In this document: piece after piece, positions 1 through 64,000 of the stretch
How positions within the stretch are numbered: the first letter of the stretch is position 1
Layout of the letters: each line of letters begins with the position of its first letter
From: Mobula birostris
Taxonomy: Eukaryota
DNA length: 64,000 nucleotides
Direction of reading: 5' to 3'
NCBI RefSeq assembly: GCF_030028105.1
Contig: NC_092379.1
Span: forward strand, 9,880,272-9,944,271
Notes under the pieces: generated by a model
The model's database searches: none
What the model was told of the DNA's origin: nothing
Seen by the model: the letters and a program-made list of their open reading frames with translations, nothing else
Position numbers and translations under genes: made by a program

Positions 1-759
1 GCATGCTTTTATGCATTGAGTTGCTGCCACATGATTGGCCGATCAGATATTTTCATTAACGCGCAGATGTACGGGTATATCTAATAAACTGTATGTTGAG
101 TTGTTTCCAGAAATGGGAATGTTTCATACTGGAAACAGAATTACAAGATGCAACCGACAGGAATCAGTGGCTTCAGGGGTCGAGCTGCTGCCTCAGAGCC
201 CCCAGCAATGCAAGTTCAATATTGATATCTGGTGGTTGGAGCTCCGCTTATTCTCTGAGCTTTAGGGTTCTTCCGGGGGTCAGGAATGACAAGCAGCCTT
301 AATTCTAAGATTTTAGTTTATCTTAGAATACAAATAAACATTCAAATACTAAGCAAACTGAATAGAGAGCAGAGAAAGGATGCTGAGGTATATGATGCGA
401 AGACAAAGGAATAAAGAAGCCAAGATTGCACCTCTGAAAAATCTATCACTTTTATAAGTTAATGAAAATTCCTTAGATAGGAATGAATTAGTTAATAGGA
501 TACATAATTAAAACAATTACATCACATGGGCAATGAGCTAATACTTAGCCAATGAAAAATGAGAAAGTGATGAACCGTTAGTTTAGCTGCTATACCACTT
601 TCTGCCAGTGAGCTGGGATGAACCAGATACTGTGTAAAAAGTACAAATCTTATTCAAAGGAGTATTTAAAAAAAGCAGTGGATCTTATATATCCTGCCTG
701 TGGCTGCATGGGTTTCCTCTGGGTGCTACAGATTCTTCTCACATCCCACTATCTTAAAT

Positions 760-1030
760 AGTGGCATAGTGGTTTGCACAATGCTTTACAGTACCAGTGA
801 CTTGGTTCAAATCCCACCGCTGCCTGTAAGGAGTTTGTACATTTTCCCTATGACAGCGTGGGCTTCCTCCGGGTGCTCCGGTTTCCTCCCACCGTCCAAA
901 GACGTACTGGTTGGTAGGCTAATTGCTTATTGTAAGTAGTTTCGAGATTAAATTGGGAGACTGTTGGGTAGTGCAGCTCAAAGGGCCTGAATGGCCTACT
1001 CCGATCCGTATGTCAATAAAAAAAAATAAA
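760..1030 (+). mobile_element. V-SINE (HE1-like)
   Basis: tRNA-like head, V-domain GGGTGCTCCGGTTTCCTCCCAC..CCAAAGAC, A-rich tail. Similar copies at 18715-18985(-), 34145-34445(+), 35330-35870, 54585-54810(-), 57655-57820(-). Confidence 0.75.
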
Positions 1031-1810
1031 AATGAAAATGACAAAGTGGCTTCTAGTGGGCAGTGAATAGTAGGACAAGGGTGGAGTTGATCTTAATGTG
1101 AAGAGAATAACACGGGCTTAGTGTAATTGGGTGCATGATGGTTAGCGCAGATTTGTTTTACTAAAGAATCTGTTTCCTTGCTGAATGACTTTATGATTAT
1201 ACAAAAGGGCATCATTTAAGACTGCAGTGCATACGAAGTTCTTCTCAGGGGTTGGTGAATCAGTGGAATTTTCCACCCCAGATGGCAGAGACTAGATCAC
1301 CAGAGGTGTATAGAGAAGTAGATCATTTTTTAAAGGATCGGGTGCAGAAGAGGAGTTGAGGCCTGGGACAGACTAGATATGATAACACCAAATGGTGGGA
1401 CAGGCTAAAAGGACCAGGTGCCCTATTCCTGCTCCTACAGTCTTGATTTCCTGCAAATGGAATGGAGAAATAAAATAATCTCTCCATACCAACAGTCCTC
1501 TCATTCTCCTCCCCCATCCAAGTTCCCATTTGGATTCTCTTCCCAATCATTTCCTACGTCAATTCAATCCCCATCCTAGTTTTGTGGCAAACCACCCCTC
1601 CCCATCACTATCACCAAGTGTGGTCAATGGAACAGTCATATCCTGCACCGCTGCCTGCTGACAGAAAGAGTACGAGATGTTGTACACGTGCCTGTGTACA
1701 ACACACTGCCATTGCTTTCACTCGCCTCAGATTACGCTTTGCACAGTCACAGTGAGGATCCGGTCACGGGGTCAGGTTACAGTCCTGTTTGGAGATAGCG
1801 CACGACTAAC

Positions 1811-1987
1811 CTTGGGGTCTTCGTCCGGGTTCACGATCTGTCCCTGCCGGTCCATGACCCGATAGATGGGAATGCCGGATATCACGTTGGGCTGAATAAA
1901 CTCCAGCCTGTCCACAAAATCTGCAGAGGCTCCTGGAAACTGGGGCTTCTCATCCAGGGATGTGAACTGCTGCTGGCAAAGCGCATG
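1811..1987 (-). CDS. BCKDHA: BCKDHA coding exon 2 (branched-chain keto acid dehydrogenase E1 alpha)
   Basis: Translates [59 protein letters not shown], matching vertebrate BCKDHA. 177 nt, phase 0/0, (CT)n-TAG acceptor and GTTAGT donor. Exon 3 onward is not seen in the window. Confidence 0.97.
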
Positions 1988-2489
1988 CTAGAGAGAGAGA
2001 GAGAAAAAACAGGAAACCGACAGGTGCTGTAATAAAGAAAATATATGCCACATACTAACTAGCGAGCAGGACTTCAATCCAACAAATCTATTCCACCACT
2101 CAATAAGATCATCATATATCAATTCTGAATGTCTACCTCAATATCCTTTCACCTTCTTGCTTGACAAGAATCCATCTATCTCTGTCTTAAAATAAATTCA
2201 GTTTCTTCTTTCATGGCTCTTTGAGAAAGAATTCCAAAGACTCACACCCTCAGAGGAATAATTTCACCTCTTCCCAGTCTTAACTATATCACCTTTATTT
2301 TCAAAAAGTGGTTCTAGATTCCCCTACAAAAGGAAACATTCTGCTATATCCAGCTTGTCAAGACCACTCAAGATCACATACATTTCAGTCAAGTCCCCTA
2401 TCACTCTTCTAAACATCAGTAGGTTCAAACCTATCCTTATAAGAAAATCCCAAAAATAAACCTAGTAAACCTTCTCTGAACTGCTTCTA

Positions 2490-3170
2490 GGAGTCTGCGG
2501 AGTTTCAGCACAACAACTAAAACTTTGGCAACATTCTACAGGGGTGTAGTGGAGAGTATATTGACTGAGTGGCTGCATCACAGCCTGTTATGGAAACACT
2601 AACGCTCTTGAACAGTATATTCTGCAAAAAGTAGTGGACACGGTCAAGTCTATCACGGGTAAAGCCGTCCCAGCCATTGTGGCGCACATCCACATGAAAT
2701 GCTGTCACAGGACAGCAGCATCCATCATCAGGGACCCCGACAACCCAGGACATGCTCTCTTCTCGCTGCTGCAATCAGGAAGAAGGTACAGGAGTCACAG
2801 GACTCACACCGCCAGGTTCAGGAACAGTTATTATCCCTCAAGCATCAGGCTCTTGAACCGAAGGGGTAACTTCACTCAACTTCATTTGCCCCATCATTGA
2901 GATGTTCCCACAACCTATAAACTACCTTTCAAGGACTCTTCCTCTCATGTTCTTGATATTTATTGCTTATTTATTATTACTTCTTCTTTTCGTATTTGTG
3001 CAATTTACTCTCTTCTACAATCTGGTTGAACACCCCAGCTGGGCAGTCTCTCACTGATTCTGTTATGGCTGTCATTCTATTAGATTTATTGAGTATGCCC
3101 ACAAGAAAATGAATCTCACGGTTGTAGATGATGACATATACGTACTTCAATAAAATTTGCTTTGAACTCT
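2490..3170 (+). mobile_element. Rex1/Babar-like LINE 3' fragment
   Basis: ORF remnant SIIRDPDNPGHALFSLLQSGRRYRS...FRNSYYP plus 3' UTR. Related copies at 7125-7490, 20890-21745(-), 24345-24960(-), 27745-28390(-), 39585-40290, 40910-41490, 62050-62540. Confidence 0.7.
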
Positions 3171-3979
3171 CTAATACACTCTATTAAAGAGATAACTCAA
3201 ATGTACACGACTCCAAATGTTGTTTGTTTTTTGAATAAAGAAATGTCTCCAGATAGAACATACAACTAATTTGCAAATTGGAGAAAGGAGAGATATAGTA
3301 TGTCTTCAGAAACACAGTAATCTAATAGTATTAGGAATGAGTAAGTTTTCCAGAGAGACAAGAGAGACAGTTCTCCATCAAACTAAGGAAGGGAGAGTTT
3401 TCACTGAGATACCTTAAGTTCCATAAGCCACTTTCTGAAAGGGAAAATAGAGCAAATTCAGTAACTTTTTAAAGGAAAATGAATATATACTTGAAATGGA
3501 AAAACAAACATGTAGCAGATCTGTATCTTTGCAAACATGAAACACAGTCCAATTGACTGTCATTAGCCTTCAAGCACGGCAGCCCAGACTCCAAATGTCC
3601 TTCATCATATCGCTGGCCTTCAAGCACAGAGGAAAGGTCCAGACACCAGATGGTCTTCATCACCCAATCACCTAGCTGGCCTTCAAACGTGGCACAAAGG
3701 CTTAGACTCCGGCCTGACTCTTAACTCTGCCACCTCCTTCTTCCTAACATGACCCATAACTCCCATCCGTGACCATCACACCATCCACAGGAGCTTACAA
3801 AACTACTGTCTATGTCACAAACATTGACAAAGACCACAGTTCGGTGTCATCTTAACTGGAATTCCACTTATACATCAAGCACAAGTATACCTCAGTTGCA
3901 GGGACAAGTCAGCTACAGAACTGTATTTGGCTTTCAGTGGATGAGGAGGAAATGAAAGCAGGAAATAACTCCTGCATAT

Positions 3980-4545
3980 CACAAATATGAGGAAGTCTGC
4001 AGATGCTGGAAGTACAAAATAATACATACAAAATGCTGAAGGAGCTCAGCAGGCCAGGCAGCATCTATGGAAAAGAGTACGCAGTTGACGTTTCAGGCCA
4101 AGACCCTTCATTGGGACTGGACAGAAAAAGATGTTCGTGTGAAAAGGTGGAGGAGGGGAGGAAGAAGTACAAGGTAGCAGGTGGTAGGTGAAACTGGGAG
4201 AGGGGGAAGGAGCTGGGAAGTTGATTGGTGGAAGAGATAAATGGCTGGAGGAAAGGGAATCTGATAGGAGTGGACAGACCATTGAAGAAAGGAAGTGGGA
4301 GAGGTACCAGAGGGAGGTGATGAGCAGGTACAGAGATAAGGTGAGAGAGGGAAACAGGGCTGAGAAATGGTGAGGGGGGGTGCAATTACCAGAAGTTCAA
4401 GAAATTGTTGTTCATGCCGTCAGGTTGGAGGCTACTCAGACGAAATACAAGGTGTTGCTCCTCCAACCTGAGTGTGGCCTCATCGTGGCAGTTGAAGAGG
4501 CCATAGACTGACAAGTTGCAATGAGGAACGGGAAGTAGAATTGAC
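3980..4545 (-). mobile_element. Penelope-like element 3' fragment with pseudo-LTR
   Basis: End of the GIY-YIG-linked ORF (LRLEEQH motif), pyrimidine-rich 3' region and degenerate hammerhead motif at 4082-4119. Confidence 0.75.
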
Positions 4546-5524
4546 ATTCAATGTACTCAACTATAACCCACAGCAGATAGCAGACTCAAAATAAAAACAG
4601 AATATGCTAGAAATACTCAGCAAGTATGTCTGCATCTGCGGGAAGAAAAACAGAGTCAACTTTTTGCAGCAAAGTTAGTCATAGCTGCCTCTGCTGTTTC
4701 ACCAGTCAGCCCTGCTGGCATCCTTCGATATATAAATTTATCAGCGTCAACTTCTATTCTCTCCCCCTCTGTAGCCTGCCCAGTCTTTTCTTCAAAGCAT
4801 CTATAGTTACTTCAACCACACCCTATGGTCCATGCCATCAGGTTGCAGGCTACCCAGATGGAATACAAAGTGGTGCTTCTCCAACCTGAGCGTGGTCTCA
4901 TCACGGCAGTAGAGGAGGCCATGGACTGACTATTTAGGATGGGAATCACCACTCTCTGCATATAATTTCTTTCTGATTGCTTTTTGAATATTACACAGCT
5001 TCTAGGTTTTTTGCTCTGTTCTTGCCCAGTAAATATAAACTGTGCCTATTCTTGCATTTTAGAGGCCTCTGCTGGGTCACCAGTTAATATTTATTTTCTT
5101 ACCTCAAGAGAAAAAGGACCCAGCCTTGTGCGATTAACATAGCCAGTTAATAAGAACTTAATGTTTGAACAATATTATCAGAAGTGATTTTGTACCTGGC
5201 TACAAGTGCTCCCATTAACCTCTTTGCCCTTGCACAAGGTTTTCTGATTTCTGGATGCTGCAGTGCGTATTCAAAAATGCACTCAACAAGAGAGAAACTC
5301 ACATCTCAAAGTACAGTATCTCCATTGTTATTTCAATTCTCATCCAAAGATTTGAATACATAATTCAGGTCAAGATTCAAGACTATTCATCATGCGAACA
5401 TCAAAATATACAGTAAAATGTGTCACCACTGTGTTGCGGTACAGCTATTTCTTCTTGAGAGAATTACATATGCCTCCACCTTAAAACTCAACTACTCTAA
5501 TACAGGGGAAGCTGCAGATGCTGG

Positions 5525-5960
5525 ATCATCATCATCAAGTGCCATGTCGTACGACATACGACATGGGCAATCGTGGTCTTCCATCTTTCTTTAATCTCAG
5601 AAGTTCTAATAAGCTCTTCAAAACTTGAGTCCATCTCGTGATGTGACTCATGAAAGCCATGCACTGTCAACCGTGACTTTTCTTCGACCAGTTTTACCCA
5701 TCACTGCAAGATGTTCGAGCTCCTCTTTCCTCAGTAAATGTCCCAAAAATGCCAGCTGCCGTTTCCTGATTGATGATATCAGCTTTCTTCTTATTCCGAC
5801 TTTACACAGCAATTCCTCAATTGTCCTTCCATGATATTTTCATTATTCTTCTCAGAAACATTTCTGCAGCTTCGAGTCTTCCTCATTTTCTTTTGATATT
5901 GTCCAACATTCGCTTCCATACATTAGTGTGGAATCAACGTAACCCTGCAACACTCTGAGT
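5525..5960 (-). mobile_element. RTE-clade LINE 3' fragment
   Basis: Minus frame IRKRQLAFLGHLLRKEELEHLAVMGK and a (GAT)n tail. Confidence 0.65.
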
Positions 5961-7789
5961 TTCATACACTTAGAAATCATGTTATTTTTTTAGCATCTTG
6001 CTCGACAGTTGTAGGAATCTAGAGAAAAACACAAACTGCTGATGGGTCAAGCAGTATTGGCATGGAGTTGGGGGGAGGGCTGTTGAACTATATGCAGAAT
6101 TAAAAGGGCTAAAACCTGACTTATTGGCAACTTGACAATTCATGCTGCGAGAATAATGTATGAACAAAGAAGTGCTTGTTGCATGAGAAAGCTTCTCTGA
6201 CTACCCTTATCAAAGTATGTATGTGATAACGAATGTATGTCAGCAGCCCAGACAGTACTCGGAGGCTCACTTGACTTGCAGCTCTTCCCAGGCTCTGTGA
6301 GTGGGGACTCTGTTTTGTCAACTGAGCGACACAAGCTTGCTAATAAGCAGTATGTGCTTTTAAGTAAACTGTGTTTGACAATTCCTGCAGATGGAAGATG
6401 ATACAAAGAAAAGAGAGGAAAAGGTGTGATGGGTGTCGGGAGGATGAAGCAAACATGAAAGACAACAGCACTAGTTGTGGTCCTGACTAATCTTCATTAA
6501 ACAAAGAAAAATTGATATTATGGCAGACAAGTGGGTACAAGTGAGTTCCAGATAGCTAGGGGTGAGCTGTCAGCAAAATTAAATAACATATATACAGATT
6601 GTAAGAGGGAGAGATGCGAGAGCAAGACATATCTATATATTAACATTATATAGAACATACACAGAAGAGTACAGCAGAGGAACAGGCCATTTTGCCCACA
6701 ATGTTGTGCTGAAGCAGCTAAAACATAAATCAATAACCCCACCCCCCCCCCCAAACACTAATCCCTCCTACCGACACAATACTGTTCCCTCTATCTTCCT
6801 CTTTTTCATGTGGCTATCCAGACGTCTCTTAAAAGCCGCAAATGTATTTGCCTCTACCACCGTATCAGGCAGTGCATTCCAGGCATCTGTCACCCTCTGA
6901 GTAAAAAGAAAACTTCCCACTTACATCTCTTTTGAACCTAACCCCTTTGAACCATCAATGCATGCCCCCTGGTATAAGACGTTTCTACCCTGGGAAACAG
7001 ATACCCCATGTCCACTCTATCTATGCCTCACATAATCTTATAAACCTCCATCAGATCTTATCTCAGCCTTCACCACTCCAAAGAAAACAAGGTAGTTTAT
7101 CAAGCCTCTCGTGTAGAGACACACACATGATCTTAGACAGGATGCTGTCTAAGCTGCATGCCATCTTGGACAATGCCTCCCATCCACTACATAATGTACT
7201 GGGTGGGCACAGGAGTACATTCAGCCAGAGACTCATTCCACCGAGATGCAACACAGTGTCATAGGAAGTCATTCCTGCCTGTGGCCATCAAACTTTACAA
7301 CTCCTCCCTTGGAGGGTCAGACACCCTGCGCCAATAGTCTGGTCCTGGACTTATTTCATAATTTATTGGCATAATTTACATATTACTATTTAACTATTTA
7401 AGGTTTTATTACTATTTATTATTTATGGTGCAACTGTAACGAAAACCAATTTCCCCTGGGATCAATAAAGTATGACTACTATTACTACTACTAAGACACA
7501 AAGCTGTGATATGCAGTAATGTATTGGAGTGACTGTGCTCTGATAATGAGCATCAGGACAATCATCCTCCTTTTCTTTCCTGCCCACGCCACCCCAACAC
7601 AGCTAATCCTTCCAGTCTGCTCCCGTTACCCTCTTTAATATTTTGTGCAGACTCAAGGATGATACTTCCATGACAGGCTGACTGCCAGAGGCAAAGAATG
7701 GGAATTCGGATGGTGGTGGTGGGGGGGGGGGGGGGCCTCTTCTGTTTGGCTGCCGGTGACTGATGTTGGAACCACTTATTTTCACATTA

Positions 7790-8850
7790 GGACGACAAAA
7801 CTGATGGCTTTGTGGCCAAGTCTGCGGACAACACGAAGACAGCTGGAGGGACAGGTAGTGTTGAGGGAGCAGGGAGTCTGCTGGAGGAGTCAGACAGATT
7901 GGGGGAATGGGCAAAGAAGTGGCAGATGGAATATAGTGAAGTACTTGGTCATGCACTGAAGGAATAAAGTTGTACTAAATGGGGGAGAAACTTCAAAAAT
8001 CAGAGATGCAAAGGTACTGGGAGTCTGTGTGCAGGATTCCTTAAAGGTTAACTTGCAAGTTGAGCCGGTGGTGAGGAAGGCAAATACAAAGTTACCATTC
8101 ATCTTTTCCAATAGGCTGGTCCTGGACTTATTTACTGGCATAATTTACATATTACTATTTAGCTATTTATGGTTTTATTACTATTTATGGTGCAACTGTA
8201 ACGATAACCAATTTCCCCCCAGGATCAATAAAGTATGACTATGACTATGACTTTTTGAGAGGACCAGAATATAAAAGCAAGAATGTAATGCTGAGGCTTG
8301 ATAAGGCAATGGTCAGAGCACACGCGGAGTATTGTGAGCACTTTTGAACCCCACATCTACAAAAAAGATGTGCTGGCATTGGAGAGGGTCAGAGGAGGCT
8401 CACAAAAATGCTTCCAGGAATTAAAGGGTTAATGCATGAGGAGTGTTTGATGACTCTAGGCCTGTAGTTGCTGGAGTTTAGAAGAATGAAGAGGGGAGAT
8501 CTCATTGAAACCTTTCGAATATTGAAAAGCCTTGATACTGTGGACGTGAAGCAGATGTTTCCTATGGTCGGTGAGTCTAATACCAGAGAGCACAGCCACA
8601 GTGTAGAGGAACATCCACTTAGAACAGATGGTGAATCTGTGGAATTCATTGCCACGGACGGCTGTGGAGGCCAATTAATTGAGTATATTTAAAGCGGAGG
8701 TTGATAGGTTCTTGATTAGTCAGGGCATCAAAGGTTACAGGGAGAATGCAGGACAATGTGGTTGAGGTGGATACTAAATCAGCTATGATGGAATGGCAGA
8801 GCAGACTCAAAGGGTCAAATGGCCTAATTCTGCTCCTGTGTCTTATGGAC
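7790..8850 (+). mobile_element. CR1-like LINE 3' part, interrupted by a Rex-type tail (8110-8252)
   Basis: LEFRRMKRGDLIETFRILKSLD..VDV remnant and a typical CR1 3' UTR. Confidence 0.8.
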
Positions 8851-9299
8851 AGCTTTATAGTTTAAGTTGGGTTAAGGGATCCACATAGTCCTGGACAGGT
8901 GATACTTTACAGGGCAGAAGGGCTGTTGTTTGGAGATTTTGAGAGGTACTTCTGCTTTTCAGCTATGGTTATCGGGATCCTCCAGTTCCAATCTGTTCCA
9001 TTCAGTCACCAAGGTGTCTTCATTTACGAGATTCTGTCATCTACAAACATCTTTCTGTGACTGAGCTGCTAACAGGGTGCTTATTTTGGGAGTAATTCCA
9101 ATAACCCACTTATGGAAATGGCTCAGTATGATTACTACATTCACTCTGTCTGCCACAAATGGTGGTATTTCCAGCATATGCCAAATCTCTGGTGTTTACA
9201 ATTACAGCCTTGGTATTAGTAACATTGTCCTGGCTTCAAACTAGTACCAATAATTTGGAGGATTTAGCAGAAAATGTACCTCTCCACTGCTGTGTACAT

Positions 9300-9705
9300 A
9301 CATCTATTGATGCTTCCGGACACATCTTCAGTGATGTTCCTGGAATCATCGGGTGTTTTGGGTCTTTCAACATCATACAACCTCCTCCAGGTGACCCAGC
9401 CGGGGCTGATCAGACCCCAGCTTGTGTCCAGATGGCTAGCTACTTATGACTCCATGGCTCCCCTCTTTTGAGCCACAGCCATCTTGAGGCCCTCTCTGCC
9501 GCATCGGTGGTACTGCGGATGGCTCTCCTCTTCCTCTCTCCCTCGATGCCCAAAATGCTGAAGGCTCTAACTAAAGAACGGGCTACGAATCCCCTACAAC
9601 CAACCTCCACTGGGAGACACCTCGCTCTCCATCCAGCCTGCTGACAGTTGCTGACCAGTCCTGCGTACTTGGAGAGCTTCCTTTCAAAGGCCTCTTCCAA
9701 GCTAT
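9300..9705 (-). mobile_element. HERO/R2-group non-LTR retrotransposon 3' end (restriction-like endonuclease C-terminus)
   Basis: Intact frame EEAFERKLSKYAGLVSNCQQAGWRARCLPVEVGCRGF...ASRWLWLKR, with the K..KY and VEVGCRG motifs of RLE-bearing elements. Confidence 0.8.
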
Positions 9706-9889
9706 CTCTGAAATACCTTAGGCAAATTTGTACTCCTTCCCCTAAACCCTCCTCCTTATTCTGGATTCTTCCTCCTTAGTCCTGAAGGGTCTTGGACTGA
9801 AACATAGACTGTTTATTCTTCTCCATTGATGTTGCCTGACCTGCTGAGTTCTCCAGATTTTGTATGTTTTTTTTTCTTTTGAACGCGTA

Positions 9890-10290
9890 GTCATAGAAAA
9901 GTACAGCACAGAAACACCGTTCAGCCCATCTAGTCCGTGCTGAACCATTTAAACTGCCTAGTCCCATCGACCTGCACTCGGACCATAGCTCTCCATAACT
10001 CTCCCATCCGAACTCCTCTCAAACGCTGAAATCGAGCTCGCATGCACCGCTGTACTGACAGCTCGTCCCCCGCTCTCACCACCTCCTGAATGAAGAAGCT
10101 TCCCCTCATGTTCCTTTTATAGAGTTCACCTTTTACCCTTAACTCATGACCTCTCGATGTAGCGTCACCCAACCTGTGTGGAAAAAGCCTGCTTGCATTT
10201 ACCCTATCTATACGGCACATAATTTTGTCAAATTTCCTCTCGATCTTCTACGTTCCAGGGAATAAAGTCCTAACCGATGCAATCTAATGT
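9890..10290 (-). mobile_element. CR1-like LINE 3' end
   Basis: IDRVNASRLFP..RGHELRVKGE..RGSFF. Same subfamily at 37650-37980(-) and 51795-52440(+). Confidence 0.75.
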
Positions 10291-10480
10291 GATGCTACTG
10301 CAAGTACGTTTGTTACTACTCTTGTGAATATCTATATAACAATACACCAGACTTTGTTTCTGCACATTGGCAACCCCGGGGCAACAGAGATGCCGGCGTC
10401 CTTCAACCCCGTCGGCGCTTCCCCTCCCCTAGTGTCACGCCGGAACTCCGCTGACACCAGACCCCGCACCACTGACTTAC

Positions 10481-10591
10481 ACTGGCCGAAAGAGCCCGCC
10501 GAAGGGTGGCCGTGAGGAACCTACGGCCGTAAAGACTCCTGCCGAGGCCGCTGCACCCTCGGCCCAGATGCCTGACCACCGCCGCCATCAT
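10481..10591 (-). CDS. BCKDHA: BCKDHA coding exon 1 (mitochondrial transit peptide)
   Basis: MMAAVVRHLGRGCSGLGRSLYGRRFLTATLRRALSAS: Arg-rich with no acidic residues. 111 nt, ends at a GTAAGT donor in phase 0 matching exon 2. Lies in a CpG-rich region. Confidence 0.9.
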
Positions 10592-11468
10592 AACTGTCTG
10601 CCCAGGTTGCTGCCTGCCCCGTGATGTCACTGCCCTTGGAAACCGCTCCCACTACCACACAGCCTTCATCGTCCATCAGAGCTGAACAAAAATCAAATCG
10701 TTATACTGTGAGATAATAAGTAACCGCGAGGAAATCCCTTCTAAACTCTTATTAAATTAAGGCATGAGTTGGTCACCTTTGCTGAAGGGACCTGACTTGA
10801 GCGAAGTGGGCGGGGAGGGGGCTGCGTCCCAGACTCGAGGGTTTTGCTTGGCTGGAGCCACAGCGCGAGCGCTGTGAGGTTGGCTCGAGACCGAAATTAG
10901 TCGACTACAGGCAGAAGCAGATAATGCCGCAGATGATTGGCTAGGGACAAAGAGTGCTGTGGGTGATTGGCTAGAGGCGGAGGGTTCTGTTGGTGACTGG
11001 CTAGAGCAGTGCCGCAGATGATTGGCTAGAGGCGGAGGGTGCTGTGGATGATTGGCTAGAGGCTGAGGGTGCCGTGGGTGATTGGCTAGAGGCGGAGGGT
11101 GCTGCGGATGATTGGCTAGAGGCAAAGGGAGCTGTGGATGATTGGCTAGAGGCTGAGGGTGCTGTGGATGATTGGCTAGAGGCGGTGGGTGCCGTGGGTG
11201 ATTGGCTAGAGGCAAAGGGAGCTGTGGATGATTGGCTAGAGGCGGAGGATGCTGTGGGTAATTGGCTAGAGGCGGAGGGTTATGTGGGTGATTGGCTAGA
11301 GCGGTGCCGCAGATGATTGGCTAGAGACGGAGGGTGCTGCGGATAATTGGCTACAGGCAAAGGGTGCTGTGGGTGATTGGCTAGAAGGAGACGGTGCTGA
11401 AACCGATGGTGGTGCTCGCCGTTGGTCAGGGGTACAAGCAAGGCCCTTGGCGCGGACGGCAGGCGACG
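10592..11468. promoter_or_regulatory. Bidirectional CpG-rich promoter between BCKDHA and EXOSC5
   Basis: Divergent ATGs ~880 bp apart, GC box GGGCGGGG near 10808, CCAAT array. The same head-to-head arrangement is known in mammals. Confidence 0.85.
10925..11390. repeat. 30-bp minisatellite, 16 units, consensus ~GATTGGCTAGAGGCGGAGGGTGCTGTGGRT (CCAAT-box array)
   Basis: ATTGG starts at 10936, 10966, (ACTGG 10996), 11021, 11051, 11081, 11111, 11141, 11171, 11201, 11231, 11261, 11291, 11316, 11346, 11376. Confidence 0.95.
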
Positions 11469-11565
11469 ATGGAAACGGCCAGCGCTGAGGCGCGGATGCT
11501 GCGGCCGTTCTCCTGCGAACACGGCCTCCTGTCCCGGCCCGACGGCTCGGCCTGCTTTACGCAAG
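11469..11565 (+). CDS. EXOSC5: EXOSC5 (Rrp46) exon 1
   Basis: METASAEARMLRPFSCEHGLLSRPDGSACFTQ-G contains the RNase PH-family LSRPDGSA motif. Donor CAAG|GTGGGT, phase 1. An upstream in-frame ATG exists at 11406. Confidence 0.92.
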
Positions 11566-12387
11566 GTGGGTGCTGAGGCGCCGTCTGCCCGCATGGGCAA
11601 CTTCGGAGAGAGCCGAGGCCTCGGGGCTAGAGCGTTGATAGGGTGAAGATGCAGCCCGCGCTCAGTTTAAACTGATCGCATGGTTTTACCGGGCCTTCAC
11701 ACCCCTGTTCAGCCTTGATGTGGAGCAGGCCTATCTGTCTCTAGGTGGACAAGTAGAAAGTGGAGAGCATTTAGTCGGGGGCTGCCCGATGGGGTGGGGG
11801 TGGGTGTATTAAAAAATGCTGTTCACGGATAGTCCCAACTCATGGATTGGAGGCTCTCTGCACAATCCTGAGGGTGCTCCTCCACTTCAACCTGTTCAGG
11901 CCGAATGGCTAATTCTATTAGGTCTTCAAGAGTCAACTGTTTCAAGAGGGAGGTGGAGAGAGAGAGGGCGAGAGGGAGGGGGCCCCTCCCTGGGGCATGT
12001 ATATGATGTGGCATAACCTGGCACGGGAGTCTGGTGTTCTGTGTACAGTCGGTGGATTTAGTGCAGGCAGAGATGGTGGCATCTTTTTAAATGTTCTAAG
12101 ATGCCGACTGTCAGTAGTCTGATTCTCAAAATCATTCATGAAGGGTAGGATTACTGCTGCCAGCAGACAGAGTTTTATACCAGGACTGAGATCTTCATCT
12201 TCGAACACCCTTCTACCTCATTCAACCAAAGGGTGTGCTTTGGCATTGAAGGTGATAGTAAATTTGATCTTCGGTGTCTACCACGTTGATTAAATCAAGA
12301 CAGATTTGATTCTGGATTTTTGCGGTGTGTTAGCCCTCCTTTGTACTGTTGCTATTTACCTGCGCTAATATATGTTTTCAATCGTAG

Positions 12388-12501
12388 GAGACACGACAGT
12401 TCTGGCTGCTGTGTATGGACCAGCAGAGGTGAAAGTGAGCAAGGAGATCTTTGACAAAGCCACACTGGATGTCCTACTCAAGCCAAAAGTTGGATTACCA
12501 G
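12388..12501 (+). CDS. EXOSC5: EXOSC5 exon 2
   Basis: [40 protein letters not shown] acceptor, GTGAGT donor, 114 nt, phase 1/1. Confidence 0.97.
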
Positions 12502-13129
12502 GTGAGTGTTGACTTCCCGAGAGGCCAAGATGTGGAAAACATCTGACTAATATCCGAGAGAGGGGTGAAAAGAATTGATTAAGTACAACAGTATTGCAGA
12601 TGTCATGGAGTACAGTACTGGGTGAGTTGCAGTTAAGTAGGAAATAATTTCTTAAATACGTGGGTTATGACTAAAGAACAAAATGCCCGGAGTCACTTCA
12701 CCCTTTATTGCGAGGGTGTTAATTAGGGATAACCAAAGTACAAAACTTGCAAAATATAACGAAAACTGCCGATATTTACAAAAACATATCTACCAAAAAA
12801 CACAGTAGGAGTTCCATACTGTTTTTGTCCAGTGTGATCTCCTGGCAGTCAGTCAGTCTCTCACTCTCACACAGCGATGAGCCCTGTTTATTAGACACCA
12901 GGACATACCATCTTTAATTGCCCACAAAGTTAAAAATCACACGTGGATTAGAATATGATGCACTCCACAATGTAGTGGCAATCATATTACATACAAACAG
13001 AAGTATTTATATTAAATACAGTTTACAGACAACATGTACATATTTACACATCCCCATTACTAAAAAAAAATTTGATGATTTTGAAGTATATGGTGGGAAG
13101 GCACCATAAAACAAACCCTTTAGGATAGT

Positions 13130-13360
13130 AACACACATCAAAGTTGCTGGTGAACGCAGCAGGCCAGGCAGCATCTCTAGGAAGAGGTACAGTCGATGTT
13201 TCAGGCTGAGACCCTGTGGGACCCGTCCTGACAAAGGGTCTCGGCCCGGAACGTCGACTGTACCTCTTCCTAGAGATGCTGCCTGGCCCGCTGCGTTCAC
13301 CAGCAACTTTGATGTATGTTGCTTGAATTTCCAGCATCTGCAGAATTCCTCGTGTTTACA
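13130..13360. mobile_element. Palindromic non-autonomous Penelope derivative (inverted pseudo-LTR pair)
   Basis: ~85-bp near-perfect inverted arms and 13-bp TSD CCTTTAGGATAGT (13117-13129, 13361-13373). Confidence 0.8.
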
Positions 13361-13369
13361 CCTTTAGGA

Positions 13370-15578
13370 TAGTGGTCACCAACCTTTTTAAGCCCAAGGT
13401 CCCCTACCTCGACCTCAGTGAAAGGCAAGATCTACCTACTAAATCGTTTAGAGAAAAAACAGCTCAGATTGTACTTCCAATTTGAGGCCTTTTATTTGGG
13501 CGAAATGTATTTGAATTACACAAAATACTTTTGTCAAACTTTCAAGTTAATTCAAACCAGAAAACACTGTAACTAGCATATCAAACAGGCCATAGCTGTC
13601 TTTCTTTAAGAATATTACAATACTTCACACCTTTAATTCTAAGTTTCATTATTTAATTTTATTTCAAGATGAAAAATAAATGAATGAAAATTGACTGTTG
13701 CACTCAGTGTGATGACTGGGGCTGAATACTTTCTGCTAGTTCCCTGAAATTTGGCTCATAACTACAGACAGCCAGTCTGAGACAGTCTGTGAGGTGTAGG
13801 GTTGCCAACTGTCCCGTATTTCCCCCGCTAAGGTAGAGCATTCCTATGAAACCTTTTGTGCCGAAGAAGCAATTACTATTAATTTATATGGAAAAAATTT
13901 TGAGCGTTCCCAGACCTAAAAAAATAACCTACCAAATCATACCAAATAACACACAAAACCTAAAATAACACTAACATACAGTAAATGCAGGAATGATATG
14001 ATAAATACACAGCCTATATAAAGTAGAAATAATGAAAATTAAGCCAAAACCGATTCGTGGGGGTAAAAAAATCGGCACGTACGCGCATGCGCACACAGGT
14101 GCCCGCGCAAGGCTTCATGGTCATTGTAGTCTTTTCATGGTAAACACAAATATCCCAGGATTTGACTGCTACTTTTGTCTGTTATTTGGGAGTGAGAAAG
14201 TTGGCAACGTGAGTGAGGTGTCTGTCAGTAAGCAGCTCCTGTACTTAGATTTAATAATTTTCATCTGTGAAAATGCAATTTCACATCGATAAGTTGACCT
14301 GAAGTAGGCACTGACTTTTAGTGCTATAAAACCAACGCGCACATCGTGCATTGCTCGGCCCCATCAGTAGTAATTGCCACCAGTTTATGAATGGGGATGT
14401 CATTTTCACGGACATTTTTTTAAACTCATTGTAAATATCCTCACCTCTTGTTCTTTCCTTTAATTGCAAAAGAGTGAGGAAGTCCTCCATTGTTGTAAAA
14501 TCCTGGAAAGCCATTCTGACAAATACAACGAGCTGAGCTGTTTGCATTACATCGAACTGTAGGGAAAAATATCCGCATCCTCTGACAGTGACTCTACCCT
14601 CCTTGTCACTGTTGCAGGGCCGAGCGGTATATTACGTATTGCGGTTGTGATGCCGTTTTTGTTTTTAAAGTCATTAAGACAGTCTCTGCGGTAATGACCA
14701 TTGCTTCCTTGAATAAATCGCCATCTGTAAAAGGCTTCTTGTGTTTAGCCAGAATGGTGTTTCAATAGCAGCCTTATTTTGAGCAGCATGATTTGTGAAA
14801 AACAATTGCTGGGCCTTCAACCCCGATTTCAGCTCAACTTTCCAGGCACGAATTGCGCTCTTTGGGGGGTAGGTGTCTTTAAATTCCTGGTGGTTGGTGT
14901 TGCGGTGCCGCTCCAGATTCCCTCTTTTAGTCAGTGCTTGTGTTTGGTGGCACAACATACATACACACTTGTCTTTCACCAAGGTAAATAGAAATTCCTC
15001 TTCCCATTCTGGATGGAATTTGTATGTTTTCACCTTCTTTCGTGGAGACTCCGCCATGCTGTCAGGATATCACGAGCGATTGCCGATTGCGTCGCCTCTG
15101 ATCTGAGCTGACACTCACCTAATTAATTAGCTTGTTTATTTCAGCTTTTTTTCTTAAGGATGTGCTGTGTGCATCCCGACTACCGCTGCACTCCTGCATG
15201 CTTCGCGGCCCGGAGTTTGGGGACACTGCCGTATATTGATGTTTGCGACAGTCTGTACTGTTACCTAATCTAATTGGTTATGTTGAGGCAGCACGGGCCA
15301 CGCTGGAAACGCGGTGCATGGCGGGGGAACTACACACATGTGCACTGGGCAGAAAGAATGGAACTAAACCGCCGCAACCCAGAAACGATCTCTCTTTACA
15401 AACAGCTTTTTAGTGAAAATATTCCTATATTACCATTATCCTAATTAGCATTACTTACTTTTATAATGCTCACATTACAACAGTATTTGTGTATTTATTT
15501 TTGATTTTTCTTTGAGATCTACTGGGAAAGTCTCAAAGATGGACCGGTCGATCGCGATCGACGGGTTGGCGACTCCTA
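13370..15578 (-). mobile_element. hAT Buster/Charlie-family DNA transposon with degenerate transposase
   Basis: TIR-like ends TAGTGGTCACCAACC / GGTTGGCGACTCCTA and 8-bp TSD CTTTAGGA with central TA. BED-type zinc finger N-terminus (KCVCMLC..NLERH..TNH), STYRCEIAFSQMK..KSKYRS, C-terminal IQPQSSH*. Frameshifted and internally deleted. Confidence 0.92.
13797..14212. mobile_element. hAT-type MITE nested in the Buster transposase
   Basis: TIR TAGGGTTGCCAACT / AGTTGGCAACGTGA and 8-bp TSD GTGAGGTG. Confidence 0.85.
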
Positions 15579-17359
15579 CTTTAGGACATATTATCAGAAT
15601 ATACAGGGGAAGGCATTGAATTACAACACCCAGCACAACAACAGCAGAATGACAAGACAATGTTTGAGTGTGTGTGTAAGGAGTTCGTTTACCAAGCACT
15701 CTCCATCACATAATTCACAAACAGAGGCAGAATCTACCTTGTGAAGTCTAAGGAGAAATAAAATGTTAATAGGCTCCCAAATACCATCTCTGGAGGATTG
15801 GTTCTCCACCTTCTATGAGTTAGTCATTGAGTCCACAGCTATATACTGTGGAGATTTGATGCTAGCGATCAAGCACCTAATGGCTCAATTTAATATCAGA
15901 GAATGTGTACAGTATACAACCTGAAATTCTAACTCTTCACTGACATCCATGAAACAGAAGAAAAAAACCCAAAGAATGAATGACAAACATTAGAACCCCA
16001 TAGTGCCCCCTCCCACACTAAAGCAACGACCCTCCCCCTCCCATTTTCTCCAGCAAAAACATCAATCCCACCATCCCCCACCATGCAAGCAATAGCAAAA
16101 CCCCCAGAGACCGTGAACCCACCACTATGAAGGACCGCAGTTTGCGTGTAGCTGTAGAACACAACACTAAGACAGGACCCCACCACCTTGAAAAGGTAAA
16201 AAGAAACATTAAAAGAGAAAAAATTAAACTGTTCTGTGGATGAACTGGAAGAAGTCGCTCGGGTCTGCAATAAACCTCTGGTGCCATCTTTCGCTGTTCC
16301 CCCATTAAGACTTCCCAGTCTATTTTCTCCTTATTCTTGTTGACCACCACCAGAATTTGCCATACATCAACACATCTGGGAACATTTGGAGTGGCCTGTT
16401 AGCCTACACGTCCTTGAGATGTGGGAGAGACCGGATCATTTGTAGTAAGTCCCTGTGTTCACAGGGAGAGCGTGCGAACTTCACACACCAGTCAGGATCA
16501 AACCAGGAACTTCGGAGTCTGAAGCATCACATCACCAACTGCATTACTCTGCCACTCAACTTCTTTGATCATAAAAACAACGCATGTTTGCATCATGCCA
16601 CCTGCAATGGGCAGGGCTACACCAGTCCGAGATTTCACTGGCTACGTCCATGCTTAAAAGGAATATCCTACTTTTTAATGTTTCCCTTGTTGTCATATTT
16701 ATGAAGAATTGGCTGCAACATAATGTAAAGTGGGTTACACTAAACTACTGGGAGAGTTTGATAAAGTTTAAGGATGTTGGGGAAGTAAGACATGATTCTT
16801 GGACTCTTGTAAATAATGGGTTAAAAACTTAAGTGCCACCCTATGTGTGTTAGTGAACAAATTCTGTTGCTTTCACTGAAGAATATGCCCGCAGTTTGTT
16901 TAGATTAATAGCTTGCTTGATTAATGGCCTGTAGCTGCCTTTTCAAGGTGACATGAGGGCTGGAATTACTCAGAGCTCACATAGATCGTGCCTTATTATT
17001 TTGCTCCACTAACTTAAAGTGTTTTCTTTGGAGAGGCTCAATGATAAAGACATCTGTCTGTAATTAAGTCAGGGGCCTAGCGACAGGAATGACTGATACG
17101 GGGAGGACAATATGTCTATCTGTAATTAAACTCTGATTTACTGGACTCTCTTATCAAAGTAGTTGGGTTTGGCTCTAACTGACTTGGCATACCATTGTAA
17201 CTGAGTGTTCTTTGTCTGCTTATTCTATAAATTGTAGCATTTTTGTTTTTTTTAAATTAGAAGCTCGTTGAGCTGCCAGAAAGAGAGAGAGAGAATTTGT
17301 GTCTCTTTTTGATGTTCTGCTTTGAGGTTCTCGCCGGCTGAGCTCGAACAATAAACTAG

Positions 17360-18011
17360 TGTAGCCCCCCGGCCACCCTCAGGGTCGCTCGGCTCACTGT
17401 CGTCTAGGGAAACAGCCCTCGGCCCCGGCAAACTGGGTAATGAGTTTGTGTGGATGCTATGTGCTGTACCCCACCCCGCCCAAATAACAGACAATACACC
17501 AGATACAATTAAATGATTTACAGTTTATAGATATTACTGGAACTATATAATTAATAGAGAATAAAATATAAAAGGAAAATAAAAGGCGCTACACTTATCA
17601 AAGTTCAATCTCTTCGTGCACAAAACAGTTGGAGCTCAGGAACCACCTTCTTCACCCTGGGACCAACAACGGTGGTCGACCAGACGCTCCACACAAGTCC
17701 GTCTCCGTCTCCTCGCCGAACGCTCTCCTCGGGGTCCGACCCCGTTCGCGGACATCACAGCACCTGGTCCATCCTCTGTCTCTCTCTCCCGCCTTCTGCC
17801 CCAAAACCCCGCACATACAAATCTCCCAGATACACCAAAATCATAACTATCCAAATTGGTTAATAGCACCCTGTTATCTGTATTAACCCAAGCAACTGTC
17901 TAGCTGGAGACTTTCTCAGCATTTAACATAACAAAGAAGCATTCCCCAGTATAACATAACAAAGAAGCCATTTTAATTAGCCGACGCAGTAAAAGACAAA
18001 ACCCCCTTACA
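17360..18011. mobile_element. Solo LTR (family A)
   Basis: TGTA...TACA termini and 4-bp TSD CTAG. Highly similar to 58965-59658. Confidence 0.9.
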
Positions 18012-19139
18012 CTAGTGAAAAGGTTAAAGTAAAGACTTGTGTGTGGTGTGATTATCTGGTGCGGCAAAATTTAAGTTGACAAGTTGATTTGAAGAAATAC
18101 ACAGTTTCTGGGAGGAAAGAAAAGTGGCAGAAATACATTGGAACGACTTAAGCAGTGGGTTAGATTGGAAAAGCGAGGGTGTCAGGGCCGGTCAGTACAG
18201 TTCGCTGCTCTGCAAATTTACTCGGCTCTGTGCTGAACTGAGGTGTGGCTTCATGTCTGTGGGCGGACTCTCTTTCGTGGGGCTCAGTTCTGAATGCTAC
18301 TTGCTTGCTTTATTATTGTTTGCGTGATGCGGGGGGTTTTCCCCTCTGCACATTGGAGTGCTTGACAGCCTTTTTTATGGTTTCTCTTGGATGCCTTTCC
18401 TTTGTGGCGGCCTGTAAGGAGACCAATCTCAAGGTTGTATAATGCATGCATACTTTGATAATGTGCTTTGAACTTTGGACAAATGCGGGAAGGAAGAAAT
18501 GTAGGTGAGATTTGGAGCCCGTTGTGATAGAGCAGGCAGCAGAGATGGGGGAGAGATGAGGCGACAAAGGTCTTGTGAATGAGAGGACAAAGGTCTTGTG
18601 AATGAGAGAGCCAGTAGTGATTCAGTTGCCACAGTGACTGTGGTGCTCGGTCAAGTACTAATGGAGTCTGGGTGGAACTGCTTGCTGAGGTTGTGTGGAT
18701 GGGCCGTCGAGCATTTATTTTTATTTATTGAGATACAACGCGGAACAGGCCCTTCCGGCTTGTAGAGCCTCGCTACCCCCGTTGTAACCCTAGCTTAGTC
18801 ACAGGACAATTTACAATGACCAATTAATCTTCCACCCAGTACTTCTTTGGAGTGTAGGAGGAAATCAGAGCACCCAGAGGAAACTCACAGGGAGAATGTA
18901 CACAGTCCTTACAGGCAGTGGCAGGAAATGAACCCAGGTCACTGATACTGTGAAGTGTTTTGCTAACTACACTGCCATGCCACAAATAGGGCTGCCGGAG
19001 GAGGTAATACAGATAGCGGTGATGTGAAACTGATAGTGATGGTAAGATATTGAGGTATGAAAGTTGGCCCAGAAATCAAAGGTAGCACACTGCTTGAGTC
19101 GTCCTGGATGAGCTGTCAGAATGGAGTGAAGCTTGTAGA

Positions 19140-20015
19140 AATTTACAGCAAGGAAGGTTTGACCAATTTAAGTGCCAGGTCAAATCGGAAAGGTTGGGGA
19201 CAGGCTAAATCAAGTCGCAGGTCCCACAAAAAAGTGGCAGATGGAATACAGTGTTGGGAAATGTATGATAGTGCATTTTGGTAAAAGGAACAATAGTGTG
19301 GACAATTATCTAAATGCGGAGGATGTTCAAACATCAGAGGTGCAGAGGGACTTGTGAGTCCTCGTGCAGGACTCCCGGAAAGTTAATTTACAGGTTGAGT
19401 CTCTGGTAAGGAAGACAAATGCAGTGTTGGCATTTATTTCAAGGGGAATAGAATATAAGAGCAAAGAGATAGTGCTGGGCCTTTGTAAGACAATAATCAG
19501 GCCGCACTTGGAGTATTATCAACAGTTCTTGGCCCCGTATATCAGAAAGAATGTGTTGTCATTGGTGAGAGTCCATAGGAGGTTCACAAGGATGATTCTG
19601 GGAATGAAGGGGTTAATGTATGAGGAGAGTTTGGCAGCTTTGGGCCTGTACTCACTGGAATTTGGAAGGATGTGGGGGGATCTCATTGAAACCTACCGAG
19701 TGTTGAAAGGACTAGATAGGGTGGATGAGGAGAGGATGTTTCCTATGGTGGGAGTATACAGAATTAGAGGGGCAACCCTTTAGAACAGAGGTTTTTAGCC
19801 AGAGAGTAGTGAATCTGTGGAATGCTGCCACAGACTGCAGTGGAGGCCAAGTCCGAGTGTATATTTAAGGCAGAAGTTGATTGTTTCTTGATCGGCCAGG
19901 GCAACAAAGGATATGGTGAGATGGCAGGTGTATGGGGTTGAGTGGGTCAGCCATGATGGAATGACAGAGTAGACTCGATGGGCTGTATGGCCTAATTCTG
20001 CTCCTGCGTCTTATG
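19140..20015 (+). mobile_element. CR1-like LINE 3' part
   Basis: IRPHLEYYQQFLAPY...[15 protein letters not shown] remnant. Confidence 0.85.
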
Positions 20016-20570
20016 GATCCAAGAACATCTCGGAGCAACACGGCCTGCGTTGAGAGCACATCAAAGCGACAGGGCCCAGGTCCAAAATGGAGGTGCAACC
20101 GGAGACTTAGGCTGATTTAAGCGCTGGGATTGAAGAGGTCAGTATGTCGGAGCCGGAGGCAAAGGACAGGCCAGTGTCCAACTCGCTGCTCTGTGAGGTT
20201 TACTTGTCTCTGCATTGCTGTGGCCTGCAACTAACAGTCTCCTAGTCGGGCTGCGCTGATGACTGGCTTCGTGGCTGTGGATTCATTTTCATGAACATCA
20301 GTTCTAAATGTTAATTTGCTTACTTTCATTGTTTGCAAGATTTGATTTCGTTTGCTGCACAATAGCTGTTTAGCAGTCTTTCTAATGGGTTCTCTTGGGT
20401 TTCTTTTGTTAATGGCTGCCGATATGGAGACAAATCTCAAGGTTGTATGTAGTATACCTACTTTAATAATGAATGTATTTTGAACTCTGAAAAACGAGAC
20501 CATTCAGTTGACTGTGACCGTGCCATTTGGGAAACAGGCACAGAGCTTTTTAGAAGTAAATTTATTATTG

Positions 20571-20877
20571 TGGGCACGTGGCCAAGTGGTTAAGGCATTG
20601 GACTAGAGACCTGAAGGTCGTGAGTTTGAGCCCCAGCCGAGGCAACGTGTTGTGTCCTTGAACAAGGCACTTAATCACATATTGCTCTGCGACGACACTG
20701 GTGCCAAGCTGTATGGGTCCTAATGCCCTTCCCTTGGACAACATCGGTGTCGTGGAGAGGGGAGACTTGCAGCATGGGCAACTGCCGGTCTTCCATACAA
20801 CCTTGCCCAGGCCTGCGCCCTGGAGAGTGAAGACTTTCCAGGCGCAGATCCATGGTCTCGCAAGACTAACGGATGCC
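20571..20877 (+). mobile_element. tRNA-derived SINE
   Basis: A-box TGGCCAAGTGG, B-box-like GAGTTTGAGCC and 10-bp TSD TTTATTATTG. Second copy at ~25287-25587(-). Confidence 0.85.
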
Positions 20878-21496
20878 TTTATTATTGAAGTACATATATG
20901 TCACCTGAGATTAATTTTCTTGTGAGCATAGTCAATAAACCCGTAATAGAATAATAACCATAATAGAATCAGTGGACGACCACATCTTCTTGGGTGTTCA
21001 ACCGATGTGCAAGAGAAGAAACTATGAAAATATAAAAAGAAGAAACTATAACAATAAATAAATAAATGAGCAATAAATATCGAGAACATGAGATGAAGAG
21101 TCTTTGAAAGTAAGTTTGGGATCACTTCAATAATGGAGTGATGGGTAGAGAGAGTTTTAAAAGCAGATCGAGGCAGGTGAGGGGCGATAAGAGTGAAGGG
21201 AGAGACAAGAGGCTAGAAGCTGAAAAACGATGGGGGCAAAAGTGAGGTTGAGTTGAGTGAAGTTATTCTCTTTGGCTCAAGACCCTGGTGGTTGAGGGGT
21301 AATAACTGCTGCTGAACCTGGTGTGTAAGTTCTGAGTCTCCTGTACCTTCTTCCTGATGACAGCAGCAGGAAGAGAGCATGACCTGGGTGGTGGGGTGGG
21401 GGGTAGTTCCCTGATGATGGATGCTGCTTTCCTGCCACAGCATATCATGTAGATATGCTTAATAGCTGGAGGGGCCTTACCCGTGATACACTGGGC

Positions 21497-21688
21497 CAGG
21501 AGTGGCCAACCTTTTACATTCCATGTGTCAATTTTTTCATGCATGAGTTCAGATGCGCCATACAACCCTTGTACCACCACAATTCTTGTAAGAATATGTT
21601 AATATAGAACTCGTGCCTGAAAAAAATCGCATCTGAATTCGTGAGTGAAAAAATTGACGCATGGAATGTGAAAGTTTGGCCATCCTTT
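21497..21688. mobile_element. hAT MITE with ~60-bp TIRs
   Basis: Inverted arms and 8-bp TSD CACTGGGC, inserted in a Rex-like LINE. Confidence 0.85.
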
Positions 21689-22128
21689 CACTGGGCAGAA
21701 CCCACTACTTTTTGTAAGATTTTTCATTCAAGGACACTGGTGTTTCCATACCAAATAGATCTTTGGATTTGCAAACATCTATGAAACTTCTAATTTATTG
21801 GGGTTTTTTTTGCAAAGGATCCCAGTGTGCTCATCAGTATTTTGGGCATTCTGCATACAGAACTGTTAAAACAAAAACACAAAATAATGCAAACAGGTAA
21901 TATCTGTGGAAACATAAAGTTAATGTTTAAGGTCTGAGACCTTTCATCAGAGCATCTATAGAGCAGTCTTGTTTTTAATAATAAGTATCTTCCATTGAGC
22001 TCCAGGATGTGTCAAATTCCATGTAATGTTTTCTGAGATCTGATGCTGGCCTTCACACAGCTTTGTTGTTGTGAGAATGTTGTTGCTTTGTTTCACGTCA
22101 CGTAACGTCACGGTTTTTTTCGTCAAAG

Positions 22129-22250
22129 GTGTTGCAGAGAAGAGCAAGGAGCAGATGATTCGAAACACTTGTGAAGCCACCATCCTGACTGCCCTGCACC
22201 CACGGTCCTCCATCACAGTCATACTGCAGGTCATCCATGACTCTGGATCT
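22129..22250 (+). CDS. EXOSC5: EXOSC5 exon 3
   Basis: [41 protein letters not shown], 122 nt, followed by U12-type donor GTATCCTG. Confidence 0.97.
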
Positions 22251-24185
22251 GTATCCTGACAATAGTGATAGTTAGGTCACCCTGGCAACCTCTCACCAAA
22301 ATGCCCTCTGACATTAGAAGGACTTTTTTTAAACTGAAGCATGCCTTTACTCAGGTAAACTGCTCAGTAACCATCGAAGAGCTAGTTGGTCTGGTCTTGT
22401 ACAGTATGAAGCATGTTGAAAATTTATGCATTGAGATACCACCAAAATAACTTTTAATTATCAAACTGGTGGAGAAACTCAGCAGATCAAGCAGCTTATG
22501 AGTGGGATGCGGGGTGTGGGTAGAGTTGTCCTCATTTTAAGTCATGACCCCATCATAATGGGGGATCTCAACCTGAAATGTCAACAGCTCCTTCCATTTC
22601 CCATAGGTCTCGGCCCGAAACAGTGACTGTTTATTCATTTTCATAGGTTCTGCCTGACCTGCTGAGTTCATCCGGCATGTTGCGTGTGTTACTCTGGATT
22701 TCCACCATCTGCAGAGTCACTTGTGTTTGATTTAATGCTTGACCCACTGAGTTCCTCCAGCAGATTGTTTGTTGCTCCAGATTCCAGCATCTTCAAATTC
22801 TAGAGTCTCCTGTTTTCATGACACTAGTTATGGACTAAATATTGGCCAGGGCTCTGGCATTAACCTAATTGTGCCTGAGAGCTTAAAAAGCAGCACATTG
22901 GGATAGGTTGTCTTCTCTGAATTAGAATGAAATAGTTTCAAAGCGCAATCCAGAGACCTGAACACATATCCTGAAGAAAGCTAATTATGTGCCAGTTAGT
23001 CTGACCTCAGCAGTTGAGAAGAAAATTGGAGTCAATTGTTAAGGATGTGGTTTTCGGGAACTTGGAGGCACATGATAAAATGGGTCATAGTTGGCATGGT
23101 TTCCTCAAGGGAAAATCTAGCCTGACAAATTTTTTGGAATTATTTGAGGAAATAACAAGCAGGATAGACAAAGGAGAATTGGTGGACGTTGTTCTCGGAG
23201 TTTCAGAAGGCCTTTGACAAGGTGCCACGCATGAGGCTGCTAACAAGTTAAGAGCCCACGGTATTACCGGAAAGGTACAAGCATAGACAAAGCATTGGTT
23301 GATTGGCAGGAGGCGAAGAGTGGCAGTAAAGGGAGCCTTTTCTGGTTGGTAGCCAGTGACTAATGGTATTCCACAGGGCTCTCTGTTGGGATCGCTTCAT
23401 TTCACATTGTACATCAATGAATTGGATGATGGAATTGATGGCTTTGTGGCTAAATTTGCAGACGATACAAAGGTGGGTGGAGGGGCAGGTAGTTTTGAGG
23501 AACTAGAGGCTACAGAAGGACTTAGTCAGATTCGGATAATGGGCAAAGAAGCACCAGATGTAGGAAAGTGTATAGTCATGCATTTTGGTAGAAAAAAATA
23601 AAACCGTAGTTTATTTTCTAGATGAAGAGAAAATTCAAAAATCTGAGGTGCAAAGGGACTTGGGACTCCTTGTGCATGATTCCCTAAAGGTTAATTTACA
23701 GGTTGAATCGATGGTGAGGAAGGTAATGCGATGTCAACATTCATTTTGAAAGAACTAGAATATAAAAGCAAGGGTGTAATGTTGAGGCTTTATAAAGCAC
23801 TGGTGAAGACTCAGTTGGAGTATTGTGAGCAGTTTCTGGTCCCTTATGTAAGAAATGATGTGCTGATGTTAGGATTCAGAGGGGTTTGTGAAAGTAATTC
23901 TGGGATTGAAAGATTGGTGGCTCTGTGCCTCGACTCAATGGAATTCAGAAGGACGGTGGTAACCTCATTGAAACCCATCGAATGTTGAATGGCCTGGATA
24001 GAGTGTATGTGGAGAGGATGTTTCCTGTGATGGGTGAGTCTAAATCCAGAGAACACAGCCTCAGAATAAAGGGACATCCATTTAGAATGGAGATGAGGAA
24101 GAATCTCTTTAGCCAGAGGGTGGTGAATCTGCAAATTTCAATTGAAGCTTTCGTTGCCAGTGAAATCCTTAACTGGCAGGAGTAG
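22251..24185 (+). other. EXOSC5: U12-type (minor spliceosome) GT-AG intron 3 of EXOSC5
   Basis: 5' site GTATCCTG (U12 consensus RTATCCTT). Branch point TCCTTAAC at 24166-24173, 12 nt before the exon. No polypyrimidine tract. Confidence 0.92.
22975..24131 (+). mobile_element. CR1-like LINE RT remnant inside the EXOSC5 U12 intron
   Basis: HGFLKGKS, GIPQGSLLG and KFADDTK RT motifs. Confidence 0.9.
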
Positions 24186-24326
24186 TTGCTGTCTTGTTGC
24201 CTGAATGCCACCTGCATGGCACTGATGGATGCTGGGCTCCCGATGAAAAGTGTCTTCTGCGGGATTACGTGTGTGATCGACTCGGACAGAAACATCATTC
24301 TGGACCCGACGACTGCGATGGAGAAG
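24186..24326 (+). CDS. EXOSC5: EXOSC5 exon 4
   Basis: LLSCCLNATCMALMDAGLPMKSVFCGITCVIDSDRNIILDPTTAMEK, 141 nt, phase 0/0, GTTGGT donor. Confidence 0.97.
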
Positions 24327-25828
24327 GTTGGTAATACGAAATCCCTGGACATTATCAAAACCAGGGTTAATATCACCGACATATGTCAAGAAATTTGTTA
24401 ATTTTGGGGTACCAGTACAATGGCAGTACATAATTATAGGGAAAAAAAGCTGTGAATTACAATTAAGTTAAAAAAGTGTTGCAACAATAGTAAAAATAGT
24501 GTTCATGGGTTCAATGTCCATTCAGAAACCTGATGGCAGAGGGAAGAGGCTGTTCCTGAATCGTTGAGTGTGTGCCTTCAGGCTTCTGTGCTTCCTTCCT
24601 GATGGTAGTAGTGAGAACAAGGCATGACTTGGGTGATGGGCGTCCTTAATGATGAACACTATCTTTTTGAGGCACTGCCCCTCGAAGATGTCCGGGATTC
24701 TACAAGGCTAGGGCCCATGATGGAGCTGACTGAGTTTACAAATCTCCACAGCTTATTTTGATCCTGTAAGTAGCTCTCCTATTCCAGACGGTGATGCAAC
24801 CAGTTAGAATGATCTGCATGGTACATCTGTAGAAATTTGCAAGGGTTTTTGGTGACATGCTAAATCTCCTCATACTCCTAATGAAATATAGCCGCTGTCT
24901 TGCCTTCTTTACAGCTGTATCGACATGTTAGGTCCAGGTTTGGTCCTCGGTGGTATTGACACCTCGGTGGATTTGAAAGTGGGAAGGGGGCGAGATCCGA
25001 AATGATAGGAGAAGATAGGAGGGGGAGGGATGGGGCCAAGAGCTGGACAGTCGATTGGCAAAGGAGATATGAGCAGATCGTGGAACAGGGGGCCTAGGGA
25101 GGAGGGGGGAAGCCCAGAGGATGGGATGGGGTATGAGGGGGAGGTGGGGCATTAATGGAAGTTAGAAAAATCAATGTTCATGCCATCAGGTTGGAGGCTG
25201 CCCAGATGGAATTTAAGGTGTTGGTTCCTCCAACCTGAGTGTGGCTTCATCTTGACAGTAGAGGAGGCCATGTATAGACATAGAATAGGCATCCGTTAGT
25301 CTCATGAGATCATGGATTTGCACCTTGGAAGGTTTCCAGGGGGCAGGCCTGGGCAAGGTTGTATAGAAGACCAGCAGTTGCCCATGCTGCAAGTCTCCCC
25401 TCTCCACGCCACCGATGTTGCCCAAGGGAAGGGCATTAGGACCCATACAGCTTGGCACTGGTGTCATCGCAGAGCAATGTGTGGTTAAGTACCCTGCTCA
25501 AGGACACAACACGCTGCCTCAGCCAAGGCTCGTACTAGCGACCTTCAGATCACTAGACGAATGCCTTAACCACTTGGCCACGGGCCATCACTGGATAGAC
25601 ATATCAGAATGGGAATGGGACGTGGAATTAAAATGTGTTAATGTATTAGCTTACAAATCAAACCAAAACTCATTCTCTCTTTGTATTGAAGGTTTATTTA
25701 TAAACCTGTCTAAACACCTGAGGATGGATTTAACTAATGCTGATGGAAGTTGCAAATCTCCTTTGTTAATTTCAGGGCAGTAAGACAATCTCGTCCTCCT
25801 TTCTAATTCTCGGCCTTGTTTGTTCCAG

Positions 25829-25918
25829 GGCGCAGCAGCCATTCTCACCTTCTCCATCGACAGTGTTGAGAGCCAAATGCTCACGTTGTCTACAAAAGGA
25901 TCATATTCTGTTGAGGAG
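25829..25918 (+). CDS. EXOSC5: EXOSC5 exon 5
   Basis: GAAAILTFSIDSVESQMLTLSTKGSYSVEE, 90 nt, TTCCAG acceptor, GTTGGT donor. Confidence 0.95.
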
Positions 25919-28569
25919 GTTGGTCTATAAAGCTCGTGCCTTTTTAATCCTTTTTCCCATGCCCCTCTTTACCGTGATAGAAAGGGTACGGGCTCATGAA
26001 GGATGGGGTCCAACTTGCAGGAAAATCAGCAGATGTGAAAGCTGTGCGGAGAGCATGAGATGAATATCCTTTAGTGCTGATCATTGCATTGTTCCACTTG
26101 AAGGTCAGGCAAGGTTTGAGAAGCTTAATGGAGAACCTGCACTGAATACTAAAATCAATTATTGACATATTCTCCACTCACTAATGGTTCTTAATTTTTA
26201 AAATTAGATTGTGCTTTATGTGTCTGGCAATAATTGGCACTTGTGCAAATTATTTGTTTGGGGAAGGCTTTAATTTCTTGTCTGCAGTTTTGTCCCTAAC
26301 CTCCTGCTGAATTTAAATTAGCTTCTTAATTAAATCTGATAAGGGCAGCAAACTGAAAGTCTTAAAGTCATACGGCACAGAACTCTTCAGTCCATTGTGC
26401 CTCTGCCCTGATAGTTGTGGGCCAGTGTCAGATTCAGTCTGATAACACAGCAAGGGCTTGAAAATTTAAAGGTGCTATCTTGATGCACATTATTAGAGTC
26501 ATGGTGTTGTACCACACAGAAATAGGCCCCTTTGTCCCTTTCTTTCCATCATGTACCCATCCAGATCAATCCTATTTGCCAGCCCTTGGTCTGTGATCTT
26601 CTATGCTCTTGGTAATTCAAGAGCTTGTCCAAATGCTGCTTAATGTTGTCAGAGTAGCTGCTTCCATCACTTTAGGCACTGTGTTCCAGATTCCAACCAC
26701 CCAGTGGACAGAAAAATAACCCTTTGATCCAGTTTGCCAGCTTCCCACAGGCTGTAACTTTCTGGACCAGCCTTCCATGTGGGAACCAATTTCTGCTTTC
26801 TTTTTAAACCCGTCACCTGTACTATGCCGTAGGCCGCCAACAGCAGCTCGCCAGAGTCCTCTGTTCTGGGCCAGTCTTTCACTTTGTCCACAGGTGTAGC
26901 CCAGCTTCATGGTGTACCCTTCCCCCTCGCAGGAATGAGATCTTCGGAGCCTCTGTTGGCATTTCTGTAGCACTGGGTTTTTACGGGATGGGTTTGCTCG
27001 TTCCACGTCCAACCCTCCCCCTCTCGCAGGACAATCCATGGCAGTGTTCAGTCTCCATATGCTATCCCAGTTTTTACTGACTAATGATGAAAAGTTTGAG
27101 GGTTGGAAGAGTTTATTTTGAGGAACAGTAGGCTGAATGACTTCCTTGTTGTGTATCAAGTTCAGTCTGTGGATTTGGGTTCATCAGTTACCCAAGTAAC
27201 ATCACTCTGCCCTACGGCCATCTCCTGCAACTCCTCTAATGTACAGTTATCTGATAACCATCTAAGTTGTAAAATTTTGATAGCATACACATTGACATAT
27301 AGTAGGGAAATAGGCCCTTTGGCCCAACTTGTCCATGCTTACCAAGATGTCCACCTAAAATAGTCCCATTAATCTGGGTTTAGCCCATATCCCTTGAAAC
27401 CTTTCCTATCCAAGTACCTGCCCGAACATATTGTTAATGTACCTGCCTCAGTCAATAACTGCCTTTAGCAGCTCATTCCATATGCAAAAATTTATCCCTT
27501 AGATCAATTTTAAATATTTCCTCTCAGCTTAAACCTATGCCCTCTAGTTTTTGATTCCTTAAAAAGGATGAATGTACCTTAAAAAGGTACCTTCAACCTA
27601 TTCCCCCCCTCCCCCCGATGAATATTTACACCCCTTTAAGATCATCCCACAGCCACCTATACTCCAGTGAATAAAGTTCTAGCCTGCCCAGCCTCTTCCT
27701 TGGAGTCCCAGTAACATTCTTATACATCTTCGCAGGCTTGCCATGTTCAGAATCGGGTTTAATTATTGCTGGCATATGTCCTGAAATATGTTGTCTTTGT
27801 GGCAGCAGTACAAGGTAATACATAATAATAGAGAAAAATACTGTGAATTGAAGTGTGTATGTATGTAAAATTAAATAAGTGGTGTGAAAATAAAGTAGCA
27901 AGGTAGTGTAAATAAGTAATACAAAAATAGAAATAAAAGAAAGTAGTGAGGTGGTGTCCATGGGTTCAATGTCCATTCAGAAATCAGATGGCAGAAGGGA
28001 AGAAGTTGCTCCTGAATCACTGAGTGTGTGTTTTCAGGCTTCTGCACTTTCTTTCTGATTGGTAGCAATGAGAACAGGACATGATCTGGATGGGAGTCCT
28101 TAACGATGGACACCGCCTGTTTGAGGCATCTCTTGAAGATGTCCTGGATACTAATGGGGCTAGTGCCTATGTTGGAGCTAAGTTTAAAACTCTGCAGCTT
28201 ACCTTGATCCTGTGCAGAGGCCCCCCCCCCACCCCACCCATACGAGGTGGTGATGCAGCCAGTTAGAATGCTCTCCACGGTACATTATTAAAGCTTTGTG
28301 AGTGCTTTTGGTAACCTACCAAATCTCCTCAAACTCCTAATGAAATATGGCTGCTGCCGTGCCTTCTTTGTAGTTGTATCAATAGTTGGGCTTATTACAT
28401 ATCACAGGAAAGACCATCTTAATGACATCTTTCCTGCAATGGTTACCAAAACTGACCAGAGAGGTAATTCTCCCTTTTAGCAAATTTGTTAGTGTTTATG
28501 CTCTGGTAATGAATCTGGGATTTGAAGCTTTCTCCATGGTGTTGCTCATGCACTTGTCTTCTGTTTCAG

Positions 28570-28668
28570 CTTCAGCAGTGTGTTGCAATATGCCAGAAGG
28601 CTTCAGAGAAGATCTTTCAGTTCTACAGGGACTTGATAAGCAGAAGGTATTCAAAGCTAAATGAATAA
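28570..28668 (+). CDS. EXOSC5: EXOSC5 exon 6 (last coding exon)
   Basis: LQQCVAICQKASEKIFQFYRDLISRRYSKLNE*. Spliced CDS totals 663 nt = 220 aa + stop. Confidence 0.95.
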   Translation, partial: LQQCVAICQKASEKIFQFYRDLISRRYSKLNE

Positions 28669-28939
28669 AAAGGAATGTGGAATGGACCTTCCAGGTCGAG
28701 TCCTGTTGCACCAGAGATGAGGACAACAGAGGTGTGCTTCTGGTTAAAAACATGGTGCTTGCTTGGGCTGTGTTCTTGGACCCCTGCAGTTGGCTGAACT
28801 TGTGGATGTGCTGGACAGTGCCTCAGAGACTTCATCACAACTTTTGTCTTTCCCAGCATTCTGGCTTTCTACATGAACTATTGTCAAACACTGGCTGAAT
28901 ATGTCTAATGAGAGTCAGGGAGAAGGAACATGTTTTAAA

Positions 28940-28945
28940 AATAAA
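28940..28945 (+). terminator. Likely EXOSC5 polyadenylation signal AATAAA
   Basis: AATAAA ~270 nt after the stop, followed by T/GT-rich sequence. A second AATAAA overlaps the stop codon (28664-28669). Confidence 0.55.
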
Positions 28946-29326
28946 ATTCTGCTGATTATTTTTATTATTGGTTTCAAGCTGATTAAACATTTATCCAGTA
29001 ATATAATTTTGGATTCCACAATTTGATTACAGCCACATAAGATATGTTAACAAGTTTAAAGAAACCCTGATTTCCTTTTTCCACTGCTGTGGTCCCGAGT
29101 GCCAGAGCTATCTCCAGCTTCTTTGGTACCTCAGTCACTCCTGCCACCAGTGTGTCAGTGACAAAATTCAAGCCATGGTAAAAAAAGATCTTTACTTTTC
29201 CATAGCTGTTTGCTGCCAGTGGGATACAGTTTCTCCAGAGGAGAAGGATTAGCGCATGCCCTTCTATTGTGGCTGGCTCCCATTCAGCTCCAAGTTCTAT
29301 GACTGGAGGACTACCATTGGGATATA

Positions 29327-30443
29327 CACTTAGTGGCCACTTTATTAGGTACACTTGTTCATTAATGTAAATATCTAATCAGCCAATCATTGCAGCACTT
29401 CAATGCATAAAAACCATGCAGCTGTGGTCAAGAGGTTCAGTTGTCGTACAGCCCGAACATCAGAATGGGAAAGAGAAGTGATCAAAGTAATTTTGATCGT
29501 AGAGTTATTGTTGATGCCAGATGGGGTAGCTTGAGTATCTCAGCTACTGATCTGGGATTTTCACATAGAACAGTCTCTAGACTAGGAGTCCCCAGTCTGG
29601 AATCCATGGACTCCCCAGTTAATGGTATTAGTCCATGGCGCAAAAAGGGTTGGGAACCCCTGGCTTTAGAGTTTACAGAGAATTCTCAGAAAACAACAAA
29701 AAAAAAAGCTGTGGTTCTGAGAGTGAATTTGCCTTGTTAATGAGAAAGGTTAGAGGGGAATGGGCAGATTGGTTCATGCTGAAAGGGAGGTGACAGTATT
29801 TCAAATAATCAGGTATTACAACCATGATAGGCAGAAGAGCAACTCTGAACACACAGCACATCAAACCTTGAAGTTGCAGCAGAAGACCGAACATACACTC
29901 AGTGGCCTATTTATTAGGTACAGGGAGTCGCTCAAAGTACGTACACTTTCAGTTTCTTCTCTTTACAGGCAGCCACGAAACAAGAAACCCAAAAGAACCC
30001 ATTTTTTAAAAAAACAACGAACACCCAATGTGCGGTGGAGAAATGTGCAAACAATAAAAGTTAGCAAATAACATTTTAGTATGAAAGTTAGTTCTCAGAC
30101 ACGAAGCCCGGAGCAGGCCCCCAGCCACAGCTCGTCACAGAGCGGAGCAAAACATCGTGGAGCAGGACATTTTTGACCCTCGCCTCTGGTCCCAACACCT
30201 GCCTTTTCAATCCACCTGGCCTGGCATTTAAATCATCCAAACATTAGGTTGTACCCCGCCCTAGGCACCCGGGCCCCGCTGCATCGATAAAATCTGAGCC
30301 TGGACCCCACCAACACATTTCGGCCCATACGTGGCCTTTCCAAATTGGCCCAGTGCTTAGATTGATCAAGCCTCGCTCTCGCGTTTAGGCGGACAAGCTC
30401 CGAATCTACCTCTCCTCCTACCTAATAAAGTGGCCACTGAGTG
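29327..30443. mobile_element. Tc1/mariner-like non-autonomous element (with later internal insertions)
   Basis: TIR CACTYAGTGGCCACTTTATTAGG at both ends, TA TSD and an internal direct repeat near 29896. Related copies at 53078-53862 and 1-95. Confidence 0.8.
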
Positions 30444-31772
30444 TAAATGCTCTTCTATTAAGAACTTAAATAATTTTGCTTTGACATTATAATTGCAATT
30501 GCACCAGAATGTTTTTTGAAACCAATTGACCTTGTTGCCGTATGTTGCTTTCATACGCTATGTGACTGTACCGGTGAAGATGGTATTTACTTCCGTTATC
30601 AGTGTTGAGTTGTTTAAAACATAGGAGCATGGGGTGCATTACAAACTATATCAAACAAAATGCTTCAGTTGTACTTTCAGGGCTGCAGCAGCTCTGAAAG
30701 ATGACCTTCATGTGGCTTTTGACATGGGCAATGTATCAACATACATTGATGTCATGTATTGAGAATGAATGCATATGTAAAAGTTTCTCAGTCATTATGT
30801 AATTACTCTTTATAAATACGCCATTTTTGGGAGACTGCAGCAAGTCATAAACACAAGAGATCCTGCAGATGCTGGGAATCCAGAGCAACACGTGGGACAT
30901 GCTGGAGGAACGCAGCAGGTCAGGCATTCACGGAAAGGAACCAAAGTTGATGTTTCGGGTCAGGACCCTTCATCAGGATGCTGAAGTCCCACTGAAAGGC
31001 CTCAGCCCAAAACTTCAACTGATTGTTCCTTTCCGTGCGTGTTGCCTTTTTGTACGTGTTGCTTAAGAGACTGCAGCTGTTGGAATATTGAGCTAAAACA
31101 AATACTGTAGGAGGTGCTCAACAAGTCGAGCAACATTAGAGGAGCCAAAGATTCTGGTCGAGACCCTTCATAAGGGCTAAGGAGTGTAGAGCATGGACCT
31201 CTTGCTTAGTGGCATAAAAAAGGTTGGGAACCCCTGGTGTAGAGTGAAGGTGGCCATCGTACAGAGGTGAGATAGAGGGGTCAGACAGAGGATGTTGGAA
31301 CCAGATTAGTAGGATGGGTAGATAGAGCCAGGTGGGGGAGGGAGAAGAGGGAAATGCAGAGGCAGAAGGCTTGTAGGTGATGGGTAGAAATGAAGGATGA
31401 TAGGTAGATAAAGCCAGCTGGGGGAGGGTAATCCAATCCCCATGTTCCTTCCCCATTTTGCCTTTTCCAGCCCTCCCTCCTTATTGCCAAAACCCTTTAC
31501 ACTGCTCCACATGGTCAAGATGCAGCCTCTGTTTAATGCCAGATGAACCAGTTTTCTGTAAAGTGATATGATTGTGATACAGAGCACATCCACACGTTCC
31601 ACAAGTGTACCTTATACCCAGACTTCTCCTTGGATCAGACATCCTTGAGCAGGGATACCAGTCGGGTTTCAGTCAGGATGGTTGACGGTTTCTATGCTGG
31701 GACGTCCCCTTCAATGTACACTGATGAAAGATGCGGATCTCTCTTCAGTGACTGTGCCTGTGGAGATTGTCG

Positions 31773-31931
31773 CTATGCATGGGCATTCCTTGACATGTAG
31801 AGGGCAAGAACCACCACACCCGCAACATATGTACACACACCAAGGGCAATGGAACAGATGGCCATACAAAAAGTTTGCTTGGAGGCAGATCTGGCTTCGT
31901 GGTAATCCCCTCTGTCCATGATCTTGCTGGT
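31773..31931 (-). CDS. TMEM91: TMEM91 (SynDIG/dispanin, CD225 domain) last coding exon
   Basis: TSKIMDRGDYHEARSASKQTFCMAICSIALGVCTYVAGVVVLALYMSRNAHA*: C-terminal TM segment with the GVCTY motif. CCTTCCAG acceptor, phase 0. Synteny with EXOSC5/BCKDHA. Confidence 0.9.
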   Translation of the reverse strand, partial: TSKIMDRGDYHEARSASKQTFCMAICSIALGVCTYVAGVVVLALYMSRNAHA

Positions 31932-32334
31932 CTGGAAGGGCACCAGATGAGAAGTTATATTTTCACATGAAAACATTAAATAGAGAAGCAAGCAAAGTTT
32001 ATTGCTTTTAACAATGCATTTCAAATTGATAATCCAACAGGGTGTAGTTCCACTTACTTTTCTATAGGAGCGATGGGACTGCACTGGAGAGGTGCAGATT
32101 CGCCGGGATGTTACCTGGGGTGGAGTACTTCAATTATGAGGAAAGACAGGGTCTATTTCCTTGAGGTTCAGGAGACTGGGATGGGGAGGGTATATTGAAG
32201 GGGATAGATGGGTGCTATCTTCCCACAAATCTAGAGGGCATGGGGTTAGAAGGGATCTGTGGGTTTTACTTTTCACCAAAATAGGTGGTTGATATCTGGA
32301 ATTCATGGCCTGAGAGGTTGGTGGAGAACGTGAG

Positions 32335-33190
32335 ACATAGGAGCGGAATTAGGCCATTCAGCCAACGGGTTTATTTATTTTCCCTCTCGACCCCATTCTC
32401 CTGACTTCTCTCCGCCCTTAATAATCAAGAATCTATCAACCTCCGCTTTAAGTATACCCAATAACTTGGCCTCGTCAGCCACCTGTGACAATGAATTCCA
32501 CAGATGCGCCACCCTTTGGCTAAAGAAATTCATCCTCGTCTCCGGTATACAGAGACATCCTTCTTTTCTGAGGCTGTGACCTCTGGTCCTAGACTTTCCC
32601 ACTATTGGAAACATCCGCACCACGTCCACTATATCTAACCCTTTCAATATTTGGTACGTTTCATTGAGATCCGGCCCCTCCCCCTATTTATCTGAACTCC
32701 AGCGACTACAGGCCCAGATCCATCAAACATTCCTCATATGTTAATCCCTTCATTCCCGCGATCATTCTCATAAACCTCCCCTAGAGCCTCTCCAGTGCCA
32801 ACACATCCTTTCTTAGATAATGGGGCCCAAAACTGTTCACTACATTCCAAATATGGTCTGTACAATGCCTTATAAAGCCTTAGCATTACAGTACATCCTT
32901 ATTTCTATATTTTAGTCCTCTTGAAATGAATACTGACATTGCATTTGCTTTCCTTTATACTGACTTGATCTGCGCCAACCGTGAGGGAACCCTGCACTTG
33001 GATTCTTTAGTCCCTCTATACCTCCAATTTCTAATGCGCGTTGAGAAAATAGTTTATGCTTTTATCCTTTCTAGCAAAGTGCATGATTATACACTTTCCT
33101 ACACTGTATTTCATCTGCCATTTCTTTGGCCATTTTCCCAATCTGTCCAAGTCCTGAAGATTTCCTGCTTCCTCCACACTACCTGGCCAT
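32335..33190 (-). mobile_element. CR1-like LINE 3' part
   Basis: KGLDIVDVVRMFPIVGKSRTRGHSL...FFSQRV. Similar copies at 36490-37055(+), 41530-41780(+), 58322-58865(-). Confidence 0.85.
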
Positions 33191-33458
33191 CAATTCCAGG
33201 TGGATTAGTTTCGGAGAGCTGTGACTCAAGGCTTCTCAAAGAGGTGGTCTGCCATGCAGAAAGGGAATTTCAAAAGCCTCGAAGCCAGGCCCGCACAGAT
33301 TCTACCAGTGATATTCCCAGATATCCACTACATTTTAATCAAATCAGAAGGAATAGTTTTCCCAAATTCCTCAAATGAAGACCTTGATCAGCTTGCTCCT
33401 CAACATTCAAAACTCCTGGAGACAAGGCCAAAGATTCTGTCACTCAACCTTGTGGTTA

Positions 33459-33665
<207 letters not shown>

Positions 33666-36600
33666 TCAAACACTCCATTATTCAAACACTCCCCCTCCAT
33701 TTTGTCAGAGGGTAGTGCCGGAGTCCTGGGTTTTGGGCAAGGTTTAATTGACGCGGTTTGTGGATTAGACCCTGTAGTTCACATAAGGATGTGTTTCTCA
33801 TTGCTCCTTATTTTGTTCAATTTTGATCAGGGCAACCTGCAGATAACAAACGACACAGCACTGGATTGGGCTGAACCGAATGTGCTCAGACTCTTTGAAT
33901 GACTCTGTAGCTTGGTGTTTTATATCCTGTGTTTTTCCACTTGATTTTTGACATTTACGCAATTTTTTTTTTGCACATTGGGGAGGGGTTGGTGTTTTTC
34001 TTTGAACTGATTCCATGGTTGTTTCTTTGTTTCATGGCTCTGTACTGCATATATACTTTGATAGTGAATCTTTTTTTCAGCTTGTTATACCCAATGGGGC
34101 AGTGTGTCAATTTGTGATGAGTATACAGTGTATGCATACTAATGCGGCAGCATGGTATCCTAGCAGTCAGCAGAATGCTTTACAGTACCAGTGACCCAGG
34201 TTCAATTCCCACCGCTGCCTAAAAGGAGTTTGTACGTTCTCCCCGTGACCGCATGGGTTTCCTCCTGGTGCTCCGGTTTCGTCCCACAGTGCAAAGACTT
34301 ACCGGTTGGTAGGTTAATTAATCACTGTAAATTGTCCTGTGATTAGGCTAGGGTTAAATCGGGGGGGGGGGGGAACTGCTGGGCGGCACGCCTGGAAGGG
34401 CCCCTCCTCCAAACTGTATCCCCCCAAAAAAATCAATAAATAAAATGCCTTCTTCCAGATTCTGTTTTATTGAGTGCTTATGGTAATTGGTCACATCTAC
34501 CAGGATAAATGGAACCGCGTTGTTTCGCAAGCCATCCAGATCGATCATTCTGAACTTAAAGCACATTGAAGTCGTACTAAAAGGAAAAGCAATAACTGAA
34601 TGCAGAGAAAAGTGTGGTGCAGATAATAAGGTTCATGGGCCATGATGAGGTCGCTGGCTTGATGCATGAGCATAACAGGAAGCATTGCTTTTAAATGAGA
34701 ATCACCCAGCCCAGGCAAGGTCAAGTAATGCATTTTCAAATAATTATTTGTCAGAAGTTACCCCTATCCCCTCCCCTCCCCAACCTTGCCCTTGGAACAT
34801 CCCACAGCTCTCACAACAAATTAATAACCACTGAAGTACAATCACTTGACTCACTGGAGGCCAACACAACCACCTAAGATTTTACCTTCCAGGAAAAATT
34901 CCCTCCGCCCTCCCCTTTTCTTCTATTCTCTTACCTCTTCTCACTTGTCCCGGTCCCCTCCTCCTTTCCACTTCCTATGGTCCACTCCTCTCCTATCAGA
35001 TTCCTTCCTCTCTAGCCCTTGACCTTTCCCACCCTTGTCTTCACCTTTCACCTTCCAGCTATCCTCCTTCCCCTCCTTATATATTCTGGGATCTTCCCCT
35101 TTCCTTTCCAGTCCTGAAAAAGGGTATCAGCCCATCAACTGTTTATTCATTTCCACGGATGCTGCTGAGCTCCCGCAGTATTCTGTGTGCGTGTAACCAA
35201 AGATTTTGTCTTCAGACTGAGGAGACTTGCAGATGCTGGGATCTAGAACAAGAAACAAGGTGCTGTAAGATCTCGGTGGGTCAGGCAGCATCTGTGGAGG
35301 CAAATGGACAGTAAGACACCAGATGTGGGTGACGTAGTGGTTAGCACAATGCCATTACAGCTCGGGGCTTTGGATTTTCGGAGTTTGATTCCAGCGTCTT
35401 CTGTAAGCAAGTTTGTATGTTCCTGTGTACACGCGCTTTTTTTTAATTTATTAAGCTACAACATGGAACAGGCCTTTCTGGCCCTCCGCCACCCAGCAAT
35501 CCCCCAGATTAATCTTGGCCTAATCACAGGACAATTTACAATGACCAGTTAACCTACCAGCCAGTCAGGTTGGGGAAACAGGAACACCCGGAGGAGAATG
35601 CAGGGGGAACGTACACACTCCTTACTGACAGTGGCGGGAATTGAACCCGGGTCACGTGTACTGTGAAGCATTGCGCTAACCTCTAAGCTACCATGCCACC
35701 CCATTTTCTCCAGGTGCTGCAGTTTCCTCCCACAGTCCAAAGGCATACCAGTAAGTTAATTGGTCATTGTAAATAGTCCAGTGGTTAGGCTAGGATTAAG
35801 TCAGTTGGTTGTTGAGTGGCGAGGCTGAAAGAAGGGTCCGTTCCACTCTATCGCTAAATAAGTAAATAAAGATTAAAAATAAAAGAAACTACTGGAGATA
35901 ATTAGGAGGTCGGGCACAACTGTAGTAAGACAGAATGAGGGAGGGTTAATATTTGGGGCCAAGGATCTTTAGTCGAATTTGGGAAAATAAGAATCCAAAT
36001 TGGCTTTAGGTTTCAAAGTGAGAGTCCGGTGGACAGTTCAAAGAGGACATCTGTGATAGTTTGGCAACCGAGGTCGTGGAGATGACAGAAATGTTGTTAA
36101 GTTTTGTCTAAAAGCGGCAGGTAATTCCAGCTGGAGAAGGTGTAACCAGGGGAAGGTGATGAGGGCAGGAGAGAAGGAAAGATGATGCTGGAACACTGAG
36201 ATGCACAACACACCTGCTGGACATCTGATGCTGAAATATCCAGCAGGTCAGGTAGCATCTGAGATGAGGGATGTGTTATTGAAGTGCTTTGGTCCCACTT
36301 TTATTGACAATGACAGGACAGAGAGCCACTGCTCACCATCTGTTAAATTAACGGCAATGGGCTCTGGATTTGAGGAGTTCCGATACAGACCATCCCTAGT
36401 TAATGAACAGGTTCCATTTGTACAGTCAATTTTGTACAAAAAATACACAAAAATCCCTCAATACATTAACCAGCCCTCTATAATATTGGAATGAATGGTT
36501 TCAAAAGCACGTAAGACTGATTAGGGGGCATTGGTCAGACCGCACTTGGAGTATTGTGAGCAATTATAGATCCCTTATCTAAGAAAGGATATGCTGGCTT

Positions 36601-39600
36601 TGGAAAGGGTCAAGAGAGTCATGAGAATGATTCTGGTAATGAAAAGGTTAATGTATGAGAAGCGTTTGAAGGTTGTTAGCCTGTACTCACCGGACTCCAG
36701 AAGAAAGAGGGCGAATCTCATTGAAACCTACGATTATTGAAAGTCTAGATAGAGTAGACGTGGAGAGCAAGTTTCCACTCGTGGGGGAGTCTAGGACCGG
36801 GGGCACAGCTTCGGAAAAGAGGGACAGCCTTCGTTAGCCAGAGGGTGGCTAATCTGTAGAATTAATTTCCACAGATGACTGTGGAGGAAAAGTCATTGAA
36901 TATATTTAAGGTGGAGGCTGATAGGTTCTTGATTAGTAAGGACATCAAAGGTTATGGGGAGCAGGCAGGAGAATGGGGTTGAGAGGGATAATAAATCAGC
37001 CATGATGGAATGGCAGAGCAGACTCAATGGGTCGAAGGAACTAATTCTTATGCGCTTAATGGAGAGAGAGAAACTACTTCTGACGTTCATGGAAATGAAT
37101 ATGACACACTTTTGATTTTAATAGCATTATGAAAGCTTGCTCATTCATAGAGGTGGTTTATAACCCAGAGACAGCCCGTATTGAATCAGGCAGATGGAGG
37201 GACGGTGATAAATTTCCTAGTCAGGATGTAGAGGAACATTGGGAATCATCGAATTCCTAGGCACCTCTTACCTGTCAGATGCACAAATAGCTTATTTGTT
37301 TGAGGAAGAGTGTATTGGGCATGAGCTGTTGATTAGGACTCTGGGATAAATCTCTTAAGGGGGATTGGAACAACCTCTAAGTTAAATCAAAAAAATTACA
37401 ATGTATGTAGCTTAATTACAATTCTTCTTCCTTTGCACACTTCCCAAACTCCCTGTCTCTCTCCCTTTTTATTCTGCCCTCTCTGCATTGCTTTTTCTTT
37501 CACTCCCATCTTCCTGTTTCACAACCTCCCTTTCCTCTGTCTCTTCGTCACTCTCTTAGTTTTACACTAATGAAAAGGATTTAGGGTGGTTCAAGTTGTA
37601 AACAGGTATATTACTCTAATCCAGAGGAACCAATTAAATTAATGAAGAGTCACAGAGTCATAGAAAAGTACAGCACAGAAACAGGCCCTTCGGCCCATCA
37701 AGTCCATGCCAAAATTATTTAAACTGCCTGCTCCCAACGATCTGCATCGGGACCATAGCCCTCCATACCCCTGTCATCCATGTACTGCACCTATCCAGAC
37801 TTCTCTTAAATGGTGAAATCGAGCTTTGCATGCATCACTTGTGCTGGCAGCTCATTCTACACTCTCACCACCCTCTGAGTGAAGAAATTTTCCCTCATGT
37901 TCCCCTGATAAGCTTTTCACCTTTTAGCCTTAACTCATGATCTATGGTTGTTGTCCCACCCAATCGCAGTGGAAAAATCATCTGGACTATTACTTATTTC
38001 TCACAAGTGAATAATCAGAAAACTGGGCAAAGAACAATAAACCATTAAACGTTTTTCTCCAAGCAAGCATTAGGTGCAAGCAGTACTTCAAAATATAGAC
38101 AAATTCAGAATGTGTATTCCACTCACAAACAAGGACTTAAGTGACAAGCATTTATATTTCTAACGTTTGGCTCTGCATCAGAAAGATTGTGGATTTATAA
38201 ATCTGAGCACATAATCTAGTCATTATCTCAGCTCAACCAGTCTAACCTCTGTCAGAAGCCAATTATGGATATTAAATTTTATATTGACATACACTTTTGC
38301 TGTTATGGATTTTGACCATGTCTTCTTTTAAATTTTCCTATTCTGAATTGTTGTCAGTCACAAGGTAGTTGCAGACTCCGGCCACTAGATGATGCTGGTG
38401 TGGAGGGGGTTTCTGATATCTCCCACCCATATCTGTCATCCAGTCCAGGGGTTTCTTAACATTCCTTTCTGGGGACTGACTTTAAAGAAATGCTTCGCCC
38501 ATATGATGCAATATTAATAATAATTAGCTGACTATAAATCAAAGGTTCATTTATTATCAAAGTATATAACTCTGAAATTCTTCTTCTCCAGCTAGCCACA
38601 AAACCAAGAAAGAAGGAACAGCAGCACAATCATCAACTCCCCCCCAATTCCTTCCTCCCCATGCAAAAAATAAAACAGGTACATCAACCCCAAATCCCCC
38701 TCCCCCAAAAAACAAGAAAGGTCAAACTAAAAATACAATATAACCATAAGACTGGAAAAAAAGTCCACAGTCCAAGTCCACATCCAAAATGCAGAAAACC
38801 TGGGCAACATTCTCCCTCTCTGTAGCAGAGCGATCTCACCAGCAATTAAAAAGACAGATTAAAAAAAAAACAAAGTCCATCACGGATAAAGCCCTCCCCA
38901 CCATTGAGCACAACTACACGAAGTGTTGTCGTAGGAAAGCAGCATCCCTTAGTTTGCACTGTGTATGTTATGTCTATTTATTATGCCATGCAAGTTCTGT
39001 ACAATTTATGTTCATATTTAACTTACATTTGTCACGTACTGTGCTGCTACAAGAAGCTAATGTTCGTGAATTTCTACCCCGGGTATGTATGCCCATGGCA
39101 ACCAACTTCAACTTGAATAACTTAAGTAAATTTGTCACTTTCACAATAATGAATAATAAATGGACTAGGCATCGCCTGTAGAGCCGGTACCTCCCAGCTC
39201 CTGCCTCAAGATCATCCCCCAACAAAGGAATCATCCATTCTATAAAATCAGCCCTTCTGGCTCCTTGGAAACTCTGTCTAGGCTTCCTGATGCATGAGAA
39301 CCCTCTGAGCAGCAGAAGCCCCGGACAGGTGACAGAAAGATGGTTTTAGGAAGCCAATTTGAGTATGTGGAAAATAGCTCGCCCAAATCTCCAGCGTCAA
39401 TCCAAATCAATGCATACAGTATAATAACATAGATAAAGTTAATTCAGCCCATTTTGTCCACGCCAGCTGCCAGAGGCCGATCCAGCCATCCTATCGTTAC
39501 CTCCTTGTACCCATATAAATTATTTATTCATTCTATCTCTCTTTCTTTGTCTCCTCCTCCCTCTCTCTCCCCCCCCCCCCCCATCTACATCAACATTGTT

Positions 39601-42204
39601 GAGGTTGGGAGGGTTGAGAGCTTCAAGTTCCTAGATGAAAACATCACCCGTCGCCTATCCTGGTCCAATCACTTTGACGTCACGGCCAAGAAAGCTCAGC
39701 CAGAACTCTTAATTCCTCAGGAGGCTGAAGAAAACAAACAAAATATCACTATCGACTCTTACCAATTTTTATCACCCTGCAGCATAGGAAACATTCTGTC
39801 TGGATGCAAAACGACTTGGTATTGCAACCACTCTGCACATGACTGCAAGAAACTGCAGAGAGTTGTGGACACGGTTCAGCACATCACGGGAACGTTATCC
39901 ATCTTCCAGCCTCAGTAAAGCAGCCAGCATAATCAAAGAACCCACCCATCCCAGGCATTCTCTCTTCTCCCCCTTCCATCGGGCTGAAAATAGAAGCCTG
40001 AAAGCGCATACCACCAGGCTCAAGGACAGATTCTATACCACAGTTATCAGACTCTTGCAGAAAATTCTTATACGTTAAGATAGACTCTTGGCCTCACAAT
40101 CAACCTCATGATAAAGTTGCACTTTATCAATTATCTGCACTGCACTCTTCCGATAGCTTCTAAACTTTATTCTGCATTGTTATTGTTTATCCTATTCGAA
40201 CTGAATACACTGTGAAAAGACTTGATCTGTATAAACGGTATACAAGACAAGTTTTTTTCACTGTACCTTGATACATGTGACAATAATAATGCGTTGGGTG
40301 TCTGTCATGTCTGACAATGACAGGAAACCTGTGCAGGAAAGTTTTTAAGGTGGAAAATCCATTGTAGTGGGGCACTCTCTCGACCTCAGAAGTCCAGGAC
40401 CAGTGGTACGAACAAGCATCACAAACTGGGGTCTTCCTTGGTTGCAGTGGATGACCATGAAGTCTTCTGTCCCTTGTCATGCCCTTCACTCTCCATGGAA
40501 CTTTGCAGTACCGCCTTCCTGGCTGTTAGAACTCACTGTAGGTCTCATCTGCCCAATCCACCAGGGATGGCTTAGCATGCTAAGACAGGCATATCCCAAA
40601 CTCACCAAGATATGAGACCCACCGGACACCTTCACCTGGTTTAGTCCGCCTGTCGTAGCGCTGTACCAGGGTGTGACCGCTGTCGCATGCAAACAGCTAG
40701 TTGGAGCCACGGGTGAGAGCTGAGTGTCTGTTGGGGACTAAAGGTGAGTGAGGTACCCCAGAATGGACAGGTCAAGCACCTTCACCAGAGTTGCTACCCC
40801 TCCCTGGACACCCCATACACCCAATAATGTGACAATAATAAACAAAACTAATAATTACTTACGTTAAAGAATAATTTGCAGTGGCCAATTAATCTACTAA
40901 CCAGCACATTTTGCAAAATGATACTACATTGATTGGCCTTAACTCAAATAATAATGAGGCAGCCTACAGAGAAGAAGTCATCACCCTGACACAGTGGTGT
41001 CAAGGAAACAACCTCTCCCTCAATGTCACAAACATAAAGGAGCTGGTTGTGGACTACAGGAGGAACGGAGACAGGCTCACCCCTGCAGAGAGTGGTGCGG
41101 ACAGCGCAGCGCATCCCTGGATGTGAGATTCCCGCGATTCAGAATATTTACTGCGACAGGGGCGTAAAAAGGGCCTGAAGGACCACTGAGTCACCCCAGT
41201 TACAAACTGTTCCAGCTGCTACCATCTGGGAAATGCTACCGTTGCATTAAAGCCAGGAGCAACAGGCTCCAGGACATCTTCTTCCACCAGGCCAACAGAC
41301 TGATTAATTCACACTGATGCAATTGTATTTCTAAGCTATATTAACTGTTCTGTTGTATATCTTACTGTACATACTATTTATTACAAATTACTATAATTTG
41401 CACATTCAGACTGAGATGTAACGTAAAGATTTTTACTCCTCATGTATGTGAAGGGTGTAAGAAATAAAGTCAATTTAATTCAATTCAATATGGGAAGAAA
41501 CTTGAGAGCCAGGAGGAAGACCAGTGCTTATAATTTTATAAAATATTGGTTAGACCACATCTGGGGCAATTCTGTTCACCCCACTATAGGAAGGATGTTG
41601 AGGCTTTGGAGAGGGTGCAGAAGAGGTTTACCAGGATGTTCCCTGGTTTAGAGGGCATGTGTTATCATGAGAAACTGGATAAACTTGGGCTGTTTTCCCT
41701 GGAGCGTCAAAGGCAGAGGGAAGATCTGATAAAGGTTTATAAGATTATAAGAGGCATGGATAGAATGGACAGGGAGTATCTACTCAATTCATCTCACTCT
41801 TTAAACACAAATCTATTTTTTTTTAATTCCACTGCCAAATCTGCTCCAGATCCCAATTACTTATATCTCCCTCTGCTCCCATGCCTTCTCATCTACATTG
41901 TCTCTCAACACATTGGTCATTAAATCATGCATTCAAACCATCAATTGTTTCACCCCTCCTTAACTCAGGCATCTAATGCTTTACAACCCCTTGACATCCC
42001 TTTCAAAGACTGATCATCCCAGATTTTAGATCATCCAAGGACATCTTCAAAAGCCATGACTCAAATAGGCAGTATCCATCTTTATGGATCCCCACTCCAC
42101 CCAGGAATTACCCTCTTCTCATTACCACTATCAAAGAGGTGTTACAAGAGCCTGAGGGCACACACATAACATTTTAGCACCATTTTTTTGTCTGCCACAA
42201 AAAG

Positions 42205-42782
42205 CAGTATTTCCCAGTGGTCGCCCATTTTAATTCTACTTCCCATTTCCATACCAATAAATCAGTCCATGGCCTCCTCTACTGCCATGATGAGTCCACA
42301 CTCAGGTTAGAGAAACAACACATTATATTCTGTCTGGGTAGCCTCCAACCTGATGGCTTGAACAGTGATTTCTCGAACTTCCGGCAATTGCCCCCACCCC
42401 CTTCACCATTCCCCATTCTTGTTTCCCTCTCTCACCTTATCTCCTTAACTGCTCATCACACTCCCCCTGGTGCTCCTCTCTCTTCCCTTTCTTCCACGGT
42501 CTTCTGTCCTCTGCTATCAGATTCCCCCTTCTCCAGCCCTTTACATCTTTCTCCAATCCACTTCCCAGCTCTTTACTCCACCCTGTTCCCCTCTCCCAGT
42601 TTCACCTATCACCTGTTACCTTGCACTTCTCCCTCCCCTCTCCCGCATCTTCTTATCCTGACTTTTCCCTTTCCCTACCAGTCCTGATGAAGGGTCTTGA
42701 ACCAAAACGTCGATGTTTACTCCTTTCCATAAATGCTACCTAGCCTGCTGAGTTCCTCCAGCATTTTGTGTGTGTGTGTTGC
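42205..42782 (+). mobile_element. Penelope-like element 3' fragment
   Basis: VAHFNSTSH..VHGLLYCHDESTLRLEKQHIIFCLGSLQPDG and a pseudo-LTR with hammerhead motif at 42680-42714. Confidence 0.8.
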
Positions 42783-43689
42783 AACCTTTTAGGAACAGCT
42801 TCTTTCCCTCTATCAAGAAATATCTCAATGGGCAATGAACCCATGACACTACCTCATTATTTTTTCTCTCTTTTTGCACTATTTATTTAATTTATATATT
42901 TTTTTTCCTTTTCACACCTAATGGGGCATTAGGTGGCACTTTTGCTACTTCCGTAGCATTTAATTGCTTCTCACGAGGCTGAGCTGCTAACCCAGCACAG
43001 ATGGAAAGCCTGTAAGGAGTCGGCCAGATTCAAACTTGTGCCATTGGCCTCAAAGATGTGTACCTTATTAAATTTATAGTATATTTTATGCATTACCCTG
43101 TACTGCTGCTACAAAACAGAAAAAAAAATCACAACATATGTCAGTGGTAATAATCTGATACTATAATCACTCCATTACTGACTTAAATTGTTCACTCCCC
43201 AAGGAGCTACCTCCTTAAATCTTTACATTTTTTTCCCTTTTTTAATAAACACCTGAAAGCTTCTGTCATTGGTTAACAGACCTAGCACTTAAATACATGT
43301 TGAAACTTGTTTAATAACACTCCCTTTAGGTTTTTTTCATATGCCTTGCTGTGCAAGTTGCTTTATGGATGCATGTTGTGGCTTTGAAAATGCAGATGTG
43401 GAATGGGATTGGGATCTGTCAGGAAAGGGAAGTGCACACTGGATCCAACTCAAATTCTGCAGATTCCTTAGCAGTTTTCCACAAAAAAAAATCAACAAAT
43501 GTTGGAGATGTAAATGGCAACCTCGACCACCATGTAGTGCAAGGGGAGCAGGTGAGTGGGAACACCAAGTTGTATACCATCCTGGCTTGGAAATATACTC
43601 GTATTCCTTCAACGTCTAAGTCCTTGAATCCTCCGCTGTGTACGCAGGGTCCTTAGTATTATCAAGAATCCCACCCATCCATTCTGCAT

Positions 43690-45245
43690 CCTGCTTCAAA
43701 ACATCCACCATTGTCCCTGTACCTAAAAAGACCAAGGTAACATATCTGAACGATGGGCGTCCTGTTGCGCTCACCTCAATAATAAGTAACACACATCAAA
43801 GTTGCTGGTGAACACAGCAGGCCAGGCAGCATCTCTAGGAAGAGGTGTAGTCGATGTTTCAGGCCGAGACCCTTCGTCAGGACTAACCGACTGCACCTCT
43901 TCCTAGAGATGCTGCCTCACCTGCTGTGTTCACCAGCAACTTTGATGTGTGTTGCTTGAATTTCCAGCATCTGCAGAATTCCTGTTGTCAATAATAAGTA
44001 AATGCTTTGAGAGGCTGGTCAAGGACTACATCTGCAGCATGCTACCACCCACACTGGACCCCCTACAATTCACCTACTGACACAACCGATCGACAGATGA
44101 TGCAATAGCCACACCTCTACACACTGTCCTTACACATCTGGAGGAGAGGGATGCTTGTGTGAGAATGCTGTTCTTGGACTACAGTTCAGCATTCAACACC
44201 ATAATTCCCTCCAGGCTTGACAAGAAGCTCAGGGACCTCGGCTTTCACTGTCTTGTGTAGCTGGATCCTGGACTTCCTGTCAGATCGCCAGTAAGTGGTA
44301 AGAGTGGGCTCCCTCACCTCTGACCCTCAACACAGATGCCCCTCAGGGCTGTGTCCTAAGCCCCCTCCTTTATTCTCTGTATACACATGACTGTCGCCAC
44401 CCACAGCTCCAATCTGCAAATTCAATTTGTCGATGATACTACATGAAATCTCAAATAATAATGAGGCAGTCTACAGAAAAGAAGTCATCATCCTGACACG
44501 ATGGTGTCAATAGTACAACATTTCCCTCAATGTTGCAAAAACAAAGGAGATGGTTGTGGACTACAGGAGGAATGGAGACAGGCTAACCCCGAGAGACATC
44601 AACGGATTTGGGTTTGAGAGGGTGAACAGCTTTAAGTTACTCAGCATAAACATCAGCGAGGATCTCATGTGGTCTGTACATATTGGCTGTGTGGTGAAAA
44701 AAGCACAACAGTTCCTCTTTCACATCAGATAGTTGAAGTTTAGTATGGGTCCCCAAATACTAAGCACTTTCTACAGGGGCACAATTGAGAGTACCCTGAC
44801 AGACTGCATCACTGCCTGGTATGGGAACTGTACTTCCCTCAATCGCAGGACTCTGCAGAGAGTGGTGCGGACAGCCCAGCGCATCTGTAGTTGTGAACTT
44901 CCCACTATTCTGGACGTTTACAGAGACAGGTGCATAAAGAGTCCAGAAGGATCACTGGGGACCAGAGTCACCCCAACCACAAACTGTTCCAACTGCTAAT
45001 ATCTGGGAAACGGTACCGCAGCATAAAAGCCAGGACCATCAGGCTCCGGGACAGCTTCTTCCACCAGGCCATCAGACTGATTAATTCATGCTGATATAAT
45101 TGTATTTCTGCCATATTGATTGTCCTGTTGTACAAACTATTTATTACAAATCAACATAAATTGCATATTTAGACTGAGACGTAACAAAGATTTTTACTCC
45201 TCATGTATGTGAAGGGTGTAAGAAATAAAGTTGACTCAATTCAAT
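43690..45245 (+). mobile_element. Rex1/Babar-like LINE (RT domain to 3' tail)
   Basis: [56 protein letters not shown] and an (ATTCA)n-like tail. Confidence 0.85.
43788..43987. mobile_element. Second copy of the palindromic Penelope derivative
   Basis: Near-identical to 13130-13360. TSD TCAATAATAAGT (43776-43787, 43988-43999). Interrupts the LINE RT frame. Confidence 0.85.
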
Positions 45246-45832
45246 TCTTCTTTAACTTTCTACCATCAAGCAGGAGACTCCAATGCAGAAAGACAAGAAC
45301 TGCCAGGATGGAAAACAGCTCTTTCCTTCAGGCCATTGGGCTTCTAAACTCCCTGCCGCATCGTGTTCGAAGTATCACTCGTTGATTTGTCCTGTACCCT
45401 ACAATATTTACTTTATGCACTTTGCTTTGTTTATGTAATTCATTTGTAGATTTTATTCTTTTCTAAGTTACAAACATTTTTATTTTGTGTTACATGTGTG
45501 TTATGAGTACCACTGTGCTTTACCCCCAGTCCAGAGAAACATCACCTCTGATGGTATACTTATGCAGTATATAGTTAAATGGATAAACTTGACTTGACGT
45601 GAATAGCACCACTGGGACAAAGTACTTAAATCTTCCCTAATAGCACCATCAGACCACTTTCACCCTACATTAGATCAATAAGTCAATGATGGGAGCTATC
45701 ACCTTCACAAGAACAGTTCAGGGTAATCAATAATGTCCAGATCCCAAAATAAAAACAACCGAATTAAAATGAATCAGGAAGAGGACGCAATACAATGGGC
45801 ATTTAATTTGGTTTATATTGTTACTACTTTAC

Positions 45833-46234
45833 CTGCATCTCCAGAAATGGAACATCCTCCACATCGATCGAGATGGTTGGAACCTTGTCCAGCTTTGACT
45901 CAAGCTCCAGGTCCAGGGGCCAGGCAGGGTTTCCAGTCTCACCTTCCTCATTCCTGCACTCGGTGAAGGTAGTCTCACTGCAGCCTTTAAGATTCAGGAG
46001 GACCATGGACTCCACTTGGAGTGCAAGGCTTGGCCTACAGAGAGCGTCCATGGTATCCTTATGTGAGCAAGCATCCATTCTTGATGGGGACTTGCTCAGA
46101 GTCAAATGGTTCCAGGCTCTCTCTGAGGGAGGTGTGGGTTTCTCCTGGGATCGGCACAGCAGGACATGACTAAAGGGTTTGCCTTTAGCCTGCTCACCCA
46201 GCAAGGGTCTTTGGAGCTCCTGCATGTCTTCCAT
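45833..46234 (-). CDS. TMEM91: TMEM91 first coding exon (exon starts at acceptor 46283)
   Basis: MEDMQELQRPLL...ETTFTE...TISIDVEDVPFLEMQ. The ELQxPLL start and ETTF/DVE motifs resemble SynDIG-family N-termini. Donor CAG|GTAAAG, phase 0. Alternative in-frame ATG at 46261. Confidence 0.85.
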
Positions 46235-46479
46235 TGCTTTGTATCTCTCCACTGCCAACATCAAAAGGTTCAAGGAGTCATGTCTGTGAAAAAAAAATTA
46301 TTTCTGTCCACAGGAATTACAATCTTAATGTTTGCAAACTGATAATAGAAACTCACATTTCGAAACCCAATGCACATTCGAGCCAAAGAATCTTCACCAT
46401 ATAGTACGTGTGTGTTCGCTATTGTATGCTGTATCGGTGTGTACATGTATTGAATGTGTGTTGTATTCAGTGTGTCCAG

Positions 46480-46482
<3 letters not shown>

Positions 46483-46519
<37 letters not shown>
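46483..46519. repeat. (TG)n microsatellite
   Basis: Direct reading. Another lies at ~46685-46705. Confidence 0.95.
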
Positions 46520-46520
<1 letters not shown>

Positions 46521-47117
46521 TCTATTTTGTGTGTCCACTATTTAGTAAGTGTGTTGAAGGACACCTGTACAGCCTCCTGAGGACCCACCAATAGACAACC
46601 ATTTAGGAGAACATAGTACTTGTCTCAAGTGACCACACTACTACCTTACTGTATGTGTGTGTCTTCTGTACATTTCCACTCCTCTGTGTGTGTGTGTGTG
46701 TGTGTATGCCTTTTGTGTTATAATGGTTTAAACTTTATTTTCACTGCTGTCCCTACCTGCAGTCAACTGACTCAGGTAACCTATGGTGGGATCTCAAGGG
46801 GGCCTTTTGGCACCTGCCCCTTTACCTAGTAAAGGATAAAGATTCCAACAGGCACCAGATTCTGGCTTTGCCAATGACACCCATGTCCCACACATGAATG
46901 TGTTAAAAACACATTGGAAGCATGACTTACTCTTGTACTTGTGAACAGTCACAGATTCTTGACGTACAACTGCGAGCAAGTTTTTCATCAAAAAGACTTG
47001 CACCACATTAGGTTGCAAGGTCTATTGGTGTTCGAATATCTGGAATGTGCCGCGAACCCACAATCCTCTATCCAGTGTGAAAATGCTACCCCACATGGTA
47101 TAGTTCTTCCCAGTTTA

Positions 47118-49480
47118 CAGTGCCTTGAAAAAGTTTTCAGCCCCCACTCCTTTGGCCACATAAACAAATGTTACAGCAAGGGATTTTGATCAAATTAACT
47201 GAGAAATTTTATCTGTGAATCACATGGTCATTATTTTTTACAGTAGAGCCCCCCCCCCAAAAAAGCAGAAAATTGTAAAGCATGAAAAATTAAAAATTTA
47301 AAAACTGAACAGTCAGCAGTTCAGAAGTATTCATCCTCCTTTCCTCAGTACTTAGATAAACCTCTACTCATGGCTGTTACAGCCAGAAGTCTTTTTCGAT
47401 AAGTCTCTTATTAGCTTTGCACAACATGATGGAGCAATATTGCCCATTCCTCCTTGCAGAAGTTACTCAAGTTAGTTGGAGAGCGGAGGTGGTCAGTAAT
47501 CTTGAGGTCCTGTCATGGATGTTTAATCAGGTTAGGGTCAGGACTGACTGGGCCACTCAAGGACATGAATTACGTTCATCTGAAGGCACTCTGTGGTTGC
47601 TGTGGCAGTGTGCTTCGGGTCATTGTCTTGCTGAAAGATGAACTTCCTCTCCAGTTCAAGCTTTCCAGCAGGGGCCAGCAGGATTTTTTCCAGGATCTCT
47701 CAGTAGTTAGCAACATTCATCTTCCCATCAACCCTGACCAGATTGCCAGTCCCTGCTCCTGAAAAACATCCCCACAGCATGTTACTACCTTCACCATACT
47801 TTACAGTCAGGATGGTGTTACCTGGCTGATGCACAGTATTGATGTACCACTTGGTGTTTTAAAGCCAAAAAGTTCCACTTAGTCTCATCTGACCACAAGA
47901 CCTTCTTTCATGTCTTTACAGTATCTTCTAACTGACTTTGGCTTCAACACTTGCAAAGTATTTATGGGCAAGGGTCTGCTTTTTTTAATAGCAGTAGGTG
48001 TGGTGTAAATCACCAGCCAAGTAACAACATCCCAACTGTGAGTGGGAATAAAGGGAGCCTTTTCTGGCTAGCTGCCAGTGACTAGTAGTGTTCCACAGTG
48101 GTCTGTGTTGGAACCGATTCTTTTTACGTTACATGTCAATGATTTGGATGATGGCTTTGTTGCAAAGTTTGCAGATGATATGAAGGCAGGTGGAGTGGCA
48201 GGTGGTTTTGCAGAAGTAGAGAGGCTACAGAAGGACTAAGATAGATTAGGAAAATGGGCAAAAAAATGATAGATTGAATACAGTGTCAGGAAGTGTATGG
48301 TCATGCACTTCAGTAGAAGAAATGAAAGGGTTGACTATTTTCTAGATGGACAGAAAAAGAACTGAGTTGCAAAGGTACTTGGAGTCCTTGTGCAGGATTT
48401 CCTAAAGGTTAATTTGCAGGTTGAGTCTGTGGTGACGAGGACAAATGCAATGTTCGCATTCATTTCAAGAGGACTAGAATATAAAAGGAAGGATGTAATG
48501 TTCAAACTTTACAAAGCACTGGTGAGGCCTCACGGAGTATTGTGAGCAGTTTTGGGCCCCTTATCTTAGAAAGGATGTGCTGAAACTGGAGAGGGTTCAA
48601 AGGAGGTTAACAAAAATTATTCCAGGATTGAATGGCTTGCCATATGAAGAACGTTTGATGACTCTGGGCCTGTATTCGCTGGAATTCAGAAGAATGAGGG
48701 GTGACCTCATTAAAACCTATTGAATAATGAAAGGCCTTGATAGAGTGGATGTGGAGAGGATGTTTCCCTTGGTGGGAGAGTCTAAGACCAGAGAACACAG
48801 CCTCAGAATAGAGGGGCATCCTTTTAGAACGGAGATGAGGAGGAATTTCATTAGCCAGAGAGTGGAGAATCTGTGGAATTCTTTGTCACAGGCTACTGTG
48901 GAGGCCAAGTCTTTATGTATAATTAAGGCAGAGGTTGATAGATTCTTAATTGGTCAGGGCATGACGGCATACAGGGAGAAGGCAGGAGATTGGGGCTGAG
49001 AGGAAAATTGGATCTGCCATGATGAAATGTCAGAGCAGACTCGATGGGCCAAATGGCCTAATTTTGCTTCTATATCTTGTGGTCAAAGCACGCTGTCAGA
49101 GCAACCACAGGGTGGCTTGAGATGATGAAAATGGATGTCCGTAAGTGGCTCACTTTAACCTGATTGTAAATCTCTGAAAAGACTCCAGTATTGCTGACTA
49201 CTGCTCTCTGACTAACCTGGCACAGCTTGAGCAACTTCGCACGGAGGAATGGGCAAATCTTGCTCCATCACATTGTGCGAAGCTAATAGAGACTTGCCCA
49301 AAAAGACTACTGGCTGTAACAACCGCGAGCAGTAGGTCAACTAAGTACTGAGCAAAAGGCTGGATGAATACTTTTAAACTACTGACATTTCAGTTTTTGA
49401 TTTTTGTTTTTCATGCTTTACAATTTTCCCTGTTTTTGAGCTCTTCTGTAAAAAAAAAGGAGCATGTGATTCGCAAAATG
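47118..49480 (-). mobile_element. Tc1-family transposon remnant with long inverted ends, interrupted by a CR1 LINE (48030-49085)
   Basis: TA-CAGTGCC start. Minus-strand WSDETK, QQDNDPKHT and EWPSQS motifs. 47240-47480 is an inverted copy of 49210-49470. Confidence 0.8.
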
Positions 49481-49919
49481 ACCAAAGGGATGGGGACTAA
49501 ATTATTTGTCACCTATTCTTCACCTATCTTCATGGCATATTTCCTTACAATCGAGAATGCTTTGACAAAGCTGGGGTCACTTCATGCTCATGCTTCATGC
49601 AGTGTTCATCTTTGTTCCGAGTTCCATGCTGGCTTTCTGCTTGACTTTCACAGTGATACATTAAACCCACTCCTAATGGTACCGTCGCTGTGTGACATTT
49701 CTGTACAACATCTATCTCAGTCCAAATCACCAGTGACTCATTCAGTCAGAAATGCAACAGAGGAGAGAGAATGGATATCGAAGTCACGTGGAGCTGAGGT
49801 AAATAATGAGATCTCTCCATGGGCCACATTAATGAGGTTTCAATAGGCATGGATGGTGAAGTCACAACTTGGCAAAGAAACTGCAGCCCAGCATACAGAA
49901 AATGACAGAGAGACAGAAA

Positions 49920-50470
49920 CAAACACATACACAACCTCATGCGCGTGCGCGCACACACACACAACCTCATACACATACACCCAATGCCCGCAACCTCATA
50001 CACACACACACACCCACAACCTGATAAACACACAAGCGCCCACCTCATACACACACACACGCCCACAACCTCATACATATACACACACACACACGCAACC
50101 ATGCCCACAACCTTATACACACACACAACCTTATGCACACACACAACCTCATACACCCACACACACCTCTTGCACCCACACAAACACTCACAACCTCATG
50201 CACACACATCCATGCCCACAACACCTCACACACACATGCCCACAACCTCATATACACTCACACAACCTCATACACACATACACACACACACACGTCCACA
50301 ACCTCAAACACACACACACAATCTCTTGCACCCACAACCTCATATACACATACGCACAAAACCTCATACACACACAATCTCTTGCACCCAGACACTCACA
50401 CAGAAATAGACACACACACACAAAACACAGGCACACATATGGTACATACTGAGAGACACAAATGTGCATG
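49920..50470. repeat. CA-rich complex tandem repeat (recurring CACAACCTCATACAC)
   Basis: Direct reading. Confidence 0.9.
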
Positions 50471-50618
50471 ATCTGCCTTCCCCCCACCTCGCTCTCACAA
50501 ACACATAGACAAATATAATTCAGGGCTGGGGGGGGGGCTGGGTAGTGAGTGTCAGAGGCAGTCAGGGGATTGAAGAGCTGGGATGATTAGAGGCGCTTTT
50601 GGGGAGAGAAGATATTGA

Positions 50619-50793
50619 GGGGAGGGAAGGGAGGGAAGGGAGGGAAGGGAGGGAAGGGGGGGAAGGGGGGGAAGGGGGGGAAGGGGGGGAAGGGGGGGAA
50701 GGGGGGGAAGGGGGGGAAGGGGGGGAAGGGGGGAAGGGGGGGAAGGGGGGAAGGGGGGAAGGGGGGGAAGGGGGGGAAGGGGGGAAGGGGGGA
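50619..50793. repeat. Pure-purine (GGAAGGGGG)n / (GGAAGGGAG)n 9-bp repeat
   Basis: Direct reading, ~19 units. Confidence 0.95.
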
Positions 50794-51551
50794 AAAATGA
50801 GAGGGATAATGAAGAATGAAGAAATAGCAATAGATGGATTAAAGAAATGAATTAAAAGTAAAGAGGACAAGTAAAGAACGAAAGGTCAAGTGTTGAATCC
50901 GAACTGAATACACACGGAGAGTGACTAATGCGAAGGTATATTGTGCAGCGTGAAAAATAGACTGAATGGTGTGAAAAACGTTTCACTGACAGACCGAGCC
51001 CACACTCGCAGCATTTCCAGGTCCCAGTGAGGCGTTATATTTTTGCACATCGGCATCCAGTGCTTTAGGAGACTCCATCAAAGTTCCCGCTGTTGTGCAA
51101 GGCGTGCGGGGGCGATTTTTGGGTTGGTGGGCGGGTATGGGGAACGATTGGGAAATGGGTCACATTGGAACAGGGGTTGGATGCTAAAGGGTAGCTGGGG
51201 GTATTGGGGGAAGGAAAGTGAGGTGGGGGTCCAGGTTAGGGGGCATGAGGTGACGGAGGGTGAAAGTTTGGCGTGCAGGAGAAAAAAAATGGAGGGGAAG
51301 GGGTGTGAGAAAGGCGGAATGGGGGGTAAAGGGTCGGCGGTGGGGGTAAGGGTGACAATTGGGATGAGGGAGGGAGGAAATGGAGGAGGGAGAGATGGAG
51401 TGAGAGAGGGAGGGGAGAGTGAAGGAGGGTGAGGGAGGGAATCAAGGATGCGAGTGCGTGAAGGGATTATGAAGGGAGTGATGTGAGGGAAGGAGAACAA
51501 GGGAGGGGTGGGGGTGGACGTATGGGTTAGGGGAGGGTCCCACTCACTTAC

Positions 51552-51720
51552 CCCGGGCCGTGTCGTTGCTGCGTCTCCGCCGACAAACTTTCCGCTCGGT
51601 GCGCCGCTTCTCACTGAACAAATCGCAGTGCCAGCGCTCCCGCAGGATGCCCCCTCGGTCCTATTGCCCGCTGGTTCCTACGGCTGCTGCTTGGACCTGC
51701 TGAGCGCCTGAAGTCAGACC
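51552..51720 (-). promoter_or_regulatory. TMEM91: Probable TMEM91 non-coding first exon / CpG-rich promoter
   Basis: Small CpG-rich island ending in a strong donor GGG|GTAAGT with no ATG. 5' boundary approximate. Confidence 0.65.
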
Positions 51721-54700
51721 CTTCCTGGCCACGGGCTCCCTCAGACTCCAAATTATCTTCACTCTCACTGAAAGTGGCGTCACAGGTAGGTAGGGTCTTA
51801 AAGAGAGCGTCTGGTGCATTGGTCCTCATAAATCAAAGTAGTGAGTGCAGGATGTTATGTTGAAATTGTTTAACACATTGGTGAGGCCTCATTTTGAGTA
51901 TTATGTGCAGTTCTGGTCACCTACCTGCAGAAAAATGTAAATAAGGTTAAAGGACCACAGGGAAAATTTACAAGGATGTTGCTGGGTCTGGAAAATCTGA
52001 GTTATAAGGAAAGATTGAATGGGTTAGGACATTAGTCCTTGGAACATAGAAGATTGAGGGGAGATTTGATAGAGGTATATGAAATTATGAGGGGTATAGA
52101 TAGGGTAAATGCAAGCAGGCTTTTTCCCATTGAAGTTGGGTGGAACTACAACTAGAGGCCATGGGTTAAGGTTGAAAGGTGAAAAGTTTAAGGGGAACGC
52201 AAGGGGAGACTTCTTCACTCAGAGGGTGGTGAGAGCGTGGAACGAGCTGCCAGCTCAAGTGGTGCATGTGAGCTCGATTTCAACGTTTAAGAGGTTTGGA
52301 TAGGTACATGGGTGGTAGGGACACGGAGAGTTGTGGTCCTGGTGCCGGTCGTTGGGAGTAGGCAGTTTAAAAAGTTGCAGCATGGACTAGATGGGCCAAA
52401 GGGCCTGTTTCTGGGCTCTACTTTTCTATGACTCTATGATCACCACTCATCCTTTTTTCCCACCCTCCTCATCCTCTTCACTTTCTTTCTCCCTGATCAC
52501 CTTCCCTCCCTTCCCAACCTTCCCTCCTTACCCTTCCTTCTGGTTCTCACATTCCACTCAATACCCTCCCACCTCTTATCAGCTTCACTCCTGATCCTCC
52601 TTTCCTCTCCTTTCATATCCTCCCTCCCCTTCCCCCACCCGCTTACTTTCTTCCAGCTCCTCAACCTTCCCTGTCCCGTCACCACCTCTCTCATCAGCCT
52701 GGTGTCATGGAGTGAGTTTGATGGCTGTTGGTAACCCCCCCCCCCCCCCGACCTGCTGCTGTCTGTGGTTTGGTGTGCAGCAAGGAGATGGAAGATTGTG
52801 CTTTCTCTTCCCCCCAGTGGCTTGGTTCGGAAAGCTATACTGCCATGCCAGTGTAGTGCAGAGTGAATGCAGTACTGTTGGAGGTTCCAACTTTCAGGTG
52901 AGAGGTGAAGCCAAGTCTACATCTGTCCAAAGGTATCATTTTGAACAAGAGTAACAGATATCTCCCTGGCATCCTGGTCAATATTAATCTCTTGATCAGC
53001 ATCACATTGTCTGGTTGCTATCCCATTGCAGTCTGTGGGAGCTTGCTGGGCACAATTTAGCGACCACCTGCTCTCCTGTACCTAATAAAGTGGCCACTGA
53101 GTGTGCGTCTGTGGTCTTCTGGCGTAGCCCATCCACCTCAAAGTTCAGCGTGTTGTGTGTTCAGAGACGCTCTTCTGCACACTACTGTTATAAAGTGTGA
53201 CTATTTGAGTTACTGTCACCTTCCTGTCAGCTTTAATCAGTCTGGACATTCTCCTCTACCCTCTCTCCTTAACAAGGCACTTTCACCATACTGCTACTCA
53301 CTCAACATAAGAAAATCTGCAGATGCTGGACATCCAAGCAACACACACACACACACACACACAAAATGCAGGAGGATCCCAGCAGGCCAGGCAGCATCTA
53401 TGGAAAAGAGTAAACAGTTAATGTTTCGGACAGAGACCACTTCATCAGGACTCTTCCTACAGACACTGGCTGGCCTGCTGAGTCCCTCCAGCATTTTGTA
53501 TGTGTTGCCACTCACTGGATTCTCATTGCATCATTCTCTGTAAGCTCTAGAGGCGATTCTGCTTGAATATCACTAGAGGTCAGCAGTTTCTGAGATACTC
53601 AAACCTCCCCATCTGACACCAACAATCATTCTATGGTCAGAGTCACTCCTTTCCAATTCTGATATTTAGGCTGAACAACAACTGAACCTCTTGACCGTGT
53701 CAGTGTGCTTTTACTGCATGCATTGAGTATCTGCCATATGATTGGCTGGTAGATGATAGATAGCTAGATAGATAGATATACTTTATTGATCCCAAGGGAA
53801 ATTCGGTTTCGTTAACAAGATGTTTGCATTAACAAGGTGTACCCAAAAAAAAGTGGCTACTGACTGACTCTCTGCTTTTTAGACAGCTGGGCCTGAGTGT
53901 TAGGAGTCAACCAGGCACATCAAAGATAGGAGAAAGGTCTTTGCTTCAAACTGGGGGCAAGAAGGGGAGAGTAAAGAGAAGACTTGCATTTCTATAACAA
54001 CTTCCACATCCTCTGGAAATCCAACTGTCATTAATTTCAGAGGAGGAATGGCTACAGCAATGCAGGAAAATATACTTCAACTGTACTTTTTTTCCATAGA
54101 TGCTACCTGACCTGCTGAGTTCCTCCAGCATTTTGTGTGTGTTGCTCGGATTTCCAGTATCTGCAGACTCTTTCTTGTTTGTGCAATGCAGGAAATGATG
54201 CAAAAGAACCCACAAATAGCAACACATGGGGGATGAATCTGGGAAGGGCCTGTGCCCTGTGCCCTTCGCCCTTCTTAGAAGGACCACCTTGAGATATCCA
54301 AGGTCCACCTGAGAAGTCAGCCGGCCCTTATCCCTGACCAGCACACAGGACCATAATCACGTTAGTGCTGAAGCCACCAAGCAAGAAAGTCTGCTCTTGG
54401 ATGTGCTCTAGGCACTCATTTCTATGTGCTATATCCCATTATGGGAGGTATAACATGCTGTAAACTCCTGCGACACCGGTTCAGTTCCCACCCTGGCACT
54501 GTGTGTGAGACCCTGACCACAACATTGAACCATAACTGCGTTAAAGTCGCAGCCACCAAACAACAAAACCTTATGGATTTTTGTTTATTTTATTGAGACA
54601 CACCACCCAACAAACCCCTGTTTAATCTAATCATGGGACAATTTATAATTAACCTACAAACTGATAGGTCATAGGACTACAGGAGGAAACCAGAGCACCT

Positions 54701-55069
54701 GGAGGAAACCCACCCAGTCACAGGGAGAACGTACAAACTCCTTACAGGCAGTAGCAAGAATTGAACCTGGGTCGCCTGTACTGTAAGGCGTGCTGACCAC
54801 TGCCGTGCCACACTCAGCTCTGTGCACCTTGTCCCGCTGTGATGCTAGTTCAGTTTTCGCCCTCAACACTCTCTGTGTTGGGTATGCATGCTCTCTCCTG
54901 TGGCCCTTCATGGATTGGCTGAGTTGCAAACAGCTAAATTACCTCCTTCAAACCAAATGCAAGATTTGATGGAGAAAAGGTGCTGTGGTATCCTGCACAA
55001 AGTAATGACCTAAATTTGAAGATTACAAGCATATCACAATCATTGTTACTCAAGATTCCTTAAGGTTGT

Positions 55070-55598
55070 TATGCAGGGTGGTAATAGGGGCAAGCTCCCA
55101 CTACCTATTGAATGCCCCCAATGGCATGCACCTCAAATAGCCTCTGATAACCAAGTTCAGCTGCCGGCCTTCACATGTGGCTTAGCTACTAAGCCCGGTG
55201 GAACCATTTCTACTGACAGTAGAAGGAGAAAAGGGAGGCTACTGGTGCCTTAAAACCTGTCGCCGGGCGGATGGGGCTCGTCAGCCATGGTTGGCAGCTC
55301 ATCTAGGAGAAGGAAAACTCTGATCTCAAACCTTTGCTGCCTTGCGGCCATACCCACGCATGGGGAAGGGCTCAGGAGAAACTCCGAGGGAAAATTCCAG
55401 AGCAGGAGTCCCTGAGGAAGTTCTATGTTGAGTTGAATGCTGACTGGCAACTCCTGTGACACTGCCGGTGCCAAACTGTATCAGTCCCTGCAGTTCCTTT
55501 GGCTTTATCAGATGTGTGGAGAGGGGGAGCTTGCTACATGGGCAACAGCTTGCTCTCCATATCATACTGCCCAAGTTTGCATATCTAGACAGCTAGGA
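55070..55598 (+). mobile_element. Probable RTE/Vingi-like LINE 5' UTR-derived repeat
   Basis: CATCTAGGAGAAGGAAAACTCTGA motif recalled from RTE/Vingi-type 5' regions. Its 3' part is similar to the body of the SINE at 20571. Confidence 0.45.
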
Positions 55599-56840
55599 TG
55601 TATCCTGATGAAGGGTCTCAACCTATAATACCAGTTGTACACTGGAGGAACTCAGCAGGCCAGGTAGCATCTGTGGAAAAAAGTAAAATCAACGTTTTGG
55701 GCCAAAATCCTTCGGCCGGTGTGCGTCTCAGTAGGATGCACCAAGCATGGTCGACTCTGAATGATGGAGGACTCACTGTTCCTAATAGCAGAAAGGAGGG
55801 ATCTCGGGGGGGGGGGGGTGTGCTCTCCAATTAAACAGAGAAGTTCTGCTGTCCTCTCCCCCTCTTCCCTGTATCTTTTTCCCCAGAAAATTCAGAGCCA
55901 GATCTGCAAAAAGAGGAATAATTATATAAAGCCTATGTAGGACATTTTCTGTGTGTCTCTTATTAGTTCATGATTCGCAGGCGCAGTGGAGATTACCAGC
56001 ATCTCTGCTTTCCAAAAATAACTCAAACAGATCAACCTCCTCTCCATTTATAGAGTCACATTCCCACTTGGGCTGGTTCAGCCCACGCAGAGTCAAAGGC
56101 AACATATCCATTCGGATTCATCCTGGTAATAGATTTCATGCTTCTCAGCTTTATGTAAATCCCTGATGGCGGGCAGGTTACGTACACCGTCCCTCTGCGC
56201 TGTCGTGTCGCATTCTCCTGGAAGGACAGCACCGTCCAGCTGACAGTCCCGGGGACCTGACTCTGATTCCAAGGCCGTGTGCATTGTAAGATAAACTCCA
56301 AGCCTCGTCTCACCTCACTCAGAGAATATAGAACAGTACAGCATAGCAACAGGCATTTTGGTCCACTATATTGTGCGAAAGTAATTAAATGCCTGACTAA
56401 ACTAATACTTTCTGCCAATACTCCATTCACATGCCTGTCCAACAGCCTTTTAACTGCCTCTATTGTACCTCCCTCTACTGCCTCCACCCTTGGCAGTGCT
56501 TTCCAGGTAACCACCTCTCTCTGTGTACAAAGACTTGCCCCACACATCTGCTTGGAACTTACCCCATTTCACCTTAAATGCATTCCCTCCTATATTATGT
56601 TTTGACCCAGGGAGAAAGACGTCAGCTGAGTAGCATATCTGTGCATCATATGTTCCAATAAACTTCTGTCGAGTCTCCCCTGCTCCAGGGAGTTCAGCCT
56701 AAGTTTGACCACCCTCTTCTTACAGTACGCACCCTTTAGTCCAGGCAGTGTCCCTCTGTACCATCTCCAAAGCTTCCACGTTCTACTTGTAATGAGGCGG
56801 CCAGAATTGAATGTGACCTTGAAGGTTAGCTGAATTTGTA

Positions 56841-57549
56841 AACACAAAATAATCTGCAGATGCTGTGATCAAAGCTGCACTTTCAGTACGCTGGATGAAC
56901 TCAGCAGGTCGGGCAACATCAGTTAGAAACGATGATTCGACATCTTGGGCTAGAACACATTGCATCCGGTGCTCCCGGTGCAGCCTCCTCTACATCGGTG
57001 AAACCCGACGCAGATTGGGGGACCGCTTCATCGAGCACCTCCGCTCCATCCGCCAAAACAGACAGGATCTCCCGGTAGCCACTCACTTCAACTCTGCTTC
57101 CCACTCCCATTCAGATATGTCCATACATGGCCTCCTCTACTGCCATGATGAGGCTAAACTCAGGTTGGAGGAGCAACACCTCCTATACTGTCTAGTAGTC
57201 TCCAACCCCTTGGTATGAACAGAGAATTCTCCAACTTCCGGTAATTCTCTCCCTCTCCCTTTCTCTATCCCTATTTCATTCTACCCCCTCCCCCAGCTCC
57301 CTCATGGTTCCGCCTCCTTCTTCTACCACCCATTGTTTTCAGGGCTATGACGTCAATGCTTCCCCTCCCCCACCCCTTTGTCTTTCAAATTACTGGTCTT
57401 CCAACTGAAGCTACAAGCATTCTTCAAATCCTTCCCCCTCTTTCATTCTTCAGTCCTGACGAAGGGTTCCGGCCGGAAACGTCGACTCATCGTTTCTAAC
57501 TGATGCTGCCCGACCTGCTGAGTTCACCCAGCGTACTGAAAGTATAGCT
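56841..57549 (+). mobile_element. 5'-truncated Penelope-like element: inverted pseudo-LTR, GIY-YIG endonuclease remnant, 3' pseudo-LTR
   Basis: CIRCSRCSLLYIGETRRRLGDRFIEHLRSI...VATHFN. Inverted repeat 56873-56945 vs 57475-57549. Confidence 0.9.
57452..57487 (+). ncRNA. Minimal type I hammerhead ribozyme motif (Penelope-associated)
   Basis: AGUC-CUGACGA-A-GGGUUCCGGCCG-GAAAC-GUC-GACU: stem I AGUC/GACU, intact core, palindromic ACGU, GUC triplet. One G-G mismatch closes stem II. Confidence 0.75.
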
Positions 57550-57859
57550 GTATTTGTTACATGTACATTGAAGCATTGGAGGCTGCAGTGAAATGCGTTG
57601 TTTTGGGTCAACAGACAACACAGCCTGAGGACTGGGCTGGGTGGGGTGATGGCCAGCCTGCACGTGTCGCCACAATTCAAGTGGCAAAATAGCATGCCCA
57701 CAACTCATTAACCCTAACTGTTCGTCTTTGGGGATGTGGGAAAAAACCAGAGCACCCAGAGGAAACCCACATGGTCATGGGGCGAACATACAAACCCCTT
57801 ACAGACAACAGCGGGACCCCATAAGATCATAAGACATACAGTTACAACCTATATACACG

Positions 57860-58320
57860 GTTTACCACAGGTTCTGCCCCGGCCCTCACAGTCTCCTGAC
57901 CTAAACATCATCGAGAATCCGTGGATAGACCTCAAAAGAGCAGTGCATGCAAGACGGCCCAAGAATCTCACAGAACTAGAAGCCTTTTGCAAGGAAGAAT
58001 GGGCGAAAATCCCCCAAACAAGAATTGAAAGACTCTTAGCTGGCTACAAAAAGCGTTTACAAGCTGTGATACTTGCCAAAGGGGGTGTTACTAAGTACTG
58101 CCATGCAGGGTGCCCAAACTTTTGCATCGGGCCCTTTTCCTTTTTTATTAAGTTGAAACTGTAAAAGATGGAAATAAAAAAGTTTTCTTGCTTAAAGTAT
58201 TAAAGAAATGTGTCATCTTTAATTTTATGCCTTTTGGAAATCAGTTCATCTTTTACTCGCTTAGCTATTCACAGTAACAGAAATTTTGACCAGGGGTGCC
58301 CAAACTTTTGCATGCCACTG
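57860..58320 (+). mobile_element. Tc1 transposase C-terminus and right IR/DR terminus
   Basis: PSQSPDLNIIENPW..LKRAV...KGGVTKY. Repeated GGGTGCCCAAACTTTTGCAT. Ends CACTG-TA. Confidence 0.9.
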
Positions 58321-58865
58321 TAGAAGCAGAATTAGGCCATTCAGCCCATCGAGTCTGCTCCGCAATTCCTTCATGGCTAATGCTAGATCCCACTCAACCC
58401 CATACATCTGCCTCCTCACCATAACCTTCGATGCTCTGACCAATCAGGAAACTATCAATTTTCGCTTTAAATATACCCATGGTCTTGGCCCCCACAGTTG
58501 TCTGCGGCAGAAAATTCCACAGGTTCACTACTCTCTGACTAAAAAAAGTCCTCCTTAACTCTATTCTAAAGGGTCACCCCTCAATTTTCAGTGTGTGCTC
58601 TCTAATTCTGGATGCCCCCACCAAAGGAAACATCCTCTCCACATCCACCTTATCTAGTTCGTTCAACGTTCGGTAGGTTTCAGTGAGACTCCTCCACCCC
58701 CCCACCCCCCCCTGCCGCTACGCATTCTTTAAATTCCAGTGAGTACAGGCCCAAAGCTGCCAGACATTCCTCAGATGTTAATCCCATCATTCCCGGAATC
58801 ATCCTCATGAACCTCCTCTGGACTCTCTCCAATGACAACACATCCTTTCCGAGATAAGGGGCCAT

Positions 58866-60242
58866 GAATCGAATCGAATCGAATTGACTTCATTACTTAC
58901 ATCCTTCATAATGTGCAATTTATAGTAATTTATAATAAATATTATGTACAACAGGATAGTCAAGTGTAGCCCCCTGGCCACCCTCAGGGTCGCTCGGCTC
59001 GCTGTCGTCTAGGGAAACAGCCTCGGCCCTGCCAAACTGAATAATTCATTTGTGTGGATGCTGTGTGAGGTACCCCACCCCGCCCAAATAACAGACAATA
59101 CACCAGATGCAATTAAATGATTTACAGTTTATAGATATTACTGGAACTATATAATTAAAAGAGAATAAAATATAAAAGGAAAATAAAAGGCCCCACACTT
59201 ATCAAAGTTCAATCTCTTCGTGCACAAAAACCGTTGGAGCTCAAGGACCTTCTTCTTCACCCTGCGACCCCTCGGACCACCTCGACCGGCCGCCTGGGAC
59301 CAACAATGGTGGTCGACCAGACGCTCCACAGGAGTCTGTCTCCGTCTCCTTGCCGAACGCCCTCCTCAGGGTCCGACCCCGTTAGCGGACATCACAGCAC
59401 CTCGTCCATCCTCTGTCTCGCTCTCCCGCCTTCTGCCCCAAAACCCCACGCATATAGTATCTTCAAATACACCAAATCCATAACAACTATCCCAATTGGT
59501 TAATAACGTATTTCTTATCACCCTCTAAACCACAATAAACTGCTAGCTCAAACTTTCTCAGCGTTTAACACAACAAAGCCGCATTCCTCAGATTAACATA
59601 ACAAAGACGCCATTTTAATTAGCATCCGCAGTAACATAAAAATCGAAACCCCCTTACACAAGATAACATAGAAATACACTTGCATCAGCATGAATTAATC
59701 AGTCTGATGGCCTGGTGGAAGAAGCTGTCCCAGAGCCTGTTGGTCCTGGCTTTTTTGCTGCGGTACTGTTTCCCGGATGGTAGCAGCTGGAAGAGTTTGT
59801 GGTCGGGGTGACTCGGGTACCCAAACATCCTTCAGGCCCTTTTTACATTCCTGTCTTTGTAAATGTCCTGAATAGTGGGAAGTTCACATCTACAGATGCG
59901 CTGGGCTGTCCGCACCACTCTCTGCAGAGTCCTGTGATTGAGGGAGGTACAGTTCCCATACCAGGCAGTGATGCAGCCAGTCAGGATGCTCTCAGTTGTG
60001 CCCCTGTAGAAAGTCCTTCGGCTTTGGGGACTCATGCCAAACTTCTTCAACTGTCTGAGGTGAAAGAGATGCTGTTGTGCCTTTTTCACCACACAGCTGG
60101 TATGTACAGACCATATGAGATCCTCGCTGATGTTTATTCTTAAAGCTGTACACCCTTTCAACCCCAGATCCATTGATGTCAATAGTGGCTAGCCTGTCTC
60201 CTTTCCCCCTGTAGTCCACAACCATCTCCTTTGTTTTTGCAA
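58866..60242 (-). mobile_element. Rex1/Babar-like LINE 3' part hosting a solo LTR
   Basis: KKAQQHLFHLRQLKKF..ESILTGCITAWYGNC and a (GATTC)n tail. Confidence 0.85.
58965..59658. mobile_element. Solo LTR (family A, second copy)
   Basis: TGTA...TACA termini and 4-bp TSD CAAG. Confidence 0.9.
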
Positions 60243-61381
60243 CCATGATCAAAGTATGATCAACAACCACTGGCACAGTAAAGCGATTGCATTAACCACT
60301 ACCTACCACACGGTTATATAAAGCTGCAACATAACTTCCTGACTCTTGAGCTGAACGCCTTGACTAATAAAGCCAAGCATGCCATACACCTTCTTTATCG
60401 CCCTATCGAACTCTGCAACCATGGAGCTAAATCCTGCTGTTAATCACATTGCTAAGCGTCCTGCCATTAAATGTGTACTGTCACTAGAGTGCTGGAGCGG
60501 CTTAGCACTGGTGTCCAGACCTAGGACATTCTGGAGAAAGCCCAGCCTTAACCTTACTGAAAAGGCTGAGTACTCACCTTGGGACCTTGGACGATACTCG
60601 GAAAAGCTCAGCTCTTGTTTTGGAATCCCAGGCTTCACTGGAGAGGGATCTGTCTTTGTCTTGGGGCCTGGGCCATCCTGAAGGAGGTCTAACACACACC
60701 TTGGGCCTCACTAGAGAAGGCCTTTCCTTTACTTCAGTTCTCACTGGAAAGAGTACCTTCTGACTTTGGACTGCCAACAGGTTCTCAGTGCTCAATCCTG
60801 GGATCTTGGAGCTTGCTTGGGTGTAAGAGCCAGCACTCACCCCTGGACCTCACACAACAATCATCTCAGCAACCCATCGTGATAGCTGCCCCAGTGGAGG
60901 AGGAGCTTTTGTTGGTCTGAAGAAGTGGGAGGAGGAATGGGGTGTGTCCATCTCTGGATCCTGAGGAGGGTGGTGGCTGGCTACAGGGTCCCTTAACAGA
61001 GTACAGGTGATCGATAACAGGTGGAAAGTGCCATTTCCATCCTTGTGGCTGGTGAATTCACTCCCGCCTTCACTGGGTGTGAAAGGTTTGAGGTTTTCTC
61101 TAGTGCCTCGGACGTTATTGGGGCTTGAACAGCTGGATTGGGCATGGCTCAGACCCCCATGAAAACTCCATTGTCGCAGAGGGTGGGGTCTTCCTGCAGT
61201 TATGAATCATCCGCGGCTCTGCCCTTTCTGTGGCACCCTACTCTTTTGACAGCTGATGCAAAACGTGGGATTTAGATTTATTTCATCAGTTCGGGGCAAA
61301 TCAAAGTACAAAGTCGGGGGGGAGTTGGGGAGGGGGGTCCCTTTCCCTCCTTGAGGTTAGATAGGAGGTCTCAGATCCATA

Positions 61382-61802
61382 CAGTACTGTGCAAAAGTCT
61401 TAGGCATCATAGATTTTTATATGGTTTCAGATAGTATCACCTCCACAGAGCCCCGATCTCAACATCATCAAGGTTGTCTGGGAATACCTGGAGAGAAAAA
61501 AGCAAGCAAGACATCCAAAGCCTGCAGAAGAACTGTGACAAGTTCTCCAAGATGCTTGGAACAACCTACCAGCCGATTTTCTTATAAAACTGCAGGACGG
61601 TGTACCTTAGAGAATTGATGTAGTTTTAAAGGCAAAGGGAGGTCATGCCAAATATTGATTTGATGTAATTTCTTTTTTATTGCTTAATGCTCTTTATGGT
61701 ACTTTTTCTTCAATTTAGAAACTTCTCAAATCAGCATTTTGAAAGCACCTTCGGCTTACAGATTTTCTTTTTACATGTGCCTGAGACTTTTGAGCAGTAC
61801 TG
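61382..61802. mobile_element. Tc1-derived MITE
   Basis: TIR CAGTACTGTGCAAAAGTCTTAGGCA / TGCCTGAGACTTTTGAGCAGTACTG, TA TSD, internal SPDLNI remnant. Confidence 0.88.
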
Positions 61803-62538
61803 TACCTTTTGTTAAGAGTAAGAAAAAGTCATCAAATATTGACCACCTTGAGAGAGAGGCCATTCCTGACTAAATGGGGACATCAAGGTTCACACATTGT
61901 AGTGGCTGGACAAAGAGAAGGGTGGATTTGAGGGGTCCAAGGAAAGCATGTGATGTGGCAGGTCCAGATTCTGCACCATTTGGACTTTGATTCCTCCCTT
62001 TCCTACTCGATGGAAAAAAGGTGGTGACTTGATAAACAGCTTGTGATGTGAACGTTCTAAGAAGCTTCTACAAACATACTGCTGAAAGTATCCTGACAGG
62101 TTGCATCATTCTACGAATCAACAATTCAAACGTGCACGAAATTAAGAAGGTGCAAAGAGTCATCGCCTCTGTCCAATACACATGGCACTTCCCTCCCTAC
62201 CAATAGCAGTATCTACAGCAGGCACTGCCTCAGGAAGGCTACATCTATTATCAAAGATACACAGCATACGGGCCATGCCATCTTATCTCAGCTACCATCA
62301 GGCAGGAGATGGAGCGGTCTGAGAACCCACACCACCGGGTTCAAGGACATCAACTTCCCTTCAACCATCCAGTCCTTGAACCAACCTGCACAATCCTAAT
62401 CACAGCAGCTGAGTAACACAAAGACTACTTCACACTAAAATGGACTTGTGATTTAATTTTTGTTTTAATTGTGTTCCTTCTTGTAAACATTGTGTATGAT
62501 TTCTGCTTAATTTATGCTTTTCATGTAAATGCTGCTCG

Positions 62539-63516
62539 TGTCACGAACCCCGTGACAGGAATAAAGAACCAGCAGAAACAGAAAACAATTTTGAGACCTG
62601 TATTGCTATTAACTAGTAATATTTGTTAGTAACTACACAATACAATAATATAAATGTAGATAAATCAAACAGGTCAGCAATGATTATATATAGAAGTAAG
62701 TATTTCAGTAAGTGTGGAAATATATGTATGAAAAACCAAGCTTCTTAAAGTCTAGGGATAAAAAGATACAGTCTTACGATGATGAGTAAAGTTCAGTTCA
62801 GTTCAGTTCGTGGTATTGAGTTGAGTAGTGATGGAGAGAGAAAGAGGGAGAGTTTTGAGTCTCCAGGTGAGCTGACGCCGTCGATCTCCTCATTGTCCTT
62901 TGAAATCCTTTAAAGGTCACTGACTGTGACTTTAACAAAGGGGACCGGTTTTCTGTGGTGGAGCTATCCCCCAGGCGAGGGTGGACACATGGACAACTCC
63001 CCACCAGTCAACCTCTTCCCTTTCCACTGCAAGAGTGACAGATCGATCCTCCAAAACCCACTGTTCCTGCGGGCACAACAATGATCATTCAGTGTCCAGA
63101 CGTGTGTCTGAGGTCTATCATCTGACCTCCTATTTTATCTTCCCGTGCTGAGCATCAACTGTCATTCAAATAACTCCTCCTTCCTCTCTCTGTGTAAGAA
63201 ATGCACAAGCAGGCGAGTGTCCTCGAGAAGTATCAACAACCTGTCGAAAATCATAACATCGAGTGTTCATCAAATAACACCCTCGGTTACCATAGCAACT
63301 AACGAGCTGCTTGATGCTGTCTCCAACTCGGCAGAAATCCAAAAGTTACTTCCAGTGCCTTAAAGTGACAGTCCAACAGTTAGTCTTCGTCTCTGTCTCT
63401 CTCTCTCTAATCAAAACAAGACATCGATGTTAAATAACTCTCTCTCTCTTTCCAAAAGCACAGTTAGTAGGGGTAAATGAGCACAGGTCATAGCGGTAAT
63501 TCAGGACCCCATCGCA
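62539..63516. mobile_element. Probable solo LTR (family B)
   Basis: TG...CA termini with flanks CTCG/CTTG (one mismatch). Interrupts a LINE 3' tail that resumes at 63517. Confidence 0.7.
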
Positions 63517-63575
63517 CTTGTATGATGGTATGTGCCTGTGATGCTGCTGCAGCTGAAGTTTTCATTGCACCTGTG

Positions 63576-64000
63576 TGTAACCCTCTCATATACAAACTTG
63601 GATTGTTAGCTAACTCTGGTAACAGCCTCTTGACTCAGTGGAGGGAAGGCCCCCTGTCATAAATAACACACGTCTAGGGTCAGTATGATTTGGAGTTCAA
63701 TCAAACAGAAAAATAGGATGTCCCAATTAAGGAACATCGATTGTAGCAAATACTGTCTAAATACTGTCCCGTACACAATTAACAGTCACCAAGAAATGAC
63801 AGATGGTACACCAGCATAAAATTATAAAGAAAATACTCTTTTACAAATTTTACCAACTTTTCAACTTTATCAACAGGAAAAGAAAACTAAAAGGGCCTAT
63901 TACACATGTGCACATAAACGTTGGAGCTTGTTTCTGAAGTAGTCGGGATACTTCACTTTGATTGCTAACGTGCTGAACCCCTTTTCAGCGTGGACACCAG
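63576..64000. mobile_element. LTR-like sequence related to family A, runs off the window
   Basis: TGTAAC start. Shares CGTCTAGGG, TACACCAG and GTGCACA...GTTGGAGCT blocks with family A. Confidence 0.55.

Follow-up and report, generated by a model that had tools for sequence, protein, structure and literature searches.

The human ABO gene has a CBF/NF-Y minisatellite enhancer that consists of one or four 43-bp units at approximately −3.9 to −3.65 kb. This host minisatellite contains a CCAAT box in each unit, varies in unit number, and is bound by NF-Y (PMC7187371). The U3 repeats of LTR12/ERV-9 comprise 5–17 units of approximately 41 bp with sites for NF-Y, GATA-2, and MZF1 (PMC11853044). At the mouse Mrps12/Sarsm locus, a TATA-less CpG-island promoter serves a head-to-head gene pair with same-strand CCAAT boxes about three helical turns apart, as in the class of promoters with 31-bp CCAAT dimers (PMC1802594, PMC4982600). 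At Mrps12/Sarsm, direction depends on the outer boxes, and the contribution of the inner boxes is modest (PMC1802594). Promoter tandem repeats that overlap factor-binding motifs have been genotyped in 120 people, and over 100 of 4,849 promoter repeats were associated with expression or methylation (PMC4857002). This low hit rate is a sobering prior for effects of unit number. BORIS-MS2 was considered as a close relative and rejected, since its CCAAT box forms a separate promoter block (PMC4973313).

The stretch of DNA analysed here ("the window") comprises 64,000 nucleotides from Mobula birostris and contains an array of 16 predicted NF-Y sites with a 30-bp period in the core promoter of the head-to-head gene pair BCKDHA and EXOSC5. 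In contrast to this array, the ABO minisatellite has up to four units, acts as a distal enhancer, is polymorphic within the species, and has a disputed in vivo effect (PMC7187371). The LTR12 repeats contain a similar count of heterogeneous units, each with a CCAAT box and a G-rich motif, but they are retroviral and occur in thousands of dispersed copies (PMC11853044), whereas a genome search with the present array gave a single strong match, and no sign of an LTR was noted around it. The Mrps12/Sarsm and CCAAT-dimer promoters contain 2–4 boxes in nonrepetitive DNA (PMC1802594, PMC4982600); here, 16 boxes arose by tandem amplification at 30 bp. By analogy, the LTR12 U3 repeats are the best available guide to the workings of an array of this kind, and the present array may work like the ABO or LTR12 repeats at most. 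A full-text search by titles and abstract openings, with most subscription journals outside its scope, found no paper on such an array at BCKDHA/EXOSC5 or in sharks and rays. We consider it probable that a functional NF-Y module at this promoter was multiplied through ordinary minisatellite turnover, and that the extra units are largely redundant. The relevant features of the window are as follows.

1811–1987, minus strand: BCKDHA exon 2 (phmmer match to human E1-alpha, E 9e-26; a spliced contig of run X9 jumps here from 10481).
10400–11700, no strand: CpG-island-like, TATA-less region with both first exons (CpG o/e 0.55–1.02 in 200-bp bins versus 0.36 for the window).
10481–10591, minus strand: BCKDHA coding exon 1 (translation; ATG ATG at 10591/10588, GTAAGT donor behind).
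10807–10815, plus strand: GC box of canonical sequence, TGGGCGGGG, between the array and BCKDHA (motif scan with the GC-box consensus).
10843–10931, plus strand: three decayed unit-like pieces without CCAAT, at 10843, 10875, and 10896 (profile of the array's first 17 columns).
10932–11401, plus strand: minisatellite of 14 30-bp and two 25-bp units, consensus GATGATTGGCTAGAGGCGGAGGGTGCTGTG, with CCAAT on the minus strand.
11371–11468, plus strand: EXOSC5 5′ UTR as far as the contig reaches, beginning at the edge of unit 16 (spliced contig 11371–11566 of run X9).
11469–11565, plus strand: EXOSC5 coding exon 1 (translation; splice to exon 2 in run X9; X12 without listed substitution).
12388–12501, plus strand: EXOSC5 exon 2 (phmmer match to human RRP46, E 1.5e-14).

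A motif scan placed the 16 units at 10932–11401 and their cores at 10936–11376. The original prediction described this anatomy correctly. The core pentamer is ATTGG in 15 units and ACTGG in one (10996), the spacing is 30 bp save for two 25-bp units (30, 30, 25, nine times 30, 25, 30, 30), and the array fills about half of the space that separates the two ATGs (470 of 877 bp, 54%). All 16 boxes lie on the same strand, and 13 cores are embedded in TGATTGGCTAG. The NF-Y element with its favoured flanks, which we take to be RRCCAATCR, is represented by 15 of the 16 pentamers and 13 of the 16 nine-mers. Tandem Repeats Finder (TRF) reports the array at 10932–11399 with period 30, 15.9 copies, 79% matches, and a score of 537, the highest among 32 TRF rows in the window; as head-to-tail copies of a unit between 10 and 100 bp, it is a minisatellite. 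Every ATTGG or CCAAT found between the two ATGs belongs to the array. Across the whole window ATTGG is under-represented (146 matches versus 194 expected from shuffles), and the cluster is therefore not an effect of composition. A GC-box-like motif had been claimed for many units. This part did not hold, as the decamer GAGGCGGAGG occurs in 5 of 16 units and the motif scan found no GGGCGG inside the array.

Several other properties of the DNA were considered. A G-quadruplex is a weak candidate driver: the G4Hunter-type mean of the array is 0.74 and its best 25-mer reaches 1.24, versus 1.88 for the GC box outside. A coding role was also rejected. Stop-free frames run through the array since a 30-bp unit, a multiple of 3, preserves the reading frame, but the plus-strand frame has no start and the 25-bp units break the stop-free frames. 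On the EXOSC5 strand, eight units (10933–11324) contain the three-codon upstream frame ATG ATT GGC TAG, which transcripts initiating deep in the array would carry. Elsewhere in the window (49952–50792), a complex CA-rich array is followed by a tract of 20 copies of the 9-bp AGGGGGGGA.

The gene names assigned in the original prediction are upheld by the matches of both second exons. Run X9 was taken as RNA by guess, which the exon–exon joins of both genes support. Its BCKDHA contig spans 10481–10587, continues into exon 2, and ends inside the start codons; contig ends do not map transcription starts. With 877 bp between the ATGs and run X9 providing a spliced contig for each gene, the locus belongs to the bidirectional CpG-island promoters. 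CpG o/e is approximately 0.8 on both flanks of the array, and the motif scan found no TATA match between the two ATGs. The same gene pair has been described as having a bidirectional promoter in human cells, where, as a preliminary result, the two genes differ in their response to hypoxia (PMC3300008). BCKDHA exon 1 encodes a probable mitochondrial targeting peptide.

The last core lies 89 bp from the EXOSC5 ATG (11469, plus strand) and the first core 345 bp from the BCKDHA ATG (10591, minus strand). Because of these distances and the contig start in the last unit, the array is first of all an EXOSC5-proximal element. The proposed co-tuning of both genes finds no support in this placement or in the preliminary hypoxia result for the human pair. 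Judging from the contig, part of the EXOSC5 transcripts must originate at the array or within it. A start near 11371, if real, puts the cores at 11291 and 11316 (units 13–14) into the −40 to −100 zone, and NF-Y peaks 40–100 bp upstream of start sites (PMC3730095). An in-frame upstream ATG at 11406 (11406–11468) might extend EXOSC5 by 21 residues in this genome. We rejected such an N-terminal extension, since it is not kept in organism D and is out of frame in organism E (indels and substitutions in X12 and X14).

This arrangement bears on the idea that the array acts through its length. A 470-bp, NF-Y-loaded, nucleosome-poor block would separate the two starts, provide a broad EXOSC5 start zone, and partially uncouple the genes. 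NF-Y maintains nucleosome depletion at promoters and safeguards the choice of start site (10.1101/369389), the EXOSC5 contig extends into the last unit, and BCKDHA has a separate GC box that lies beyond the array. The preliminary difference in hypoxia response of the human pair (PMC3300008) and the upstream frames in eight units would also fit. However, contigs cannot show start sites and a constraint on array length is not apparent, so that we regard this explanation as very unlikely.

Previous work on NF-Y has shown that its contacts span −7 to +17 around the box, and that NF-Y dimers occur at a minimum distance of 24 bp with a preferred distance of 31 bp (PMC4982600). The spacing in the array suits NF-Y, as had been proposed: 30 and 25 bp both exceed this minimum, near the 31-bp peak, and NF-Y may therefore load many units at once. 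Full loading of the array would be sterically possible. On a 30-bp unit the NF-Y footprint leaves columns 17–21 free, which fall in the central part of the GC-box-like motif. In both 25-bp units the missing bases come from about this stretch, which counts against redundancy of the extra units even though the two losses represent one event.

These distances also bear on the original proposal that the array is a selected, phased copy-number dial, in which many NF-Y trimers would bind in helical phase and unit number would set the output of EXOSC5, of BCKDHA, or the ratio of the two. A spacing that approaches the 31-bp peak and exceeds the 24-bp minimum (PMC4982600), the 15 intact cores, and the mouse Mrps12/Sarsm promoter, whose level and direction depend on four CCAAT boxes (PMC1802594), all speak for this idea. 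On the other hand, 30 bp is off the 31-bp optimum, so that the phase would drift over 16 units, and loss of inner boxes at Mrps12/Sarsm had modest effects (PMC1802594). An ABO allele without three of the four units showed normal transcript levels, and the role of those units is controversial (PMC7187371). Together with the evidence on constraint given below, we consider a copy-number dial unlikely.

The history of the array was examined within this genome and across related organisms. Self-identity is 0.86 at a lag of 295 versus 0.74 at a lag of 30, and the array contains an internal 295-bp duplication, by which units 2–6 resemble units 12–16. Since these two blocks share a multi-unit duplication, the two 25-bp units count as one event. 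The decayed pieces at 10843, 10875, and 10896 score 5.4, 6.0, and 0.3, respectively, and about 11 of 62,800 background positions reach 5.3. A DNA search of the genome that skipped very common words, and thus gives a lower bound, returned one strong match and no second copy of the array. The other matches (67–75%) are to unrelated 32- and 33-bp arrays, and the 19-base unit pattern occurs four times in the genome, always in this array. An origin from a dispersed repeat or an LTR was rejected on these grounds and because no LTR context was seen; by the same lower-bound search the array does not behave as a member of a dispersed, LTR12-like family.

For the cross-organism comparison, contigs were compared from 4 of 24 runs, representing organism labels B, D, and E and the RNA-type run X9; array stretches without cover in any run were not counted as evidence. 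In all three other labels, pieces of the array are continuous with EXOSC5 exon 1. Depending on the piece, these organisms diverged from the present genome by 2.3–9.8%. In organism B, 65 bases at 10972–11038 are replaced by 11; in organism D, 25 bp are missing at 11278 and one contig steps back by 54. Unit content therefore differs between organisms, as anticipated. In organism E, array-like sequence is reached 112 letters after 10806. Judged from these contigs, the array predates the split of the four organism labels, with roughly fixed borders and a rearranged interior. Its persistence through approximately 10% flank divergence with such borders counts against largely redundant units, and its retention in four labels with changing unit content would also suit a copy-number dial.

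The same contigs address the concern that the array is a collapsed or inflated repeat in the assembly. No compared contig spans the whole array, which leaves some room for this explanation. Yet the units differ among themselves by 1–10 bases, and 94–99% of 143 sampled words were found in four runs from one organism A sample, possibly the source. The same type of array occurs at the same place in three other labels with differing unit content, so that it is neither an artefact nor brand-new. We judge an assembly artefact to be extremely improbable.

The original prediction held that the core is conserved while the spacer is free to vary. As a description this is accurate, with unit columns 5–12 forming an invariant stretch; as a sign of selection it is not convincing. 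Variation sits mostly at CpG-related columns, which makes the contrast between core and spacer weak as evidence. When all mismatches are counted, 1 of 44 falls into the pentamer (binomial p 0.003), although the copies share ancestry and are not independent. Counting distinct alleles, the pentamer contains 1 of 19 (p 0.15) and the nine-mer 2 of 19 (p 0.046). After CpG-related changes are set aside (hand count, 15 events), the proposed comparison of core and spacer yields no significant deficit for the pentamer (p 0.26) or the nine-mer (p 0.13).

Differences between organisms were drawn from 40 listed rows of 92, which include 26 of D's 29 in that piece. Among those listed, 10 of 116 array bases differ in organism D (8.6%) versus at least 5 of 103 in the intron (4.9%), and none of the 10 hits ATTGG (20 core bases of 116; p 0.14). 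Also among the rows listed, 4 changes in 141 array bases are private to this genome, versus 2 in 471 flank bases (p 0.03). One of them converts CCAATCA to CCAATTA in unit 15 and weakens its flank. An array that evolves no slower than an intron, and whose core constraint is not significant without CpG changes, is difficult to reconcile with a copy-number dial. The 15 intact cores, the p value of 0.003 for all mismatches, and the unhit pentamers in organism D nevertheless count against redundancy of the extra units.

By invariance of the pentamer window, the present array ranks 5 of 30. Among eight other CCAAT arrays scored, two of which are parts of one locus, two CpG-poor arrays rank 2 of 32 and 4 of 32, and three of eight control-motif arrays rank 1 of 29, 5 of 33, and 6 of 31. 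Equal or better ranks in such arrays also speak against the dial. Two CCAAT arrays adjoin retroelement coding sequence: one with 12 boxes begins where an integrase-like frame ends (L098), and one with 6 boxes where a protease-like frame ends (L049), with weak Pfam matches (E 4e-4 and 4e-3) below the gathering cut-offs. Since invariant cores are found in CpG-poor, retroelement-derived, and control-motif arrays, no promoter role is needed for them, and on the sequence evidence such cores do arise without one. The arrays at L098:1872-2294 and L049:2994-3170 could be useful negative controls for NF-Y array function.

A genome-wide survey covered arrays with four phased TGATTGG at periods 29–33. 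Complete lists comprise 14 loci for a period of 30 bp, 13 for 31 bp, and 10 for 33 bp; at least 8 at period 32 and at least 4 at period 29 were found among 100 of 3,354 and 100 of 825 matches, respectively. There are at least 48 distinct loci including BCKDHA/EXOSC5, and for 47 of them 500 bp of flanking sequence could be read on one side or on both. A CpG-island-like flank (o/e 0.6, GC 0.5) is present at 9 of these 47 loci, and the BCKDHA/EXOSC5 array alone has one on both sides. Among control arrays with shuffled motifs, 0 of 25 measurable loci have such a flank (L124 just misses); two flankless loci, one 125-base stub, a satellite family, and matches beyond those listed were left out of this control. 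The enrichment (Fisher p 0.023; 8 of 46 without the present locus, p 0.044) counts against redundant units. Since promoters are CCAAT-rich, any duplication there may catch a box, and the enrichment is no proof of selection.

Of the nine island-flanked arrays, four lie upstream of a first coding exon (BCKDHA/EXOSC5, RP2, a PFKFB gene, and L137), two lie just inside a likely first intron, and three are repeat-like. With 4 of 47 measured arrays in this position, the formation of CCAAT arrays in promoters recurs, although this subset alone is not significantly enriched (p 0.29). The RP2 array (L093:1859-2285; G000:C8:20491659-20492085) consists of 14 30-bp units with 11 CCAAT boxes approximately 135 bp upstream of the start codon, and exon 1 of this gene matches human XRP2 (E 2e-5). 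It is a close parallel with an unrelated unit sequence. Upstream of the PFKFB-type first exon (E 2e-5) lies a 30-bp CCAAT array of 4.5 copies with two further boxes (L097:1876-2069; G000:C20:1.58 Mb). The presence of similar arrays before RP2 and a PFKFB gene speaks for unit number as a regulatory setting. L137:1933-2074 (G000:C4:87.05 Mb) contains five TGATTGG at 33-bp spacing in a tandem duplication (4.3 copies of 33 bp) within a CpG island, with a TTTGAA element on each side. We take this element to be CHR-like and the first exon to be possibly haspin-like; an atlas search for the gene yielded no usable match. The locus resembles a cell-cycle-type promoter built by duplication.

The survey returned further loci of interest. 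The CCAAT-bearing 30-bp arrays at L099:2082-8622 and L102:1828-3559 contain 224 and 56 copies, respectively, and start a few hundred bases behind apparent CpG-island first exons. Non-repetitive triple CCAAT boxes with 29–33-bp spacing and CpG-rich flanks (L051, L053, L059, L066, and L067) are likely classical multi-CCAAT promoters. An approximately 20-kb C-rich array of 32-bp units (G000:C12:59.236-59.256 Mb; L006-L010 and L047) has CCAAT in most units, no favoured nine-mer, a CpG-poor right flank, and a core that is its least conserved part. An apparent bias of promoter arrays towards period 30 (6 of 13 measurable loci island-flanked versus 0 of 13 at period 31) was dismissed given the small numbers and 3 of 9 at period 33.

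The survey also bears on the simplest alternative, that of a pure passenger: a G-rich minisatellite with a chance CCAAT, one among many in the genome, in which even the units proximal to EXOSC5 have no role. Raw counts cannot serve as evidence for CCAAT enrichment, since the 3,320 phased-triplet matches exceed those of the reversed pattern (289) but compare with 2,944 for the second, shuffled control. A handful of very large arrays dominates such counts; when loci are counted instead, C1, C3, and C4 contain 24 CCAAT arrays versus 12 controls. The similar raw counts, the 38 of 47 measured arrays without a CpG-island-like flank, and the location of most NF-Y-bound repeats of human cells in inactive chromatin (PMC3730095) would all be consistent with a passenger. 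Against it, the array holds all CCAAT between the two ATGs and sits immediately upstream of the EXOSC5 transcript, within a CpG island that has no TATA match. A passenger role for the entire array is thus quite unlikely.

The preferred reading, amplification of a working module by ordinary minisatellite turnover, may be formulated as follows. The starting point would have been a 30-bp EXOSC5-proximal promoter piece with one CCAAT box and a GC-box-like motif. Before the four related organisms split, this piece would have been amplified and reshaped by duplication of several units at a time, by conversion among units, and by edge decay. The 295-bp duplication, the decayed flank units, and the differing unit content in organisms B and D point to such turnover, and the predicted tandem amplification of a promoter module with an NF-Y-type CCAAT box in a head-to-head promoter finds support in these patterns. 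NF-Y very probably binds the units adjoining the EXOSC5 start, and may load many units simultaneously. This loading would keep the promoter nucleosome-poor and would help to fix the EXOSC5 start site; the CpG island and the EXOSC5 contig from 11371 are consistent with a working promoter at this position. The proximal units would be the active ones. The extra units are probably for the most part redundant and tolerated, and changes in unit number would have little or no effect, least of all on BCKDHA. Absence of excess constraint is suggested by the divergence of the array in organism D (8.6% versus at least 4.9% in the intron) and by the generic nature of core invariance.

The array is real, old, and meaningfully placed, and it has at least one close parallel in the same genome; its special function is putative. 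If only the preferred explanation holds, the locus illustrates a route by which tandem duplication can give rise to multi-CCAAT promoters, and provides a case of a housekeeping core promoter that tolerates 16 predicted NF-Y sites. A more far-reaching possibility is that this lineage repeatedly rebuilds NF-Y promoters as long phased CCAAT minisatellites, with unit number as a heritable, fast-changing setting of strength, start spread, or directionality. We hold this to be unlikely; if true, such promoters would constitute a natural copy-number series of NF-Y sites in housekeeping core promoters. Should unit number matter, the BCKDHA/EXOSC5 and RP2 arrays would represent a ready-made natural series for the question of how the number and spacing of NF-Y sites set nucleosome-free length, start choice, and direction at bidirectional promoters.
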